Shown here in pieces: positions 1 through 64,000 of a stretch of 64,000 bases of DNA. The DNA comes from Cystobasidiomycetes sp. EMM_F5 (taxonomy: Eukaryota). Each line of letters opens with the position of its first letter. Positions within the stretch are counted from its first letter, which is position 1. The stretch is taken from assembly GCA_051047955.1 (NCBI GenBank), contig JBPGPT010000010.1:310001-374000 (forward strand), in the 5' to 3' direction. The notes below the pieces were generated by a model, which saw only the letters and a program-made list of their open reading frames with translations, did not search any database and was not told where the DNA came from. A program made the translations under genes and the position numbers.

Positions 1-3000
1 TTCAGAGTGTTACGATTGCAATGCTGCCTTTACAGCATGGCGAAGAAAGCATCGTGAGCATATACGTGCACGTCTTATTAGCATGGCATCTTACCGTCTT
101 TCTGAACCACCCAGACTGTCGCGTATGTGGGCGAATATTCTGTGCGCGGTGTGCGTCAAATATCATACCCGGTGCTCGGTTCGGGCATGAAGGTCTGGTG
201 CGCGTCTGTAACATATGTCTAGCTATGCTTAGTCATAGTCACCGTACTACGGCCGGAGACCCCGGACAGGATGATGCCCCTCTCAAGCCTTCCACCAGCG
301 TGGCACAACAGCTACTCAACGCAAGTATTGGCGCAAATTTCGGAGGCCTGAATGAAAGGCCAGGTCTCCCGACTTCTCAGTCCGTCGCCGACCTGAAAAT
401 CTCGCTTCCAATCGAGAGCACGTATCGAGCACCACAAAGCCAATTCTCCGCATCTGTGCTCTTCCCGAGAAATGACTTTTCCAATTACAATCTCGCTGCG
501 AATCTATCGAGCGAAGACTTGTCCCTGTTGGCGCGGCGCAATCGCCGGAGTTCAGAGGTGTCAATGATGCGACCCGAGACGCCAGACGTCCATTATGACA
601 GTGCTCCTCCAACACCATGGCATCCAACTCTAGGCACTTCGATACAGTTTCTGCCACAAGGCGAGTCTCATGCACTTCCCTCTGCCGTCTCACCGCTGTT
701 CGGCTCCGCTGCACCCAGTACCAATGCATCTCCATCGATGCCTGCAGCTACTCCAGCGCCCTTCCGCACGACATTGCGCGATGATGACAAGGGACTGCAC
801 ACGGAAGAACGTGGATTTGGCGAAACTGAAGGAGAGACTTCGTCGACATCGCTTGCTGCCTACGTTAGTGCGTCTGTGAGCGGCACAGGCTCTCCCGTGC
901 ACTCTGATGAAGGGCGCGTCGTAATGAACGCCAACGAAGGTCTGGGACTCATTATGCCGCCTGGTCATTCAGGCTTGATGTCACCTCAGAAATCAGCGGA
1001 TGCGCTTCGTCACACCGTATCTTTTCCCACACTGGGCGGCTCTCACCCTGCTTCAACCATACCGGATTTACCGTCTTACGACCCCAGCCTGATCGGCGGC
1101 CCGGCAACTTCTTCTGGCGGAAGACCTGGCACTCCATCTGCGCTGTCCGGGCCGATAGGTTCCACGATCGGCAGTCTCTTGGGTATGCCTCCCATCCGAT
1201 CCAGGTTGGACTCCAGAGCTGCCGACCAAGTTTTTGATTTTGGCGATCTCGATACAAGACGTCTAAGCGAAACTCATGAACTGCCACAGGTCTATCGAAG
1301 CCAGTCTCGTAGTCTGAGCTTTGTGAATGATGTAGAGCTCGCTTCCGCGGCTCTTGGGCATATACGCCGACTCCTCCGTCAGCAACTCAAACAAGCTCAG
1401 GTATCGAAAGCTGACATCTGGCAAGAAGAATTACTACGTATACTGGTCAATGTGGCCAGATGGCCAATGCCCGACGTTGCAGCTGGAGACTCGATGGATG
1501 TTCGAAAGTACGTCAAGATCAAGCGAGTACCGGGTGGCCTTCCTTCCGATAGCGAGTATGTGGATGGTACAGTCTTCACAAAGAGCCTCCTCAACAAGTC
1601 TTTGCCTCGCATGATCTCCAATCCCCGTGTAATGCTCTTCAACTATGCATTCGAGTTTGAGCACGACGAGTCAAAGATGGTCAAGCTCGATTCTTTGCGA
1701 GAGTCGGAACGGGACTCGCTACGCAAGCTGTGTAATTCGGTCATTGATCATAGACCAAATATTGTTTTGGTCGCAAAAGGCGTCTCTGGCCTCGCTCTAG
1801 ATTACCTACACAAGGCTCACATCATTGTCGCCAGGAACGTCAAACAGTCCGTATTGAAGGCAGTAGCGCGGAGTACGGGGGCGGGGATACACACAACATA
1901 CCAGCACTTTCCGGACACCATCAAATCTGGACGATGCCGTGCTTTTCGAGCCGAGACGGTGGAGCATAGTCTGATTCCAGGTCGCCGCAAGACCATGATG
2001 CGCTTTGAAGGCTGCAACAAGGAGCTAGGCGCAACCATCATCTTGCGAGGTGGTGACCTCTCCACTCTGAGCACGATCAAACGCATCATGCGTTTCATGA
2101 CCCTAGCAGTCTATTCCATTCGCCTGGAAATGGGCCTATTATGGGACGAACATGCGGCCATTCCTCCGGCTATCGAGCTAGCCAAATTGCACGAGGTACC
2201 TGATGATGAGGATGGAGAGGCACAGCGTGACTTGCATGCGACTTTAAAGAAGACTCCAGCCAAAGGTGATGCACAGAAGGAAGTTGCACGACTCATCGCT
2301 CGCGCAGTCCGACCCTACATCCGTACTATACTCTCGACATCACCGACAGTCCTGTTTCCTCCGCCATACTCGCTGAATCGTCTTCGCATTGACAACGACA
2401 AGATCGACCAATTACGCCACCCAGTAAAGCAAATGAATCCTATCGAAGACGAAGACTCGCAACAACCAGATGTGAGCATCGCCGCACCCGTACCTCTGCC
2501 AAAAGGCGGCGAACCAGAGGCTGCCTTGCAAACATCTGCTGCTCTAACTCGCAGCCTGTCAGATGTCTCGTTGCTTTCTGTCAAGCCTCAAACACGGACA
2601 ATGGCTTTGCAAATATCCGCGGAACTCGCTGAGGCAGATCAAGTGGCTGAAGCCGAAACAAGGCGAGATGAGCATTTGCACATGTGGGAAAATCGATTGG
2701 CCAGACATCAGGATGATTTGTTACCTACAGCGCACCAGCATTTGACGGTGCTCGAGACGGTCGTCTGTTCAACTACTCTCAAGGCATGTGTTGCACCGAC
2801 TCTGGCGCGTAGATACTACTACAAGTGTGGTTCAGATCTTACATTGCGTCAATTTGTGGAGATCTTGGTGCAATCTTCTGGCCAGAAGTGCATAACAAAG
2901 CAGTGCGATAAGCCAATGTTGGCTCATTACACCACGTGTGCACACGGTCAGAGCCGCCTACACATCGTGCTAGAGGCTTACATTATGGCGCGACAGCATG

Positions 3001-6000
3001 AAGATGATATTCTCATGTGGTCTTACTGCAAGCTTTGCAAGCTCACGACTGATCCGACTTTGATGAGCGTGGAGGGCGGGAATTACAGGTAAGACTCTGC
3101 TTATCGACTTCATCTATCCTCGCGCCCTAATGCTTGTTATGTGCCAGCTTCGCCAAGTATCTAGAGCTCTCCTTCTACCACGACGAACTGTATTGCCGGC
3201 TTCTCGCCTGTCCTCACAACATACATAAAGATCATGTTCGATATTTTGCGTACAAGAATATGTCAGTTTGCATGTATCTTGAAAACATCGATGTCAGCGA
3301 TGTCGTGGTACCACCACTCCACGTACGTACCGATGCTTGGACGCAACTGCGTATCAAGAACGAGGAGTATGGTGTCATGCAGAAAGCCATAGCAGCGTAC
3401 TGGGAATCCGTATTGGGCCGCATCAAAAATTTCAATTACGATCTTCTCCCGCCTGATCGCCTAGAAATGGGCAGGCAAGCCTTGCAAGCACTTGAAGCCA
3501 GGGCTGAAGAAGAGCGAGATACTTTCACAGCATTACTTGACAAAACATACGAACAAACACAACTATCACAGCCCTCTGCTTTGAACAGTGCTCGACATGC
3601 TTTGCAGGTCAAGCAAATTAGTTGGGACAACGAATTTCAAGCCTTTGAGCAGAAGTATCTTGCTTCCGACTTTGCGGAACGCACTCGACGCGCCACAAGT
3701 ACCCAGCTGCGTCGCTTGTTTGATCCAGCCGGGAGTGCGCCAGCTTCACCAGACTATCGAAACACGTTTTCACCCATGCCTACTGTACCCTCATCGCCAG
3801 TGGCACCCCCAGCTACCCCAATCATAGGTTCCCCGCCAATTGGTCATAATTCGTTAGGCATAATGGCAATGTTTTCGAATGCTATTCTGCCAACTTCCTC
3901 AGCGACATCTTCAGCAAGTTCAGTAACATCGACATCAGAGAGCGGGACACTCCAGAGCGAGTCAGCGACACCTATGGTGGAACCAAGCAGGCCAAATGTC
4001 GATATTCCAACGTTTGAACTGACGGAGGCTAATCTTGCCCAGCTGCCTGCACACACGCCCGAGATTCCGAATACATCGAGCGCACCATCTGTGATAGATC
4101 ATGGCGAAGGAGCCGAGTCTACAACGACCAGCAATGCGCTGATAGCTGACCAGCCCGGTAGTGATAGCGACTCAACGGTTTGCGCCGAGCCTACGGGACC
4201 ATCTCACGCAATCAGTAGCTACGATAGCATGAGGTCGGAAAGTGAAGATCAAGGCGTAGGCGTCGCCATGCGAGCCGTGAAAATTCGAAAACCCAAGCCA
4301 GTGCCATCAATAGCCAGTAAGCATTGTTGACACGATTGTCGAATTATACGTTCTTATGCTCTCCGTAGATCTCGTGCAACGGTTCGAAGCCTCTCCCGAA
4401 ACGCAGCCGAGCTCTTCACCTTCAGCCCCGGCATCTGCTATTCAGGCCAAGCCCAAGAAAGCTATGCTATCGCCACCCAGCGAGTCATCCAGGCCACTGT
4501 CTCCGCGCCCGTCCGTGCGGCGTTTGCGATCGGATTACACCGAAGTCCGGTCTAGTAGGGTCAACAACCCAGAAGAGAACCCGAGCAGCGTTCTGTCAGA
4601 CGGCGATGTTCCTCCCATGCTGGCGCCTGTCACGGCCTGGAAGGGAAGACCATCCAGATTGCCGCGCTCGCCAATGAAGACGCAACGACCTTCCTCACCG
4701 ATGACGGACGGCAAAAAGCGAAGGTCTATTGACAGTGCTCCAGTGTCGGATACGGACAACGCTGGAAGCTACTTCTCTGAGAGACCGACACTGGGGCATC
4801 GCGCTTCTACTGCCAGCAGTCGCTCAACCATTCTCGGAGGCTCGAAAAACAGCAAAACGACTCTGACCCGCGAGAAAACGATTACCGAAGCCAACAAGTC
4901 CTCAACGCGCGCGCCTCAAGGCTTGCTAAAACTTGCTGAAAAGCCAACCAGGCTTACAACTCCTAAGGCCATCTCTGCGATGGCGGTAGGATCTAAGATA
5001 ACGAAAAGAGTCCCGTCCGCCATATTGGCACCGGCTGGCTCAAGAGTGTCCAATATGACAAGGTACTTTGACCGCATGACCACAGAAGCCGAAAGGGAAC
5101 GTCAGCGTCAGATCATGATCATGCGCGGACGCCGCGCCCGACCGATAATGGTTCCTCGTGCGAGCGCAAACGTCTTTATCAGCAGCAAAGATGCGTTGAA
5201 GGAGGACTCCGACGATGAAGGGAGTTCAAGCCAGGCTGACGATGAGCTGGAGGCTGATGAGGAAGAGGACAAGGCCGAGGGTACTGCTAGACCAGTAAAA
5301 GGCGAAAAGGCAGCTATTTCGAGCGCTGGTAAGCCTCCTGTCGCAGCAATGCAGCAGGCTTCTCCACCGGATATCTCCGGCGGAGGCGCTCTATCGGCTT
5401 CATCTACTCTGTCCAATATCTCGCTGCAATCTTCCGAAAGCAGTACAGACGCTCGACCTGGCACCAGCACAGATAGTGCAGCCTCTGTACCGGCATCTCC
5501 TCTGATCGGCGCAGATGCAGGCACGATTTCACGTATGTCCACACTGTCTGAGAGCGAAATGAGCACAACTGGCACCGAAACGCGTTCGTTAATGAAGACC
5601 ATATCAAGCTTCCTAACATATCGTGGGGCAGAGTGGCCACAGTTGGAGTATTCTTTGTGAGTCTCCCTAACGCAACGAGGTCATGCTACAATGGACTAAT
5701 CTTTCGCCCTTGGACAGACTGGTCACAGAACACCTTATCGAGGGCAGCAATTACGTAGTACGAGAAGACGAGCCAAGCTCACTTATTGCCTACTTCCTCT
5801 CATCAAAAGTATACAAGGATATGATGAAGGAGTCTCAACTGAACATTGTGGCAGCCGGCTCTGAAACGTTCATGCCCGATCAACCGGTCGGTCACATTGG
5901 CCGAATGGCCTCCAATTGGGACGTGCTAGAATTTCAGACTGATGCGGGGACAGACGTCGAAGACACGACAAAGAAACCCGTGGATCGCCACTTGAGGCTC

Positions 6001-7186
6001 AATTTGGATCACTCCGTCTTGCATTGCTCTATGCGAGTATACTTTGCGGACCAATTCGAAGCTCTGCGAAGAAACTGTGGCTGCGATGAATTATTCTTGG
6101 AATCGCTAGCCAGGTGCGTCAAGTGGGATGCGTTAGGAGGGAAATCGGGATCTGCCTTTCTCAAGACCAAAGGTACATTGTTTCGAGAGTACATTACCTC
6201 ATTATAACACTGACATCGTCATTACCAGATGACCGCTTCATTGTCAAGGAAGTTTCGCAGCCAGAAATGCGCGCTCTTATGGAGTTTGCGCCGCGTTACT
6301 TCGAACACATGAGCCGCGCCCTTATTAACGGGTACCCAACCGTGCTGGCCAAAATATTCGGCTTCTTCCGAATCAGCTTCAATAATACGTCGTCTGGAAA
6401 ACGGCGGCGCATGGACGTCATGGTCATGGAGAACATATACCATAACAAGACTGTCACTAGGCAATTTGACCTGAAAGGCTCTACGCGCAACCGACATGTT
6501 GAAGTTACGCAGGGGAAAAATCAGGTGTTGCTTGACGAGAACCTGGTCGAAAGTGAGTCGAACGGGGAATTGGTGCGGAACAATATGTGCTGACGACTAG
6601 ATAAAGTGGCTTACGACACGCCCCTGTATGTGCGCGAGCACACCAAGAAGCGCCTGATGGAAGCGCTACACAACGACTCATTGTTCCTGGAAAAGAACAA
6701 CGTGATGGACTACAGTCTCATAGTTGGTATTGACCAAACGTCGCTCGAGCTCGTCGTCGGCATCGTTGACTTCTTGCGGCCCTATACTTGGGATAAGCGA
6801 CTGGAAACGTGGGTCAAGGAAACGGCCTACATAGGTGGGGGCAAGCGAGAGCCGACCGTACTCAATCCACGCATATACAAGACCCGATTCCGAGAAGCCA
6901 TGTCACGCTGTTAGTATCTTCGCAGGTATCGATATCACAACCGCGTCACGCTGACAACCCGCTCTAACCAGACTTTTTACTGGTGCCAGACCGCTGGACG
7001 ACCATGGACGCAGTCAACAGTAGCCAAGTACAACCCTCTACTTTGCCTCCAGCAGGCACGGTCAAAAGCAAGGGCCAGGCCCTCAACGCAAACGAAGAGG
7101 TCGAGCAATACATTGCCGGCTCTACTCAACCACGACCTCCGGGCGGGCTCAAAGCATTCTTGCCAATGACTACCGCCAGCGCATAA
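1..7186 (+). CDS. FAB1: 1-phosphatidylinositol-3-phosphate 5-kinase (Fab1/PIKfyve), multi-exon, 5' end outside the window
   Basis: Splicing out intron 54-114 restores a FYVE finger ([28 protein letters not shown]). Also present: a CCT/chaperonin-like domain (YVKIKRVPGG...GATIILRGG), a Cys/His-rich CCR region, and a C-terminal PIPK domain (GGKSGSAFLKT, FDLKGS, VMDYSLIVGID, IVDFLRPYTWDKRLETWVK). About 8 exons; last exon 6972-7186. Confidence 0.97.
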
Positions 7187-7440
7187 TCAAGTATACGACT
7201 TTTCACGACACGCTTTGAAAGAGACTGGATGTGATTGCACGATTATCGGTACCCTGTTGTCGAGATTATTTTGCTCGGTGATTTTTGCAAGTTTCGTTGA
7301 CGGTAGTCGAGTCATATCGTGCAGTAGCATAGTTCTTGTAACGCAGATTCAGGTTTCAACGTTGAGGTTTGGATTCTCAAAGAGCAAGCACGAGATATGG
7401 GCTTTCAACTCCATCCAATAACAAAGTCGAGGACAAATGC

Positions 7441-8579
7441 ATGAGAGCTGGATGGACACCATGGAGGACGGTGTACCGCAGTATACTTAGAGAAACAAGA
7501 TATTTGCCCGACGAGGCAGCAGCGTAAGTGTCAGCTGTATGAATTTGGGTGCTTGACTGAATCGAGAATTGCTACAAGTACATATCATCGCAAGCTTGCC
7601 AGAGAGTTGATACAGCGCTACGATGAGATCCCTCATCGATCTGTCCGGGTGAGCTGCAGCTACTCCCGATGCCAGGCAGGCTGCTAAATTGTTCACCATC
7701 GGGCAGCTGCTCCGGACCCTACAGGCGGCCAATGCTGGATATCTTCAAGCACTGGACTTGGTCATAGGTCGCACATACGGGGTGCGAGGCAAGCAAGCGA
7801 AAGCGTCTATTGAGGTATGGTTCTCTATCCAGCTCATTTGGCATACCTGGATGAAACCGTGAATTTCACAGGCAGTGCTTGCAGACGCGAGAATAGGTCG
7901 CAAAGCGCCGCTGATCCCTGGCGAGGACAGAACGCGTTTACCAAGCTATACCCCACGGTTGACCGCATTTCTTACATCAAAGTATCAGAAAAGAACTGCG
8001 AAATTGCCCAACTTGTTCAAACCGCCTTCGCTGCCAGATCGCGCAGACCCACAAAGCGAGGACGCACGCTTACTCGGTCCATTCAGTCTTCGAAGACACG
8101 CCAATATATACTGGCGCTATCTGACCTCCCTGCGCGATGGTTTGCGCCCCGTTCTGACTCAAGACAACGCAGATAAATTAAGCAATCTAATCCACAATAC
8201 TCCCTCTGTCCAACCATACATTACCGAAAGAGCAACATTGAAAGCAGCGGAGCGGGTCGACACGAAGCATTTAGGGAAGAGACCCAAAAAAATCACACGA
8301 AGATTTTTGCGACGGCGGTATACAGAGGCACTGAAAGAGGGGGTGGAGATGCATTTGCATACAAATCGTAACGGGCTGCAAGTTTGGAAGGTCACAAAGT
8401 CTATCAAGACACGCGTCACGATGGCAAGAGGGTCGACGGCTTCTGCGGAGGATGTAGCGTGGATAACAGAAAAGTACGCTCGCCGCCAAATCCAGGCAAA
8501 AGAGACTCGAACAGAAAGGCAGCAGAGACTTGCACGTTATGTCATACTAGCTTACAAGATAGCCACAAATGTGACCTAG
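7441..8579 (+). CDS. LYR-motif mitochondrial protein, Cup1-like (fungal LYRM family)
   Basis: Exon 1 reads MRAGWTPWRTVYRSILRETRYLPD (LYR-like). A later exon reads LLRTLQAANAG...RTYGVRGK, and ORF 7875-8579 carries RRHANIYWRY and RPKKITRRFLRRRY. These motifs match my recollection of this fungal family. The 3' end is uncertain. Confidence 0.65.
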
Positions 8580-8694
8580 TCGTCGTCGAGCGCATTTGGA
8601 GCGCTTCTTGCGGAAATGCTGAAAGTTGGTCGCGAAGTTGCCGAAATGCAGTCGCATTGCTTTTTGACGTATCGACTGCAATATCCTGTCCACA

Positions 8695-11600
8695 ATGGAG
8701 GAGCCAAACGACACAGCGCGGAAGAAGAAACCGCGTACGAGCACTCGCAGGCTGCAAGTCAGGCAGGGAAAGCAAAAGGCTGTTGACCAGGACATCGACA
8801 TCGATACCGACCCGGCACTAAAATCTGCGGTCATACAAGCAAAAATTTCAACGGATGAACAGGATCAAGACAACGCCTTCTGGCCAGCCATTCGGTTAAC
8901 AGATCCACTAGGATCCAGTGCCAATATACCGCCAGTCTTCTCAAACGACGGACGGTGAGCATTGCAAAGTGTCTCGCTTGATCGACTTGTATCTGACAGT
9001 CAAAAATGTGCAATTCCTGATGTTATTTGATGCTTCAGGTTCTCATTCGTAGCTTCCGGAAGCAGCGTGCACGTCTACTCACTCGAAACGCTCCGCGTGG
9101 TGTCCACACTGTCACCGCCAGCTCTGTCAAAATCTGGTTCAGTGGCGTATCCGAGAGTCGACTCTCGCTTCAGCAAGACTCCGATTATCAGGATCAATGG
9201 GAGTCAGCTGACGAGCGTCTTCATCAACCCTTCCAGTCCTCTGCAGCTCGTAACGACCGGCCTAGATGGGTGTATACGAATTTGGGACTATCTGGACGGT
9301 AGGATCCTTCGAACAATATATGCAGGATCTCCCATTATCGATGCCGCAATGCCGCAACCGGACAACAAGCAACTAGATGACAAACTATTTCTGCTTTGCG
9401 GGTCTCCTCCGCGCCGGACGAAAGGACAGAGAGTGCGGCTTACCAAACCTGCCAACGCAGAATCGCATTTGCGTATCAGAAGTCCAGTTACTTCCTTGTA
9501 TGCTGTGTCGTTGAAGCGGGGAGTAAAGCAGCGTATACTCTTGGGTGAAGCCAAGAGAGCTCACAGGATGTGTCTCTCGCATAATGGTCGACATCTCGTT
9601 GCCATTGCTGCAAAGCAATTTTACATTGCAAGCCTAGCAGTGCTTACAGACGCTAAATCCGATGATTTGTCAGAAAACATGGCGAAAATACCAGCTTTCG
9701 CGCTGGATGAGCAGCTGGAAGAAACGCTCGTTTCTCTGGCTCTGCATCCGACCGAGTCTTACTTTGCGACAGGCAGCACAACCGGGCATATCAGATTATG
9801 GTATCTACTGGACGAAGCTATGCTCGCAAGCGGGCGCAAAGGAGCATCCGCTAGTGTCGCATCTAGTAACCGGACGTCTGCGAGTTTGCATTGGCATGCT
9901 CATGCAGTATCGTCACTGCAATTCACGCCAAACGGCGCCTACTTGCTCTCTGGTGGTGAAGAAGCGACACTTGTTGCATGGCAGGTTGAAAGCAGGCACA
10001 AAGAATTCATACCTCGGTTAGGCGCCCCAATACAGGCTATCAATATCGTGTCACTACCCGGACGCGAGCAAGAGTTTGTGTGTAGACTTCGCGATGGCAC
10101 AATTATGCTTATTGGCGCTGCATCAATGGCGCCGACTAGATCCATCAAGGGTATCAAGTCAGGTAAGCAGCGACAGGCAGAATCTTGCGCATATCTGAGG
10201 AAATTCGCTGAGAATGCGAAAATCATACAGCCTTGCATGACGCGTCTGCTCAAAAAAAGGGACCGTCGCCATTGGCGATTGAGCCGTACACCAACCTTGT
10301 TGTCTTCCAGTCGTCCCATTCCTCCTCTATACAATTCTATTCACCAGCTATGGCTGCAACCCAACTCGAGATAGTTGTAGCACCTGGAAACCGTGTGTCA
10401 CGGAAAGACAAGCGGCCCCTAGAGCCAGTGCGGGTAGAGCGCGTCGCCTTTTGCGCTCCGACACCGCTGGAAAGACAGATGCTTGCCGAGAATGGCAGTT
10501 CATTGACGGACGCCACAATCATGGCGACCTATGATACATGGCACGACTATGAGTATACAAAGCAGACCCATCTGAAGTTCTGGAGGAAGACCGAGACAAA
10601 GTATGAGCTGGTTACACGCATCGATCAACCACACGGCGAGACGAGACTTTCGTCAATGGCTTTTACTCCATCGTTTGCTTTCGGTGATCAGACTTCGCCA
10701 TGCCTTGTTACCGCTTCCCTGAACGGCCTTGTGAAATTATGGCATTACCGCGAGCTCACGACTAGCACTAGCACCACGGCAAGTGTAGGTGCCTGGATGT
10801 GCTATAATGTACTGGATTATCGCAAGCTCGTCCCTGTCGATTGCACTTTTTCGCAAGATGGATCAATACTGGCCGTTGCTTACACTTCGCTTGACTTCCT
10901 CCACGGAGTCGTCGTGCTGTGGTCGCCGCACACTGGAGTAATGTTACAAACCTTGTCTACACTATCAGTTCCTGCGAAGGAGAAGAAATACAGGGGAGCG
11001 CGAGCTGTCGCAACAGTCAAATTTGCAGGCACCGGTGCCGACACAAAGCTGATCGCTGCTGGGTATGCTGGAGTCAAGATTTGGAACCTCCTCAGCTTGC
11101 AAGAGATTTACGAGAGCAGTCAACCTGTCGAGCATATCGTTTCGAGAGTCAACGAAGATAACCTCGTGACGCTCATCTATGGGCGCAACTGCACGCCTGT
11201 TGATCTATCACACCTCACTTCCTCAAAACCCTTGTCAGGCTTACCCATCTACAGGTTGCAGTGCGACGTCAGCGACCTACCCATCACTACCGCATTTGCG
11301 TACCCTCCGATAGCGAAACGTCCTTCGTCCGGAGAGACCGAAGACAGTACAGCAGCGAGCCTGCCGTGCTGCATTGCAGTGGCATTTCGAACTGGCAGTA
11401 TCGCGATTGCTGGTCCGGCGGCCCATTTGCAGGATATCCAAGGAGGACAGCAAGGTCTATCCAAGAATCTGAAGGCGCTTACCTTGACGCCCGCTTCTGG
11501 TGATACTCGACTGTTTGAGGAACTGTTTGGCACGTCGTCAACCGTCAATGCCAATACAGCTCGTCGAAATATGGTTGCATTACCGGGCATCACTAAGCGT

Positions 11601-12269
11601 ACAAGGGATGGACTGGATATCTTCTCGCAAAAGGCTTCCCATACTCTGCCGCCAATGACTAGTCTATGGCGGGATCTGCTGACTACAGCACCTGGCTTGA
11701 AACCATACGCTTCCACATCCGCACAGACCCCTCCGGCCGGTGCGACAAGAGCCGTGCACGCCGGGGACGATTCAGATGAAACGGACGAAGACGAGCAAAT
11801 AGAAGTAAATGATAAGATAGAGTCCGCGAAGCAGCAAAAATCAACTAAAGCACCAAAGAAGCGCGATACTGCCAGCAAGACTCTGCGCAGCGATGTGGAA
11901 TACATTGATGCTCCGCCTGGCCTTCTGTTTGAGCTCTTCAAAGAGAACATAGAAGCTGAGGCAAATGCAACGCCAGCTGCACCGACAGCCAAGCCAACTT
12001 CATCGACGGCGTCGGTATCAGGACCGGCTAAACCAGTTGCAAAGACTCAGCCGTTGCGAGGTCCGAAGAATGATGAGGACATGACAAAAAACCATACGGA
12101 TACCAGCATGGAAATGCCACCCAGTCAGCCCAAGGTCAACGGCACCAATGCACTGTTCTCCAAGATCAAAATGGCCAACGGAACTTCCCGCCCGAACGGT
12201 ACATCAGCGAGCCCGAAAACCGATACATCGGGAAAGATAAAGAAAGCGAAGCGTCAGAGTCTGTCGTAA
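8695..12269 (+). CDS. UTP17: U3 snoRNA-associated protein 17 (Nan1/Utp17/WDR75), WD40 protein of the t-UTP/UtpA complex
   Basis: Three exons (about 8695-8953, 9039-10162, 10231-12269). WD repeats include the Utp17-typical LHWHAHAVSSLQFTPNGAYLLSGGEEATLVAWQ...KEFIPRLGAPI, and a C-terminal SHTLPPM motif. Confidence 0.9.
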
Positions 12270-12630
12270 ACACATCAAGACCAAGTCACTGCTCCGTCTA
12301 TCGTTAGTATGCGGCTTTAAGTGCATCATTTTCGCATTCTTGGATTTGAGACTACTTTTGTCACCATGGGCAAGGGTAGCCAGCCTCGCAGTCTGCCCCG
12401 TGTTGTATCGAGCAGTGCATCTTGTCATGTAAGCCTTTCAATCGTTTACGCAGCCGTGATTTATGTTTTCCGTGTTTGCGCTTTGGGCGTGGTCTGTGCC
12501 TCGTCCTCCTTTTTCGAGCCCGTGAGCCCTCCGCCAGGTCTGACCCAAACCACTCGACCTCCGACCAGCGGCACATTTTTGGTCCACACCAACCTGAGCA
12601 GCCAGTCAGCCAGTCAACCACACCGCAGCA

Positions 12631-14140
12631 ATGTCTACGACACGTCAGGACTCGGTCTACATGGCCAAGGTAGGGCTGGGCTGTGTGCTGTGAGGGAAAT
12701 TGGGGGCGGAACAGACGTGACTGAGTTGCTGTTATCCGTCGACTGCAGCTCGCCGAGCAGGCTGAGCGATACGACGAGATGGTGAGTCGGGGTGTTTTGA
12801 GGGTGTCAGCGTGGTAGCTGAGGCTGATATTCCTCAAAACTGCGCTCGTTTTCCTCGCACAGGTCGCTTCGATGAAGGAAGTGGCTCAGCTCGACCAGGA
12901 GCTGACTATCGAGGAGCGCAACCTGCTCAGCGTCGCTTACAAGAACATTATCGTACGTGCAATTGTTTTTATTCGTGTCGTGCGCGACTTGGACGATATC
13001 GCTGTTGGCTCGCGTTCCTTGGACCTGGCTGGGCTGCGTCTGTCAGCCACGTCAAACAAAGGGAATGGCGTGACGCAGCAGCGGATGATACTCTTGCTAG
13101 CATCTTGGATGCCTGGAGAGTGCATCTGCTAGGCTGACACGGCCCGGTCGCTTTCCTGGCCTGTCCAGTCTATGCAGTCTGGCCTCCTGCGCATCTTCTG
13201 CAGCCAAACACTGATGCAAAAGTGGCCGGTGACTGACGCGCTCAATTGCAACATCTCTACAGGGCGCTCGCAGAGCATCATGGAGAATTGTCAGCTCCAT
13301 CGAGAGCAAGGAGGAGGTACGTCTCAATACAATTTGCCGACTCGGATACTCGGCTCAACCTCCTGCATCCGACAGAGCAAGGGCAACTCGTCTGCGCTGC
13401 CACACATCAAGGAGTACAGAACAAAGATTGAGGGAGAGCTGCAAAAGATTTGCCAAGACATTCTAGACCTCCTCGACAAGCACCTCATCAAGTCTGCAGA
13501 GTCGGGCGAATCCCGCGTATTCTACCACAAGATGTGAGTCGAGAAAGAGGAATGTATGTTTACTCTACTGACACAAGTGTGCTCATCGTGTCCAGGAAGG
13601 GTGACTACCACCGATACCTTGCCGAGTTCTCCGTCTCCGACCTCCGAAAGAGTGAGTAGGAGTCCCCCTTTTATGTCAGCTAACGACGCTGACAATCCCG
13701 TACTTTCAGCCTCATCCGAGTCGTCTCTGGGCGCATACGAGGAGGCTTCTCAGATTGCCAATGTCGAACTGCCACCGACTCACCCTATCCGCCTCGGTCT
13801 GGCACTCAACTTCAGCGTCTTCTACTATGAGATTCTGAATGCACCAGACAAGGCATGTGCGCTTGCCAAGCAGGCTTTTGATGACGCTATTGCCGAGCTC
13901 GATACTCTGTCTGAGGAGTCTTACAAGGATAGCACGGTAAGTTTGGGTCGCAGACAACTGTGTACGCGATCAGTGCTGATGACAAGTCCTTTCTAGCTCA
14001 TCATGCAGTTGCTACGTGATAACCTTACCCTCTGGACTTCGGATCTCCAGGAGTCTGCCCCAGCACCGAGCAACGAGAAGAGCGAAAAGGCAGCACCCAT
14101 CGAGCCCGAGTCTGAGCAGGCAAAGGAAGTTGCTGCCTAG
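12631..14140 (+). CDS. BMH1: 14-3-3 protein (Bmh1/Bmh2/Rad24 family), 8 exons
   Basis: Spliced exons give [24 protein letters not shown]...[28 protein letters not shown]...[11 protein letters not shown]...[22 protein letters not shown]...[24 protein letters not shown]. Confidence 0.98.
12953..13262 (+). other. Unusually long (310 nt) intron 3 of the 14-3-3 gene containing a predicted multi-stem RNA structure
   Basis: GTACGT donor at 12953, ACTGAC branch site, CTACAG acceptor ending at 13262. Several complementary segments lie in 13028-13148. Confidence 0.75.
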
Positions 14141-14636
14141 GTGCACACGAGGGAGGATGACGAGAACATTACAATTTTATGTGATGGAGCATTCGAAAGT
14201 AGTCGGTCGGCGTTGAAGGAGGGTGTGTCTTCGATTTATGCAATCCAAATTTCTTCTAGAACATGCGTGACGCAGCAGGAATCGATTATTTACATGCTCT
14301 GAGAAATCTACTCGAGTTTCTTCAATGATTGCTGTTCCGTCTATGCTTTCGTGCAATCTAGCCTGAGACTGATGGATGGCTGCATATCGCAACGGTGAAC
14401 AGTAGGCGTCTTCCGCCGCCTGTCTGGCTTGGATTGTTGGTCGATTTTCGTTGCGCTATCTGTTTCCCATTACTCAACTGTTCGTGATTAAGTTGCGCGT
14501 GTTTGCAGTCAGGCGATGAGAACGGATATCTGACGCGTCTATATACGCGGTACTGTATGTACCTTATTTGCCGGCGAGACGCGTTCCGAGGCTGTTTTGC
14601 AACCAAGTGAGATCACGCTCTTCGCCCGATACGAAA

Positions 14637-15517
14637 ATGACAGCAGACCACAGCTACCTCTACCATGTCATGCGTGTGTGCAGCTTTCGACCTCGTCTCA
14701 ATGTGAAGTTTCTAACTGAACCTTTCTGGCAGGATTCACTCTGACAGACCACATTGAGCCAGGAGAGACCCTTACTGAGATCCGAGGATCGTACTGGACA
14801 CTTGAAGACGCGAGAAAAGCTGCTCGGCGAGACTTGCTGGACGAATGGAAGCAATCTTTCTTTGTCGAATACGAGGAACGCGACGAAGACGAGGCGGAGA
14901 ACGGGGATGATATCGAGATATACGCAAAGTGCCCTGAAGACGATGACTATATGACAGTCTACATTGAAAAGAGACCCGCTCCTGCCGCGCCAAATTCTCT
15001 AGTAGCAAGTGGTACGACCAGCCAACAACGTCCCGACCACTTCTACATTGTTACGAAGCAAGAACAGCCGCATCATACAGAGGACTTTGGACCGGATGTC
15101 ATCGACGAGAGCGACGACGTCTTTCAAGATATCTACGACGCAAATCTGGCTGCTCGCAGATGCCTTTTAGAACGCTGTGCCACGAGTTCAGGCCTGGAGG
15201 TCGATGATATCGACAGCGGAAGCGACGATGACGCATTCGCGGATCACGAAATAGTGGAAGAAAACCGAAAGTCAAGAGAGCTTGCCTACTCTGGAACCGC
15301 CCGCTTCATTTCTGATGATGATCACGGTCCTCATGCCGTAACGTATTCGGTCAAACGCCTCAATGCCAATTATGCCCAAGCCGCTATCAGTAAGAAGCGA
15401 GATGGCCCCAAACAAGAGATAAGAGTGATCTACAAGCGTGCGAGAGCCGACGCGCCGTCTTCTTCAGCAGCATCTTCCTCCAGCCAAATTATCGACCTTT
15501 CTGGCTCTTCGCCATAG
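14637..15517 (+). CDS. Hypothetical protein, tandem paralog A (internally duplicated domain)
   Basis: Exon 14637-14673, a phase-1 intron at 14674-14732, then an open frame: MTADHSYLYHVMR-FTLTDHIEPGETLTEIRGSYWTLEDARKAARRDLLDEW...GDDIEIYAK...HFYIVTKQE. Clearly similar to the two downstream genes. Confidence 0.8.
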
Positions 15518-15800
15518 CAAAGTGGAACAAAGTCGCGTGTAACAGCGCTGCTATCCTCTTCTCGTTATTGTCCGAAATCGGCGAGCGCAACCAAAATCTG
15601 AACCGTTGCTTAGCCTATGTCACTTCTGCGCCGCCCGTTGTTTGTTGTTTTTATGATCATCGTACCGTAAAACATAACAAGCGGATCAGGCTGAGTCGGG
15701 CTCATGATTTATTGCTACGCTGCTCCTTTCTCTTCCCGACAACAACTTCGCATCGACACATCTTAACAGGCCATTTACGCCAGGTCGCCCAATTTCGTCA

Positions 15801-16741
15801 ATGCCTGCCAATCCACTTTATCAGGTTACGCGTTGAGTCAATACCCGCTGCAGCAGTGGTCAATATTCGCGTGTTCTGTGTAGTGAAGGCGCGATTGGCC
15901 GCTGCCCCTCACTTCTCGCGCGCGACTGACGACGTCCTTTCTGGCAGGCTGGACGCAAGATAATCACAACGGCGGCCACGAATATACAACGCGTCAAGGC
16001 ATATTCAACACACTAAAGGAAGCGCGCGAGGCTGTTCGAACTAATCTCACCAACGAATGGTCTGACGACGTCTTCGACGACTATGAGGAGCGATCCCCTG
16101 CGGAAGCGGAACGAGGAGACGATATCGAGGTCTGGGCTTTGTTTCCCGAGGGAGAGATCATGGCGGTCTACATCGAAATTATGATCCCACCAGAGCCTGT
16201 CGCAAATCTTGAAGAGAAAACGCCGCACTTCTACATTGTTACCAAGCGTGAGCGAAAGCAGTACGGCCAGGCATACGTACACTGCGGTTACTACGGCAAG
16301 AACATCTTCGAGAGTCTGCTTGAAGCCAACAAGTATGCTCGCACTGCTCTTGAACAGGCCTGCAATACAGTAGTAACCGACAAGGGCAAAAAGGACCACG
16401 GCCGGGCCAGCGATCCTACCGAATCGTTCCAAGTGACGGAGGAGTACCGAGGCGCCAAGAGCAAAGCATACAAGGGCTCAGTTGTACTCAATGGCAAGAA
16501 TTGCTATTCCGTGTCCTTGACGGTCGAAAAGCTAAACGCAACATACTCTAAATCGAAGGCTTCTGGGCGAAGCAAAGTAGCGGCGAAGGAAGCTGGAACA
16601 TCGCGGAGTCGCAAAGAATCCCACCAAGATGACGAACCGAGTCAGTCTGAAGAGGGTGAAGCTTCTGATAACTCGGGAGGATACTACCAGTCTGCTCTCC
16701 CGGCCAAAAAGCGAAAGACTACCCGGGGCCGCGCCTACTGA
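15801..16741 (+). CDS. Hypothetical protein, tandem paralog B
   Basis: Exon 15801-15831 (MPANPLYQVTR), a phase-1 intron at 15832-15947, then WTQDNH...EAREAVRTNLTNEWS...AERGDDIEVWALFPEGE...HFYIVTKRE, continuing into ORF 16139-16741. Confidence 0.75.
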
Positions 16742-17168
16742 ACCTTCTTCCCATGTTACCTGCACATTCCGGCAAGAAGTAGTCTGAGATGCGGTCATGT
16801 GTGTCACTAGGGCATCAGAAAGCTTTCATCTCCTGCTGCATCTCAGATATGGATAGTAGTCACGTGTCTTACTGTACTCCCTAGAACTCCGGTGTGCTTG
16901 AAATTACTGTACCGTCGGCAGCCGGCTTGCCCATCGCTCAACAGCGTTGACAGAGAAGTTATCGCAGAGAAAGCTGATTCAAATGCACCTTTCGTACTCG
17001 TTGAGGAGGCCGCCAGGAGCTCAAGGCTTTGCGATGTCCAATAGCGGCAATACAAACAAAACAACATGAAACGCGCCGAGCGTTGCGACGTGATTCTCAC
17101 CAGTGCTCTGTCATCGTCTTCGTCAATTCTTGAATCGATTCCGGGTAGACCTGCTGGATCTCGTAAAC

Positions 17169-18086
17169 ATGGCTGCTGAGCATGATGCATTCGGAGGTTA
17201 TCAGGTTATGCGTGGGTCGACACCTGTATTCATGCCATTCCTGAACGAATAGTGATGCTATACGCTGTACGCTGTTTCGACGACGAATTTACAATATCGC
17301 AGGCTGGACCCAGGACAATTCGCATCATCGCCAAACAGAGGAATACACCGATTATATCGGCACCTTCGCGAATGTAGATCTAGCTCGCGAGGCTGCTCGT
17401 AAGGCTTTCGAGGACGAATGGTCTGGCAGCGAACTCGAAGAGTACCAGGAGCGCTCACCCTTCGCTTCGAAGCCGAAAGGGGAGACGACATCGAAATATG
17501 GGCTGTATTTCCCGATAGCGAACTGGTGGTATCTATCTATATCAAGGCGTTGACTTCTGGCCATCCTAAGCAATCTACAGAGAAGGTACAGTGCTTCTAT
17601 GCCATCGCCAAGCGAGAGCAATTGTACAATGGCGACGCTTTTCAGCACTGCGGCTATCTTGGACCAGAGATCTACCAGAGTCTTGCCGAAGCGAATCAGG
17701 TCGCTCGTCATGCTCTTCAAGTGTGCAATTCAGCTCGCAAAACTATACACGAAGAGAACCGCGACTCATCAGAAAGCCCATACAAGGGCACTGTTATCAT
17801 CAGACATAAAACTCGCTATGCCGTTTCATTCACTGTCGAACAGCTCGAGGCAAAGTATGCGGAACAGGAGTCCAATTTACCAGGAGATCGATCCGCCGGA
17901 AAGCACAAGCAATTGTGTAGAGATGATCTGGAGACTCTGGAGGGAGATTTGATGGACGAAGCATCCCAGTCTGACGATTCGAATAATTCTGGTCCACAAA
18001 ACCGCCCAGTCCCCATGCCTACAACAAAAACTCCCACAGTAGCAAAATCTACAATAAAACCCATAAAAGGCCGCAAGCGCAAATGA
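17169..18086 (+). pseudogene. Tandem paralog C, frameshifted by a 5-bp tandem duplication (or an assembly error)
   Basis: Exon 17169-17211 (..GYQVMR), intron 17212-17302, then WTQDNS...AREAARKAFEDEWS...ERSPF. CTTCG is duplicated at 17460-17469. After it, the homologous EAERGDDIEIWAVFPD continues in another frame, and the original frame stops near 17550. Confidence 0.7.
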
Positions 18087-18312
18087 CTACGAGCGGTATA
18101 CTCGCCACCATTTTGGGTCATCAGAATTCGGTCTTAGTGCGTAATCTTGGAACAGCTTGATCAAGGCGTTCATGTATGCCGTGAGCTTTTCTCACTCCTC
18201 CATGTTCTGCTGTATCGCGGAGGGCCAGTGAAATCTGTGTCTATCACGTGTTTTGGATTTTATTCGGCGCTTGAATTTGTTGTATGGCTTGCCTGCACAG
18301 TAGAATGCCAAC

Positions 18313-20038
18313 ATGTCACGAAGCAAGCTGATATCAACTGAAGTAACGCCCATCGCTACGCCGTCTGGCAGTCCGCCTCCATCATCGCGATTAAAACCTA
18401 GGACAGTTCGGCCGAGCCGTGTCAATGGTGGATTCGTTGCAATTCCAGTCCGGGTAGACTCGCCTGCCCTGGATGGAGGGTGCTTTGACCAGCACATCTT
18501 TCTACGGAAGAAGCATAACGATAATGACCAGACCGCCGTGGATGATGCAACATCGCGGACTGTATTTGCCGTAAATTTGCCATATGGCAGCACGGCAGCC
18601 TACGTCAAGTCAGGCATTGAAACAATATTGCGAGCAAGAATCAAGCCCGCGGCTGGCAGCACTGGCAACGGCAAAGGCAAGAATCGAGCAACAGATGCAG
18701 ATGCAGACTTTACGGTCGAAAACGTCGAATTTATAAAGCCGGGCAATAAACGGCCTGAAACGATTTTGGAGAAAGAAGGAATATCGCATCCGTCAGTCCT
18801 ACTAGCACAGAAAGTGGAGCTGGAAAAGCACCTCCAGGAGAAGCAGCAAGACAAAGCTTCAAAGAAACGCAATGGCAACAAGCGGAAAAGAGGAGCGATT
18901 GACGAAGCTGTTATACCACAATCTCTGCCTACCTCGTCACGGATACACCCCCTTTTCATCTCGCCAGACATTAACACAGACGATGCGCTAGACCACCTAT
19001 TTCCTACTCCGAATACAATCAAGGCTCATATCGTCCTCTCATCAAAGATAGCCTTGCAAACACTCCTGAATCCCTCCGAAAGCTGGACGATAACACGTTG
19101 GCCAAGTAAAACGTCAAATGCCGGAAATATGACAGAACAGTCCTTCATTGCGCTTGGCAATGATAGCTTTGACACCTCTGCAGCCGAAGGGTCATCTGGC
19201 AGAAGAGCAAAGACGAACGACGAAATCATCTATGATCTCTGCAGACAGCCTCTGTCTGCTGTTCAACTACACGTCGACGACTGGATGAAGCTCTTTGATG
19301 CGACACATACTGGCACAGCAGCATCAGTGACGGCAGATGTGTCCGATCAACCAAAGTCGAAGCGTGCTTTGGCGAGAGAGGCTGCAGCGAAAGCCGTCAA
19401 GCTGGCAGAGTTAGAGAAGCAGAAAGCCATCAAAAAGCGACGGGTTTACGATGACGATTTCCTCGCACCGGAACTTGACGAAGATGGATGGACTACTGTC
19501 AAAGCAGGCGGAAAGTACGGACGGTCAGCTGGTGATATTAATGGACAAGATGACTTTGAAGATCCAGATGAAGTCCGGCAAGCGGAATTGCAGGGCTTTG
19601 TTAGTGGCAAGCGGAGTGTGGGCGTAGCGAGAAAGGCGTTTGTCAAATCGGAACAGGACCGCGTGCAGCGGGACAGAGAGCAGGAAGTGGCGGCGTTGAA
19701 TGCAACTCTGGGCATCGTCAGCTCACTCACAACGACCGATGACGATGGCCACGGCGATGACAGCGAGAGCCAGATCCGCAAGAACAGGCAGGAGGTTGAA
19801 AATTCGCGCGGTTCAGGTCGTGGGAAAAAGAAGAAGAGGACCGGAGGCATAGAGCCACAGATGTACGCTCATCAACGGAGAGAGGAAGCCAAGCAAAGTG
19901 AGTCAATGTCAGTCTATCTGCCATAAACCCTGAGATGGAGATTTTTCTGCAGACCGCAATCTAATCCGCGAGCGATTCGAGGAAGACAAGCAAAAGATCG
20001 CCAAAATGAAGGAGCAGAAGAAGTTCCGACCATACTAG
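18313..20038 (+). CDS. RRP7: Ribosomal RNA-processing protein 7 (Rrp7, UtpC/CURI)
   Basis: N-terminal RRM-like segment (HIFLRKK...RTVFAVNLPY), DEDGWTTV motif, and after intron 19898-19952 the canonical C-terminus RERFEEDKQKIAKMKEQKKFRPY*. Confidence 0.9.
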
Positions 20039-20309
20039 TCGCAAACTCAACAACACCGTCTCTTGTTCATATCGCTGTCTTTGCAGCAGAGCAACTATCT
20101 ATTTGCCATACAATACTGATACTACAGCCACGAACAGCAACGAAAGGCGGTCAAGGCATTGCAAACATAGCGAGCGTGCAGCTGAAATGAGGAATTCGAC
20201 TAATAGTACTAACGACCGAAACAGCCTAAAGAACCGGATGATGGGCATCATGCTTCATTGATGGACTTTTGCAAGCAAGATCTCCAGAATTAGCCAAATT
20301 TAGCAACCC

Positions 20310-23034
20310 TCATTTATAAGTCAGACATACCTCAATGAACGGGTGATGCAAGGCTTCATGAGCGGTGATGCGGCTGGTGCAATCGAGTCTGAGGCATTTC
20401 CTCATGAGATCTATTGCCTGGAAGAGCTGAGTGTCGGGCTGATACCAGATGCTGATGTCATTCTGACGGTACCAGTTGGGCAGCCGCATGGAGCTGCCAT
20501 GCTGTTCTTTCCAGTGCTCCCATGCGTGTGGCGGCGTATTTTCCATGAAAATGTTGGGGTTGAGTTGAAGCACTAAATCGTGAAGAGTAGAATACTGCCT
20601 CTCTTCGATGCTGGGCACGTTGGTCACAAATGTACGATCTACCACGGGACAGAGAGGATTATCAGCAGGCACGGGCGACCTCAATAGCTACACGTACTGT
20701 GCATAGCGGCACACTTCTCCATTTTTTTCTTGCCAAAAATGGCACCAATCTCCGCGAGAGCTTCTGTATCGTCGTTACTCTGGAAGAATGGGAAGCGACG
20801 TGTAAGGAAGCAGAGCATTGTAATTCCAACCGACCAGATATCGAGCGACATGGTCTGATCTGGGCACTTGAGCAATACTTCTGGAGCTCTAAAGCCTCTT
20901 GTTCCAGCCCTGTTGGCTCGGATAATGGGTCTCTTGTCGAGATCTGGCTTCATGACGCCGATTGCTCGGCCTGGCGTGAGCTTGGTGACTGGTTCCCATC
21001 GCTCAGAGAATGGATCCTTTTCGTGTCTTTCTGTGAGAATCTTGCGCTCGCGAGGTGACGGTATCCATGGCCTCAGCGGACGACCGTTCAAGCCGGCTGG
21101 ACCTGATTCCACATCCTTCTCATCATATCCAAGTTCTGCAAATTCGCGACGGGTTGCGTCATTCTGCGCTAGTACGTCAATGGGGCCAATTTCTGGATCG
21201 ATTTTGGCGCCGTGTGTGCACGCTCGATATTCATCAGGCGAGAAGACGCGGTCCCCATCGGCTGCGGCTGCGGGCTTCCATAATTGCGGATAGGTATGCA
21301 AGCACTTTGCGTGCCATTCTGTCGGACTCAGTCGCTGCGCCAATCCAAAATCACATAGCGTTCCTTCGAGCGTTGTGGTGTTGAACAAAAAGTTGGCAGG
21401 CTTTACGTCCCGATGCATTATACCTAGGGAATGGCAATCTGCAAGAGCGGAGAAGAGACACTTGAAGTAATGCTTCATGTGGGGCAGGGACAATGTGCGA
21501 TAGTATTGCCTAAAGTCTTGGTGTTTCGAGTATGGCATGACTGCCAAGACCTGATCTTCATGTCGGATAGCCGATATGAGGTAAGCAGTGTTTCGAGCAT
21601 TTCGGAGATCTGCTAGCAGCTCCAGTTCGTTCTGAATACGCTGCGGCGAGCTAGTCACGTAGATGCGCTTAAGTGCGACATATACCGGCGATCCGCCTTG
21701 ACTTTTGTCGAGACTTTTGACATCCGCTCGCCGTTTCAGCTCTTTGCGAGCCATGACGAGCGCACTGTAAGGCGTATATCTCACTTTACCACGTCCGGAG
21801 CTCATAGATGTAGCCGCCGTGGATGTCGAGCCGGTTGATGACGATGCAGATGAGAAAGACAGGCTAGACTCGACATCCTGCGATGTTGTTTCCCGAAGCT
21901 TTGCCAGCTTGTGATACTTTCTAGTATCCGCGCCAATACTGTTGCGGAGGTCCATGATGGGCGGATCGTGTTGAGGATACCATTGCGCATTGTCGTGGAA
22001 CGGAAATTTACAATCAATGGCTTTGTAAACGGAAGAAAATGTGCCTAGCCGTATTTGAAGTCAAATTACTTGGGCATTCGCCATGTACTGCGTGCGAACT
22101 CACCTTCACCCAGACGATCCACAATCTTGTATCTCTTGCTTATCGGAATTTCATCCTCCAATTCCATGATTTCGTACTGGACAGCATCCTTTTCTTCCTG
22201 TGTGCGTTGATCCTCTGAAGACGGCTCTTCGACGAGCTGTGATGATTCATACTCTTCGTTATCCAGTCCGTCTTCACTCATCCTTGACTTGTCGCCAATG
22301 TCGTCGACTTCGTGATTCATTTGGCGGGGGAAGACTTGTAGAGGCACAAGTGTACCGTCTCTCTCGATAAGACAGGGGGAATAGGCAGCAGGATCCTCGA
22401 CTCGCTCCCAGGGCGATCTATGAAAGGTCTGCTTGACATCTAGGCCGTCTCGGGAGTAAGCTTCGAAGTTATGAATGGTCTGCTCTGCTGTGAGACGAAT
22501 AGTGTACAGTGGTGTAAGCGGACGACCCGGTTTGTCGTAGATTGGCAGCCAGAGGTAGGTTTGCTCGCAGAACCGAACGTCATAAATTTCGCCAATCTTG
22601 ACTTGGTCAAATGGGATAAAGCTGGGGTCGTAATGTTCTGCGCGGCGTTCTCCGTCCTCGTCTACATCATCGTCCTCGACATCGGGAGACTCATCACCGT
22701 CATCCTCTTCGTGAGATCCAGCTTGTGACTGCGAAGCGCGTGCAGCTTGTCGAGTTACGCGCTTCTCCACTTGCGTCTGAGTCTGTTTACCATTGCCGCC
22801 ACCTGCAGCCGTTCGACGTGTCTTTTTGGACGCTGAGGTCACCGCAGAGCCAGTCTGCGACAGAGACCCAACAGAAACTCCATCTTGACCGTTTCCAAGA
22901 CTTTGCTCAGACAGGGCAGCCCGATATCGCGTTATCCTCCGCGCTGAGCCTTGGTCGGTATTCGGATTGTTTACGCGTTCGGCTTCCGGTGAGTCGCCGT
23001 CTGGCCTGGACGTTGCTCTGGTGGACGGGGGCAT
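20310..23034 (-). CDS. CDC7: Cdc7/Hsk1 Ser/Thr kinase (DDK catalytic subunit) with a long N-terminal extension
   Basis: YKIVDRLGEG-TFSSVYKAID (spliced), VALKRIYVTSSPQRIQNELELL, HRDVKPANFL, DFGLAQ, RANRAGTRGFRAPEVLLKC, RITAHEALHHPF. The exact last exon is uncertain. Confidence 0.95.
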
Positions 23035-23374
23035 GGTGGGTGCTATGAATGAGCTGTGAGAATGTGGACCTTATCACAAGATGGGCATTTGCGACTTGGA
23101 GATTTGGAGCAAGTTGAGCTCCGAAATCGTCTGGAATTCGGCCAAGTTGAAAGAGCTGATCGTGGAACAACAGCTGGCTCGGGATGAGCTAAAGACAACA
23201 GTACCTCGGATCCAAGCTGCAGAATGGAACATCATGACACTCTGATTTGCTCTTGTATGCCAATCTGACCCAAACTGCTGATTTCCACGGAATTGGCCTC
23301 GAAAGCTCCGTTTGAACCGGTCGTCTACCGGCTTGATATCAATAAAGGCGAGAGCGTTGCGCCTGCTTGCAAAC

Positions 23375-26300
23375 ATGAACATGCTACTGGACGCAGAACT
23401 AGCGTAAGACTCGAGACTGCCTCTCACTCTGTCCCCGTCTCCCAATTTGACTGACATTCATCCGGTAATTTGTAAACATCCCCAGCAATCTCATCGAAGC
23501 CAGAATTGCACATGCAGACACGCACGGCCTCGGAAGTCCAGCCAGACGTTCAGCAACGCCTTCAGTGCGGCGAGCTGGGTCCGTAGCGAGCAGCGTTGCG
23601 TCGCCATCAAACAATCACGATAGTGCGGCAGCTTCAGCGGCATCGACAGCAGCGGCAGTAGCGCTGGGAGAAGCATGGAGAAGCATATCTGTGCAAGCTA
23701 CGTCGAGGGAAAGGAGCAGAAGCCGAAGTCATGTCACCTCGTCTACTGCTTCTGGAAACGGCTATGTTAATCCCGAACACCAAGCTGCCCTCTCCGCCGC
23801 GATTGCAGCTGTTCAAGCGGAACGTCAGGCTTCGGTGGCAGCGTCGCAGCAGAGCACTGCAGCTGATTCGCAGCCTAGCTCCCTCAATATCGAGAATGAC
23901 TCCGCTCTAGAGTCTCAAAGGAGGCAGGCTTCACCGTCGGCTTCGGTGTCATATATTACTACAGCAGAACTCGAGTCGAGACATGAGGCAGAGACTGCTG
24001 ACCAAGATGCTACGCCAACGGCAGAATCAGCGGAGTCAAGCATTACGCACAGACCCGTCCAACGGCCAACGGAGGTTGCCACTACTTCCACAAACGCAAC
24101 AATAACAACTCCTCTGTATGGATACGAAACTAGTCGGGCAGCGCCCATCAATGACGGGACTACAGCTTTAAATTCAGCTCAAGCGCATCAAATCAGTCAA
24201 GCACCCCCTTCGCAGGCTAGCCAAGCGCAACAGCAAATTATTAGCATATCTGATTCTTCAGATGATGAAGACAGCAGCGGCAACACGGCTTCCAATCGGA
24301 TAGCTCAAAATTTGATTAGTCCAGCTCGGCCTGCATCTTCCGGAGTAGCGACTCCGCCTATCCAGCTTCGCCAAGGGCAGATACATCGGCTCGAAGCGTC
24401 CTTCGTCACCAAGGCTCGAAAGGCTATCGCACATAGTCGCAAGCCACCGTCTGACGACACGGAGTCCACGACCAAAGTCGCCAGATCGTCTTCGGGCGGA
24501 CCGACACCATCGGCTGACATACTCATATCATGCAGAGATCCGAAATGCGCAGTCAAGATCAGTGCATCTTACCAGTACGTAGGTCCTGGAAGTGCAGAAT
24601 CGGCTAGCGCTCCAGCAGGAGAAGGCTGGAAGATCACCAGAATAATGCTAGATCATCTGGAGTTTTGTGATCCTAGAAGGGCGGAGCGACCTTCGGAAGC
24701 ATATCATGCTGCTTCTTATGATTATTCACAACTTTCGGCCACGAATGCCGTCTCTGAACCGAGTCGAAATCTTCCGCCGATGCGCATAAGCAACACGGAG
24801 GGTAGTATGCCTATACCGCCTGTGCCGAACACACGTCTAGATGCAGACGATGCCATGGACACAGATGATCCACCTTTCGGGCTCCGTATGCCTGGATCAG
24901 AACGACGTCCTATTCTAGACGAGAGCAACTCAAAATCTCGCGATAAGGGGAAAGAACGGGCCGTCTCCCCACAAGAAGAGACGTCTCACTCTAATACCGC
25001 TGTGCCTTCTCGCAAAGGCAAAGAGCGAGCTGCGACATTGTCACCGGCCGTTCAGCCCATCGCCAAGCGTGCCCAATATTTCACCGATGTAAGCTGCCTC
25101 TTATCAGCACTATAATGATACTATCCGCTGCAACTGGCTAAGTCATAATATCCTAGTTCGACTTGCTGCAAGCGACATCTGCGGCTTTACTGCGGGATCC
25201 GCAAATCCTGCTAACGTCTACCGAGAATTCGAAACGTGACGGCGAAGCGATTCGAATCTTCAGGATACAATGTCCCAACGCAGAGGATGAGGATATCGAA
25301 TGCAAAGCTAGAGTCCAGGCAGAACGGCCAAGAGGGTCTGGCGTGACAGCTGGTAATGGCGATATGGCGCGTCCCTGGACAGTGACACAAGTCATGCGCA
25401 CTCACGATCCTGAGTGTGATCAGCTGGAGAGTGCTCATCAAGCGAGTTTGGCTGCTGTCACGGCAGACGACACTATGCACAGTGTGATGGAATCTACATT
25501 AGACTACTCGAACATGTCTGAAGAGGAGGCTTATCGCCAAGCTGTCGCCGCAAGTATTTCGCTTGCTATTGAGAGTGGGCAACAAGCATCTACGTCATCG
25601 TCGTCGGAACAATGGACAACAACGGCTGACCTTTCAAATGCGACAATGCCACTACATCCGGAGTCTCTCGGCCAGCCTGTACTCGCGGCGGATCGTGTTG
25701 AACCTGCAGAGGCCGTGGGCCAGCAAGCACAGGCAGTAGAGCCAGTGGTGAGGGTAGTAGACGTTGATACTGCACAACCAGGACCTGCCTTCTCACTCAC
25801 TTCGAAACAGCATCAAACGAAGGTGGGCCTATGCTTTTACTTTGGTTTTGCTTTTCTGACGCTTCAGCAACACCTAGGATGCGCTTGTCGAGTATGCGGC
25901 TGAAGCCCTGCGTATGCAGTCTGCTGACCTTCGCGAGGAATACGAAGGACAGGACGAGCAAGAGACTCTGTTGCTCAAGTGCTCGTACTGCATTGCCGCG
26001 AAAGCCCTGGGTGATCGCGGTTGGGGCATTGGCGCTCATGTTATGGCAAAGCGGGACGGTATCGGCTGGTAAGTCTCGCTGGCCGACTCGGCTGCGACTA
26101 TGCTGAACCCTCAGTAAAGGTCGGTTTCGAGGACTCACAAAAAGCATCACAAGACATGCAAGCACCCTCATTTACTAGGAGCAGATCCATACCATACCGA
26201 CACTAGTGTGTCTGATCATGCGTCAGCTGCACCCAGGCGGGAATTAGTGACGCCCGTGCTGAGTGTTGGGACAGAAGTTGCTGCGCTCGGCGACACCGCT

Positions 26301-29158
26301 ATATTGGCGAACACCCTCGCGGCACCGAGTTCTACTCAGGACAGCACAACGAGTCAGGATGTGATTGAAGCGACCCCTGACCCGCCTGTCCAGTCTAGTA
26401 CATCCTATGGCACTGGAACGACAGCGCCTGCTTCGACCAGCACGGGTTCACTGAAGCCGTCTCTTGGTGCGATGTCTTCGTCAGACAGCGATAGCCTCCC
26501 GCCAGTAAGCCGGCTCAGCAGACCGACGCACAATGCTAGTCCGAGGCGCTCCCGCTCGCCCACGAAGCCGCTTGTACCTCTTGAAACTGGTGCATACCCT
26601 CGTGCGCCGTCTATCGGTGCCAGTTTCGAGACCCTTCCGAGTTTTCTGGCAGCCATTGACGCACACTCTAGCCAAGCAAATCCAGAAGCAATTCTTACGA
26701 TGGGCAAGGGCGATGCTGACAAATTCCGCAAATACTGCACATGGCCGACTTGTACTTACTCCTTTACGTGCGAACAGGATTCTGGCGAATTCGAGGTCAC
26801 TGAGGTATGTGCTGTTCATGCACATAGAAAAAGTGTCTGAAAAGTATCTGACGTAATGAATTTGTTATAGGTCCAGCCAGAGCACTGCGTAGAGTGTATG
26901 CAAGCTGGTTCATCTGTAAGTCCAGAAACTGTTACAAGCCTGCCCCGAAAGCTAAAGATAAGACTACAGATCCATATCCGTACTCCGCCGATCTCAGCAC
27001 CCAATACGCGGACGGGCGCATTCAGCTTGTCGACCAATGTGAGCAGGCATTCGCGCGTGAACAGCCCTCGATCGCAACAGGCTCCTACAAGCCAGAACTC
27101 GTCGGGCACATTAGCCCAGAATGTATTCCCACCAGTCCCAAGTGCTTCTGCTAGTCAACCAAACCAAGCGGATAGGACAAGTCGAACCGAGAAATCCCGA
27201 CGAAGTACTCCACGCGTATCCACACTCTTTAATGCACCTCGTGTGGGAAGTGTCTTTGACGCTGCTGACGAGCTAGAAAGGGCCATCAAGGCCTACTCCA
27301 TCAGCGTTCATCCGTTGGGTCGCATAACGGCCTCGCATGATGCCACAGGATGGACCTGGAGTTGTAAAACCTCGGACTGTCGATTCTCCTTTCACGCTGC
27401 CTACCTTAGCGTCATCGAAGGCTCAGTTCGCGTTGATCTTGTGAGTCGCTCAGAGCTTTGAGAGATATTGCAACCAGATTCTGAGGGTCAACTAGACGCA
27501 CCCACATCACGATCGGCGTTGTCTCGACAAAAAGCCGTCTGAGGACGCGCCCAAGGTCGGCAATCTCTTCGACGATCTCGAAGCATTGCAGCAGAGAATG
27601 TTCGAACATACGGAAAGGGTCAACCCCGGCTCTTCAGCGGGCTTAAGAGTCACAAACACCAACGAACGACAACGCATAGCCTGTTCGAGCCGAGAATCCG
27701 GATGTCAATATGGAGTCACTGCAGAGCCTCAGCTGTCTGGAGTCCAGATGGGCGGACTGAAAATTGTAAAGGTAAGAATCCTCTCGTCGTGCCAGAACTG
27801 AAGCTTGCTAAGCCCCTTGCAGGCGCTTCTAGTGCATAGTGATGCATGCAGACAATTTTACTCTATGATATATCTAAGAAATGTAAGATCGCAATAACAC
27901 TTTGTCAAACTTTTCGCTGATGCACGATGGCACGGCAGGCGGAAGTTCTCAGACCCAGCGGATCAGCCTCCGCAGAAGCTTTCCTACCGCCAAATTTAGT
28001 CGCATCTCGCGAGGCTCTCGCAACTCATCGTATGAAGCCACAGCAGACACATGCTCCCCTCACCGGCAGCAGGTTTGACACGGATGAGGACTTCAAAGCT
28101 GCTGTGACGCAGCACTCTGAATCAGTCAATTGCGGCAGCTCTCTCAACTGGAAGAAAACAGCTACCTACATACGATGCGAATGCAAGAATTATCATGCTG
28201 GATGTCGGTACGAATTCCACGCTGCATACTACATCGACAAGGACTTGGGCAATGTGAGACGGCTTTCCGTCACCGATGTAAGCTACCTTCTGCTGGGAAT
28301 ATCATACAGCTGACCGATTCCTCGTTTGCTCGGCAGGCTGTTATATCTCACAGCACCAAATGCGAACAGGAACTGATGATTTCCGGCAAAAAGAAGATGT
28401 CGTCACGTCCCGATGAACGTCGCCGGCTGCGCACACGATCATCAGCAGCTGCTTTCGGCACATCAGCATCGGACGCGGATGCGAGCAATGCGGATGTTGC
28501 ACCCGAAGCAGCGCCACAACCGCCTCGCAAGAAGCACAAACCGAATTCAGCATCGAAATCGAAAGTCGCTGCGAAGGCTCCTGCATCAGGATCCTCTGGC
28601 ACACCCATTTCCATTCCAAAACCACCTAGTGCTAGACCAGCCGCTTCTGCAGGGAACGGAGATGATTCTGACAGTCCTGTCGTAGAGGTCAAGGCGGAAT
28701 CGTCACCTCTGCGATCCTTACGTGGTTCGGTCGATCCCAGTAACTATGGCGAGCCGCTGGACACCCACCGGGATATACCTGCTGCACCAGTCGCTATACT
28801 CATGTCTCTTGGTTACCGGACGATTAAGGATCTATTCAATGCCGGGATTGAACAGGACGATTGGTATCCGCTCATGGATACGTTGGGTCGAGCTGCGCTC
28901 GAGTATCCGGCAGGTCTGCCCACGCATGTCGGTCCCTTCGACGTTGTGCAGCGCTTCCTGCAGCACCGTAAGCGATACATTTCGGCATACAATACTTTGT
29001 CTCATCTAACTTTTGACCAGGTCGAGCGAATGCAGCGATCAGCAAAGAAGGCATTCAAGCTGCGGAGGAGCCGCAGTGGTGGAATAGCTCATGATGCCTT
29101 TCAGGATACTATTGAGATGGGGAGCAATTTCTTGGGCGATGGTCCGATTGGACTCTGA
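23375..29158 (+). CDS. Large (~1,746 aa) 10-exon protein with seven Mutator-DBD/WRKY-GCM1-like C2HC zinc-finger repeats, a UIM and a SIM-like motif
   Basis: Exons 23375-23403, 23486-25088, 25157-25822, 25878-26068, 26120-26804, 26871-27440, 27496-27771, 27823-27882, 27939-28277 and 28337-29158 join in frame. The repeats show G-x-x-F + amphipathic helix + C-x4-9-C ... W/F/L-x-V/I ... H-x3-C. Confidence 0.75.
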
Positions 29159-29432
29159 ATGCAGTATGAGGGACTGGGGACAGTAAATGATCTGATGAGT
29201 GTGGCAGATCAAGGTATAGGGGATAGTATGGCAGATAATTTCGCAAGCCTATATGCTGCATATGCATATTCTACGCCACTTTGAAGTTGTTTTGAGACAT
29301 ATCAGCTTTCCGGAGTTCCAGCGGACAACTTGACAGAGGAACAATGATGAGCTGAGAGTGTCAACACCAGCCGATACATGCGTGAGAGTCGGTTGCAAGG
29401 CATTGCAGATACCCGCAACAGCCTTTGAATCC

Positions 29433-30787
29433 ATGCAAGAATGGTGAATACCGTCAAGGCCTGCCGTGATTGGCAGCTTGCAGATATCTGACTCCCAGCC
29501 TACCACCTTACCAGTCTGCCTCTAACTACCTAGTGGAAGCGGTATCTCCTGCACACCCTGATGACATCTGGTGTCTCAAATATACCGCTGTTGGCGTGTT
29601 GACCGGCTCTGCGGACGGGTCTCTCAAATTATGGTAAGTAAAGCGTGATAGCAGCCGCATCTCCTTATAATGCTCAATAGGATCCAATTGCAGGAGTCCT
29701 TCGAATCCAGATGAACCCCGATGTGTGATGCAATCAGCAGACCGTAAAGGAAAACAACCGCTGGCAATAGTAGGCTTAGACGTCGAGCATAATACACAAT
29801 CACCTTCGTTCGCCATCTCTGCTGCTATCGACTCGGTCGTCTCGCGATGGTCCCTGCAAGACGATAATCTCGGAACGGAAGAAGCTATATGGAGGTTACC
29901 CAATTCGGCGCTCACACAACAGCCTGGTCAAGCCTGGTCTATTAGCATCCATCCTGATCCGTCAACTTCCATATTTGCGACAAGCGGTATCGGAGGACAA
30001 ACTCGAATACTCAGTGGCGCAATACAGAATTTCGGGGAAGAGAAACTGTCCATACCGTCGAAGAGCCAGTTCGCTACTTGTGTTTATAGTCCGAATGGGA
30101 AAGTTCTGGCGACGGCTACCAGCGATGGCAATGTCTATTTATACGATAGCGAGACTGGCCAGATGCTGACGTACTGGATTGGTGAGCTCGAGCAATTTCG
30201 ATACTTTCTACGAATGACCGCACTGAACAGTAATGCTGTATACAGCGCACTCTGGCAATGTACGGTGTCTAGCCTTCTCGCCAGACTCGTCATTGGTTAT
30301 TACAGGCGGAGACGACAAGCAGATCAACGTATTTGACGTACGCGGTGTGACGACGCAAGAGCGGCATTATTCCTCTCAGACAAATGGCTCTGCTGCATCA
30401 ATGCGCCAGAGGCATCGTGTGGCTCAGCAGGTCGCCAATCTGCAAGGTCATACAGGTTGGGTGCTCAGCCTTAGCTGTCGAAGCGACGGCAAGATGTTTG
30501 CCAGCTCGTCTTCTGATGGGTGAGCATAGTACTGGATAATTCGTGGCTGTTATGCTGACTTCCCAACTTACAGAACCATACGATTGTGGGACCTCACAAG
30601 ACCAGCTTCTTCGTGTATGGCGGTGTTGAGAGAACACGAAAACGATGTATGGGCACTAGATTGGGCAGCTATGTCTCCTTCGGCTCATGCTGTAGACGGC
30701 ATAGGCGGACATGGGCTGGGCGGAGGACGATTTGCCTCTGGCGGCAAGGGTGGGGAATTGAAATGGTGGCGTGGCACTACCGGGTAG
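29433..30787 (+). CDS. SKI8: WD40 protein Ski8/WDR61 (Rec14)
   Basis: N-terminal AHPDDIWCLKY...LTGSADGSLKLW resembles the first blade of WDR61. Further blades: YSPNGKVLATATSDGNVYLYD, AHSGNVRCLAFSPDS, GHTGWVLSL, EHENDVWALDW. The start codon is tentative. Confidence 0.8.
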
Positions 30788-30945
30788 AGAGATGTGCACG
30801 CAACACTCTGCCTTTCGCATGACTCTGTTCGGTCTTTCAGCAGTGTTTCTAGCGAGCATTACAATTTCGGTAATTTTCCTCTCACCCATGCTTGGAGAAT
30901 GTTACCCAACTACCTTTTGCATGCTTGCCAATTGTTTCGCACAAC

Positions 30946-31643
30946 ATGGAAATCGACAACGACGATGACTGGCTTGATGATCAAGTCAACGATGTCGCAG
31001 CCATGCAGCGCAACGGGCAGCAAGAGTGGGAGAAGCTGTCTGCAAAGTTCACCGACGTGAGCCTGCCGTACTTAGCATACGCCAGCGAAGCCCAGCCTGA
31101 ACGATGCTCCTTGCACGATGCAAGGCAGGCTACCGCGAAGGTATCGGAGCTGGACGCAACAGCACCATGCAGGCTGGGTTCGATGAGGGATACCGCCAGG
31201 CTGCACCGATAGGGAGAGAAGTCGGGCGGCTTCGCGGTATTGCTGCAAGCTTGCTCGTACACCTCACGAGCGGGAATGCATCTCAGCAGGCCAATAAAGC
31301 GCAATCTAATACCTCAACGTCGTCGAATTCATCGCAAACTTCTGCAAATGACATTGAATTGGCGCGAGATGTGGTGCGTCGGCTGGGCAAGCTGAAGCTG
31401 CAAGACATAGCTGGACGCGACGAGGAAGCAGAGAAGCATGCCCTAGAGCACGGTGCAGAAGTGCACCTTCCCGTAGCGGTGCAGGACAAACGAGATATGG
31501 AAAGTCTCGAAGACAGCATGAGTGCTTTGGGAAATCCACAGGGTCCTGGTCAACGCGCCAACGGCAAGGAGCAACTTGAAGACTGTCGAGCAGTCCTGCA
31601 ACAACTTCTGGAGCGGGCTGGGTTGGCCACGTTGCAGCCTTAA
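30946..31643 (+). CDS. YAE1: Yae1 protein (Yae1-Lto1 adaptor for Rli1 Fe-S maturation)
   Basis: Exon 1 reads MEIDNDDDWLD...EWEKLSAKFTD. After one intron comes the deca-GX3 signature AGYREGIGAGRNSTMQAGFDEGYRQAAPIGREVGRLRG. Confidence 0.88.
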
Positions 31644-31724
31644 TGCCATCCAGGACACCATCAATAGAAAAATCATTCCCTTGCTGGCAACAACAGACTG
31701 TACCCTAGCAACGCATGACTCATG

Positions 31725-33808
31725 CTAGACGGCATTTGACAACAAGGTCGTCTCCCTAGCGAGACCGATACCGCCGGCAAGGGCCAGTATCCGTGCCCAA
31801 GCTCGGATTACTGCTCGCCGATCACCTCGAGCGCTTCGAAGACTAGCGACAGCCGAGGCCAAGACGATAATGGCAACTGCATCTCTAGCAAGACTCCGAG
31901 CGCCGACGAGTAACGAGATGAGCGCTTGACCCATCAATGATGTCAGGGAGGTCCGTGCGTTTTGACCCATTCTCGTGCCTCGCCCGGTCGCATCGGGACT
32001 TCGGAAGCGCAAGACGACGAAGAGACGGCGAAAGAAGACGCGAAGGAGTTGCAGAACGGGTGAAGCGGCGATCCACGCGCTCAAACTACCTCCGAGCGAA
32101 GTTCCAGCTGCTTGCGCTTGAAGATCATTTTGTATGTTTTCCATTAGATGCAATCGTTCGTGCAGAGCCGTAAGAGACGTCTGAATACTGTCGAGTGCTC
32201 GTTCGAGTGTTCTCTGTTGCTGTTGCTGCTGAATGTTTAGCGAATTCTGCAATTGGGCATGCTGCATGTCATGCAACTGCTGAGAACGCGCAGAAGTAGG
32301 CGGTAGAAGAGTCCCGCTTGCCGTCACGAGTGGTATTTCAGCCGTACTGATGAGACCTGGCCCGCTCCTGCCGGCCAAGTGCGCGCTGCGAGGTACTTCA
32401 TCCGGGAATACGTGGCTTGCAGGATCGGCAGATGGTAAAGCAGAGGAAAAGCTGCGAACAGTAGATTCGCGTTCACGAGCTGACGGATGTATAGGAGGGA
32501 TGTCTGCGGGTAGCTGCGCTTGCACCGGGGCGGGATACTGTGCTGGATGCTGATAAGGCGATGGTCCGGTCAAACGCCTCGACACGTTTGCCAACTGTAG
32601 ACCATCTCCGGATCTTCCAGCTCCACCTGACAGCGTACGTTGTCGATGGTGCGTCCCAGAATGCCGTTGTATCCGTGCGTGATGTTCTCTGTCGTGCCTT
32701 TCGATCTGCTCTTCCTCTTCAGACTGTGTATACTGGTCATCCTCATCTTCCCCTTCCTCTGTCGAGTAGTCGTCGTCATCGTCACTCGTATCGTCATTAT
32801 AAACTTTACGTTCTTGTTGAAACTGCTGTTGCGGCTGATTTCGTCCGGAACTGCGACTGTGCCTTTTTGGCGTTTCATCGCCGCCATCTGCTGCGTCTAG
32901 ATCCGCATTTCTTCGCAGCGGCTGCATTTGATCCGGTAGAGCAGAGTGATATGATCTCCTACTTGGCGGCGGCGATGTACTCCTATGTGAGCTAGTCTCG
33001 CTCGCTTCTGTAAGTGTCCCCTCCTCTTCCACTCTGCCCTGCATGTTATTCGACGTCGGCGTCCTGTTTCCGCTCTTTCCTATAGAAGCCAGCTGACGGA
33101 GTGCATCTACAGCTTGAGGACGGTCTCTCAGAGTCCGCAAGACGCCGATGAGCGTCTCGACATAGGACTCTTGCGCTTCTTGGCGTGTAAGCTTCTCTCG
33201 CTTCTTCCATGCATCCCACTTTGCGCGACCAAGCATATCGAGCAGCCCGGGACGAGATGTCTTTACTGGTCCTTCGGTAGCTAAGAAGCGTAGTTGACAT
33301 ACTGATCAGAAGGGTACGCTTGGATGGGTAATGAGAGACGCCTACCTTGCTTGTACAAGCTATATAGCATTAGCTTCTCTTCGTACGAGGTGGGTAAAGG
33401 CCCGCTCTTCGGTAGCTTCTGAATGATATCCACCGCTGTAAGGAAGCGTGCTTCTGAGAGGGTGATTGCATCTTCAGGGCGTCGAAGATGGCTGCTGCGA
33501 CTACTGCTGGCTAAGCTTCGTGTAGAGGGCGGAGGAGGATACGATACATTTCTGGGTGTCGAGCCAGAAGTTGCGGCCATTGTGGAAGTCGATGTATCTG
33601 GAGGTGATTGACCGGATAGCTGCTGCGTGTAGATCTGCTGAGACTGCGAGCGTCTCGGGTGATGCTGCCCAGACGACCCTTGCCCGCTCGTTCCGATATG
33701 ACCAGACGATGTCGTACGCCGCTGTTGCGATGTCGTCGCCGCTGCCCCGACACCATCATTTGCATTTGCTGCAGCTGACGACGATAACGAGCTCGACGTG
33801 CTCGCCAT
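31725..33808 (-). CDS. Acyl-CoA-binding (ACBP) domain protein with coiled coil and C-terminal hydrophobic anchor (ACBD4/5- or Atg37-like architecture)
   Basis: ARFLTAVDIIQKLPKSG...EEKLMLYSLYKQ-ATEG...DMLGRAKWDAWKK...AQESYVETL is an ACBP fold split by one intron. Coiled coil LERALDSIQTSLTALHERL, then a hydrophobic C-terminus. Confidence 0.85.
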
Positions 33809-34129
33809 GGCGGAAGGGTCAATCGCAGACTGCCAGAGGAAGCCACGGTCATCCATAATGCAAACCTTAGCGAGATTGACGCGAAAGTGTTGTATGAAAG
33901 TCGCACTGCTCACGCAGAGCTTGATGAGCTCGACAATGCCCAGGTCAGCTTTCCCTTTGTCGACGGCTGCGAAACGGTCTGGCTTTTTCGATGCTATTGC
34001 AGCCGAGTGAGCAGCATCGCGGTCATTGTAGCATGCGCGTCAGATGTGAGTAGTGGCTGAAAGCTTTGTTGGGCATCACCTCAGGACACAGAGACGCGAT
34101 CAGACTAATCCAAACAGAAATTCAACAAG

Positions 34130-35168
34130 TTAGAAGATACTGTCCAGCACCTTGTCCAGACTCGCGTCCACGCCTTTGCCCTCTTTGCGCACGACCTGTC
34201 GCTGCTCAAAGTTGCGTCCTCCACCAGTCTTTGCCTTTTTATCCGCTGGAAGGTCTTCTCCGTCTTTACTGACAAGACCTTTCCTCTCGTCTCTACCTCT
34301 CTTCTTCTCCACTGCCTTGTCGTGTGCTTTAGCCCTGTCGACTTGTCGGAGATACTCTGCTTGCTCCTTCTTGCTCTGGGCAATCTCGGTGCGCAGACGA
34401 GCTGCTCGTGTTGCTGCCTCGATGGCTAGAAGGTGGGCAAGCGTTAGTGTTTTGATGCAATCAGAAGAGGAGAGGACATGACGCACCAACTTGCTCCGAC
34501 AGCATGTTCCACTTGAACCTCGGTAGATACTTCATTGTCCATATATCATCTCGCCATTTATTCGACCCTCCATTCCGCTTGCTCCCCTTCGTCTTGATAG
34601 TCGCTGCTTCGCCTATGACACGTGCGTTGAGTAAGTCTGCAGTATGTCTTGCTATCCGTTTGTCCAAAAACTCGACCCATCCTTCCACGAACCGATGAGG
34701 CCGATGTTTATGGTTTGACTTGGTAGATGACCGCTTTGCGTTTGAATTGTTGACCTCATTACTGTCTGCCGCTACGAGATAGATCCTTCCTACGTTGCCA
34801 TACTGCGAAAGGATATGCTTCACTTTGCTCGGACCCATCCCTGGCGGTATGCGAGACAGATAGATGATGCCAGTCTGGTCTACTTTCGAATTGTACGATG
34901 CCAGATCGTCTACTTGAAGCGGTTTAGGCATGCTGTTTAGCGCTGCGTCGTCGTCGTCTTCATCTTCGTCTGCTTCTCCATTATTATTGTCAGACGAATT
35001 AGCCGACCCGTCGTCGCCATCATCTGCCAGCTTGCTCGTCGATGGGAGTGGGCCATTCAACACCTCGTCATACAAGTCTGGCTCGTCGTCGTGTACGTCT
35101 GGAGGGGTGTCCTGCCTAGCGCGCTTTTTGGTTGACGGCTTGCGTTTCGCATTTGTGTACAAGGACAT
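34130..35168 (-). CDS. ESF2: Pre-rRNA-processing protein Esf2 (ABT1 family)
   Basis: GIIYLSRIPPGM, FVEGWVEF, DDIWTMKYLPRFKWNMLSEQ, then after an intron ARLRTEIAQSKKEQAEYLRQVD. Confidence 0.95.
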
Positions 35169-35373
35169 GGCCAGCAGAGGAGGAGGAGGGGATGAAGGTC
35201 AATGCAGGATGTCTTTCAGATTGTATTGCAACAGCAGTGGTAGAAAGAAAAGCTCGAATAGCCTGTTGTCGGCGTTTATAAATCGATCAATGCCGTCTGA
35301 AATTTGTGTCATGGTCGAGCACTTGTTTGCGACAGTCTAGTGACTGCATGCATTCCTTATAACCTGCTCAGAA
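35169..35373. promoter_or_regulatory. Putative bidirectional promoter between ESF2 and RRP5
   Basis: Divergent start codons are 205 bp apart. Contains TTTATAAAT near 35275 and TGAAATTT near 35298 (partial RRPE-like). Confidence 0.45.
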
Positions 35374-38300
35374 ATGGCTGTGGTCGACACCAAAAAGAAG
35401 TCCAAGTCTGGCAGTACGACGGGGAAAGCTGTAGACTCAAAGACTGCTTCAGCCACTGGCAAGACCAAGAGCAGTATTCTGCAGAGTAAGACTGCAGGGA
35501 AAGCGGGGACGGCGACGACAAAGCAGTCTGGTAGTAAGAATGGCACAGTCAATGGTGCCGAAAAGAAGGAGAGACCGGTGCAGTCGCAACCGACAAGTCT
35601 GCTGACCGCGGCAGAAGTCGATTTTCCCAGAGGTGCAGCACCCAGAAGCGCTGGGGAACGTACTGCTCCTAAACCACTAGTTTCACAAGACAAGGGTCTC
35701 TTTAATGTTGGTCGCAAGGCAATCTGACAGACGCAATCACTGCTAATATATCACAATTTTCTCCAGGATGGCCTGCAACTGGCAGATACACCAAAGGCTG
35801 AGCGTAAGGAGAAACGCAAGAAGCCTGAAGGATCAGAGGAAGCTGTCAAAAAGCGCCGCATCTCTTCCTTATCTAAAACTGACAGATCTGCAAGCAAGAA
35901 AGGCAAAACTACGAAAGGCGCTTCTGCAGCTACCGCGCTGAAAACAGCGGAAAAGCAAGATACGTTCCGCGTCGAGCATCTTTTCTACAAAAGGCTTCTA
36001 CCTGGTCCTACCGTCGTCCTGGCTCAGATTATACATATTCTGCCCCTCGAGCTGATAGTATCGCTGCCAAACCAACTCCTCGGTCATATACCCATTACGA
36101 ATATCTCGAAGGCCTTCACACAACGCTTGGAAGCCGATGTAGAGCAGTCGGATGACGATGATGATGAGGAGGAGGACGACGACGACAAGGATGATAGCCA
36201 AGACGGAAACGAAAATCCATCGTCTAGGAAGCTGCCAAATCTTCAAGACATGTTTCAGATTGGACAATACCTTCGTACCGCTGTAGTCAAAGTACTGCCG
36301 TCCCGGACTACTGCTCATAATGCTGCGCTCGGGAGTCGGCAACAACGGGGAACGCCAGACTGGAAAGACTCGCGGAGATGTGAATTATCACTCGATCCTG
36401 AAATGGTCAACGCCGGTATCAGGAAGGACGATCTGAAATCTGGCCAACATAGCTTACAAGCTTACGTCAAGAGTGTTGAAGATAACGGTTACGTCCTCGA
36501 CTTTGGTTTGAATGCAGCTTCGAGTAATTCAAAGGACGTATTGACGGCATTCGTGACATTCAAAGCGGAAAAGAAAGTCAAGACTTCGACAGCGAGTTGG
36601 CCAAAACATGCTCTAACGCAAGGCGGAGTAGTGACTGTTCGTGTACTGAAACTCGCAGAAGGAGAGAGAACAGCAAGCGTGTCTGTCCAGCCGGGCGATG
36701 TCAATCGAATGACTCTCACCGCTGCACCAAATATCGCGTCCATCCTTCCTGGCACACTAGTACAGGCGACGATCTCTGCCGTAACGCCTGCAGGCTTGAA
36801 CCTGCGATTCCTGAATTATTTCGAGGGCACAGTCGACTCGTTCCACATGGTGCACGGAAAGGCGTATAAACCGCAAGACAAGGTGAAAGCGTGTATACTG
36901 TGGACCAGTCCGCCTGCATCCGATAGTCCCGTACGATTTGCGTGTTCACTCCTCGATCACGTAGTCAACTTCACCACTTGCAAGGCACCCTCGCTGTCGT
37001 CCGCAGATATGTCTGAGCCTGTAGCTCTATCCGAAGCCATACCGGCAGGCACCATGCTGGACCATGTGGAAATTATAAGAGTCGAGCCGGAATGGGGTCT
37101 CCTTCTCTCCATTCCCCCGCCAGCACCTGGATTACCTCCTCTTGCAGCCTGGGCGCACATTTCTCATGTATCGGATGACCATATCCAGAACCTGCAGGTT
37201 GCGACAGGATCATCGAAATGGAAAGTGGGGACAGTACATCCTGCCAGAGTAATCGGACATTCCGGTTTGGATGGCTTGATTCAAGTCTCACTACAGCCCA
37301 GTGTTATTGCGAGAAAGTTCATGCGAGTTAACGATTTACATGTTGGCGACGAGCTAGAAGGTACCGTGCAGCGGTTATCGGACTCGGCCCTGTTCGTCAA
37401 CATTGGAGGAAACGTTGCGGGAGTAGTCTGGCCAGTTCATTACTCTGACATCAAGCTCAAACACCCTGAGAGACGCTTCAAAGCAGGAGCAGCCATCAAA
37501 GCTCGCGTATTTTCGCTTGATGAGGAGAAAAATAGAGTGTCACTCACGCTCAAGAAGACACTGCTCGCGTCCAACCTCCCAGTCCTGCAGAATTTCGCCG
37601 ATGCGAAAGTTGGGACGGTTCTTCATGCTGTCGTACAATCCTTTCTGCCAGGTGACAAGGATATGCTGGTTGAGTTGTTTGGGGGCCTGAGAGCGTTTGT
37701 TCCAGTCGCCGAGGCAGCGTGAGTCATTCATTTCGGAAACCATGCACAATGTAAGATTAACCAAAACCCTCAAATGCAGCGACACGTTCGTAGAATCTAT
37801 ATCCAAAACGTACTCCGTTGGACAAGTCGTCAAAGTTCTCCTCACAAAGGTAGATGTCGATGCACGTCGCCTTACGGCCAGTATCAAGCAAGCTGCAGAT
37901 ACTTATAAAGCCCCGCAAAGAACAGAGTCGTCTAAGAAAGCCATCGCATCGATTGCTGAAATTGCTGATGTAAGCTCAGTCAAACTTGGCTCCATCGTCT
38001 CTGGCCGGATCGTCGAAGTGCACGAAACACAGGCGATCCTCAGTCTTGACAATGTACCTGGCAAGGCATTGCTCGCGCTCGCCGCACTAGCAAAGGCCCA
38101 GCAATCAACCGTGGAGGCGGTCCGCAGCACTTTGTCTTCAGGTGACGAGATGTCCAATCTACTAGTTGTGACGAAAAACGAAGAGAAAGGCATTCTTATC
38201 TTGGCACCGAATGCCAGGCCAAAAAGTCTACTTCTACCTGGAAAGACTGGGATAAGCGCGAATGGCGCCAGATCGCTGTCCTTTGAAAGTTTGACAGTCG

Positions 38301-40694
38301 GCGATATTGTGGAAGGTGTCATCAACGACCAAACCGCGCAAGGCTATTTGGTACAGCTTAGCCGTGGAATCAGAGGCAAGATCAGCTGGACGGAACTTGC
38401 AGATGACTACGACGAGGTATCACAGATGATGTTGTCTACTGGCGCACCCATCCGCTGCAAGATCATTCAGCTTGATGCAATGGCCAAGCGTATCGAGCTT
38501 TCTGCTAGGAAGACTCAGCTAGATGACGGCGATGATGCACCGCGCGACCCTCGCATTGATAGCGTTACGGATCTATCGGCCGCTTCACCCGTCAGAGGGT
38601 TCGTTCGTAGCATAAGCGACGCCGGCTTATTCCTGGAATTGGGCCGAGATGTGGTCGTCCGGGTACAGATAAGGGAATTATTCGACGAATATGTCAAAGA
38701 TTGGAAATCGCGCTTTGCAGTCGGTCAACTCGTTGACGGCAAAATTCTTTCGTGAGCTGCAGCTCCCGTCCTGCCACTTGTTTGTCGTCAACTGACTGGG
38801 CTCTTGTCAGGGTCGACAAGGATAAGAAGAAGGCAGAGATGAGTTTGCGAAAAACGTCGTCAACTAAGCGAAGTGCCGTAGACTCGCCTACAGTGGTCTT
38901 TGAAGGCTTGCACGAAGGCAAGGTCGTAAAGGGTACTGTCAAGAGAATCGAAAACTATGGAGTTTTCATACGCATCCAAGGCAGCAATATCAGCGGCCTT
39001 TGTCATAAGAGCGAGCTTGCGGAGGACAAGGTCGATGATCCAGCCAAAGTTATACAAATGGGCGCTTCTGTGAAGGCTGTCATCCTAAGCCTAGATTCAG
39101 AGAAGCAGAAAATCGCATTTTCAATCAAGCCATCCCGACTCGCCGAAGCATCGGCTGAATCCGATGAGGAAGATGAGGATACAGACGATGATGCCAACGT
39201 AATGCGCAGATTGAGTAAATTGGTCGAGATGGAACGAGGAGCGGCGTCGGACAACGAAGAAGTCTCAGAGAACGATAGCGACGATGACGATATCGAGTTC
39301 ACCCTCGGTCAGGCAAACGATACTGACAACGCTGAGGAGGCGGATTTTCAAGAAACCCCGACTCACTCAGGAAACTCAGCAATTGTCGATGAGGTTTCAT
39401 CCGCCAAGCCAAACAAAGCCCCACTAACTTTGTCAGCCTTCCGCTGGGATGGTGAATATACAGAAGTCCGTCCGATGGACGAAGTAATCGACGATGAAGC
39501 ATCAGAGTCAGAATCAGGAACGCCCGATTCAGATCACGATGAGAACAAGCGAGTCCCGAAAGACGGCATCTTGATCAACGATCGGACTGGTGACTTAGCA
39601 ACAAAAGCTCCCACAACACCTGGCGATTTTGAGCGCATGCTGATGGGATCGCCAAATTCCTCGCACTTATGGGTTCAGTTTATGTCCTACTACGTTCAAA
39701 GCTCCGATTTAGAACAAGCTCGAGCTGTAGGTCAGAAAGCGCTGAGGACGATCAATTTTCGTGAGGAAGACGAGAAGATGAACGTTTGGATGGCCATCAT
39801 CAGTCTTGAGAACGCTCTCGGCACGCAGGACACATTCGAAGCAACATTCAACAAAGCCATTCAGGCTAACGACGATAAGCAGATCTACCTGCGTACGGTC
39901 CAAGTTCTTGAGCAAGCTGAAGATTTCGAAGTTCGTAAATTCCATTCTACTCAGCATAATGAGGCTAAGTCACATCGAGTACAGAAGACTGAGCAGCTTT
40001 TCGAGCGTCTGGTCAAGCGGTTCAATACTAGCTCCAAGTGCTGGACTGCATACGGCCAGTTCCTGCTGAACAGAGACCGAAAGACTGACGCAAGAGAACT
40101 CCTGCCACGTGCCTTGAAGAGTCTGCCAAAACGTAAACGTACGTCTGCCCATCAGTCTGTTGCTGCCTCGCCTGACTTTGACCCGCGGGTCTCAGATATC
40201 AAGACCATAACGCAGTACGCGATCATGGAGTTCAAGGCAGGAGAGCCAGAACGTGGGCGAACCGTTTTCGAGGGAATAGTCGATACATACCCCAAACGCC
40301 TTGATCTATGGTGGATATACATTGACCAGGAAATTCGCTTGAAAAATACCGTTGGCGTCAGGCAAGTCTTTCCCGTGAACCCCCAAGTAACGCACTAATG
40401 CATCCTCAATCGCAGAGCGTTATTCGAGCGCGTCATGCTTCAGAAACTTTCGAGCAGTAAGTCACTTTATGCTGAACATACCAATGCCAGCTCACGCGCA
40501 CACTATCAGAAAAAACCAAATCTCTCCTGAAGAAATGGCTTGCGTTCGAGAAGCAATTCGGAGATGCCGATGGCGAGCAAAGCGTGAAGGATCGTGCAGT
40601 AAGCTCGTACTCCTGCAAAGAAACGCTGCCGCCCTCGAAGCTAATTCGTACTCAATAGGTTGCGTACGTGCAAACCCTGCGGGAAAATGCCTAA
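35374..40694 (+). CDS. RRP5: rRNA biogenesis protein Rrp5 (tandem S1 domains plus C-terminal HAT/TPR repeats)
   Basis: EVDFPRG N-terminal motif; multiple S1 repeats (SVEDNGYVLDFG, GTVKRIENYGVFI); FERMLMGSPNSSHLWVQFMSY; ALRTINFREEDEKMNVW; YPKRLDLW; final exons KKWLAFEKQFGD...VAYVQ. Stop codon at 40692-40694. Confidence 0.96.
40362..40415 (+). other. Non-canonical GC-AG intron in RRP5
   Basis: AG|GCAAGT donor, CTAAT branch site, CGCAG acceptor. Removing it restores VGVR-ALFERV, the conserved HAT-repeat sequence. Confidence 0.8.
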
Positions 40695-40908
40695 TCGAGA
40701 TTTGTGTACCTTTGCAGTGTGTTGTTGTATGAGAATAGCGAGGCTTTCAGGAGTCGGAGTGCAGTATCCTGGACTGTCTGTGGGCTTACAAGTGTGATCT
40801 ACAACGATATTTTCGCAATTCAACTGCTCGCGACATCCAAGACTACACTTTGTTCGTAAGCTCAAGCTGATAATTTACATGAGAAAATACTGCATTATGT
40901 GCCAGTCG

Positions 40909-43900
40909 TTACGTGGGTCGCGTGCGGTGTGTAGTACTTGGCTCTGGAGCCACATGGTCTAAGGTTTGCGACTCCCTCTTTCCGCTCAAGCTATAATCTG
41001 AGCCAGCGTCGGATCGGCTATCACTGCGGGACCCAGCCTTCCAACGGGCCGTCTCCCTGTCAACGTGCTCATTCGAGTGACCAATGGAGCTGGAGACGGC
41101 TTCGACTCCACCACTACTCTCGATGTGATCAAGCCTGTATTGGAAGTTTAAGGTTGTATTCTGGCTTCGCCTGCAAGGGAGACTTACAGCAAGGTGATCT
41201 TCGACTCGGCCTCTTGACACCGCTGCTCGAGCGCGGCATTTTCGCGCTTGAGCCACTCCATGCGGCCAGCAGACGAGGCAATGTCTTTCTCCAAACTGTC
41301 TTCAGTGTCGTGCCAAGGCTCACTTGGATCCGCTTTGTGACCTTCAGCTGGGGTGCGCGAAGTTTTCAAAGTCTGCAATTTTTCATTGAGCTGCTTGTTT
41401 ATTGCCAATGTCTCGCTGACTCTCGTGCGAGCTTTCTCGAGCTCGATCGATAAGTGCTCGATATCAGCTTCGCATTCTGCGATCCTATCAGATGAATCTG
41501 TCTTATGCCGCGAGAGAGTCTGATCGTATTCGGCTTGCAGTTTCTTCATCTTTTGCTGTAATTCCTCGTTGTGACTTGAGGACGCCTCAGAGCTTTTGCG
41601 GAGCTCAATCAATTGCGAGCGCAGCCCATCTAGTTCCGGTCGTAGCTCGGCAGACATTGTCCTGGAATGTGTTGACTCGGTTGGTGATTTAGAGGCCAAT
41701 TCATTCTCTAGTGCTTCATTGCGTTCTTTATATTTGACTAGCTCATCCTTCATACGTCGCATCATCTTCTCGGTCCTGATTGTATGTCAGCTTGATACAG
41801 AGAGGAACAAGAGTATGCTACTCACCCCTTTACGTACTGTACGGCTTTCAAATGGGTTGACTCCAGCTGAGCGTACTTGTCCTGCATTGTTGTCAAAGCA
41901 GTTTGAGCAGTCTGCGCTCTTGCCAAGGCGTCTTCCGAAGCTCCTCCACTTGACGCGGCTATTTTGAGCTGCTCAATCCGACTACTGAGTTCGTCGATCT
42001 GCTCTTGCGATACTCTGGCTCGGTGACGCGCTGCTTCTGCTTGTTGTTTCGATTGCTCGTGCACGTTTTGCAAGTCTTGCAAACTTTGCGTTCGTTGCTC
42101 AAGTCGCGCTTCTAAATCGGCAACCTTTCGCTTGAGGCTGTTACCGCTCTCGCTGGAACCCAGCGAAGGTGAGCCATTATCATCGGCGTTCAGGCCATTC
42201 TCGCTGAGCAGATTCCTCAGCAGACCAGCACGGACTTCGACAGCTTCCAGACTCCTTGCCCTCTCTCGAAGATCAAGATCCCGTTGTGCGACCAGCGTCT
42301 GTGATCGAGATGCCGATTCCAGTGCGCTAGCGTGGCGCGTGCGTAAACCCGCTAACTCGCTGCGCAACAGAGCAACCTGTTTCTCCAGACTGATCTGTTG
42401 AGCTCGGCTGTCACGCAATTCCGTTTGAACCGCAGTTGCCCTAGATTGTGCGTCTTTAGCCAATCGTTGGTGGGCTTTGCATTCTTGCTGAATAGCGTCC
42501 AATTGTTCAGCATGTGTATCAGAGTAGGACAGATCGCGAGTCTGGATTTCCCGGCTAGATTCGAGCAGATCTGACAGGTGCCCGGAGGCAAGGTGTCGCA
42601 GGGATTCTGCTTCGGTCTGGCTGGACACTAGTGCGCGTTCCATATCCTGCTTTTCGGTTTGAATGATTCCAATCTGCTGATGGACGCGTTGTAGATCATT
42701 CTCAGACTGGATCGCGCGTTGTCGGTGGACTTCGAGCTCTTCCTTCGTTGACAGCCAAAGGCTCTCCATCTCCTTCGCTTGGGCGTTTGCCGACACTAGA
42801 GTCGCATGGGTCTGCTCTAATGTTCGCAAATGCTGCTCCAAAGAGCCTTCGGCCGTAGCCAATTTGTTGGAGATGTGCTTATGCTGCAATGTAACCTGCT
42901 GCAGCTGCGATTCAAGAGTCGTGATATGGCTTGTTTGATCTTGCACAGTGGACTCGTGCTGGTGTGCGCGTCGTTGAAGATCGGCAAAATCTGCAAGGGC
43001 CCTAGAGTATGACGCTTCTGCTGCCTCTGCTCTTTCGGAGGACGCTACCTCCCGCTCAGAGGCGGATTGCGCCGAGCCGCGATGATGCTCGAGTTCCGAT
43101 CGAGCTTCGTGCAAGCTGCGCTCCATTTCAGCTTTTGCAGCACCCATATCAGCAATCTTGCCTTCCAACTCTGCGATACGGCGCTGGTCCAGCTTGCTAA
43201 TGTCTGAGGATGTCCCATTCTCAAGCGCGGCTATCTTGACGCGGTAAAAGGTGGCCTCTTGTAGAGCAGCTAAACGTCCATTATTCACTAGCTGTATACG
43301 TTGCTCGGCTGCATTTGCGTTGCTGCCCAACGAAGACTATGAGGAGTGTCAGCCCGATTGTCGTGCTAGAGTGAATGCATTCTACAATGCTTGCCTTCAG
43401 TTCCGTGAGTTCGCGTCGCGCCGCGAGTAGCGCATCAATCAGTTGTCGGTTCTCGGTTGCAGATTCAAATGTAAGACTTTCCAGCCCTTCCATCTGTGCT
43501 GGCAACTCGAAACCTTTGTCGACCGCCGCCTGAAGTGCCGCTCGTAGCCACTTTTCGCGGTGAACAGCTCGTTTCGCATTTTCCGCGGCTGCCGCGTCCT
43601 GGGTGATGCGCTGACTCGGCAGTGCGTTTATTTGTCCATAGCCGTACTGATCCGGAGTCGGTGATCTGGCATTCGCTCGCAGTGCTGTTATACTTGTGTT
43701 CGGTACGGTCGAGAGTACTGTGCTGCTCATGGCCGAATGAGATCTAATTGCAGCAGTTGAAGTGTCGCCGGACGGGGTGTTTGTAATTCCCGGTAATGCT
43801 GCTGTACGACCAGTCTCTTCTGTTGGAGATAGCGCCCTCGTGGCAGTCGAAACAGCTTGTTCATCTATCGGAGATTTGGCACGCATCACAGCATCCATCG

Positions 43901-46244
43901 CGAGCGGTCGCATGTCTTTGCCCGTGCCTGCATTAGCGGATTGTGCTTCAGGCGGCGGAAATTGTGTAACGACAGCATCGATTGGCGGTGCTGATGGCCC
44001 CGACAACTTTGACCTCACGTTGCTAGCATTCACAGGCGAGGTGGCTCTGAGCTGCTCTTCTAGGCCAACCGGAGTACCAGAGCGCTCGGAAAAGGGCGAT
44101 GTTACGTTGCGCTCCTGTAATACTGGTGCAGTATTGGTCATTGGGGATGGCAGAGCGACGTTAGTCGTCGGAGCCGTAGCCATCTTTGAATGTGATGACT
44201 TTCGGTTCCCGAGACGGGCTTCCGACGGATACTTGATCTTGTTCGTGTCCAGCATATGGATCATGTCGGGCCAGGAGTGTTTGTCTGATGTGTAGGACTC
44301 GCCGCCGACTACAAAGACTTTGTTTTGCCAAGTGGCCATTGCATGACCGGACCTGCCGGATGGTGCAGGGCCCATGTTGGTAAACATGTACCACCTTTGA
44401 TCTGTGAGCGGTCACGATACGTCAATCGGTCATGACATTCGCAGTCTCTATGCATTCGTTTCCTTACTAGAGATTTTGAAGGCAGCGAGATCTTCCAGAT
44501 CTTTGCCGTCGACACTGCGTCCACCAAAGACGTAGATCACATCGTCGACTAACGTTGCTGCGTGACCTTCTCTGGGCACTGGTATATAGCCTATGCAGCT
44601 CAGCTCGTTCCAGGTGTGCGTGTGAGTGTTGAAACACCATGTATCGTTGTAATGATACTGTCCATCGGTGCCGCCGAATCTGTCGTTCCGGCTCATTAGG
44701 ATATAGTCCGTAAGTGTGGGAAGACAGGCGACTCACATGTACAAGCTGTCCCCGTAAGTGACCATTGTGTGTCCGGTGCGTTTTGCAGGAACTGGTGAAT
44801 CAGGAGCGTATTCAATCTTGTGCCAGTACGGCTTTCCAGCTTTCACTGGTTGGACGGCCAAATAAGCTTAGCCTTGCTTTGATACAAGACATACAAACTT
44901 ACAGCCTTGTAAATCAAAGCACCACAGGTCGTTTAGGAAAGCAGCATCGTCCGGTAGTCCTGGTGGCACATCCTGCTGGCCCGCGAAAATGTAGAATTTG
45001 CTGGACCGCATTGCGGCGGCATGACCGTAGCGCCCTTGCGGGACAGCTCCCACCGTCTTGACCAGCGTCCAGTCGCGCGAGCCTTTCGGGCAAACGTAAG
45101 CATATTCCAAAGTTGCGCGTCGCTGCAGCTTACCGAGGTTTAGCAAGTACAGCTTGTCATCCTGTTGATCCTCCTCTCTTGTTTTCGTATCTCCTCCCCA
45201 AATGACTAGCACATTTCCTACGGAAACTGCAGCATGTCCTACCCGAGGACACGGAACTTCACCTCGAGTTTCGACGGCCGCTATACTGACGGGCGAAGCT
45301 GCCAGTGCTTTACTATCGCTACTAGGCGTACTTTGCCCGTTCGGACCAGTGACTGTCCCGCAAGTGACGAGATACAAATCGTTTCGTACTTGCTCGCGCA
45401 CCAGTCCGCCGAAGATATACACATCCCCAGTCGCACTGGCGATTGCGGGATTTGCTGAGTGGCCATATCGTGGAAAAGGCGAGACAGTCGGTACATCTTG
45501 TGGAGGTACAGTCGAATTACCTGCGGATATGAGTTTCTGTTGCGAGACTAGCTTTATCTGCCGTTGCGACCAGGGATATGTGACCGGAGTATTGCCTGGC
45601 CCGCTGGCAGTCCCATTTGGAACTGTTGAGCTGGCCGGCTGTTGCTGAGCAGACTGCGGGCTTTGCTGATACCCCGTGCTGCTGCCATTGCTCATGTTTA
45701 AACGCGGAGACTGTTGGTAGCCGTTGCCCGGCTGTTGCGGCGCTGCGGATACTATGCCGGCAAACGGCTGGCCTGTCAGATTGGCACGAGCTGCGGAAGC
45801 TGCACCAAATGGTGGAGCTGTCGACGCGTCGGCTCTTGCATTCTGTTGCGGGTTGAAGCTGCCTGTGGGTTGTTGTGCTTGTCCAGGCGCATAACTTGGC
45901 TGATTTGCCGATATACTACTGCTGCTGCTATTACCGAAAGCGCTATTGCCGGTATTGCTGCTGTTGGCAGAATTGTAGAGTCCTTGTTGCGAGTCGGTTC
46001 CGCCAGCCAGGTACATTGTTGGCTGCTGCGGCTGCTGGTAGTGGCCATTAGTCAGAATACCATTAGGGGCTTTTGCGGATGGTTGTGGGGTGTATAGTTG
46101 CTGCTGTTGCTGCTGAAGACCTTTGTTTGTTACTGGAGAGGCGGCTTGAGCGGCCGCGGATGAAGAAGACTGTCCGGCGGTAGGATTGGGTCCATTCCCG
46201 CTCGCCGTCTCCTTGTTCTTCCTCTTGGATGTAAAGAATGACAT
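40909..46244 (-). CDS. KEL1: Kelch-repeat plus long coiled-coil cell-polarity protein (Kel1/Tea1-like)
   Basis: Probable start MSFFTSKRK. Kelch repeats: PFPRYGHS, PCPRVGHA, PQGRYGHA, FGGTDGQYHYNDTW, PVPREGHAA, MGPAPSGRSGHAM. About 700 aa of C-terminal coiled coil (ALQEATFYRVKIAALE; HLKAVQYVKG-TEKMMRRMKDEL). The start is tentative. Confidence 0.88.
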
Positions 46245-47112
46245 TATCCCGGTGCCCGACGCGCTGTTGCTGTTTAATGCAGGATTGGCGAATGGTCCAA
46301 GGTTACTGGCACTGGCGTCCGAACTGCTGGCTATCGAGCTAGAGTCGCGACTTGACGACCTTTGATGGTGCAGCAGACCTGACACAGCTGGCGTATGGGG
46401 CGTGCGGGCGTGTGATGAGCGCGACTGACTTCTAGGTGTCGGCGAGATGTGCTCGAGGTCCTCCAGCAGCGCGTCGACTGCTAGACTGCGAGAGGCCAGC
46501 TTGTTGCGCGCTGGTTACTGATGTGTACTTGTGAGCAGTATGCGACTATTGCTGCTGCTTGCGACTGCTGTTTGCGATGTATGTTTCGCCAGCAGCTTTG
46601 TCTGAATGCCTCGTTTCTTGCAGGCAGTCCCAGCCAGCGGAACTCTCTAGCAGCTCGAAGCCAGCATGGACGAGGCAGTTGCAGTCCTTGCGTTGCCTTC
46701 AGACCAGTCCTGACAGCTGTCTGAGCTGGATTGCTGCACTGTCACCGTCAAGGCTGATATCCGCAGAACCGCCTTTGTTGTCCCCCCAAATCCAATCACT
46801 GATAGAGCTGCCGGTCGTCGGTACTGCTTGTTGTTGACTTTCACCACTCTTTCGCTTCAAATGTCGCAAGAACTGTTCTGGTCAGATTGCCCAACTTGTT
46901 GTTGCTGTGATGCTCGTCTGGCATGCAGAAATGCCCTGAGTCGCGCGCGACAAGCAAAGTGTGGCGCAAATGGCTTGGATGAAATGGAATATCGCTACAA
47001 TGCAGATAAATACATGATATTCTCACGCAGCGGTTAATCATCCGCCTCCTGCGTCTCGCAACTCCCGAAACCCTATATCACCGCCAATCCCAACGTCAAC
47101 GGTTCTTCGCTT

Positions 47113-47927
47113 TCAAGCATAAGCTGCTGGAGCCCCGGCAGCAATCGAATGACGATGCTTCTTAGGCTTTGTGAACGGCCATAATCTTTGCAGTGATTCG
47201 GAAGAACCGCGGCTGTGAGTAAGACCTCGAATCAGAACGGCAAGGACGGCATACAAGCGCACAATACACCCTTACCGAATTTCGTTCGTGAAGAAGAGAG
47301 AGGCACTATCGCTGCCCGGCGCTGTGCTAAACGACGATCTAGAGCCAGTGGATACGATAGAAACGGTGTCATCCTCGTCCCTGCAATGCACGATTCGTAT
47401 AATCTCGGTTTCGGGTAGCGGTGGCGGAGTAGTCGGCTCAGACCATGAGAGTGGTGGTTGCCACACGCCCGTAGGAAGAAGACCCGAACATAGAAGCCTG
47501 TCTTTGGCGACATGCGGACCGCGCTGCTCGAAAGGTATGTGTTGATACTTTTTTGTGATGCTGTGTATGAGGGGTCGCGTCTTGATGACCAATGGAGCTG
47601 TAACTGACTTCGACGTGCCATTGCGGACCGAAGCCCAATCATACGCCGCTACATCTGCTTCCACCCGATCCTGCTCTTCTTGGGTGTATAGAATGCCAAT
47701 AAAGATGGCCTTGACTCCCATTTCGCCCACCATAGCCAGGCCGTCTAGCAGAGACACAATGTCGATAAATTGATGTAGGACAGTGAACTCTGGCTCTACG
47801 AATTCCGCGACTGTTGAAAACCACCTGTTAGTTACTGTATTGACGAATCATGTGTTCCCAGATACAGAAGCATACCTTTCTTGCCAATGTCATAGCTAGC
47901 GCTGAGGAGGACTACTGGCACACCCAT
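47113..47927 (-). CDS. Hypothetical small alpha/beta protein, paralog 1 (receiver/flavodoxin-like pattern, 3 exons)
   Basis: MGVPVVLLSASYDIGKK-VAEFVEPEFTVLHQF...KAIFIGILYTQEEQDRVE...PLVIKTRP...-RRGSSESLQRLW. It has the same two intron positions as the adjacent paralog. Confidence 0.75.
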
Positions 47928-48834
47928 GATGTGCTGAGGTGTTTAACGTGACCTTTTCGACGTTTTAGTCGTAACGCTTCTTGTATGAATGAAATGACGA
48001 GAAATCGAAGCGAACGAAAGATGCGAGCGTGTATCAAAGTCGCTTGACAGAGTGGTACATTATCGACAGCAATTGGCCTTTTCTTGTGGTCTAGTTGTCG
48101 GATAAACAGAATGTATCAAGACTTCGACAAGTGGCCAGGCCAGGCCAAAGTCTTCGAAGGTGACCGATCCTGGAATACGTCTGCTGTCGGATGACCGCGC
48201 TTAAGATAAATGTCAGTGTATCAGGGCGTGTTCCAAAGTGCTCTGCATTCTTTTGCGGGTCGTACTGTCTCCTGCCAGGAACGGCCCGCAAGCCGCTTTT
48301 GGAAACATCAGCCCACGGTCTGGAACTCGACGTCAGCGGGTGAGTAGCGGCTCTAGCGTTGCAACAAGCTTGACGCGATGTCTGCCATGCCATCATTGCT
48401 GTCGTGGGTGTGTGTACTTCCGGGAACGAGTTTCGGCTTTGGCTCTAGATCTGTGTTCGCAAGGGACTTGCATTGCAGTGCATGCTGGCAAGGGCGAGGA
48501 GTAGCAGGTAGAAAGCATGACTGACGAGTCGCTGAAGTCAGAACGGTCATCGTTGATAGGCCTCATAGTGGATTTTGTAACATTGTGTCGACGTCAGGGC
48601 GAGCTGAGAAGAACGCATGCGGGGCAGCAACTGCATTCAAATTCGACAGTTTCCATGACAAGCCTTTCCTATGCACAGCCTGTATATACAAATGGCACAC
48701 GGCATCCGCGCCTGCCTCTGCTACAAGCGACGAGACTCTTTGACTGGTCGCTCCACAATATTCAGCTACATGGACAGTCAATACAGCGCATGATATACGG
48801 ATGTACATAAGCGCGGAACGGTACTGTTAGATTG

Positions 48835-49616
48835 CTAGTTCTTGCCGTTTCCAAAGGCCTGCTTGACGCGGGTAAAGATCTGTCCCGCAGAACCACGTCG
48901 CCTGTGGATATGAGGAAAGGTCAGCGGGACTCTAAATTGGCTAAGTTGCGATCTACTGACGATAATGGAGCATCTGATGCAACGCTGGACCGACGTGAAG
49001 ACGTCTCTGCATGACCTGAGTCTCTCCGCTGGAACAGGAGGGATACCGACCCTCTTCTGACCGGTCCAGAGTCCGCACTTCCGGCAGACGCCGGCGACAG
49101 GCCTAGAAAGCAGGCCGGCGAAGGTGACTTTGGCGACACACAGCTTGTATCTCTCTTGGCCGGAATAGCTATTGGGCGGGTGTGACGATAGGATAGAGCT
49201 CGGTCCAGCAGCTCCTGCACCATTGAAGGCATGCGTTGGTCGTACGGAAGGTGCTTGAGATGCGACGACACCATCGGATCTACCGGTCGGGTCTTGATGA
49301 CTAGCGGAGAGCCATGAAGAAGTCCCTTCCAAGGGTAAGCTAAAATGACCTCCTCCACTCGAAGTTGCTCTTCGAGACTATAGATGACGCTTATGAAGAT
49401 TGCACGGATGGAACGCTCTTGTAAGGCAGGAAGACTCTCGAAAAGGTCTGGTAGCGATATAAACGTCTGTACCGCTAGATATTCCGGCTGGATGTACGCA
49501 GCCACTGCGTAGGGCCGAGCCATAAGCTTGGGTCATACTTGCAACAAACGGACACCATACGCACCCTTCTCATTTGAATCGATGTCTTCACCAAGGATTG
49601 CTATTGGACATGCCAT
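48835..49616 (-). CDS. Hypothetical small alpha/beta protein, paralog 2 (receiver/flavodoxin-like pattern, 3 exons)
   Basis: MACPIAILGEDIDSNEK-VAAYIQPEYLAVQTF...RAIFISVIYSLEEQLRVE...PLVIKTRP...-RRGSAGQIFTRVK. Confidence 0.75.
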
Positions 49617-50135
49617 CTTGCTGCCAAGCTGTAGCGATATGGTATGCTAGCGAGCTATGTAGCTCGCGCTAGGCATGTTCGAAACCGAGAATACGCCTGC
49701 GCTCGTACATCTCCTTCATGCACCAAGTGGTAGTAGTACGATGCACAGCGCCATCCTTTCGTCCGTTTGTAAATTGCCAAACAAAAGTCCCAAGTCCCGC
49801 ATCAGGCATTGATTCAGGGACAACTCTAACGGCAGATCCTGTTCATTGCCTCGGCTTTGCATTGGGCGATCAATAATGCTTGACAGAAGGCCGAATTTGT
49901 CGTGCGTCTATAGCAATTGTGGTCTCTTTGTTTGCGCATTTGTAGTCGAATCTGCTGAGGGTCCGAACAGTAAAAGCCTGGCCCCGGACAGTAGTCGAGA
50001 TGGGGTTACTGGGGTCTTGTAGCAAACAAGACTTGGTGAGATGTATCATCAAGTCATCGTGAACCTTGGGCGGATGTCAGATTGATGCCCGGTGAGAAGT
50101 GATGACGGCCTCGCGCATGGAGAGCAGTACATGTG

Positions 50136-50569
50136 TCACTTGGAGAAGGATTCCAGAACCGTCAAGGCGAAGAAGATGGCGGTCTGAGTGATGTCGGCTC
50201 TGTTGATAAGTTGAGAATACAATCCGATGCCAGCAGCGATGATTGCGAAATTGTAACCTATCTTGCGCGTTGATGACCGCAATAACAGGATGGCGGTAAC
50301 GAGATCTAGCGCGCCCCAGACTCGCTTGAGCTGCATCAGAGCGAGGCTTTAGCGTTCACACATAGGCAGAGTAGGAAGGGCAGTCGTACATCGTCGTAGT
50401 TGAGCCCGGTCCATCCAAATGCTCGATACGCGTTCGGCGTGACTTCATCGACCCATCCGAAACTCTCGGGCGTTAAGATTCCGCTGAGATGCCCCTGGCC
50501 AGTCCAGACGAACAGCAGACCTAGAAAGAGCGCGATTGCATTGCTGACTTGTGCAGACGTGCTGGGCAT
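50136..50569 (-). CDS. Small multi-pass membrane protein (DoxX-like)
   Basis: Two exons: MPSTSAQVSNAIALFLGLLFVWTGQGHL...LNYDD-LKRVWGALDLVTAILLL...GIGLYSQL...AIFFALTVL. About 4 hydrophobic segments; the LG.LF...G..H and G..D....LLL patterns are DoxX-like. Confidence 0.6.
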
Positions 50570-50647
50570 GTTGGGAGAGTCTGAAGTCAGTCCGATCAAA
50601 CGTCAAAGACGACCTTGCAGCGAGTTCGCTGCTTTCCAAAGGGCAAC

Positions 50648-51138
50648 ATGGCGAATAATGCTTCTGGCGTACAGGAGCCGGTCTGTCTTGCTATATGAAC
50701 AGATGCCGGCTCACCCGCTGATTTCCTCTGCGTCTCATTTATGCAGTTCGACCTGATCAAACTGTCGCTATCCGAAAGAGTGTTTGTCAAGTTACGAGGC
50801 GACCGGGAACTTCGTGGAGTGTTGCATGTCAGTCCCTAGTCCCTACAGCTGACGCCTTCTAGAGCCTCCAGCTGACACGCTTCTTCCTGTCAAATCCGTA
50901 CAATCTAGGCTTACGATGGGCACATGAACATGGTCTTGAGCGATGTAGAGGAGCAATTGAGTACGCTGGAAGTCGACGAGATGACAAATGAAGAGCGGAT
51001 AAGAGTGCGCTAGGATTCTTCCCGGGCAACAATCTGGGACGCTAACGACATCTCACGCAGGTGACAAAACGAAGTTATGAAATGTTGTTTGTACGAGGGG
51101 ATGGTGTAGTGCTCGTGTCTCCTCCTTCTAGAGCATAA
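50648..51138 (+). CDS. LSM3: U6 snRNA-associated Sm-like protein Lsm3 (4 exons; missed by the ORF track)
   Basis: [53 protein letters not shown]...[25 protein letters not shown]. Confidence 0.96.
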
Positions 51139-51218
51139 CCTCCCAAAGATAAGTCCAATGGAAACCCTCTATTAATACAAGCAATTTGAAGGCGCTACAG
51201 TATGGTGAGAAGGTGTTT

Positions 51219-52698
51219 TCAGGCATGCCAATACCTCTCTCCGAGACCCCACCAGTTGCTCGATGGAACACGATTGCGATGAGCGCCGGATGCCACATCG
51301 AGATTGGCCGTGGACCTCTCTGTTCCAGGCATAGATGCAGCACCATTGGGCAGTGGCTTTGGTATGCGGGACTCGATAAGTGCTCGTGCTTGAATTATAG
51401 CTCCATGTCGGGCTGTCTGATGGTGAGAGTTTGCAATGCGAATGACATCGTCTCGATAGAGGGCCTCTAGCCTTTCTGCCTTCTCGCGAGTGACGATGGC
51501 ATCGGACGCAGAACGAGCTTGTCCATGAATGACTTGCCATTGGACCGAAGCAGCGAGGATCTGGGATACGCGGAGCCCACTTCTGCGCGGTGCACAAATC
51601 ATTTCGTCCGTTGCGAGCCGTGGCGTAATCGGATTTGATGTCGCCCACACGAGGTTCTGTGTAGGCACACACTCTGCGTGCTCGGGGTCCTGGAGGAGTT
51701 GCGCTGCAGCCACAGACAGTTGCTCACGCAGCACTTGTCGTTCCACAGGGTCGATACCGACATAAGAGATTGGGATGTGCTGTAGATCACGCTGAGCAGC
51801 AACGAAAGCAGTGGTTACACTATCGCGCGCTGGAGGCATCGTCCAAGTCACCTCGGCCTGGCAGGCAGCGGTTCTGTCTCTCCACTGTTCTATTCTCTTC
51901 ACCCATTCGACGAAAACCTGCAACCGCTCCAAATTGAGGAAAGCTCGAACGGGTCGAGTACCTGCATGAGCTGGACAGCACAGGTATTGGACTGTCTCTG
52001 CACCCAAAGGCTGATCAGCGGGATGAAGCTGAGCAGAACTAGTCTTAGTTGTCTGTAATGGCGATGTGGCACTACCAGAGGCGACAATCGTCTCACCCTG
52101 CGGAGTCTGCACGTCTTGCAGATCTGTAGCGCTTGTCATGTTTGCCTCCGCAATGGGAGACGAATGGACCGAATCTCGAGAAACGGTCGCCTCAGTGGGC
52201 TGTTCCCCACTTCGATGCTGCTGAGCTTCTCTGATCATCTCTTCCGTAATTGTCCCGTCGTGATGCCAACAGAGGAACAGCGTTTGGACCTAAATGCCAC
52301 GGAGCGCTCAGCTATCCTGCATTGATGTTCTCCAGCATATATTTCATCATGTACAAGTAAGCCAAGGGGCATAGGATTCTTCAGCGGCCTTTTCAGGTTG
52401 AGTGTAGATACTATGACTTGTGCATCTGAGGAAATGTCATAAGCATGCGACAGCTAATGTATCGTCAGCAATTTACACGACACGCACTGCTAAGCTTAGT
52501 TTCGCCACGTTTCGTGTCGATAGCATTCAAGACGTCCTTTAGTCTCTGGATAGATGCTTCGCTCGCTCGTAGGGTTTTGCCGTTGTTCGTTCTAGGTGTG
52601 AGCCAGGCTGCTCGACGTGCTTCGAAGCCTGCTAGGGCTATCCCCGCAGGGTCTGTATCTTGCGATCCTTCACCCTCGTTCTGGCTGTCAAGTGGCAT
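51219..52698 (-). CDS. Protein with an N-terminal DUF4050/Gag1-like clamp region and an unrecognised C-terminal domain
   Basis: GFEARRAAWLTP...SIQRLKDVL, then spliced LKRPLKNPMPLGLL-VQTLFLCWHHDG, resembling the DUF4050 P-x-P-L...W-x-x-D-G motif. Continues in frame into ORF 51219-52238. Confidence 0.55.
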
Positions 52699-52992
52699 TC
52701 ATCCGTGAGTCAAGGAGTGTGAGTGAGCGTGAGCAAGGATATCAACCTAAAGAGAACAAACAAAGCCAGAATACTTCGTCTCTGAACATCGTTTTGGTGA
52801 TCGGGTCCTTCGACCAACGCCCTGAGAGGTCCTTAGCCTTGCCCTCGCGACAACCTGAACTTGCGGACAGGAGGTGCAAACTCAACGTCTATCTGAATCA
52901 AGCCGCTGCGACGGAGCTCTCTACCCTACTAACCCATACCGCCGTTCGGACGCTCGGTACACATTCATACATCAATTTAGAGACCCGTCAAG

Positions 52993-54091
52993 ATGGCACG
53001 TAATGAGGAGAAAGCGCAGTCAATGCTGTACCGGTTCCGGCAGGCAAAGGCTATGGAGATGGGTCTTATAACAAATCAGGACCGTCGGCCTCGGATTGCT
53101 GCAATGTGCAAAGATCTACGACAATGCGAGCGATGGAGGGGAGAGATCCTGCGAGAAATCAGTCGTAAGGTGTCCAAGATTCAGGACTATGGCCTCACAG
53201 ACTATGAAGTACGGGATCTCAACGACGAAATCAACAAGCTCATGCGAGAAAAGTCACACTGGGAGAATCAGATTGTGGCACTGGGAGGAGCAAATTACAA
53301 GCGGGCTGCACCAGCTATGCGAGGTGCAGATGGACGTGAAGTGCCGGGAATGCGTGGATACAAGTACTTTGGCAGAGCTAGGGAGTTGCCGGGCGTGAAG
53401 GAGCTGTTCGAATCGGCAAAGGAGGACCAGGATGAACTGCTCAGTCATCGCAAGCAGCGGTATGCAAAGTATGAGAATGCTGGACCAGAGTACTATGGCG
53501 AACTGGATGAGCAAACGCAGGCGGCCTTACTGGCAGAGGAGAAACAGGCTGAGCAAGAGGGTGCGCCAGATACGGTCATTGATACTGAGTTGTAACCTGA
53601 CATCGACTGCTTTCACAGAATGGCAAGACGCACTAGCAGATGTCGCTGAAACGTTGGATGTGGATGTCGACTCGCTTGGCCTTCCTGACATGCCAACGCC
53701 AGATTATGTGTCTTTACCTGGTCCTTCCAATATCATGCCAAAATCAACCAGCAATGATATTCCGCCGCCCCCACCTCCCGATGACGACGACGAAGAAGAT
53801 TCGAACCATGACGACACTGCTGAGGATGCCGCAGTTGACGCAGGCGGGGCAAGTAAGACTCGTTCAGGCAAGCGGAAGCAGACTGCTTCGAGCAAGACCG
53901 GTGGGACTGTCGCGAAAGCAGCCAAGATACAAACGGATAGTGTAGCGGCGAAATCAGCAGCCAATGCGAATCGGATATACACCGTTATTCGCGAAGAGGA
54001 TTTCCGACGGCCTGAACTACCATCCTTGTCGGACCTCGAAGCGTTCCTCGTCGACAGGCAAAAGCAAGAGCTGCTTAGCGAGTATATCTGA
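52993..54091 (+). CDS. ISY1: Pre-mRNA-splicing factor Isy1 (NineTeen complex)
   Basis: MARNEEKAQSMLYRFR, CERWRGEILREISRKVSKIQD, VRDLNDEINKLMREK, GYKYFGRARELPGVKELF. One intron; C-terminus LVDRQKQELLSEYI. Confidence 0.97.
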
Positions 54092-54212
54092 TGAATGGAG
54101 TTGTAACAAGATATGCGCAAGCTGCTGGATGTTAGTGTACTATACAGGAGTTTGCAATGCAAGGCGTCTACATCAATTTTACCAAACGAATGCCTACTGC
54201 GAATGAAGTATT

Positions 54213-56058
54213 TTACGTCCAAGTTTTCCGTTTCTTTCTCTTTCTCTCCACCTTGCGAGTAATGATGCGTTTTCTCTCCAGTTTTCGCAAGGCTTTCGCT
54301 CCACCTATATAAAACGCCAGGCCGCCGGGCTTTTGGACACGGCCTCGGCCTCCGATAGAACTGCTCCTAACCAGCTGCGGATGCCTCGCTCTCCATCTGA
54401 TCCGCCGCAATTCCACAGCCTGAGCAAGCGCCCTCTTCTTGACCTGGTTCTTGGACGTTGACAATTCAGTCGAGCTTCGGTGCTGTACGTCGAAAAATGC
54501 AGATACGAATGTTGAGACCTGTAAGGAGGTAGGAGAGTTGGGATCCAGTATTGCTGGAAGACCCGTGCCAGGAGTAGAAACAAGGGCAAGCGATTCTTCC
54601 GTAGCTGGATCTGGCAAGAGTCGCTGATGTACAGAAGCCAGGGCAAGATGCTTAGCCTTTTCTGCAGGCAAGTTGAGATTCGGCTCGGGTAGCGAGGCCA
54701 GATTTTCAGCGCCAGTAAACAGCAGGCCCATATCATCCAACGCCCAGAGGCCGAGTTTGCCTTCCCGAAAAGCGGTAATGAACGCACGAGCTGCATATTC
54801 TTCATTGGCAACGCCTCCCTTTTGCAAGAAGCCCATTCTGGTAGCAATTGCGTGTAACAGTGCTTGGATATCGTTCGTGGGTATGATGTTTGAATAAGGT
54901 TGTAGAAAAACAGCTGCGATGACCAATCTACATTCAGCTTGAATTGAGCAAGGCTTATTCTGGCCAACACTCACGCAAATCCTCGAGCCTAGTGACGAAG
55001 GCGGGATTAAAGTAGCGCAGATTGATTTTATATAGAAGAAAGTCCGCCAACATCAGACTGTCGTACAAGCTTTCCTTCAGTCCAGCTGAGATCGAATCGT
55101 CAGCTTGCCCCCTCGTCTGTGGTTATCCGGCCAAGCCTACAGGAAAGAGCCAGCTTGATGCCCTTTTCAGCTGCAGCCTCGTCGTTCCCCAGATACGGTA
55201 CCATGATACCGGGAGTATCGTATATATATGTCGGCGGGTCGTCCCAAACCCGTACCGTTCCAGTCAGTTTCCGAGTCGTCCCTGCTTGCATCCCCGTTTG
55301 TTGCGCTTTACCTAAAGCATGATTTTGAGACACCTCAGCTATTTAAAGGTCCACAAGGTGTGTCAAGCTACGCCTACCTCTTCGGACTCCCACTCTCCGC
55401 AAAGCGTTTAAAAGCGATGATTTGCCAACATTGGGCATGCCCGCAATCATGAAGCGATACTGTTCCGGTTGCCGCGACGGCGAGTCAGGGAAGTCAGCAT
55501 GCGCGAACTCTGCAAAGATCATTGTGCGTTGTTAGTAAAGATAATTCTGGCTCAAACAGCAAACATAGCTCGAGATGTCTAGAAATTAGCTCACTGAGGG
55601 CTGTCTGGAGAAGATGGCGAACGTCCTGGTCATTCCTGCTGTCAGTAAACACCGAAAGCTGTCCAGCGTGTTGCAGTAGTGCTCTTTGTATTGGCTGAAT
55701 CACGAAGAAGAGGCAGAGAAAGGTAGCGCATTGAATCAATACAACGGTTTTCGTAGATAGCTACAGTATTGTATCTAAAACGCACCCTCTCCAGTGCTGG
55801 CTCCGCTAGATCCCGCCTATTATAGACTATCAATCTTTTCTTGCCGCTCTTTTTTGCTAGACCTCTATCGCTTCCAAAGAGGTTTTCGAAAGCCGGATTG
55901 ATGCTCGTCAGCGGCAGACGTGCGTCCCGTACTTCGAGCACAAGGTCGATAGCGTTGAGTGTTTCCTGTATGCGCCGGACTGCCCGGTGCATATGACCGA
56001 TGTACCATGATGGAGCGGTCGCGGGAAATGGAAATCGCGGTCGTGGCACGAAGGCCAT
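54213..56058 (-). CDS. MTG1: Mitochondrial ribosome-associated GTPase 1 (circularly permuted RbgA/YlqF family)
   Basis: SWYIGHM, DLVLEVRDARLPLTSINP, IVYNRRDL (G4 motif before G1), GMPNVGKSSLLNALR, GTTR (G2), YIYDTPGIMVP (G3). Confidence 0.93.
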
Positions 56059-56250
56059 AGCGACATTGTCCCTAGTTGCTGCGCTGTAGAAGCTGCCGGT
56101 ATTCCGACAGTGTTTCGGTGTGTTGCCAGCGAGCAGCCACCAGTCGGAACAGTCGGATCCGATGATGCCGCAAGTCGCACTCGGAACTTGGCTGCAACTA
56201 ACTGCCAGAATATCGGAAATCTGTCCCGTATATCAGCTGCATACCGCATC

Positions 56251-57546
56251 ATGTCGTCCTCTCTCGAAAAGCTGTCTTCCAATCAAGCCTGGGGAGGTGT
56301 CATTACGAAATACAAGCTCGCTTCGAGTTCGGCTCTGGGAGGTCTGGCTACGCAATTCAACGTATACATTCCGCCAGCTGCAGAGAAAGGCAGCAAAGTT
56401 CCAGTATGTGGACTCCGCCTATGCTTGACTTGCGGTTCAATTCTGACCCTCTCGGCTCGTGCCAGGTCCTGTACTACCTTGCTGGTCTGACATGCACTGA
56501 GGACACCGGAGCACAGAAAGGTGGCTTCTTGAAAGATGCTTCGGAACATGGTCTCGCTATCGTCTTCCCTGATACGTCTCCCAGAGGAGCCGGAATTCAG
56601 GGAGAGGAGGACGACTGGGTACGGACAAGTCGCATGAAAGGGTCTAGGTTAATACTAACGTACGCCTGAGGCAGGACATTGGAACAGCCGCTGGCTTCTA
56701 TCTCAATGCAACAAATGACAAATGGAGCAAGCATTACAATATGTGCGCCAGAGAGGCGAAGGATCTTTTAGCCAATGCTGACGGATTGGGATGACTGCAG
56801 GGAGAAGTTCATTACCGAAGAGCTGCCCAAATCACTCAAGGACCTTCCTATCGTGAGTCACTTGTACCAAAGGGAATGTCACAGCTAATGGTGATCCTGC
56901 CGCAGGACACATCGCGAGCTTCAGTCTTTGGTCACTCTATGGTAGGCTGGCATGACGCGCTATTCCGGCGCAGTTAACTTACGTTTATATGTACTATGCG
57001 TAGGGCGGACACGGAGCATTAACGCTATACCTAAAGTACCCCAGTCTGTACAAATCTGCATCCGCCTTCGCACCCATCTGTAATCCTGTAAACGCGCCAT
57101 GGGGCAAGAAGGCATTCGCTGGACCGAACGGCAACGATGGCTACCTTGCTGGCGGTGTTGAAGAGGGCAAGAAGCACGACGCCACGGAGTTGATTGCTGC
57201 TGCCAAGGGCAAAGATGTCAATATTCTCGTAGATTCTGGCACTGCAGACGATTTGTGAGTGGGGGATTGGCTGTATACGGGAACAAGTGTTGAAGACTGT
57301 GTCATACAGCTACAAGAAGGGTCAACTCCTACCTGAAAACTTCCAAGCGGCAGTCGACAAGGCTGGCTTGTCGAGCGGTGTTTCTGTCAATCTCCGAGAG
57401 GGATACGATCACAGGTATGGCATAAGCTAACATGGAGTCGGTAGAGTGCTGACGTCCCCTTCATCTGCTCCATCAACAGCTACTGGTTCATTCAGACATT
57501 TGGACCGGATCACATTGCTTTCCATGCCAAATTCCTGAAAGCGTAG
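56251..57546 (+). CDS. ESD: S-formylglutathione hydrolase (esterase D), about 9 exons
   Basis: FNVYIP, VLYYLAGLTCTEDT, FPDTSPRGAGI, GTAAGFYLNAT, nucleophile motif FGHSM-GGHGAL, SASAFAPICNP, GQLLPENF, GYDHS-YWFIQTF. Confidence 0.95.
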
Positions 57547-57806
57547 ACGGGCTGTACGCCGTAGAGAATACTAGAGATGAGTCGTATGTGAAGCATAGCC
57601 AACAGCGCAACATTACTGCAAGCTTGTCGTCGTGCTTTACTTTCTTCGTAACTTGCCACGTGCTTGTGTTTGGCGCGCTTGGCCGACAGTTTCAAGGTTT
57701 GAGCGGTCTGTGCGGCAGCAGCAGCCTTGATATTCCCAACATACTGCTGCTCCTGTTGCTGCATAATACTGCTCACTGGACCCTGCCTCTGCTGTGACGG
57801 CCAGCC

Positions 57807-59269
57807 ATGGTGAGCTGCGTCCTCAGTGACGGCGCGCCCGTCCGAAATGTCAAAACAATGCATGAAACTGACTGAAAAGTGCTCGGCTGCTAGGTCTGGT
57901 CACGGGACCGCTGCTGCATAGCGGTGCCGCTGTAGTGAGTACCCTTCACTTGTACGCTCGCATCAGTGCACTAATTGCTAGATGCTCTTCGTCTTGTGTT
58001 GCGTTACCGACCGCGTTGCCATCTGTAGCAATGCAGGCATCTACGGCATCATCGCCCAATTCGCAGTCATCTCGCTCGTCACTGGCGTGCTGTCGTTTGC
58101 TGCGCCCTACATCGTGGCCCTGTCCATCCCTTCATTCGGCAGCTATGTCCTCGGCGCCGTCTGCATCGTCATATTTGGGCTGCAAGGATGGGGCTTCTTT
58201 GGCGTCTTCAAGGAAAAGCCAGCTACATATCGCAAGTTGTGAGCATACGTGCATGTATCGCTGACGGGAAGACGGGAATGCGACGGCTCATCCTTCCTGC
58301 TCTAAACAGTGTGGCGGTCAATTCGGTCGCTATCGCGCTAGCCTTCGTTTTGGCCCTCGTATGGATCATTCTATCAGCTGTCCGGCATAGCGCAGCTACA
58401 ACGCACTGCGTAGATCAATTCATCACAAACAGCGACGCAAACACGACTACTTCGACGGACGGATCGCTCGTAAAGGTGTCTGCAGATACGGTCAATGGAC
58501 ATACACTGTGCTCCATCTTTACATGGGTGCAGTTGGGCGTCATGGGAGGGCTATGGATTGCCCTGGTCATTCTCGAGTTTTACTTTGCCATGATGAGCAG
58601 GATATACGGGACGGAGCAGCGCCAGGATCATAAGCGGTACAACAGGTTAGGCGGTCATTGTGTTTGATCGTTGGTGAATCTTGCTGAATATGAAGCACTC
58701 TCTATGCTTCCAGCATCTTCACTGAGCAAAGGCAGTCTTTTTTGCGAAACTCCGTTATGTGGGAGAATGGTCGTCAATCGATGGAGGATCCCCCATTACC
58801 GCCCAGTGCTCACGGCCGGACATTCAGCACAGTGTCCAAGTCGTCTGGTCTGCGCAACGAGATGAAGATTGCCAACGAAGACGAGGACGACGGAGCTGCG
58901 GATATGTCAATGCAAAGTGCGACTGGGGAAAGAAGCGCTCTAAACGGCAAACATCAGCACTATCGCCAAGCTTCCGATGCTGAAAAGTCCTTTTCGAGCA
59001 TCACTGATGCGGCAGGATATCAGAGTACTCCGCTCTATTCTTCCCCTGTCAAAGCAGCGTATGGCCATGGTTACACCAACAGCAGGAGTAATTTGGCGCC
59101 AGTCGATTCCGCTCCGGCGCTTCAAAACCAGCATCAGCCGTATACTCATCAATCAGCGTATAGCGGTCAATACGATCAGCAGCATCATCGACATCAGGAG
59201 CAGCCGAGATACGATGACCCAAGGCGGTCGGCCGTCGCAGAAGACTTTGCAGATTACTATGCTCGCTGA
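57807..59269 (+). CDS. Four-TM (tetraspanin-like) fungal membrane protein with a disordered C-terminal tail
   Basis: Spliced M-VWSRDRCCIAVPLY-NAGIYGIIAQF..., several hydrophobic helices, and two Cys (HC...LC) in the loop before the last TM segment. Confidence 0.65.
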
Positions 59270-59503
59270 AGGACATGAGAATGTAGCTCGCATCCCATGT
59301 AGATGTACAGAACTTGTATGCGAAGATGTCACACTCGGAAACCATGCTCGTGCGCTCTTCCTCACGCAAACTTGCAATTCGGTCGGCTTCGCAAGAGCAT
59401 GCGCGACTATCCTGTCATTACTGCGAGCTGTTGGTATCTGCTCCACAGGTAGTCCTGACTTCGACATGGATTGACCGGTCGCAAGAGTACCCGACTATCG
59501 TCA

Positions 59504-60719
59504 ATGGCTTTCCAGTCGCCGCCGACGCAGTACGGCGTACCTGCGGGGGATACCACGCATTCACTTGATGGAGCAGTATGGCCTCCCGTGTCCACGTCGT
59601 CTTACCCGTACGGCCTGGCCGCGTATACCAATTCGCAAGGCCAGACTCACCCGGATCTGCCGAGCGAACCTCCAGGTTACGATGGTACGCCGAGGCAACA
59701 TTATGGTGATGAAAGGTCACTGTACTGACTGATGTTCTTTCTCAGAATTCGAATTCTCGTTCCCCGAAGAATTGTCGCCGTCTATGTTCAGTTTACCGTT
59801 GATGTCCAGCTATCATGATAACGCCTCGTCCGTACCGCCAACGCCGACCTTCTCTGTGTTTGGAGGATTCAACAACGGTCTCTCGTCAGTCCCGGCCTCT
59901 CCTGTCCGGCCAGGCTTCCTGTCCACTTCCGCTTCACCTCTAGCATTGCCGACCAATCCTCAACAAGCTCAATCTCAATCCATTTCACACTCCGTTGTCA
60001 CCGCGCAGACGATAGTCAACAAGGAAAATGCATCTCGAGATACTCGGTTCGCTCAGAGGCTCTTTCAAGATGACGAACAGAATTCGCTCGATACATTCTT
60101 CTCGCAGCAATTGTACGTCCAGCCAGGAATGAGCGAATCGCCTGTCGAGAGGGAGCAGGCTACGTCTACGGAAACCAAGAGAAAGTCTGTTCATAGCAAG
60201 AATGCGAAAGGCTCGACTGCTAAAGTTGCCATCCAAGGTAGCAACGCCAAAGTCAACGATGGGGACAACGAGCCTACACTTCAGCCACCATCGAAGCGAG
60301 TCAAGACGATCGCTGCCAATGACAAAATCGGTGTCAAGGCTGAGGATGGTGCGTCCCTGTCGCCAAGCGATCAAGAACACGCACCGAAACGAGGAGGCAA
60401 GCGTTCCAATCACATTGCCTCAGAACAGCGACGACGGTCGACTATAAAGGACAATTACAAGGCGTTAGTCGATATACTACTAGCCGGAGAAGAGTCGAGC
60501 GGAATAACACTAGCCAACGCGGGAGAAGGCGATGACGCGCCAGGTGAAAGTAAGAAGAGTAAAGCCAAAGGTCGGGGACGAGGACGGAAAGGACAAGATG
60601 GAGCAGGTGCAACGAAGAGTGTCGTGCTCGATCGAGTAGCCGCGTATATTCGCTGGCTGGAGAGGGGCAACGAGGCATTACAGACGGAGATTGGACGACT
60701 GGAGGTTGCAAAGACCTAG
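59504..60719 (+). CDS. bHLH transcription factor (Ino4/Mlx-like basic region)
   Basis: KRSNHIASEQRRRSTIKDNYKALVDIL ... ATKSVVLDRVAAYIRWLERGNEALQTEIGRLE (H-x3-E-x3-R E-box-binding signature). One intron near 59685-59746. Confidence 0.85.
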
Positions 60720-61007
60720 TTGTTACCAGGGGCAGTACTATAAGTTTATCATTCTGTAGCCATTATGTGGGAATAGATGCTGTTGCGACGTTGGCCTTGC
60801 TTTGTAAATTCATCTATGTGCGCAAGGACGCTTGATTTGTGCTGCTCCCATAATCTGCGTTTTGCTCCGGAACGACTTCAACACCTGCTGCATTCCACAT
60901 CTATACTTGCGACAAGGCTGTGTGACATCAAAGACGACTCTCTGTTTGCCTGGACACATCTGCCTGCCGTTCAGTGATTTTTGGGCAGGACTGTTGATCA
61001 GGTCGCC

Positions 61008-62952
61008 ATGGCCGGACGTATGGTGCGTACAGCGTATAGACCAGTATTCAGTGCAGACATTGTGACTGACCTGCACACCCGTTCCTACTTGCTTGCGCAT
61101 GGAATTCAGCAACCACAAATTCTCATCCTCCGCGAAGGGACCGACCAGTCTCAAGGCAAAGGCGCATTATTGAGCAACATCAGCGCATGTCTAGCGGTGG
61201 TTAATTGCGTAGCTACAACGCTCGGGCCGCGCGGGTCCGATAAGCTGATTGTCGACAGCCGGGGTGAAGCGACAATCAGCAATGATGGAGCGACAATTAT
61301 GAAATTATTGGACATTATCCACCCCGCTGCGAAAACGCTTGTTGATATCGCGAGAGCGCAGGATGCAGAAGTTGGAGATGGAACGACGAGTGTGGTCTTG
61401 CTGGCGGGCGAATTGCTGAAGGAAAGCAGATCTTTCGTCGAGGATGGAGTCAGTCCGCATCTCATCATCAGAGGATACAGAAAAGCTCTACAACTAGCAC
61501 TAGGCAAGATTGAAGAGCTCGCCGTGAACATCGAAAAGTCTGACTCTGTGTGAGCTGTCATTATGCATCGTGTGCGTAACCGTGGAAGCTGACACCTGTC
61601 GTCCTACAACACAGTAAATTCCGAGATTTGCTCATGAAATGTGCCTCGACCGCCATGTCTTCCAAACTCATCTATGCCCAAAAACCCTTCTTCAGCAACA
61701 TGGTCGTCGATGCCGTTATGTCATTAGATCAGAATGACCTGGACGAAAAGCTGATTGGGATGAAGAAGATACCCGGCGGCGCTATGGAGGACTCATACTT
61801 GGTCAGAGGCGTTGCATTCAAGAAGACTTTCTCGTACGCTGGGTTCGAGCAACAACCGAAACACTTCAAGAATCCCAAAGTGTGCTGTTTGAATGTAGAA
61901 CTGGAACTCAAGGCAGAGCGGGATAATGCAGAGATCCGGATAGAGCAAGTGGACGTAAGTTCTCTGTTACTCACAGTCCTATCGAACAAGACTGATGGTC
62001 TATTTCAACAGGACTATCAATCCATCGTCGATGCAGAATGGAAAATCATCTACACCAAGCTAGAGGCTATTGCGAACACTGGAGCTAAAGTCGTGCTGTC
62101 CAGGTTACCTATTGGTGATCTGGCGACACAGTACTTTGCCGACCGTGATATCTTCTGTGCTGGACGAGTAGCGAATGACGATTTAAAACGCGTCGTTAAG
62201 GCAGTCGGTGGTCAAATACAGTCAACAACGTCGGACATTCGTGCGGAACACATCGGGACATGCGAACTCTTTGACGAGCGACAAATAGGCGGGGAGCGAT
62301 TCAACGTGTTTGAAGGGTGTCCAAACGCCAAGACGGCAACCATGATCCTGCGCGGTGGTGCCGAACAGTTTATTGCCGAAGTGGAACGATCATTACACGA
62401 CGCCATCATGATTGTCAAGAGGGCAATAAAGAACACGCATGTCGTAGCGGGCGGGGGAGCAGCGGAAATGGAATTGTCTAGATTCTTGCGAGAGAAGAGT
62501 AGGACGATAGAAGGCAAACAACAACTCATCATGGCTGCATTCGCCAAGGCGCTTGAGGTCATCCCGAGGCAATTGTGCGACAATGCAGGCATAGACGCCA
62601 CTGATATTCTCAACAAGCTACGAATGTTGCACGCTCGCGGCGAGACGTGGGCAGGCGTGGATGTTGAGAATGAGGGTGTCGCCAACAACATGGAGAAGTT
62701 CGTCTGGGAGCCAAGTGTTGTCAAGATCAATGCCCTCTCTGGCGCTTGCGAAGCTGCGTGTCTGATACTAAGGTAAGATGGATACTTCTTCGACAGTCCT
62801 CCACTAGCTGACATTCCTTCCTACCCTTCAGTGTGGACGAGACGGTCAAGAACCCTCAATCTGAAAAGCGTGATGCAGGCCCTCAAATGCCGCGTGGCGC
62901 GATGCGTGGTGCAGTCCGAGGGAGAGGTAGAGGCATGGGACGAGGGCGGTAG
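61008..62952 (+). CDS. CCT7: T-complex protein 1 subunit eta (CCT7)
   Basis: [79 protein letters not shown], and an RG-rich tail. Confidence 0.97.
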
Positions 62953-63117
62953 AAGGCATTGTCGGCAGTGATTCAATGTAGTTGCGTCGTTAGGGCAATG
63001 CAGTCCAATCCTGAAGATTTCGCAATGCAATTTCTACCACTTCGCCACGTCTGCGACGCAAGTGCTTTTCTACATTGAATGAGCGATACAATGCCGATAT
63101 AGGTGTTGATGTCATAA

Positions 63118-64000
63118 TTATGCCTCCTGTCCCTTTGGACGCTGATTTGGCTCGGGTTTGAAGGCTTGCAGACCGGTAATTGCCTTGCCTGAAGATTGAG
63201 ACAGAGACATGCTCAGCTGATTTACGCCAAAACTGTGTTCCCTGCTATCGCTTACCAAGGATGAGAGCGTGAATGTCGTGAGTTCCCTCGTCTGCGAAAG
63301 GGAAAGACATCTCAGCGCTTCCTGCCGCACAAGTGCGGCGTGAATATACACTGACAGGTATTGCAGATCCACAGGTTCTGGGCATGGCGACCAATATGAT
63401 ACTCGTCGACAATGCCGTTGCCACCGAGTACATCAAGAAGTATCCGTGCATGATCCAGAGACTTTCCGCAGTTGTTTCGCTTAAGCATAGAGATCATTTC
63501 TGGTGCATAGGTTCCTGCGTCTTTGAGTCGGCCAAGTTGAATTGCGCTGACCAGACCAAGTGTGGCTTCGACGTGTGCGTCTGCTAGCTTTTTCTGTATA
63601 AGTTGGAAGGAAGCTAGCGGTACGTTGAATTGGTATCGGTCGAGAGCGTAGTCTCTTGCACGCTCGATGCAGTCCTCCAGTGCTCCGAGCACGCCGTAAC
63701 TTATGCCGAAGCGGGCATTACTGTTGACGCATGTCAGCCGAAGGGAGCCATTGAACAATATTAAGCGACCTACTTCAGGCAGCTGAATGGCCCCTTTAAT
63801 CCAGAAACCTTCTCCAGCATATTGTCTTGTGGGACGTGTACATCTTCCATGTAGACTTGATACATGGACAATGACGATATGTCAGCTAGTTTCTTTCTTA
63901 ACACGGTTCTTGCGACTCACTTGACCCAGTAATACTAGCTCTCAGTGCCAATTTGTTCTTGATATGCGGTGCCGTCAAGCCTTTCGATCCCTTGTCCATC
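63118..64000 (-). CDS. GCDH: Glutaryl-CoA dehydrogenase, 3' part (5' end outside the window)
   Basis: [97 protein letters not shown]. Confidence 0.93.

Follow-up and report, generated by a model that had tools for sequence, protein, structure and literature searches.

The window analyzed here, 64,000 nucleotides of Cystobasidiomycetes sp. EMM_F5 (contig JBPGPT010000010.1, positions 310,001 to 374,000), carries on its plus strand, at 23375..29158, a gene predicted to encode an array of zinc-finger-like units. We found that joining the ten exons proposed in the initial annotation exactly reproduced its predicted single open frame of 1746 amino acids, with nine introns, all GT-AG and 51-82 nt long, and no internal stop in any exon. 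The placement of this intron-rich gene between CDC7 and SKI8, about 300 bp from each, was likewise borne out by the best matches of its neighbors: Cdc7 on one side (E 5.6e-61) and SKI8/WDR61 on the other (E 1.6e-9), the latter match ranking second, behind a WD40 kinase with weaker coverage. The features of the gene, other than its repeated units, are as follows.

23071..23374, no strand: short, TIR-free intergenic region between the array gene and the divergent CDC7-like gene (minus strand)
23375-23403, 23486-25088, 25157-25822, 25878-26068, 26120-26804, plus strand: exons 1-5, predicted
26871-27440, 27496-27771, 27823-27882, 27939-28277, 28337-29158, plus strand: exons 6-10, predicted
28775..28967, plus strand: C-terminal domain, conserved (about aa 1620-1684) and in collinear position in both P0005 and L001 (see below); ESM lead only; no Pfam match and no known family
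28968-29020, plus strand: probable tenth intron, with a GTAAG donor at the matching codon

The 1746-residue model corresponds to the deposited hypothetical protein EMMF5_002785, except for five optional splice choices by which the deposited version omits segments of 4, 21, 18, 19 and 13 amino acids; the H-x3-C tail of unit R5 is among the residues lost. The deposited annotation is ab initio (funannotate), and the gene has splice alternatives at six places, as might be seen if at least two separate genes, or a pseudogene, had been fused by ab initio splicing. We give such a prediction artifact very little credence: the frame stays open over ten exons with canonical short introns, the site and phase of the R7 intron are conserved both in a divergent relative (metagenome locus L001) and in exon fragments from other organisms, and fragment P0005, like L001, has R7 and the C-terminal domain in collinear order. 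The same sequences inform the 3' end of the gene. The window and L001 have the GTAAG donor of the tenth intron at an identical codon, as P0005 is inferred to have; peptides read through the donor are unrelated among the compared sequences. Judged from sequence, this intron is likely to be present; its use would place the end of the stop codon at 29094 and shorten the protein to 1707 amino acids.

All seven repeated units lie, on the plus strand, where the initial annotation had put them.

R1, 24471..24668, plus strand, aa 339-404: C-x4-C ... W-x-I-T-R ... H-x3-C; intronless and wholly in exon 2
R2, 25071..25417, plus strand, aa 539-631: C-x9-C ... W-x-V-T-Q ... H-x3-C; intron 25089-25156 in its N-terminal part
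R3, 25814..26159, plus strand, aa 764-843: C-x2-C ... W-x-V-S-R ... H-x3-C; most degenerate; interrupted by introns 25823-25877 and 26069-26119, of which the second matches the R4-R7 intron in neither position nor phase
R4, 26613..26897, plus strand, aa 995-1067: body 26613-26804, phase-0 intron 26805-26870, H-x3-C tail 26871-26897
R5, 27243..27522, plus strand, aa 1183-1257: body 27243-27440, phase-0 intron 27441-27495, tail 27496-27522
R6, 27556..27849, plus strand, aa 1269-1349: body 27556-27771, phase-0 intron 27772-27822, tail 27823-27849
R7, 28062..28363, plus strand, aa 1402-1482: body 28062-28277, phase-0 intron 28278-28336, tail 28337-28363

The H-x3-C spacing, singled out earlier as unusual, ends all seven units and recurs in two orthologues of R7 (L001 and P0005). 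Every cysteine of the protein (25 of 25) falls inside the units, and the pattern C-x2-10-C-x12-50-H-x3-C occurs seven times in the protein; among 5000 shuffles, 4790 contained it not at all, 208 once and 2 twice. The linkers are of low complexity, as had been reported, with 46-61% S/T/P/A/G/Q; the exception is the R5-R6 spacer, which has 11 residues and a content of 36%.

The proposal that the array consists of seven divergent copies of one unit held for R4-R7. Each of these four was recovered with a profile built from the remaining three (leave-one-out E = 6.5e-6 for R4, 2.4e-6 for R5, 2.3e-8 for R6 and 5e-14 for R7), and five of their six pairwise scores were reached by none of 1000 shuffles. 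In addition, a phase-0 intron lies four codons before the ligand His in all of them. These sequence comparisons identify R4-R7 as homologous repeats of a single unit, and their internal amplification, also proposed initially, is supported because the intron position is common to the four. For R1-R3 the proposal did not reach significance: R1 and R2 scored E 0.1-0.4 against the profiles (0.13-0.4 for R1), R3 had no match to the unit profiles, and hhalign of R1-R3 gave E 0.13-0.2, in register for R2 only (E 0.2).

It is possible, if somewhat doubtful, that only R4-R7 are MULE-type modules and that R1-R3 are an unrelated, shorter CCHC zinc knuckle or bind no zinc at all. Besides these non-significant scores, R1-R3 lack both the R4-R7 phase-0 intron and a clear G-x-x-F helix (absent from R1, for example), and no orthologous fragments were found for R1, R3 or exon 3, which holds R2, nor for R4. 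The AlphaFold2 model of R2 was of low confidence (pLDDT 64.5), with no WRKY-GCM1 chain in its top 50 structural matches. However, R1-R3 have exactly three Cys each, in a ligand order and with an H-x3-C ending identical to those of R4-R7; 6 of the 15 pairs involving R1-R3 reached shuffle p<=0.02; R2 aligned in register; and its ESM features, which are a lead only, pointed solely to FAR1, MuDR and AFT clusters as nearest (0.84-0.86). The suggestion that R1-R3 adopt the WRKY-GCM1 fold is not supported by hhalign or by the R2 model. Taken as a whole, the array appears to contain four clear zinc-finger copies and three doubtful ones.

The affiliation of the units with the Mutator/WRKY-GCM1 group, as initially annotated, gained support from profile searches and structural modeling. 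PF03108 (DBD_Tnp_Mut) was the sole relevant Pfam family matched. The deposited full-length protein scored 34.3 bits (Pfam cut-off, 25), and two of eight exon translations matched, containing R5 (E 3e-5) and R7 (E 0.0078); only 2 of 13 aligned members reached E<=0.01. The best match, R5 (24.0 bits), spans profile positions 5-59 of 67 and leaves the C-terminal ligand motif of the family unmatched. Neither the gene nor the protein matched the AFT Pfam family at E<=10, the FLYWCH Pfam family or PF03101. The AlphaFold2 model of R7 (pLDDT 77.3) comprises a helix, four strands and a helix, and its best match among 48,161 PDB representative chains was the Aft2-DNA structure (4lmg_A; Z 6.4, rmsd 3.1, 72 residues aligned), with which unrelated folds tie within 1 Z. 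Foldseek with R7 returned nothing at E<=0.001 (Aft2 ranked 45, E 0.3), and a profile search of PDB sequences gave no match at E<=10.

Six exon fragments belonging to other organisms were found to be 38-51% identical to R7 or R5 and to end at the identical intron site. Orthologous fragments are P0007, P0010 and P0011 for R5, and P0003-P0006, P0008, P0009 and P0012 for R7; of these, P0005 is collinear with R7, its tail, the linker and the C-terminal domain (E 6e-23). R7 is the best-conserved of the units, with counterparts in at least four lineages. The searches returned no full-length orthologue, and conservation covers R5, R7 and the C-terminus only. The divergent relative L001 retains R7 (~43% identical to that of the window), its intron, the H-x3-C tail and the C-terminal domain, and its downstream gene order is that of the window: a SKI8-like gene, Yae1 and the next gene. 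Because this order is conserved, the array gene can be regarded as a fixed host gene, and the domestication suggested in the initial annotation is now better supported, since microsynteny with a divergent relative has been kept.

As also expected from the initial annotation, neither a DDE domain nor terminal inverted repeats were found. Pfam detected no transposase domain in the array gene or protein, nor in the 42 scanned of 132 window ORFs, and neither the 22000-31000 interval nor a comparison of the two flanks revealed TIRs, the best inverted matches being at chance level (E>=1.4). The initial annotation did not anticipate a second copy, which lies on another contig of the EMM_F5 genome with 90.5% identity over 969 aligned residues. 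Identity of ~90% might be expected of mobile or recently duplicated sequence, and in this respect the copy counts against our main reading. With its truncation and its missing ligand Cys and conserved Trp residues, it reads as a decaying copy, not an active family.

One explanation for this copy, and for the PF03108 homology, is that a non-autonomous ('hyper-parasitic') MULE derivative, moved in trans and encoding DNA-binding repeats only, has the array gene as its ORF. A precedent has been printed: Yarrowia Mutyl variants have one ORF with 3-4 WRKY-GCM1 repeats (Babu et al. 2006, PMC1702500, available text). This origin is nevertheless very unlikely for the array gene, given the absence of TIRs from the 22000-31000 interval, the nine or ten spliceosomal introns, the proximity of CDC7 and SKI8, a gene order shared with a relative whose R7 is so divergent, and the apparent decay of the second copy. 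The Mutyl variants, compared by description only, resemble the array protein in having tandem MULE-type DNA-binding domains and no catalytic domain; they are transposon-borne and presumably mobilized in trans (same source), whereas the array gene has many introns, housekeeping neighbors and a syntenic counterpart in a relative. The same text describes FLYWCH proteins with up to five repeats. Arrays of 3-5 WRKY-GCM1-type domains are thus already published, and the initial statement that such domains usually occur in one or two copies was understated.

Like the DBD_Tnp_Mut transposase domain, whose cut-off it passes, the array protein has two closely spaced N-terminal Cys, and the R7 model predicts a helix before the sheet, as described for the family (PMC1702500, available text). 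Its units end H-x3-C, in contrast to the H-x-C of the family, and unlike a Mutator transposase it has no catalytic domain or TIRs and four to seven domain copies instead of one. Aft1/Aft2 (Rcs1) and Rbf1 are fungal transcription factors that likewise derive from a MULE transposase DNA-binding domain, and are not described as arrays in the available text of Babu et al. 2006 (PMC1702500). Although Aft2 (4lmg) is the tied top match of the R7 model, the array protein differs from these factors in ligand spacing and in lacking an AFT Pfam match. FLYWCH1 (five fingers in human) and mod(mdg4)-type proteins are host proteins with tandem WRKY-GCM1-superfamily fingers, and FLYWCH1 binds simple repeats and H3K9me3 (peri)centromeres (PMC8373943, available text). 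FLYWCH1 belongs to a separate family in the superfamily, without a Pfam match in the array protein, and the analogy would be functional only. FAR1/FHY3 are plant transcription factors that arose as domesticated MULEs with a WRKY-GCM1-type N-terminal DNA-binding domain, and FAR1 clusters are among those nearest R2 by ESM, as a lead only. In FAR1/FHY3 a single DNA-binding domain accompanies a retained transposase core and SWIM finger; the array protein, unlike them, has no match to PF03101.

We also considered the charge of the modules. K+R/D+E counts for R1-R7 are 7/6, 11/15, 12/12, 4/12, 8/9, 8/9 and 11/10, and in five of the seven acidic residues equal or outnumber basic ones (pI 4.3 for R4, 4.9 for R2); pI values are 12.0, 10.2 and 9.7 for the linkers preceding R5, preceding R7 and following R7, respectively. 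The reader of long or repetitive DNA suggested in the initial annotation is a conjecture, and the modules, being neutral to acidic, do not favor seven independent DNA-binding units. These values would suit zinc-stabilized protein- or RNA-binding scaffolds that no longer read DNA, within a disordered hub whose nucleic-acid affinity comes from the basic linkers. We consider this improbable: R7 has been conserved across lineages, and FAR1 is a DNA-binding member of the WRKY-GCM1 superfamily. Likewise, the characterized WRKY, GCM1, Aft/Rcs1, Rbf1 and FLYWCH/mod(mdg4) domains all bind DNA (Babu et al. 2006, PMC1702500, available text).

Our preferred reading, to which we assign a probability of about 0.6, is that this cystobasidiomycete yeast carries the array gene at a single locus, as a host gene rather than a mobile element, and that the gene product would act by binding DNA. 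The protein, of 1700-1750 amino acids, would be of nuclear type. An exon-pair unit was probably duplicated in tandem to give R4-R7, as the identical phase-0 intron would indicate, and R1-R3 may be either eroded copies of much greater age or a second CCHC form of shorter length. The predicted ligand set is C, C, H-x3-C, with the last pair at the end of strand 4 and the start of a helix, replacing the H-x-C/H-x-H of known families. Each competent module would read a short DNA motif through its beta-sheet, and the basic linkers would add non-specific affinity, such that the array as a whole may have avidity for clustered motifs, while the C-terminal domain may serve in partner recruitment or oligomerization.

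Our analysis reproduced exactly the ten-exon open frame of the initial annotation: 1746 codons (23375-29158, plus strand) once nine canonical GT-AG introns, 51-82 nt long, are spliced out. EMMF5_002785 (1671 aa), the hypothetical protein deposited at this gene of the yeast isolate Cystobasidiomycetes sp. EMM_F5, aligned with the predicted 1746-aa model with zero mismatches, and five segments of the model (4, 21, 18, 19 and 13 residues) are absent from it. The deposited annotation, which was made ab initio by funannotate on an Illumina-only assembly, and whose genome announcement reports neither RNA data nor a sister genome (PMC12697161), contains three additional short in-frame linker introns and uses later acceptors in R3 and R5, two of the seven zinc-finger-like units (R1-R7) of the encoded protein. 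The intron calls specific to the deposit, with approximate coordinates, are:

26069-26131, plus strand: deposit-specific intron call
26503-26565, plus strand: deposit-specific intron call
26916-26969, plus strand: deposit-specific intron call
27039-27095, plus strand: deposit-specific intron call
27441-27534, plus strand: deposit-specific intron call

With the last of the omitted segments, R5 loses its H-x3-C tail, a feature kept in the other units and in the annotation of the paralogue. Because it deletes this tail, the deposit's R5 splice choice is, judging from sequence, probably wrong. A further splice choice concerns the 3' end of the gene:

28775-28967, plus strand: C-terminal domain (about residues 1620-1684 of the model)
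28968-29020, plus strand: candidate tenth intron

The GTAAG donor of the candidate intron has the same codon position in the window as in L001, a metagenome contig from a divergent relative, and, by inference, as in P0005, an exon fragment matching R7. We found that the peptides obtained by reading through the 28968 donor are unrelated to one another in the window, L001 and P0005, and that splicing out 28968-29020 or its counterpart gives the window and L001 alike a short acidic tail. The tenth intron is likely used, which would give a 1707-aa protein with its stop ending at 29094.

The initial annotation had described seven divergent copies of one unit, which occupy the following residues of the 1746-aa model:

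339-404: R1
539-631: R2
764-843: R3
995-1067: R4
1183-1257: R5
1269-1349: R6
1402-1482: R7

That description held for R4-R7. In leave-one-out profile searches, each of these four units was recovered by the other three (E 6.5e-6, 2.4e-6, 2.3e-8 and 5e-14 for R4 to R7, respectively), and for five of their six pairwise local alignments none of 1000 shuffles attained the observed score (p 0.019 for the sixth). All four also have a phase-0 intron exactly four codons ahead of the ligand histidine, and their exon ends are alike at the DNA level too. R4-R7 are thus clearly copies of one unit, and the common intron position together with the similar exon ends indicates that an exon-pair unit was duplicated in tandem to build up the array. 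Separately, we noted that 25081-25099, at the exon 2/intron 2 junction towards the upstream side of R2, shares 18 of 19 nt, first intron bases included, with 28270-28288, at the junction between the body and tail of R7; this identity could be the trace of an eighth unit, the product of gene conversion, or chance.

R1-R3 fell below profile significance but have the common ligand pattern. Profile searches detected R1 and R2 at E 0.1-0.4 and missed R3; hhalign of the three units against a profile of R4-R7 plus orthologues gave E 0.13-0.2, in register for R2 only, and none of the three has the phase-0 intron common to R4-R7. Every cysteine of the protein (25 of 25) lies inside the seven units, with exactly three each in R1, R2, R3, R5 and R6. 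The pattern C-x2-10-C-x12-50-H-x3-C occurs seven times; among 5000 shuffles, 4790 had no occurrence, 208 had one and 2 had two. Six of the 15 pairwise scores that involve R1-R3 were at p<=0.02, and the ESM language-model features of R2 pointed to FAR1, MuDR and AFT clusters only, at 0.84-0.86, a lead-level similarity. R1-R3 are not random sequence. We conclude that the array consists of four modules that are certain and three eroded or shortened relatives that are probable.

PF03108 (DBD_Tnp_Mut, the Mutator transposase DNA-binding domain) was the only relevant Pfam family, matching two of eight exon translations (R5, E 3e-5; R7, E 0.0078). Across the whole deposited protein it scored 34.3 bits in two stretches, above the curated cut-off of 25; as single units, R5 (24.0 bits) and R7 (14.4-16.3 bits) lie under that cut-off, and R1, R2, R3, R4 and R6 taken singly gave no match in the Pfam scan. 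Among 13 aligned modules and fragments, only two reached E<=0.01. All seven units possess a closely spaced cysteine pair, a feature of the PF03108 family, with the spacing C-x4-C in R1, R4 and R5, C-x6-C in R6 and R7, C-x9-C in R2 and C-x2-C in R3. The PF03108 alignments always stop at profile position 59 of 67, and the C-terminal ligand motif of the family is therefore unmatched. The unusual H-x3-C ending noticed at the outset was borne out in all seven units and in the R7 orthologues of L001 and P0005, whereas the relevant text of Babu et al. 2006 (PMC1702500) defines DBD_Tnp_Mut by H-x-C as the C-terminal ligand pair. Neither the exons nor the whole protein matched the AFT profile PF08731 at E<=10; a cluster containing AFT came up only as a lead among the ESM features of R2, at 0.84. 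A profile of R7, R5, R4 and R6 plus fragments gave no match at E<=10 among PDB sequences.

The proposal that the repeats model as WRKY-GCM1 folds, the superfamily of PF03108, was addressed with structural models. An AlphaFold2 model of R7, built from 13 sequences, had a mean pLDDT of 77.3, with a core above 85, and the order helix, four strands, helix; the first helix (residues 15-29, pLDDT 85-94) precedes the strands, as Babu et al. 2006 state for the PF03108 family. In this model, the predicted ligands comprise two cysteines at the strand 2/3 hairpin and a histidine and a cysteine where strand 4 ends and the last helix starts. When the model was compared with 48,161 PDB representatives, Aft2 bound to DNA (4lmg_A) came first (Z 6.4, rmsd 3.1, 72 residues), but it was not separated from unrelated alpha+beta folds, which followed within one Z unit. 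Aft2 belongs, according to the portion of Babu et al. 2006 (PMC1702500) that treats it, to the fungal Rcs1p/Aft2p transcription-factor clade derived from MULE transposases. Foldseek of R7 against the PDB returned nothing at E<=0.001; AMPK/KA1-type alpha+beta domains led its list and Aft2 stood at rank 45. The R2 model, guided by the R4-R7 rows and of low confidence (pLDDT 64.5), also places a helix ahead of the strands, and VIA-align found no WRKY-GCM1 chain among its top 50.

The absence of a transposase domain from the gene, noted initially, was confirmed by Pfam searches of the exons and the whole protein. Of the 132 window ORFs with 110 aa or more, 42 were scanned and none belonged to a transposase family; these 42 encode housekeeping proteins (a Fab1-like FYVE/Cpn60_TCP1 protein, WDR75, 14-3-3, Rrp7, RRP5, Isy1, a CCT/TCP-1 chaperonin subunit and others). 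Among these housekeeping genes, an ORF at 59733-60716 has a weak match to the helix-loop-helix family PF00010 (E 2.3e-4). Terminal inverted repeats were likewise lacking: a repeat search of 22000-31000 and a blastn comparison between the two 700-bp flanks gave chance-level inverted matches only. The placement between CDC7 and SKI8 also stood, as the upstream kinase is best matched by Cdc7 (E 5.6e-61) and the downstream WD40 protein has a match to SKI8/WDR61 (E 1.6e-9). The CDC7-like gene is divergent and lies about 300 bp upstream of the array gene start:

23071-23374, strand not assigned: intergenic region between the array gene and the divergent CDC7-like gene

The sequence arrangement suggests that this region may hold a bidirectional promoter common to the two genes.

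Protein searches found one further copy, which is degenerate. This protein, EMMF5_005946 (970 aa), is encoded on another contig of EMM_F5 and shows 90.5% identity across 969 aligned residues. Missing from it are the first 230 residues, the initial cysteine of R1, R2 in its entirety, the R6/R7 junction and the C-terminal domain, and it has lost conserved tryptophans (W391R, W830R, W1038R) and cysteines (C1047Y, the ligand C1257R, and C1425S). Substitutions are only slightly rarer within the units (28/381) than outside them (64/588). The single-base changes deduced from the protein differences (39 transitions, 36 transversions, 4 that could be either and 13 multi-step) show no clear RIP-like mutation bias between the two copies. 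EMMF5_005946 is probably a decaying duplicate.

Relatives of the array are few. An exhaustive phmmer search with EMMF5_005946 against 1.84 billion representatives returned no full-length orthologue; eight proteins reached E<=0.001, namely the two of EMM_F5 and six short fragments from Logan/ENA assemblies, five of which correspond to R7 and one to R5. The fragments are 38-51% identical to the query and 36-55% to R7 itself, and all end at the same intron site; the search gave no orthologous fragments for R1-R4, R6 or the N-terminal third. A word-based search of longer proteins with exon 10 retrieved the two EMM_F5 proteins only, and one with the R7 alignment (proteins of 703-2005 aa) added P0013 (999 aa, bacterial-type domains, E 6.7e-6, 20% of the query covered), which we took as spurious. 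Among 1909 candidates of 122-389 aa, none matched exon 3, which holds R2. That R5 and R7 each have orthologues of their own argues that the array is older than the split of several lineages.

In P0005, the R7 counterpart is followed, after an intron that is read through in frame, by the H-x3-C tail, the basic linker and the C-terminal domain, collinear with the array protein (E 6e-23). L001 starts within the R7 exon and continues through the intron, tail and C-terminal domain into a SKI8-like gene, Yae1 and the next minus-strand gene, with gene order and orientation matching those of the window (window 28077-32219 against L001 2-4338). The uncultured relative thus retains a four-gene microsynteny of the 3' part of the array gene, the SKI8-like WD40 gene, Yae1 and a minus-strand gene for an ACBP-domain protein, with WD40 exons 50-70% identical between the two. 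A second metagenome locus, L002, was disregarded, as it offered a 12-residue match only. The C-terminal domain had no Pfam match; its nearest ESM clusters are unnamed, and DUF4332, at 0.83, is too weak to use. Retention of synteny at this divergence (about 43% identity in R7) and the presence of introns both argue that the array gene is a fixed host gene.

How the protein might act can be considered from its composition. The linkers are long and rich in S, T, P, A, G and Q, and three are strongly basic. In five of the seven modules acidic residues equal or outnumber basic ones, and R4 has a pI of 4.3, which counts against seven independent DNA readers. Competent modules would bind DNA like other WRKY-GCM1 domains, and the array would confer avidity for clustered motifs. 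The boldest reading is that seven functional WRKY-GCM1-type modules of an undescribed H-x3-C sub-type, with the pair predicted at the strand-4/helix boundary, form the longest tandem Mutator-derived DNA-binding array in a fixed host gene, and that this protein, restricted to a small cystobasidiomycete lineage, would read reiterated DNA (centromeric, subtelomeric or transposon-derived repeats) in a multivalent manner while its conserved C-terminal domain would recruit chromatin partners. We regard this reading as unlikely, with a probability of 0.12. If it were true, the array protein would be a fungal counterpart of FLYWCH1, described in PMC8373943 as a protein with five FLYWCH fingers whose targets are simple repeats and H3K9me3 (peri)centromeres; the likeness is one of analogy only.

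Arrays of this kind have precedents. The pertinent sections of Babu et al. 2006 (PMC1702500) describe stand-alone WRKY-GCM1 proteins of MULE origin in basidiomycetes, recurrent fungal transitions from transposase to factor, Mutyl variants whose single ORF holds 3-4 WRKY-GCM1 repeats, and FLYWCH proteins in which as many as five occur; the Mutator-derived fungal factors Aft1/2 and Rbf1 are not described as arrays in those sections. On those precedents, the kind of array is therefore already known. What is new here is its size (four certain modules, up to seven), the H-x3-C spacing, the C-terminal domain and the very narrow distribution. Our literature search revealed no apparent published work on the array protein or on fungal arrays of DBD_Tnp_Mut, and for EMM_F5 the genome announcement only.

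The value of the finding is moderate, as this kind of event is already documented and no particular biological role is pointed to as yet. New transcription and chromatin factors have arisen repeatedly from the DNA-binding domains of transposases. The array gene represents a further step, in which a domesticated module was amplified within a gene together with its intron, changed its zinc-ligand spacing and became fixed at a syntenic locus, and the decaying duplicate offers a comparison for it. The gene is a compact test case for multi-module DNA recognition by this fold and for whether eroded modules remain functional.
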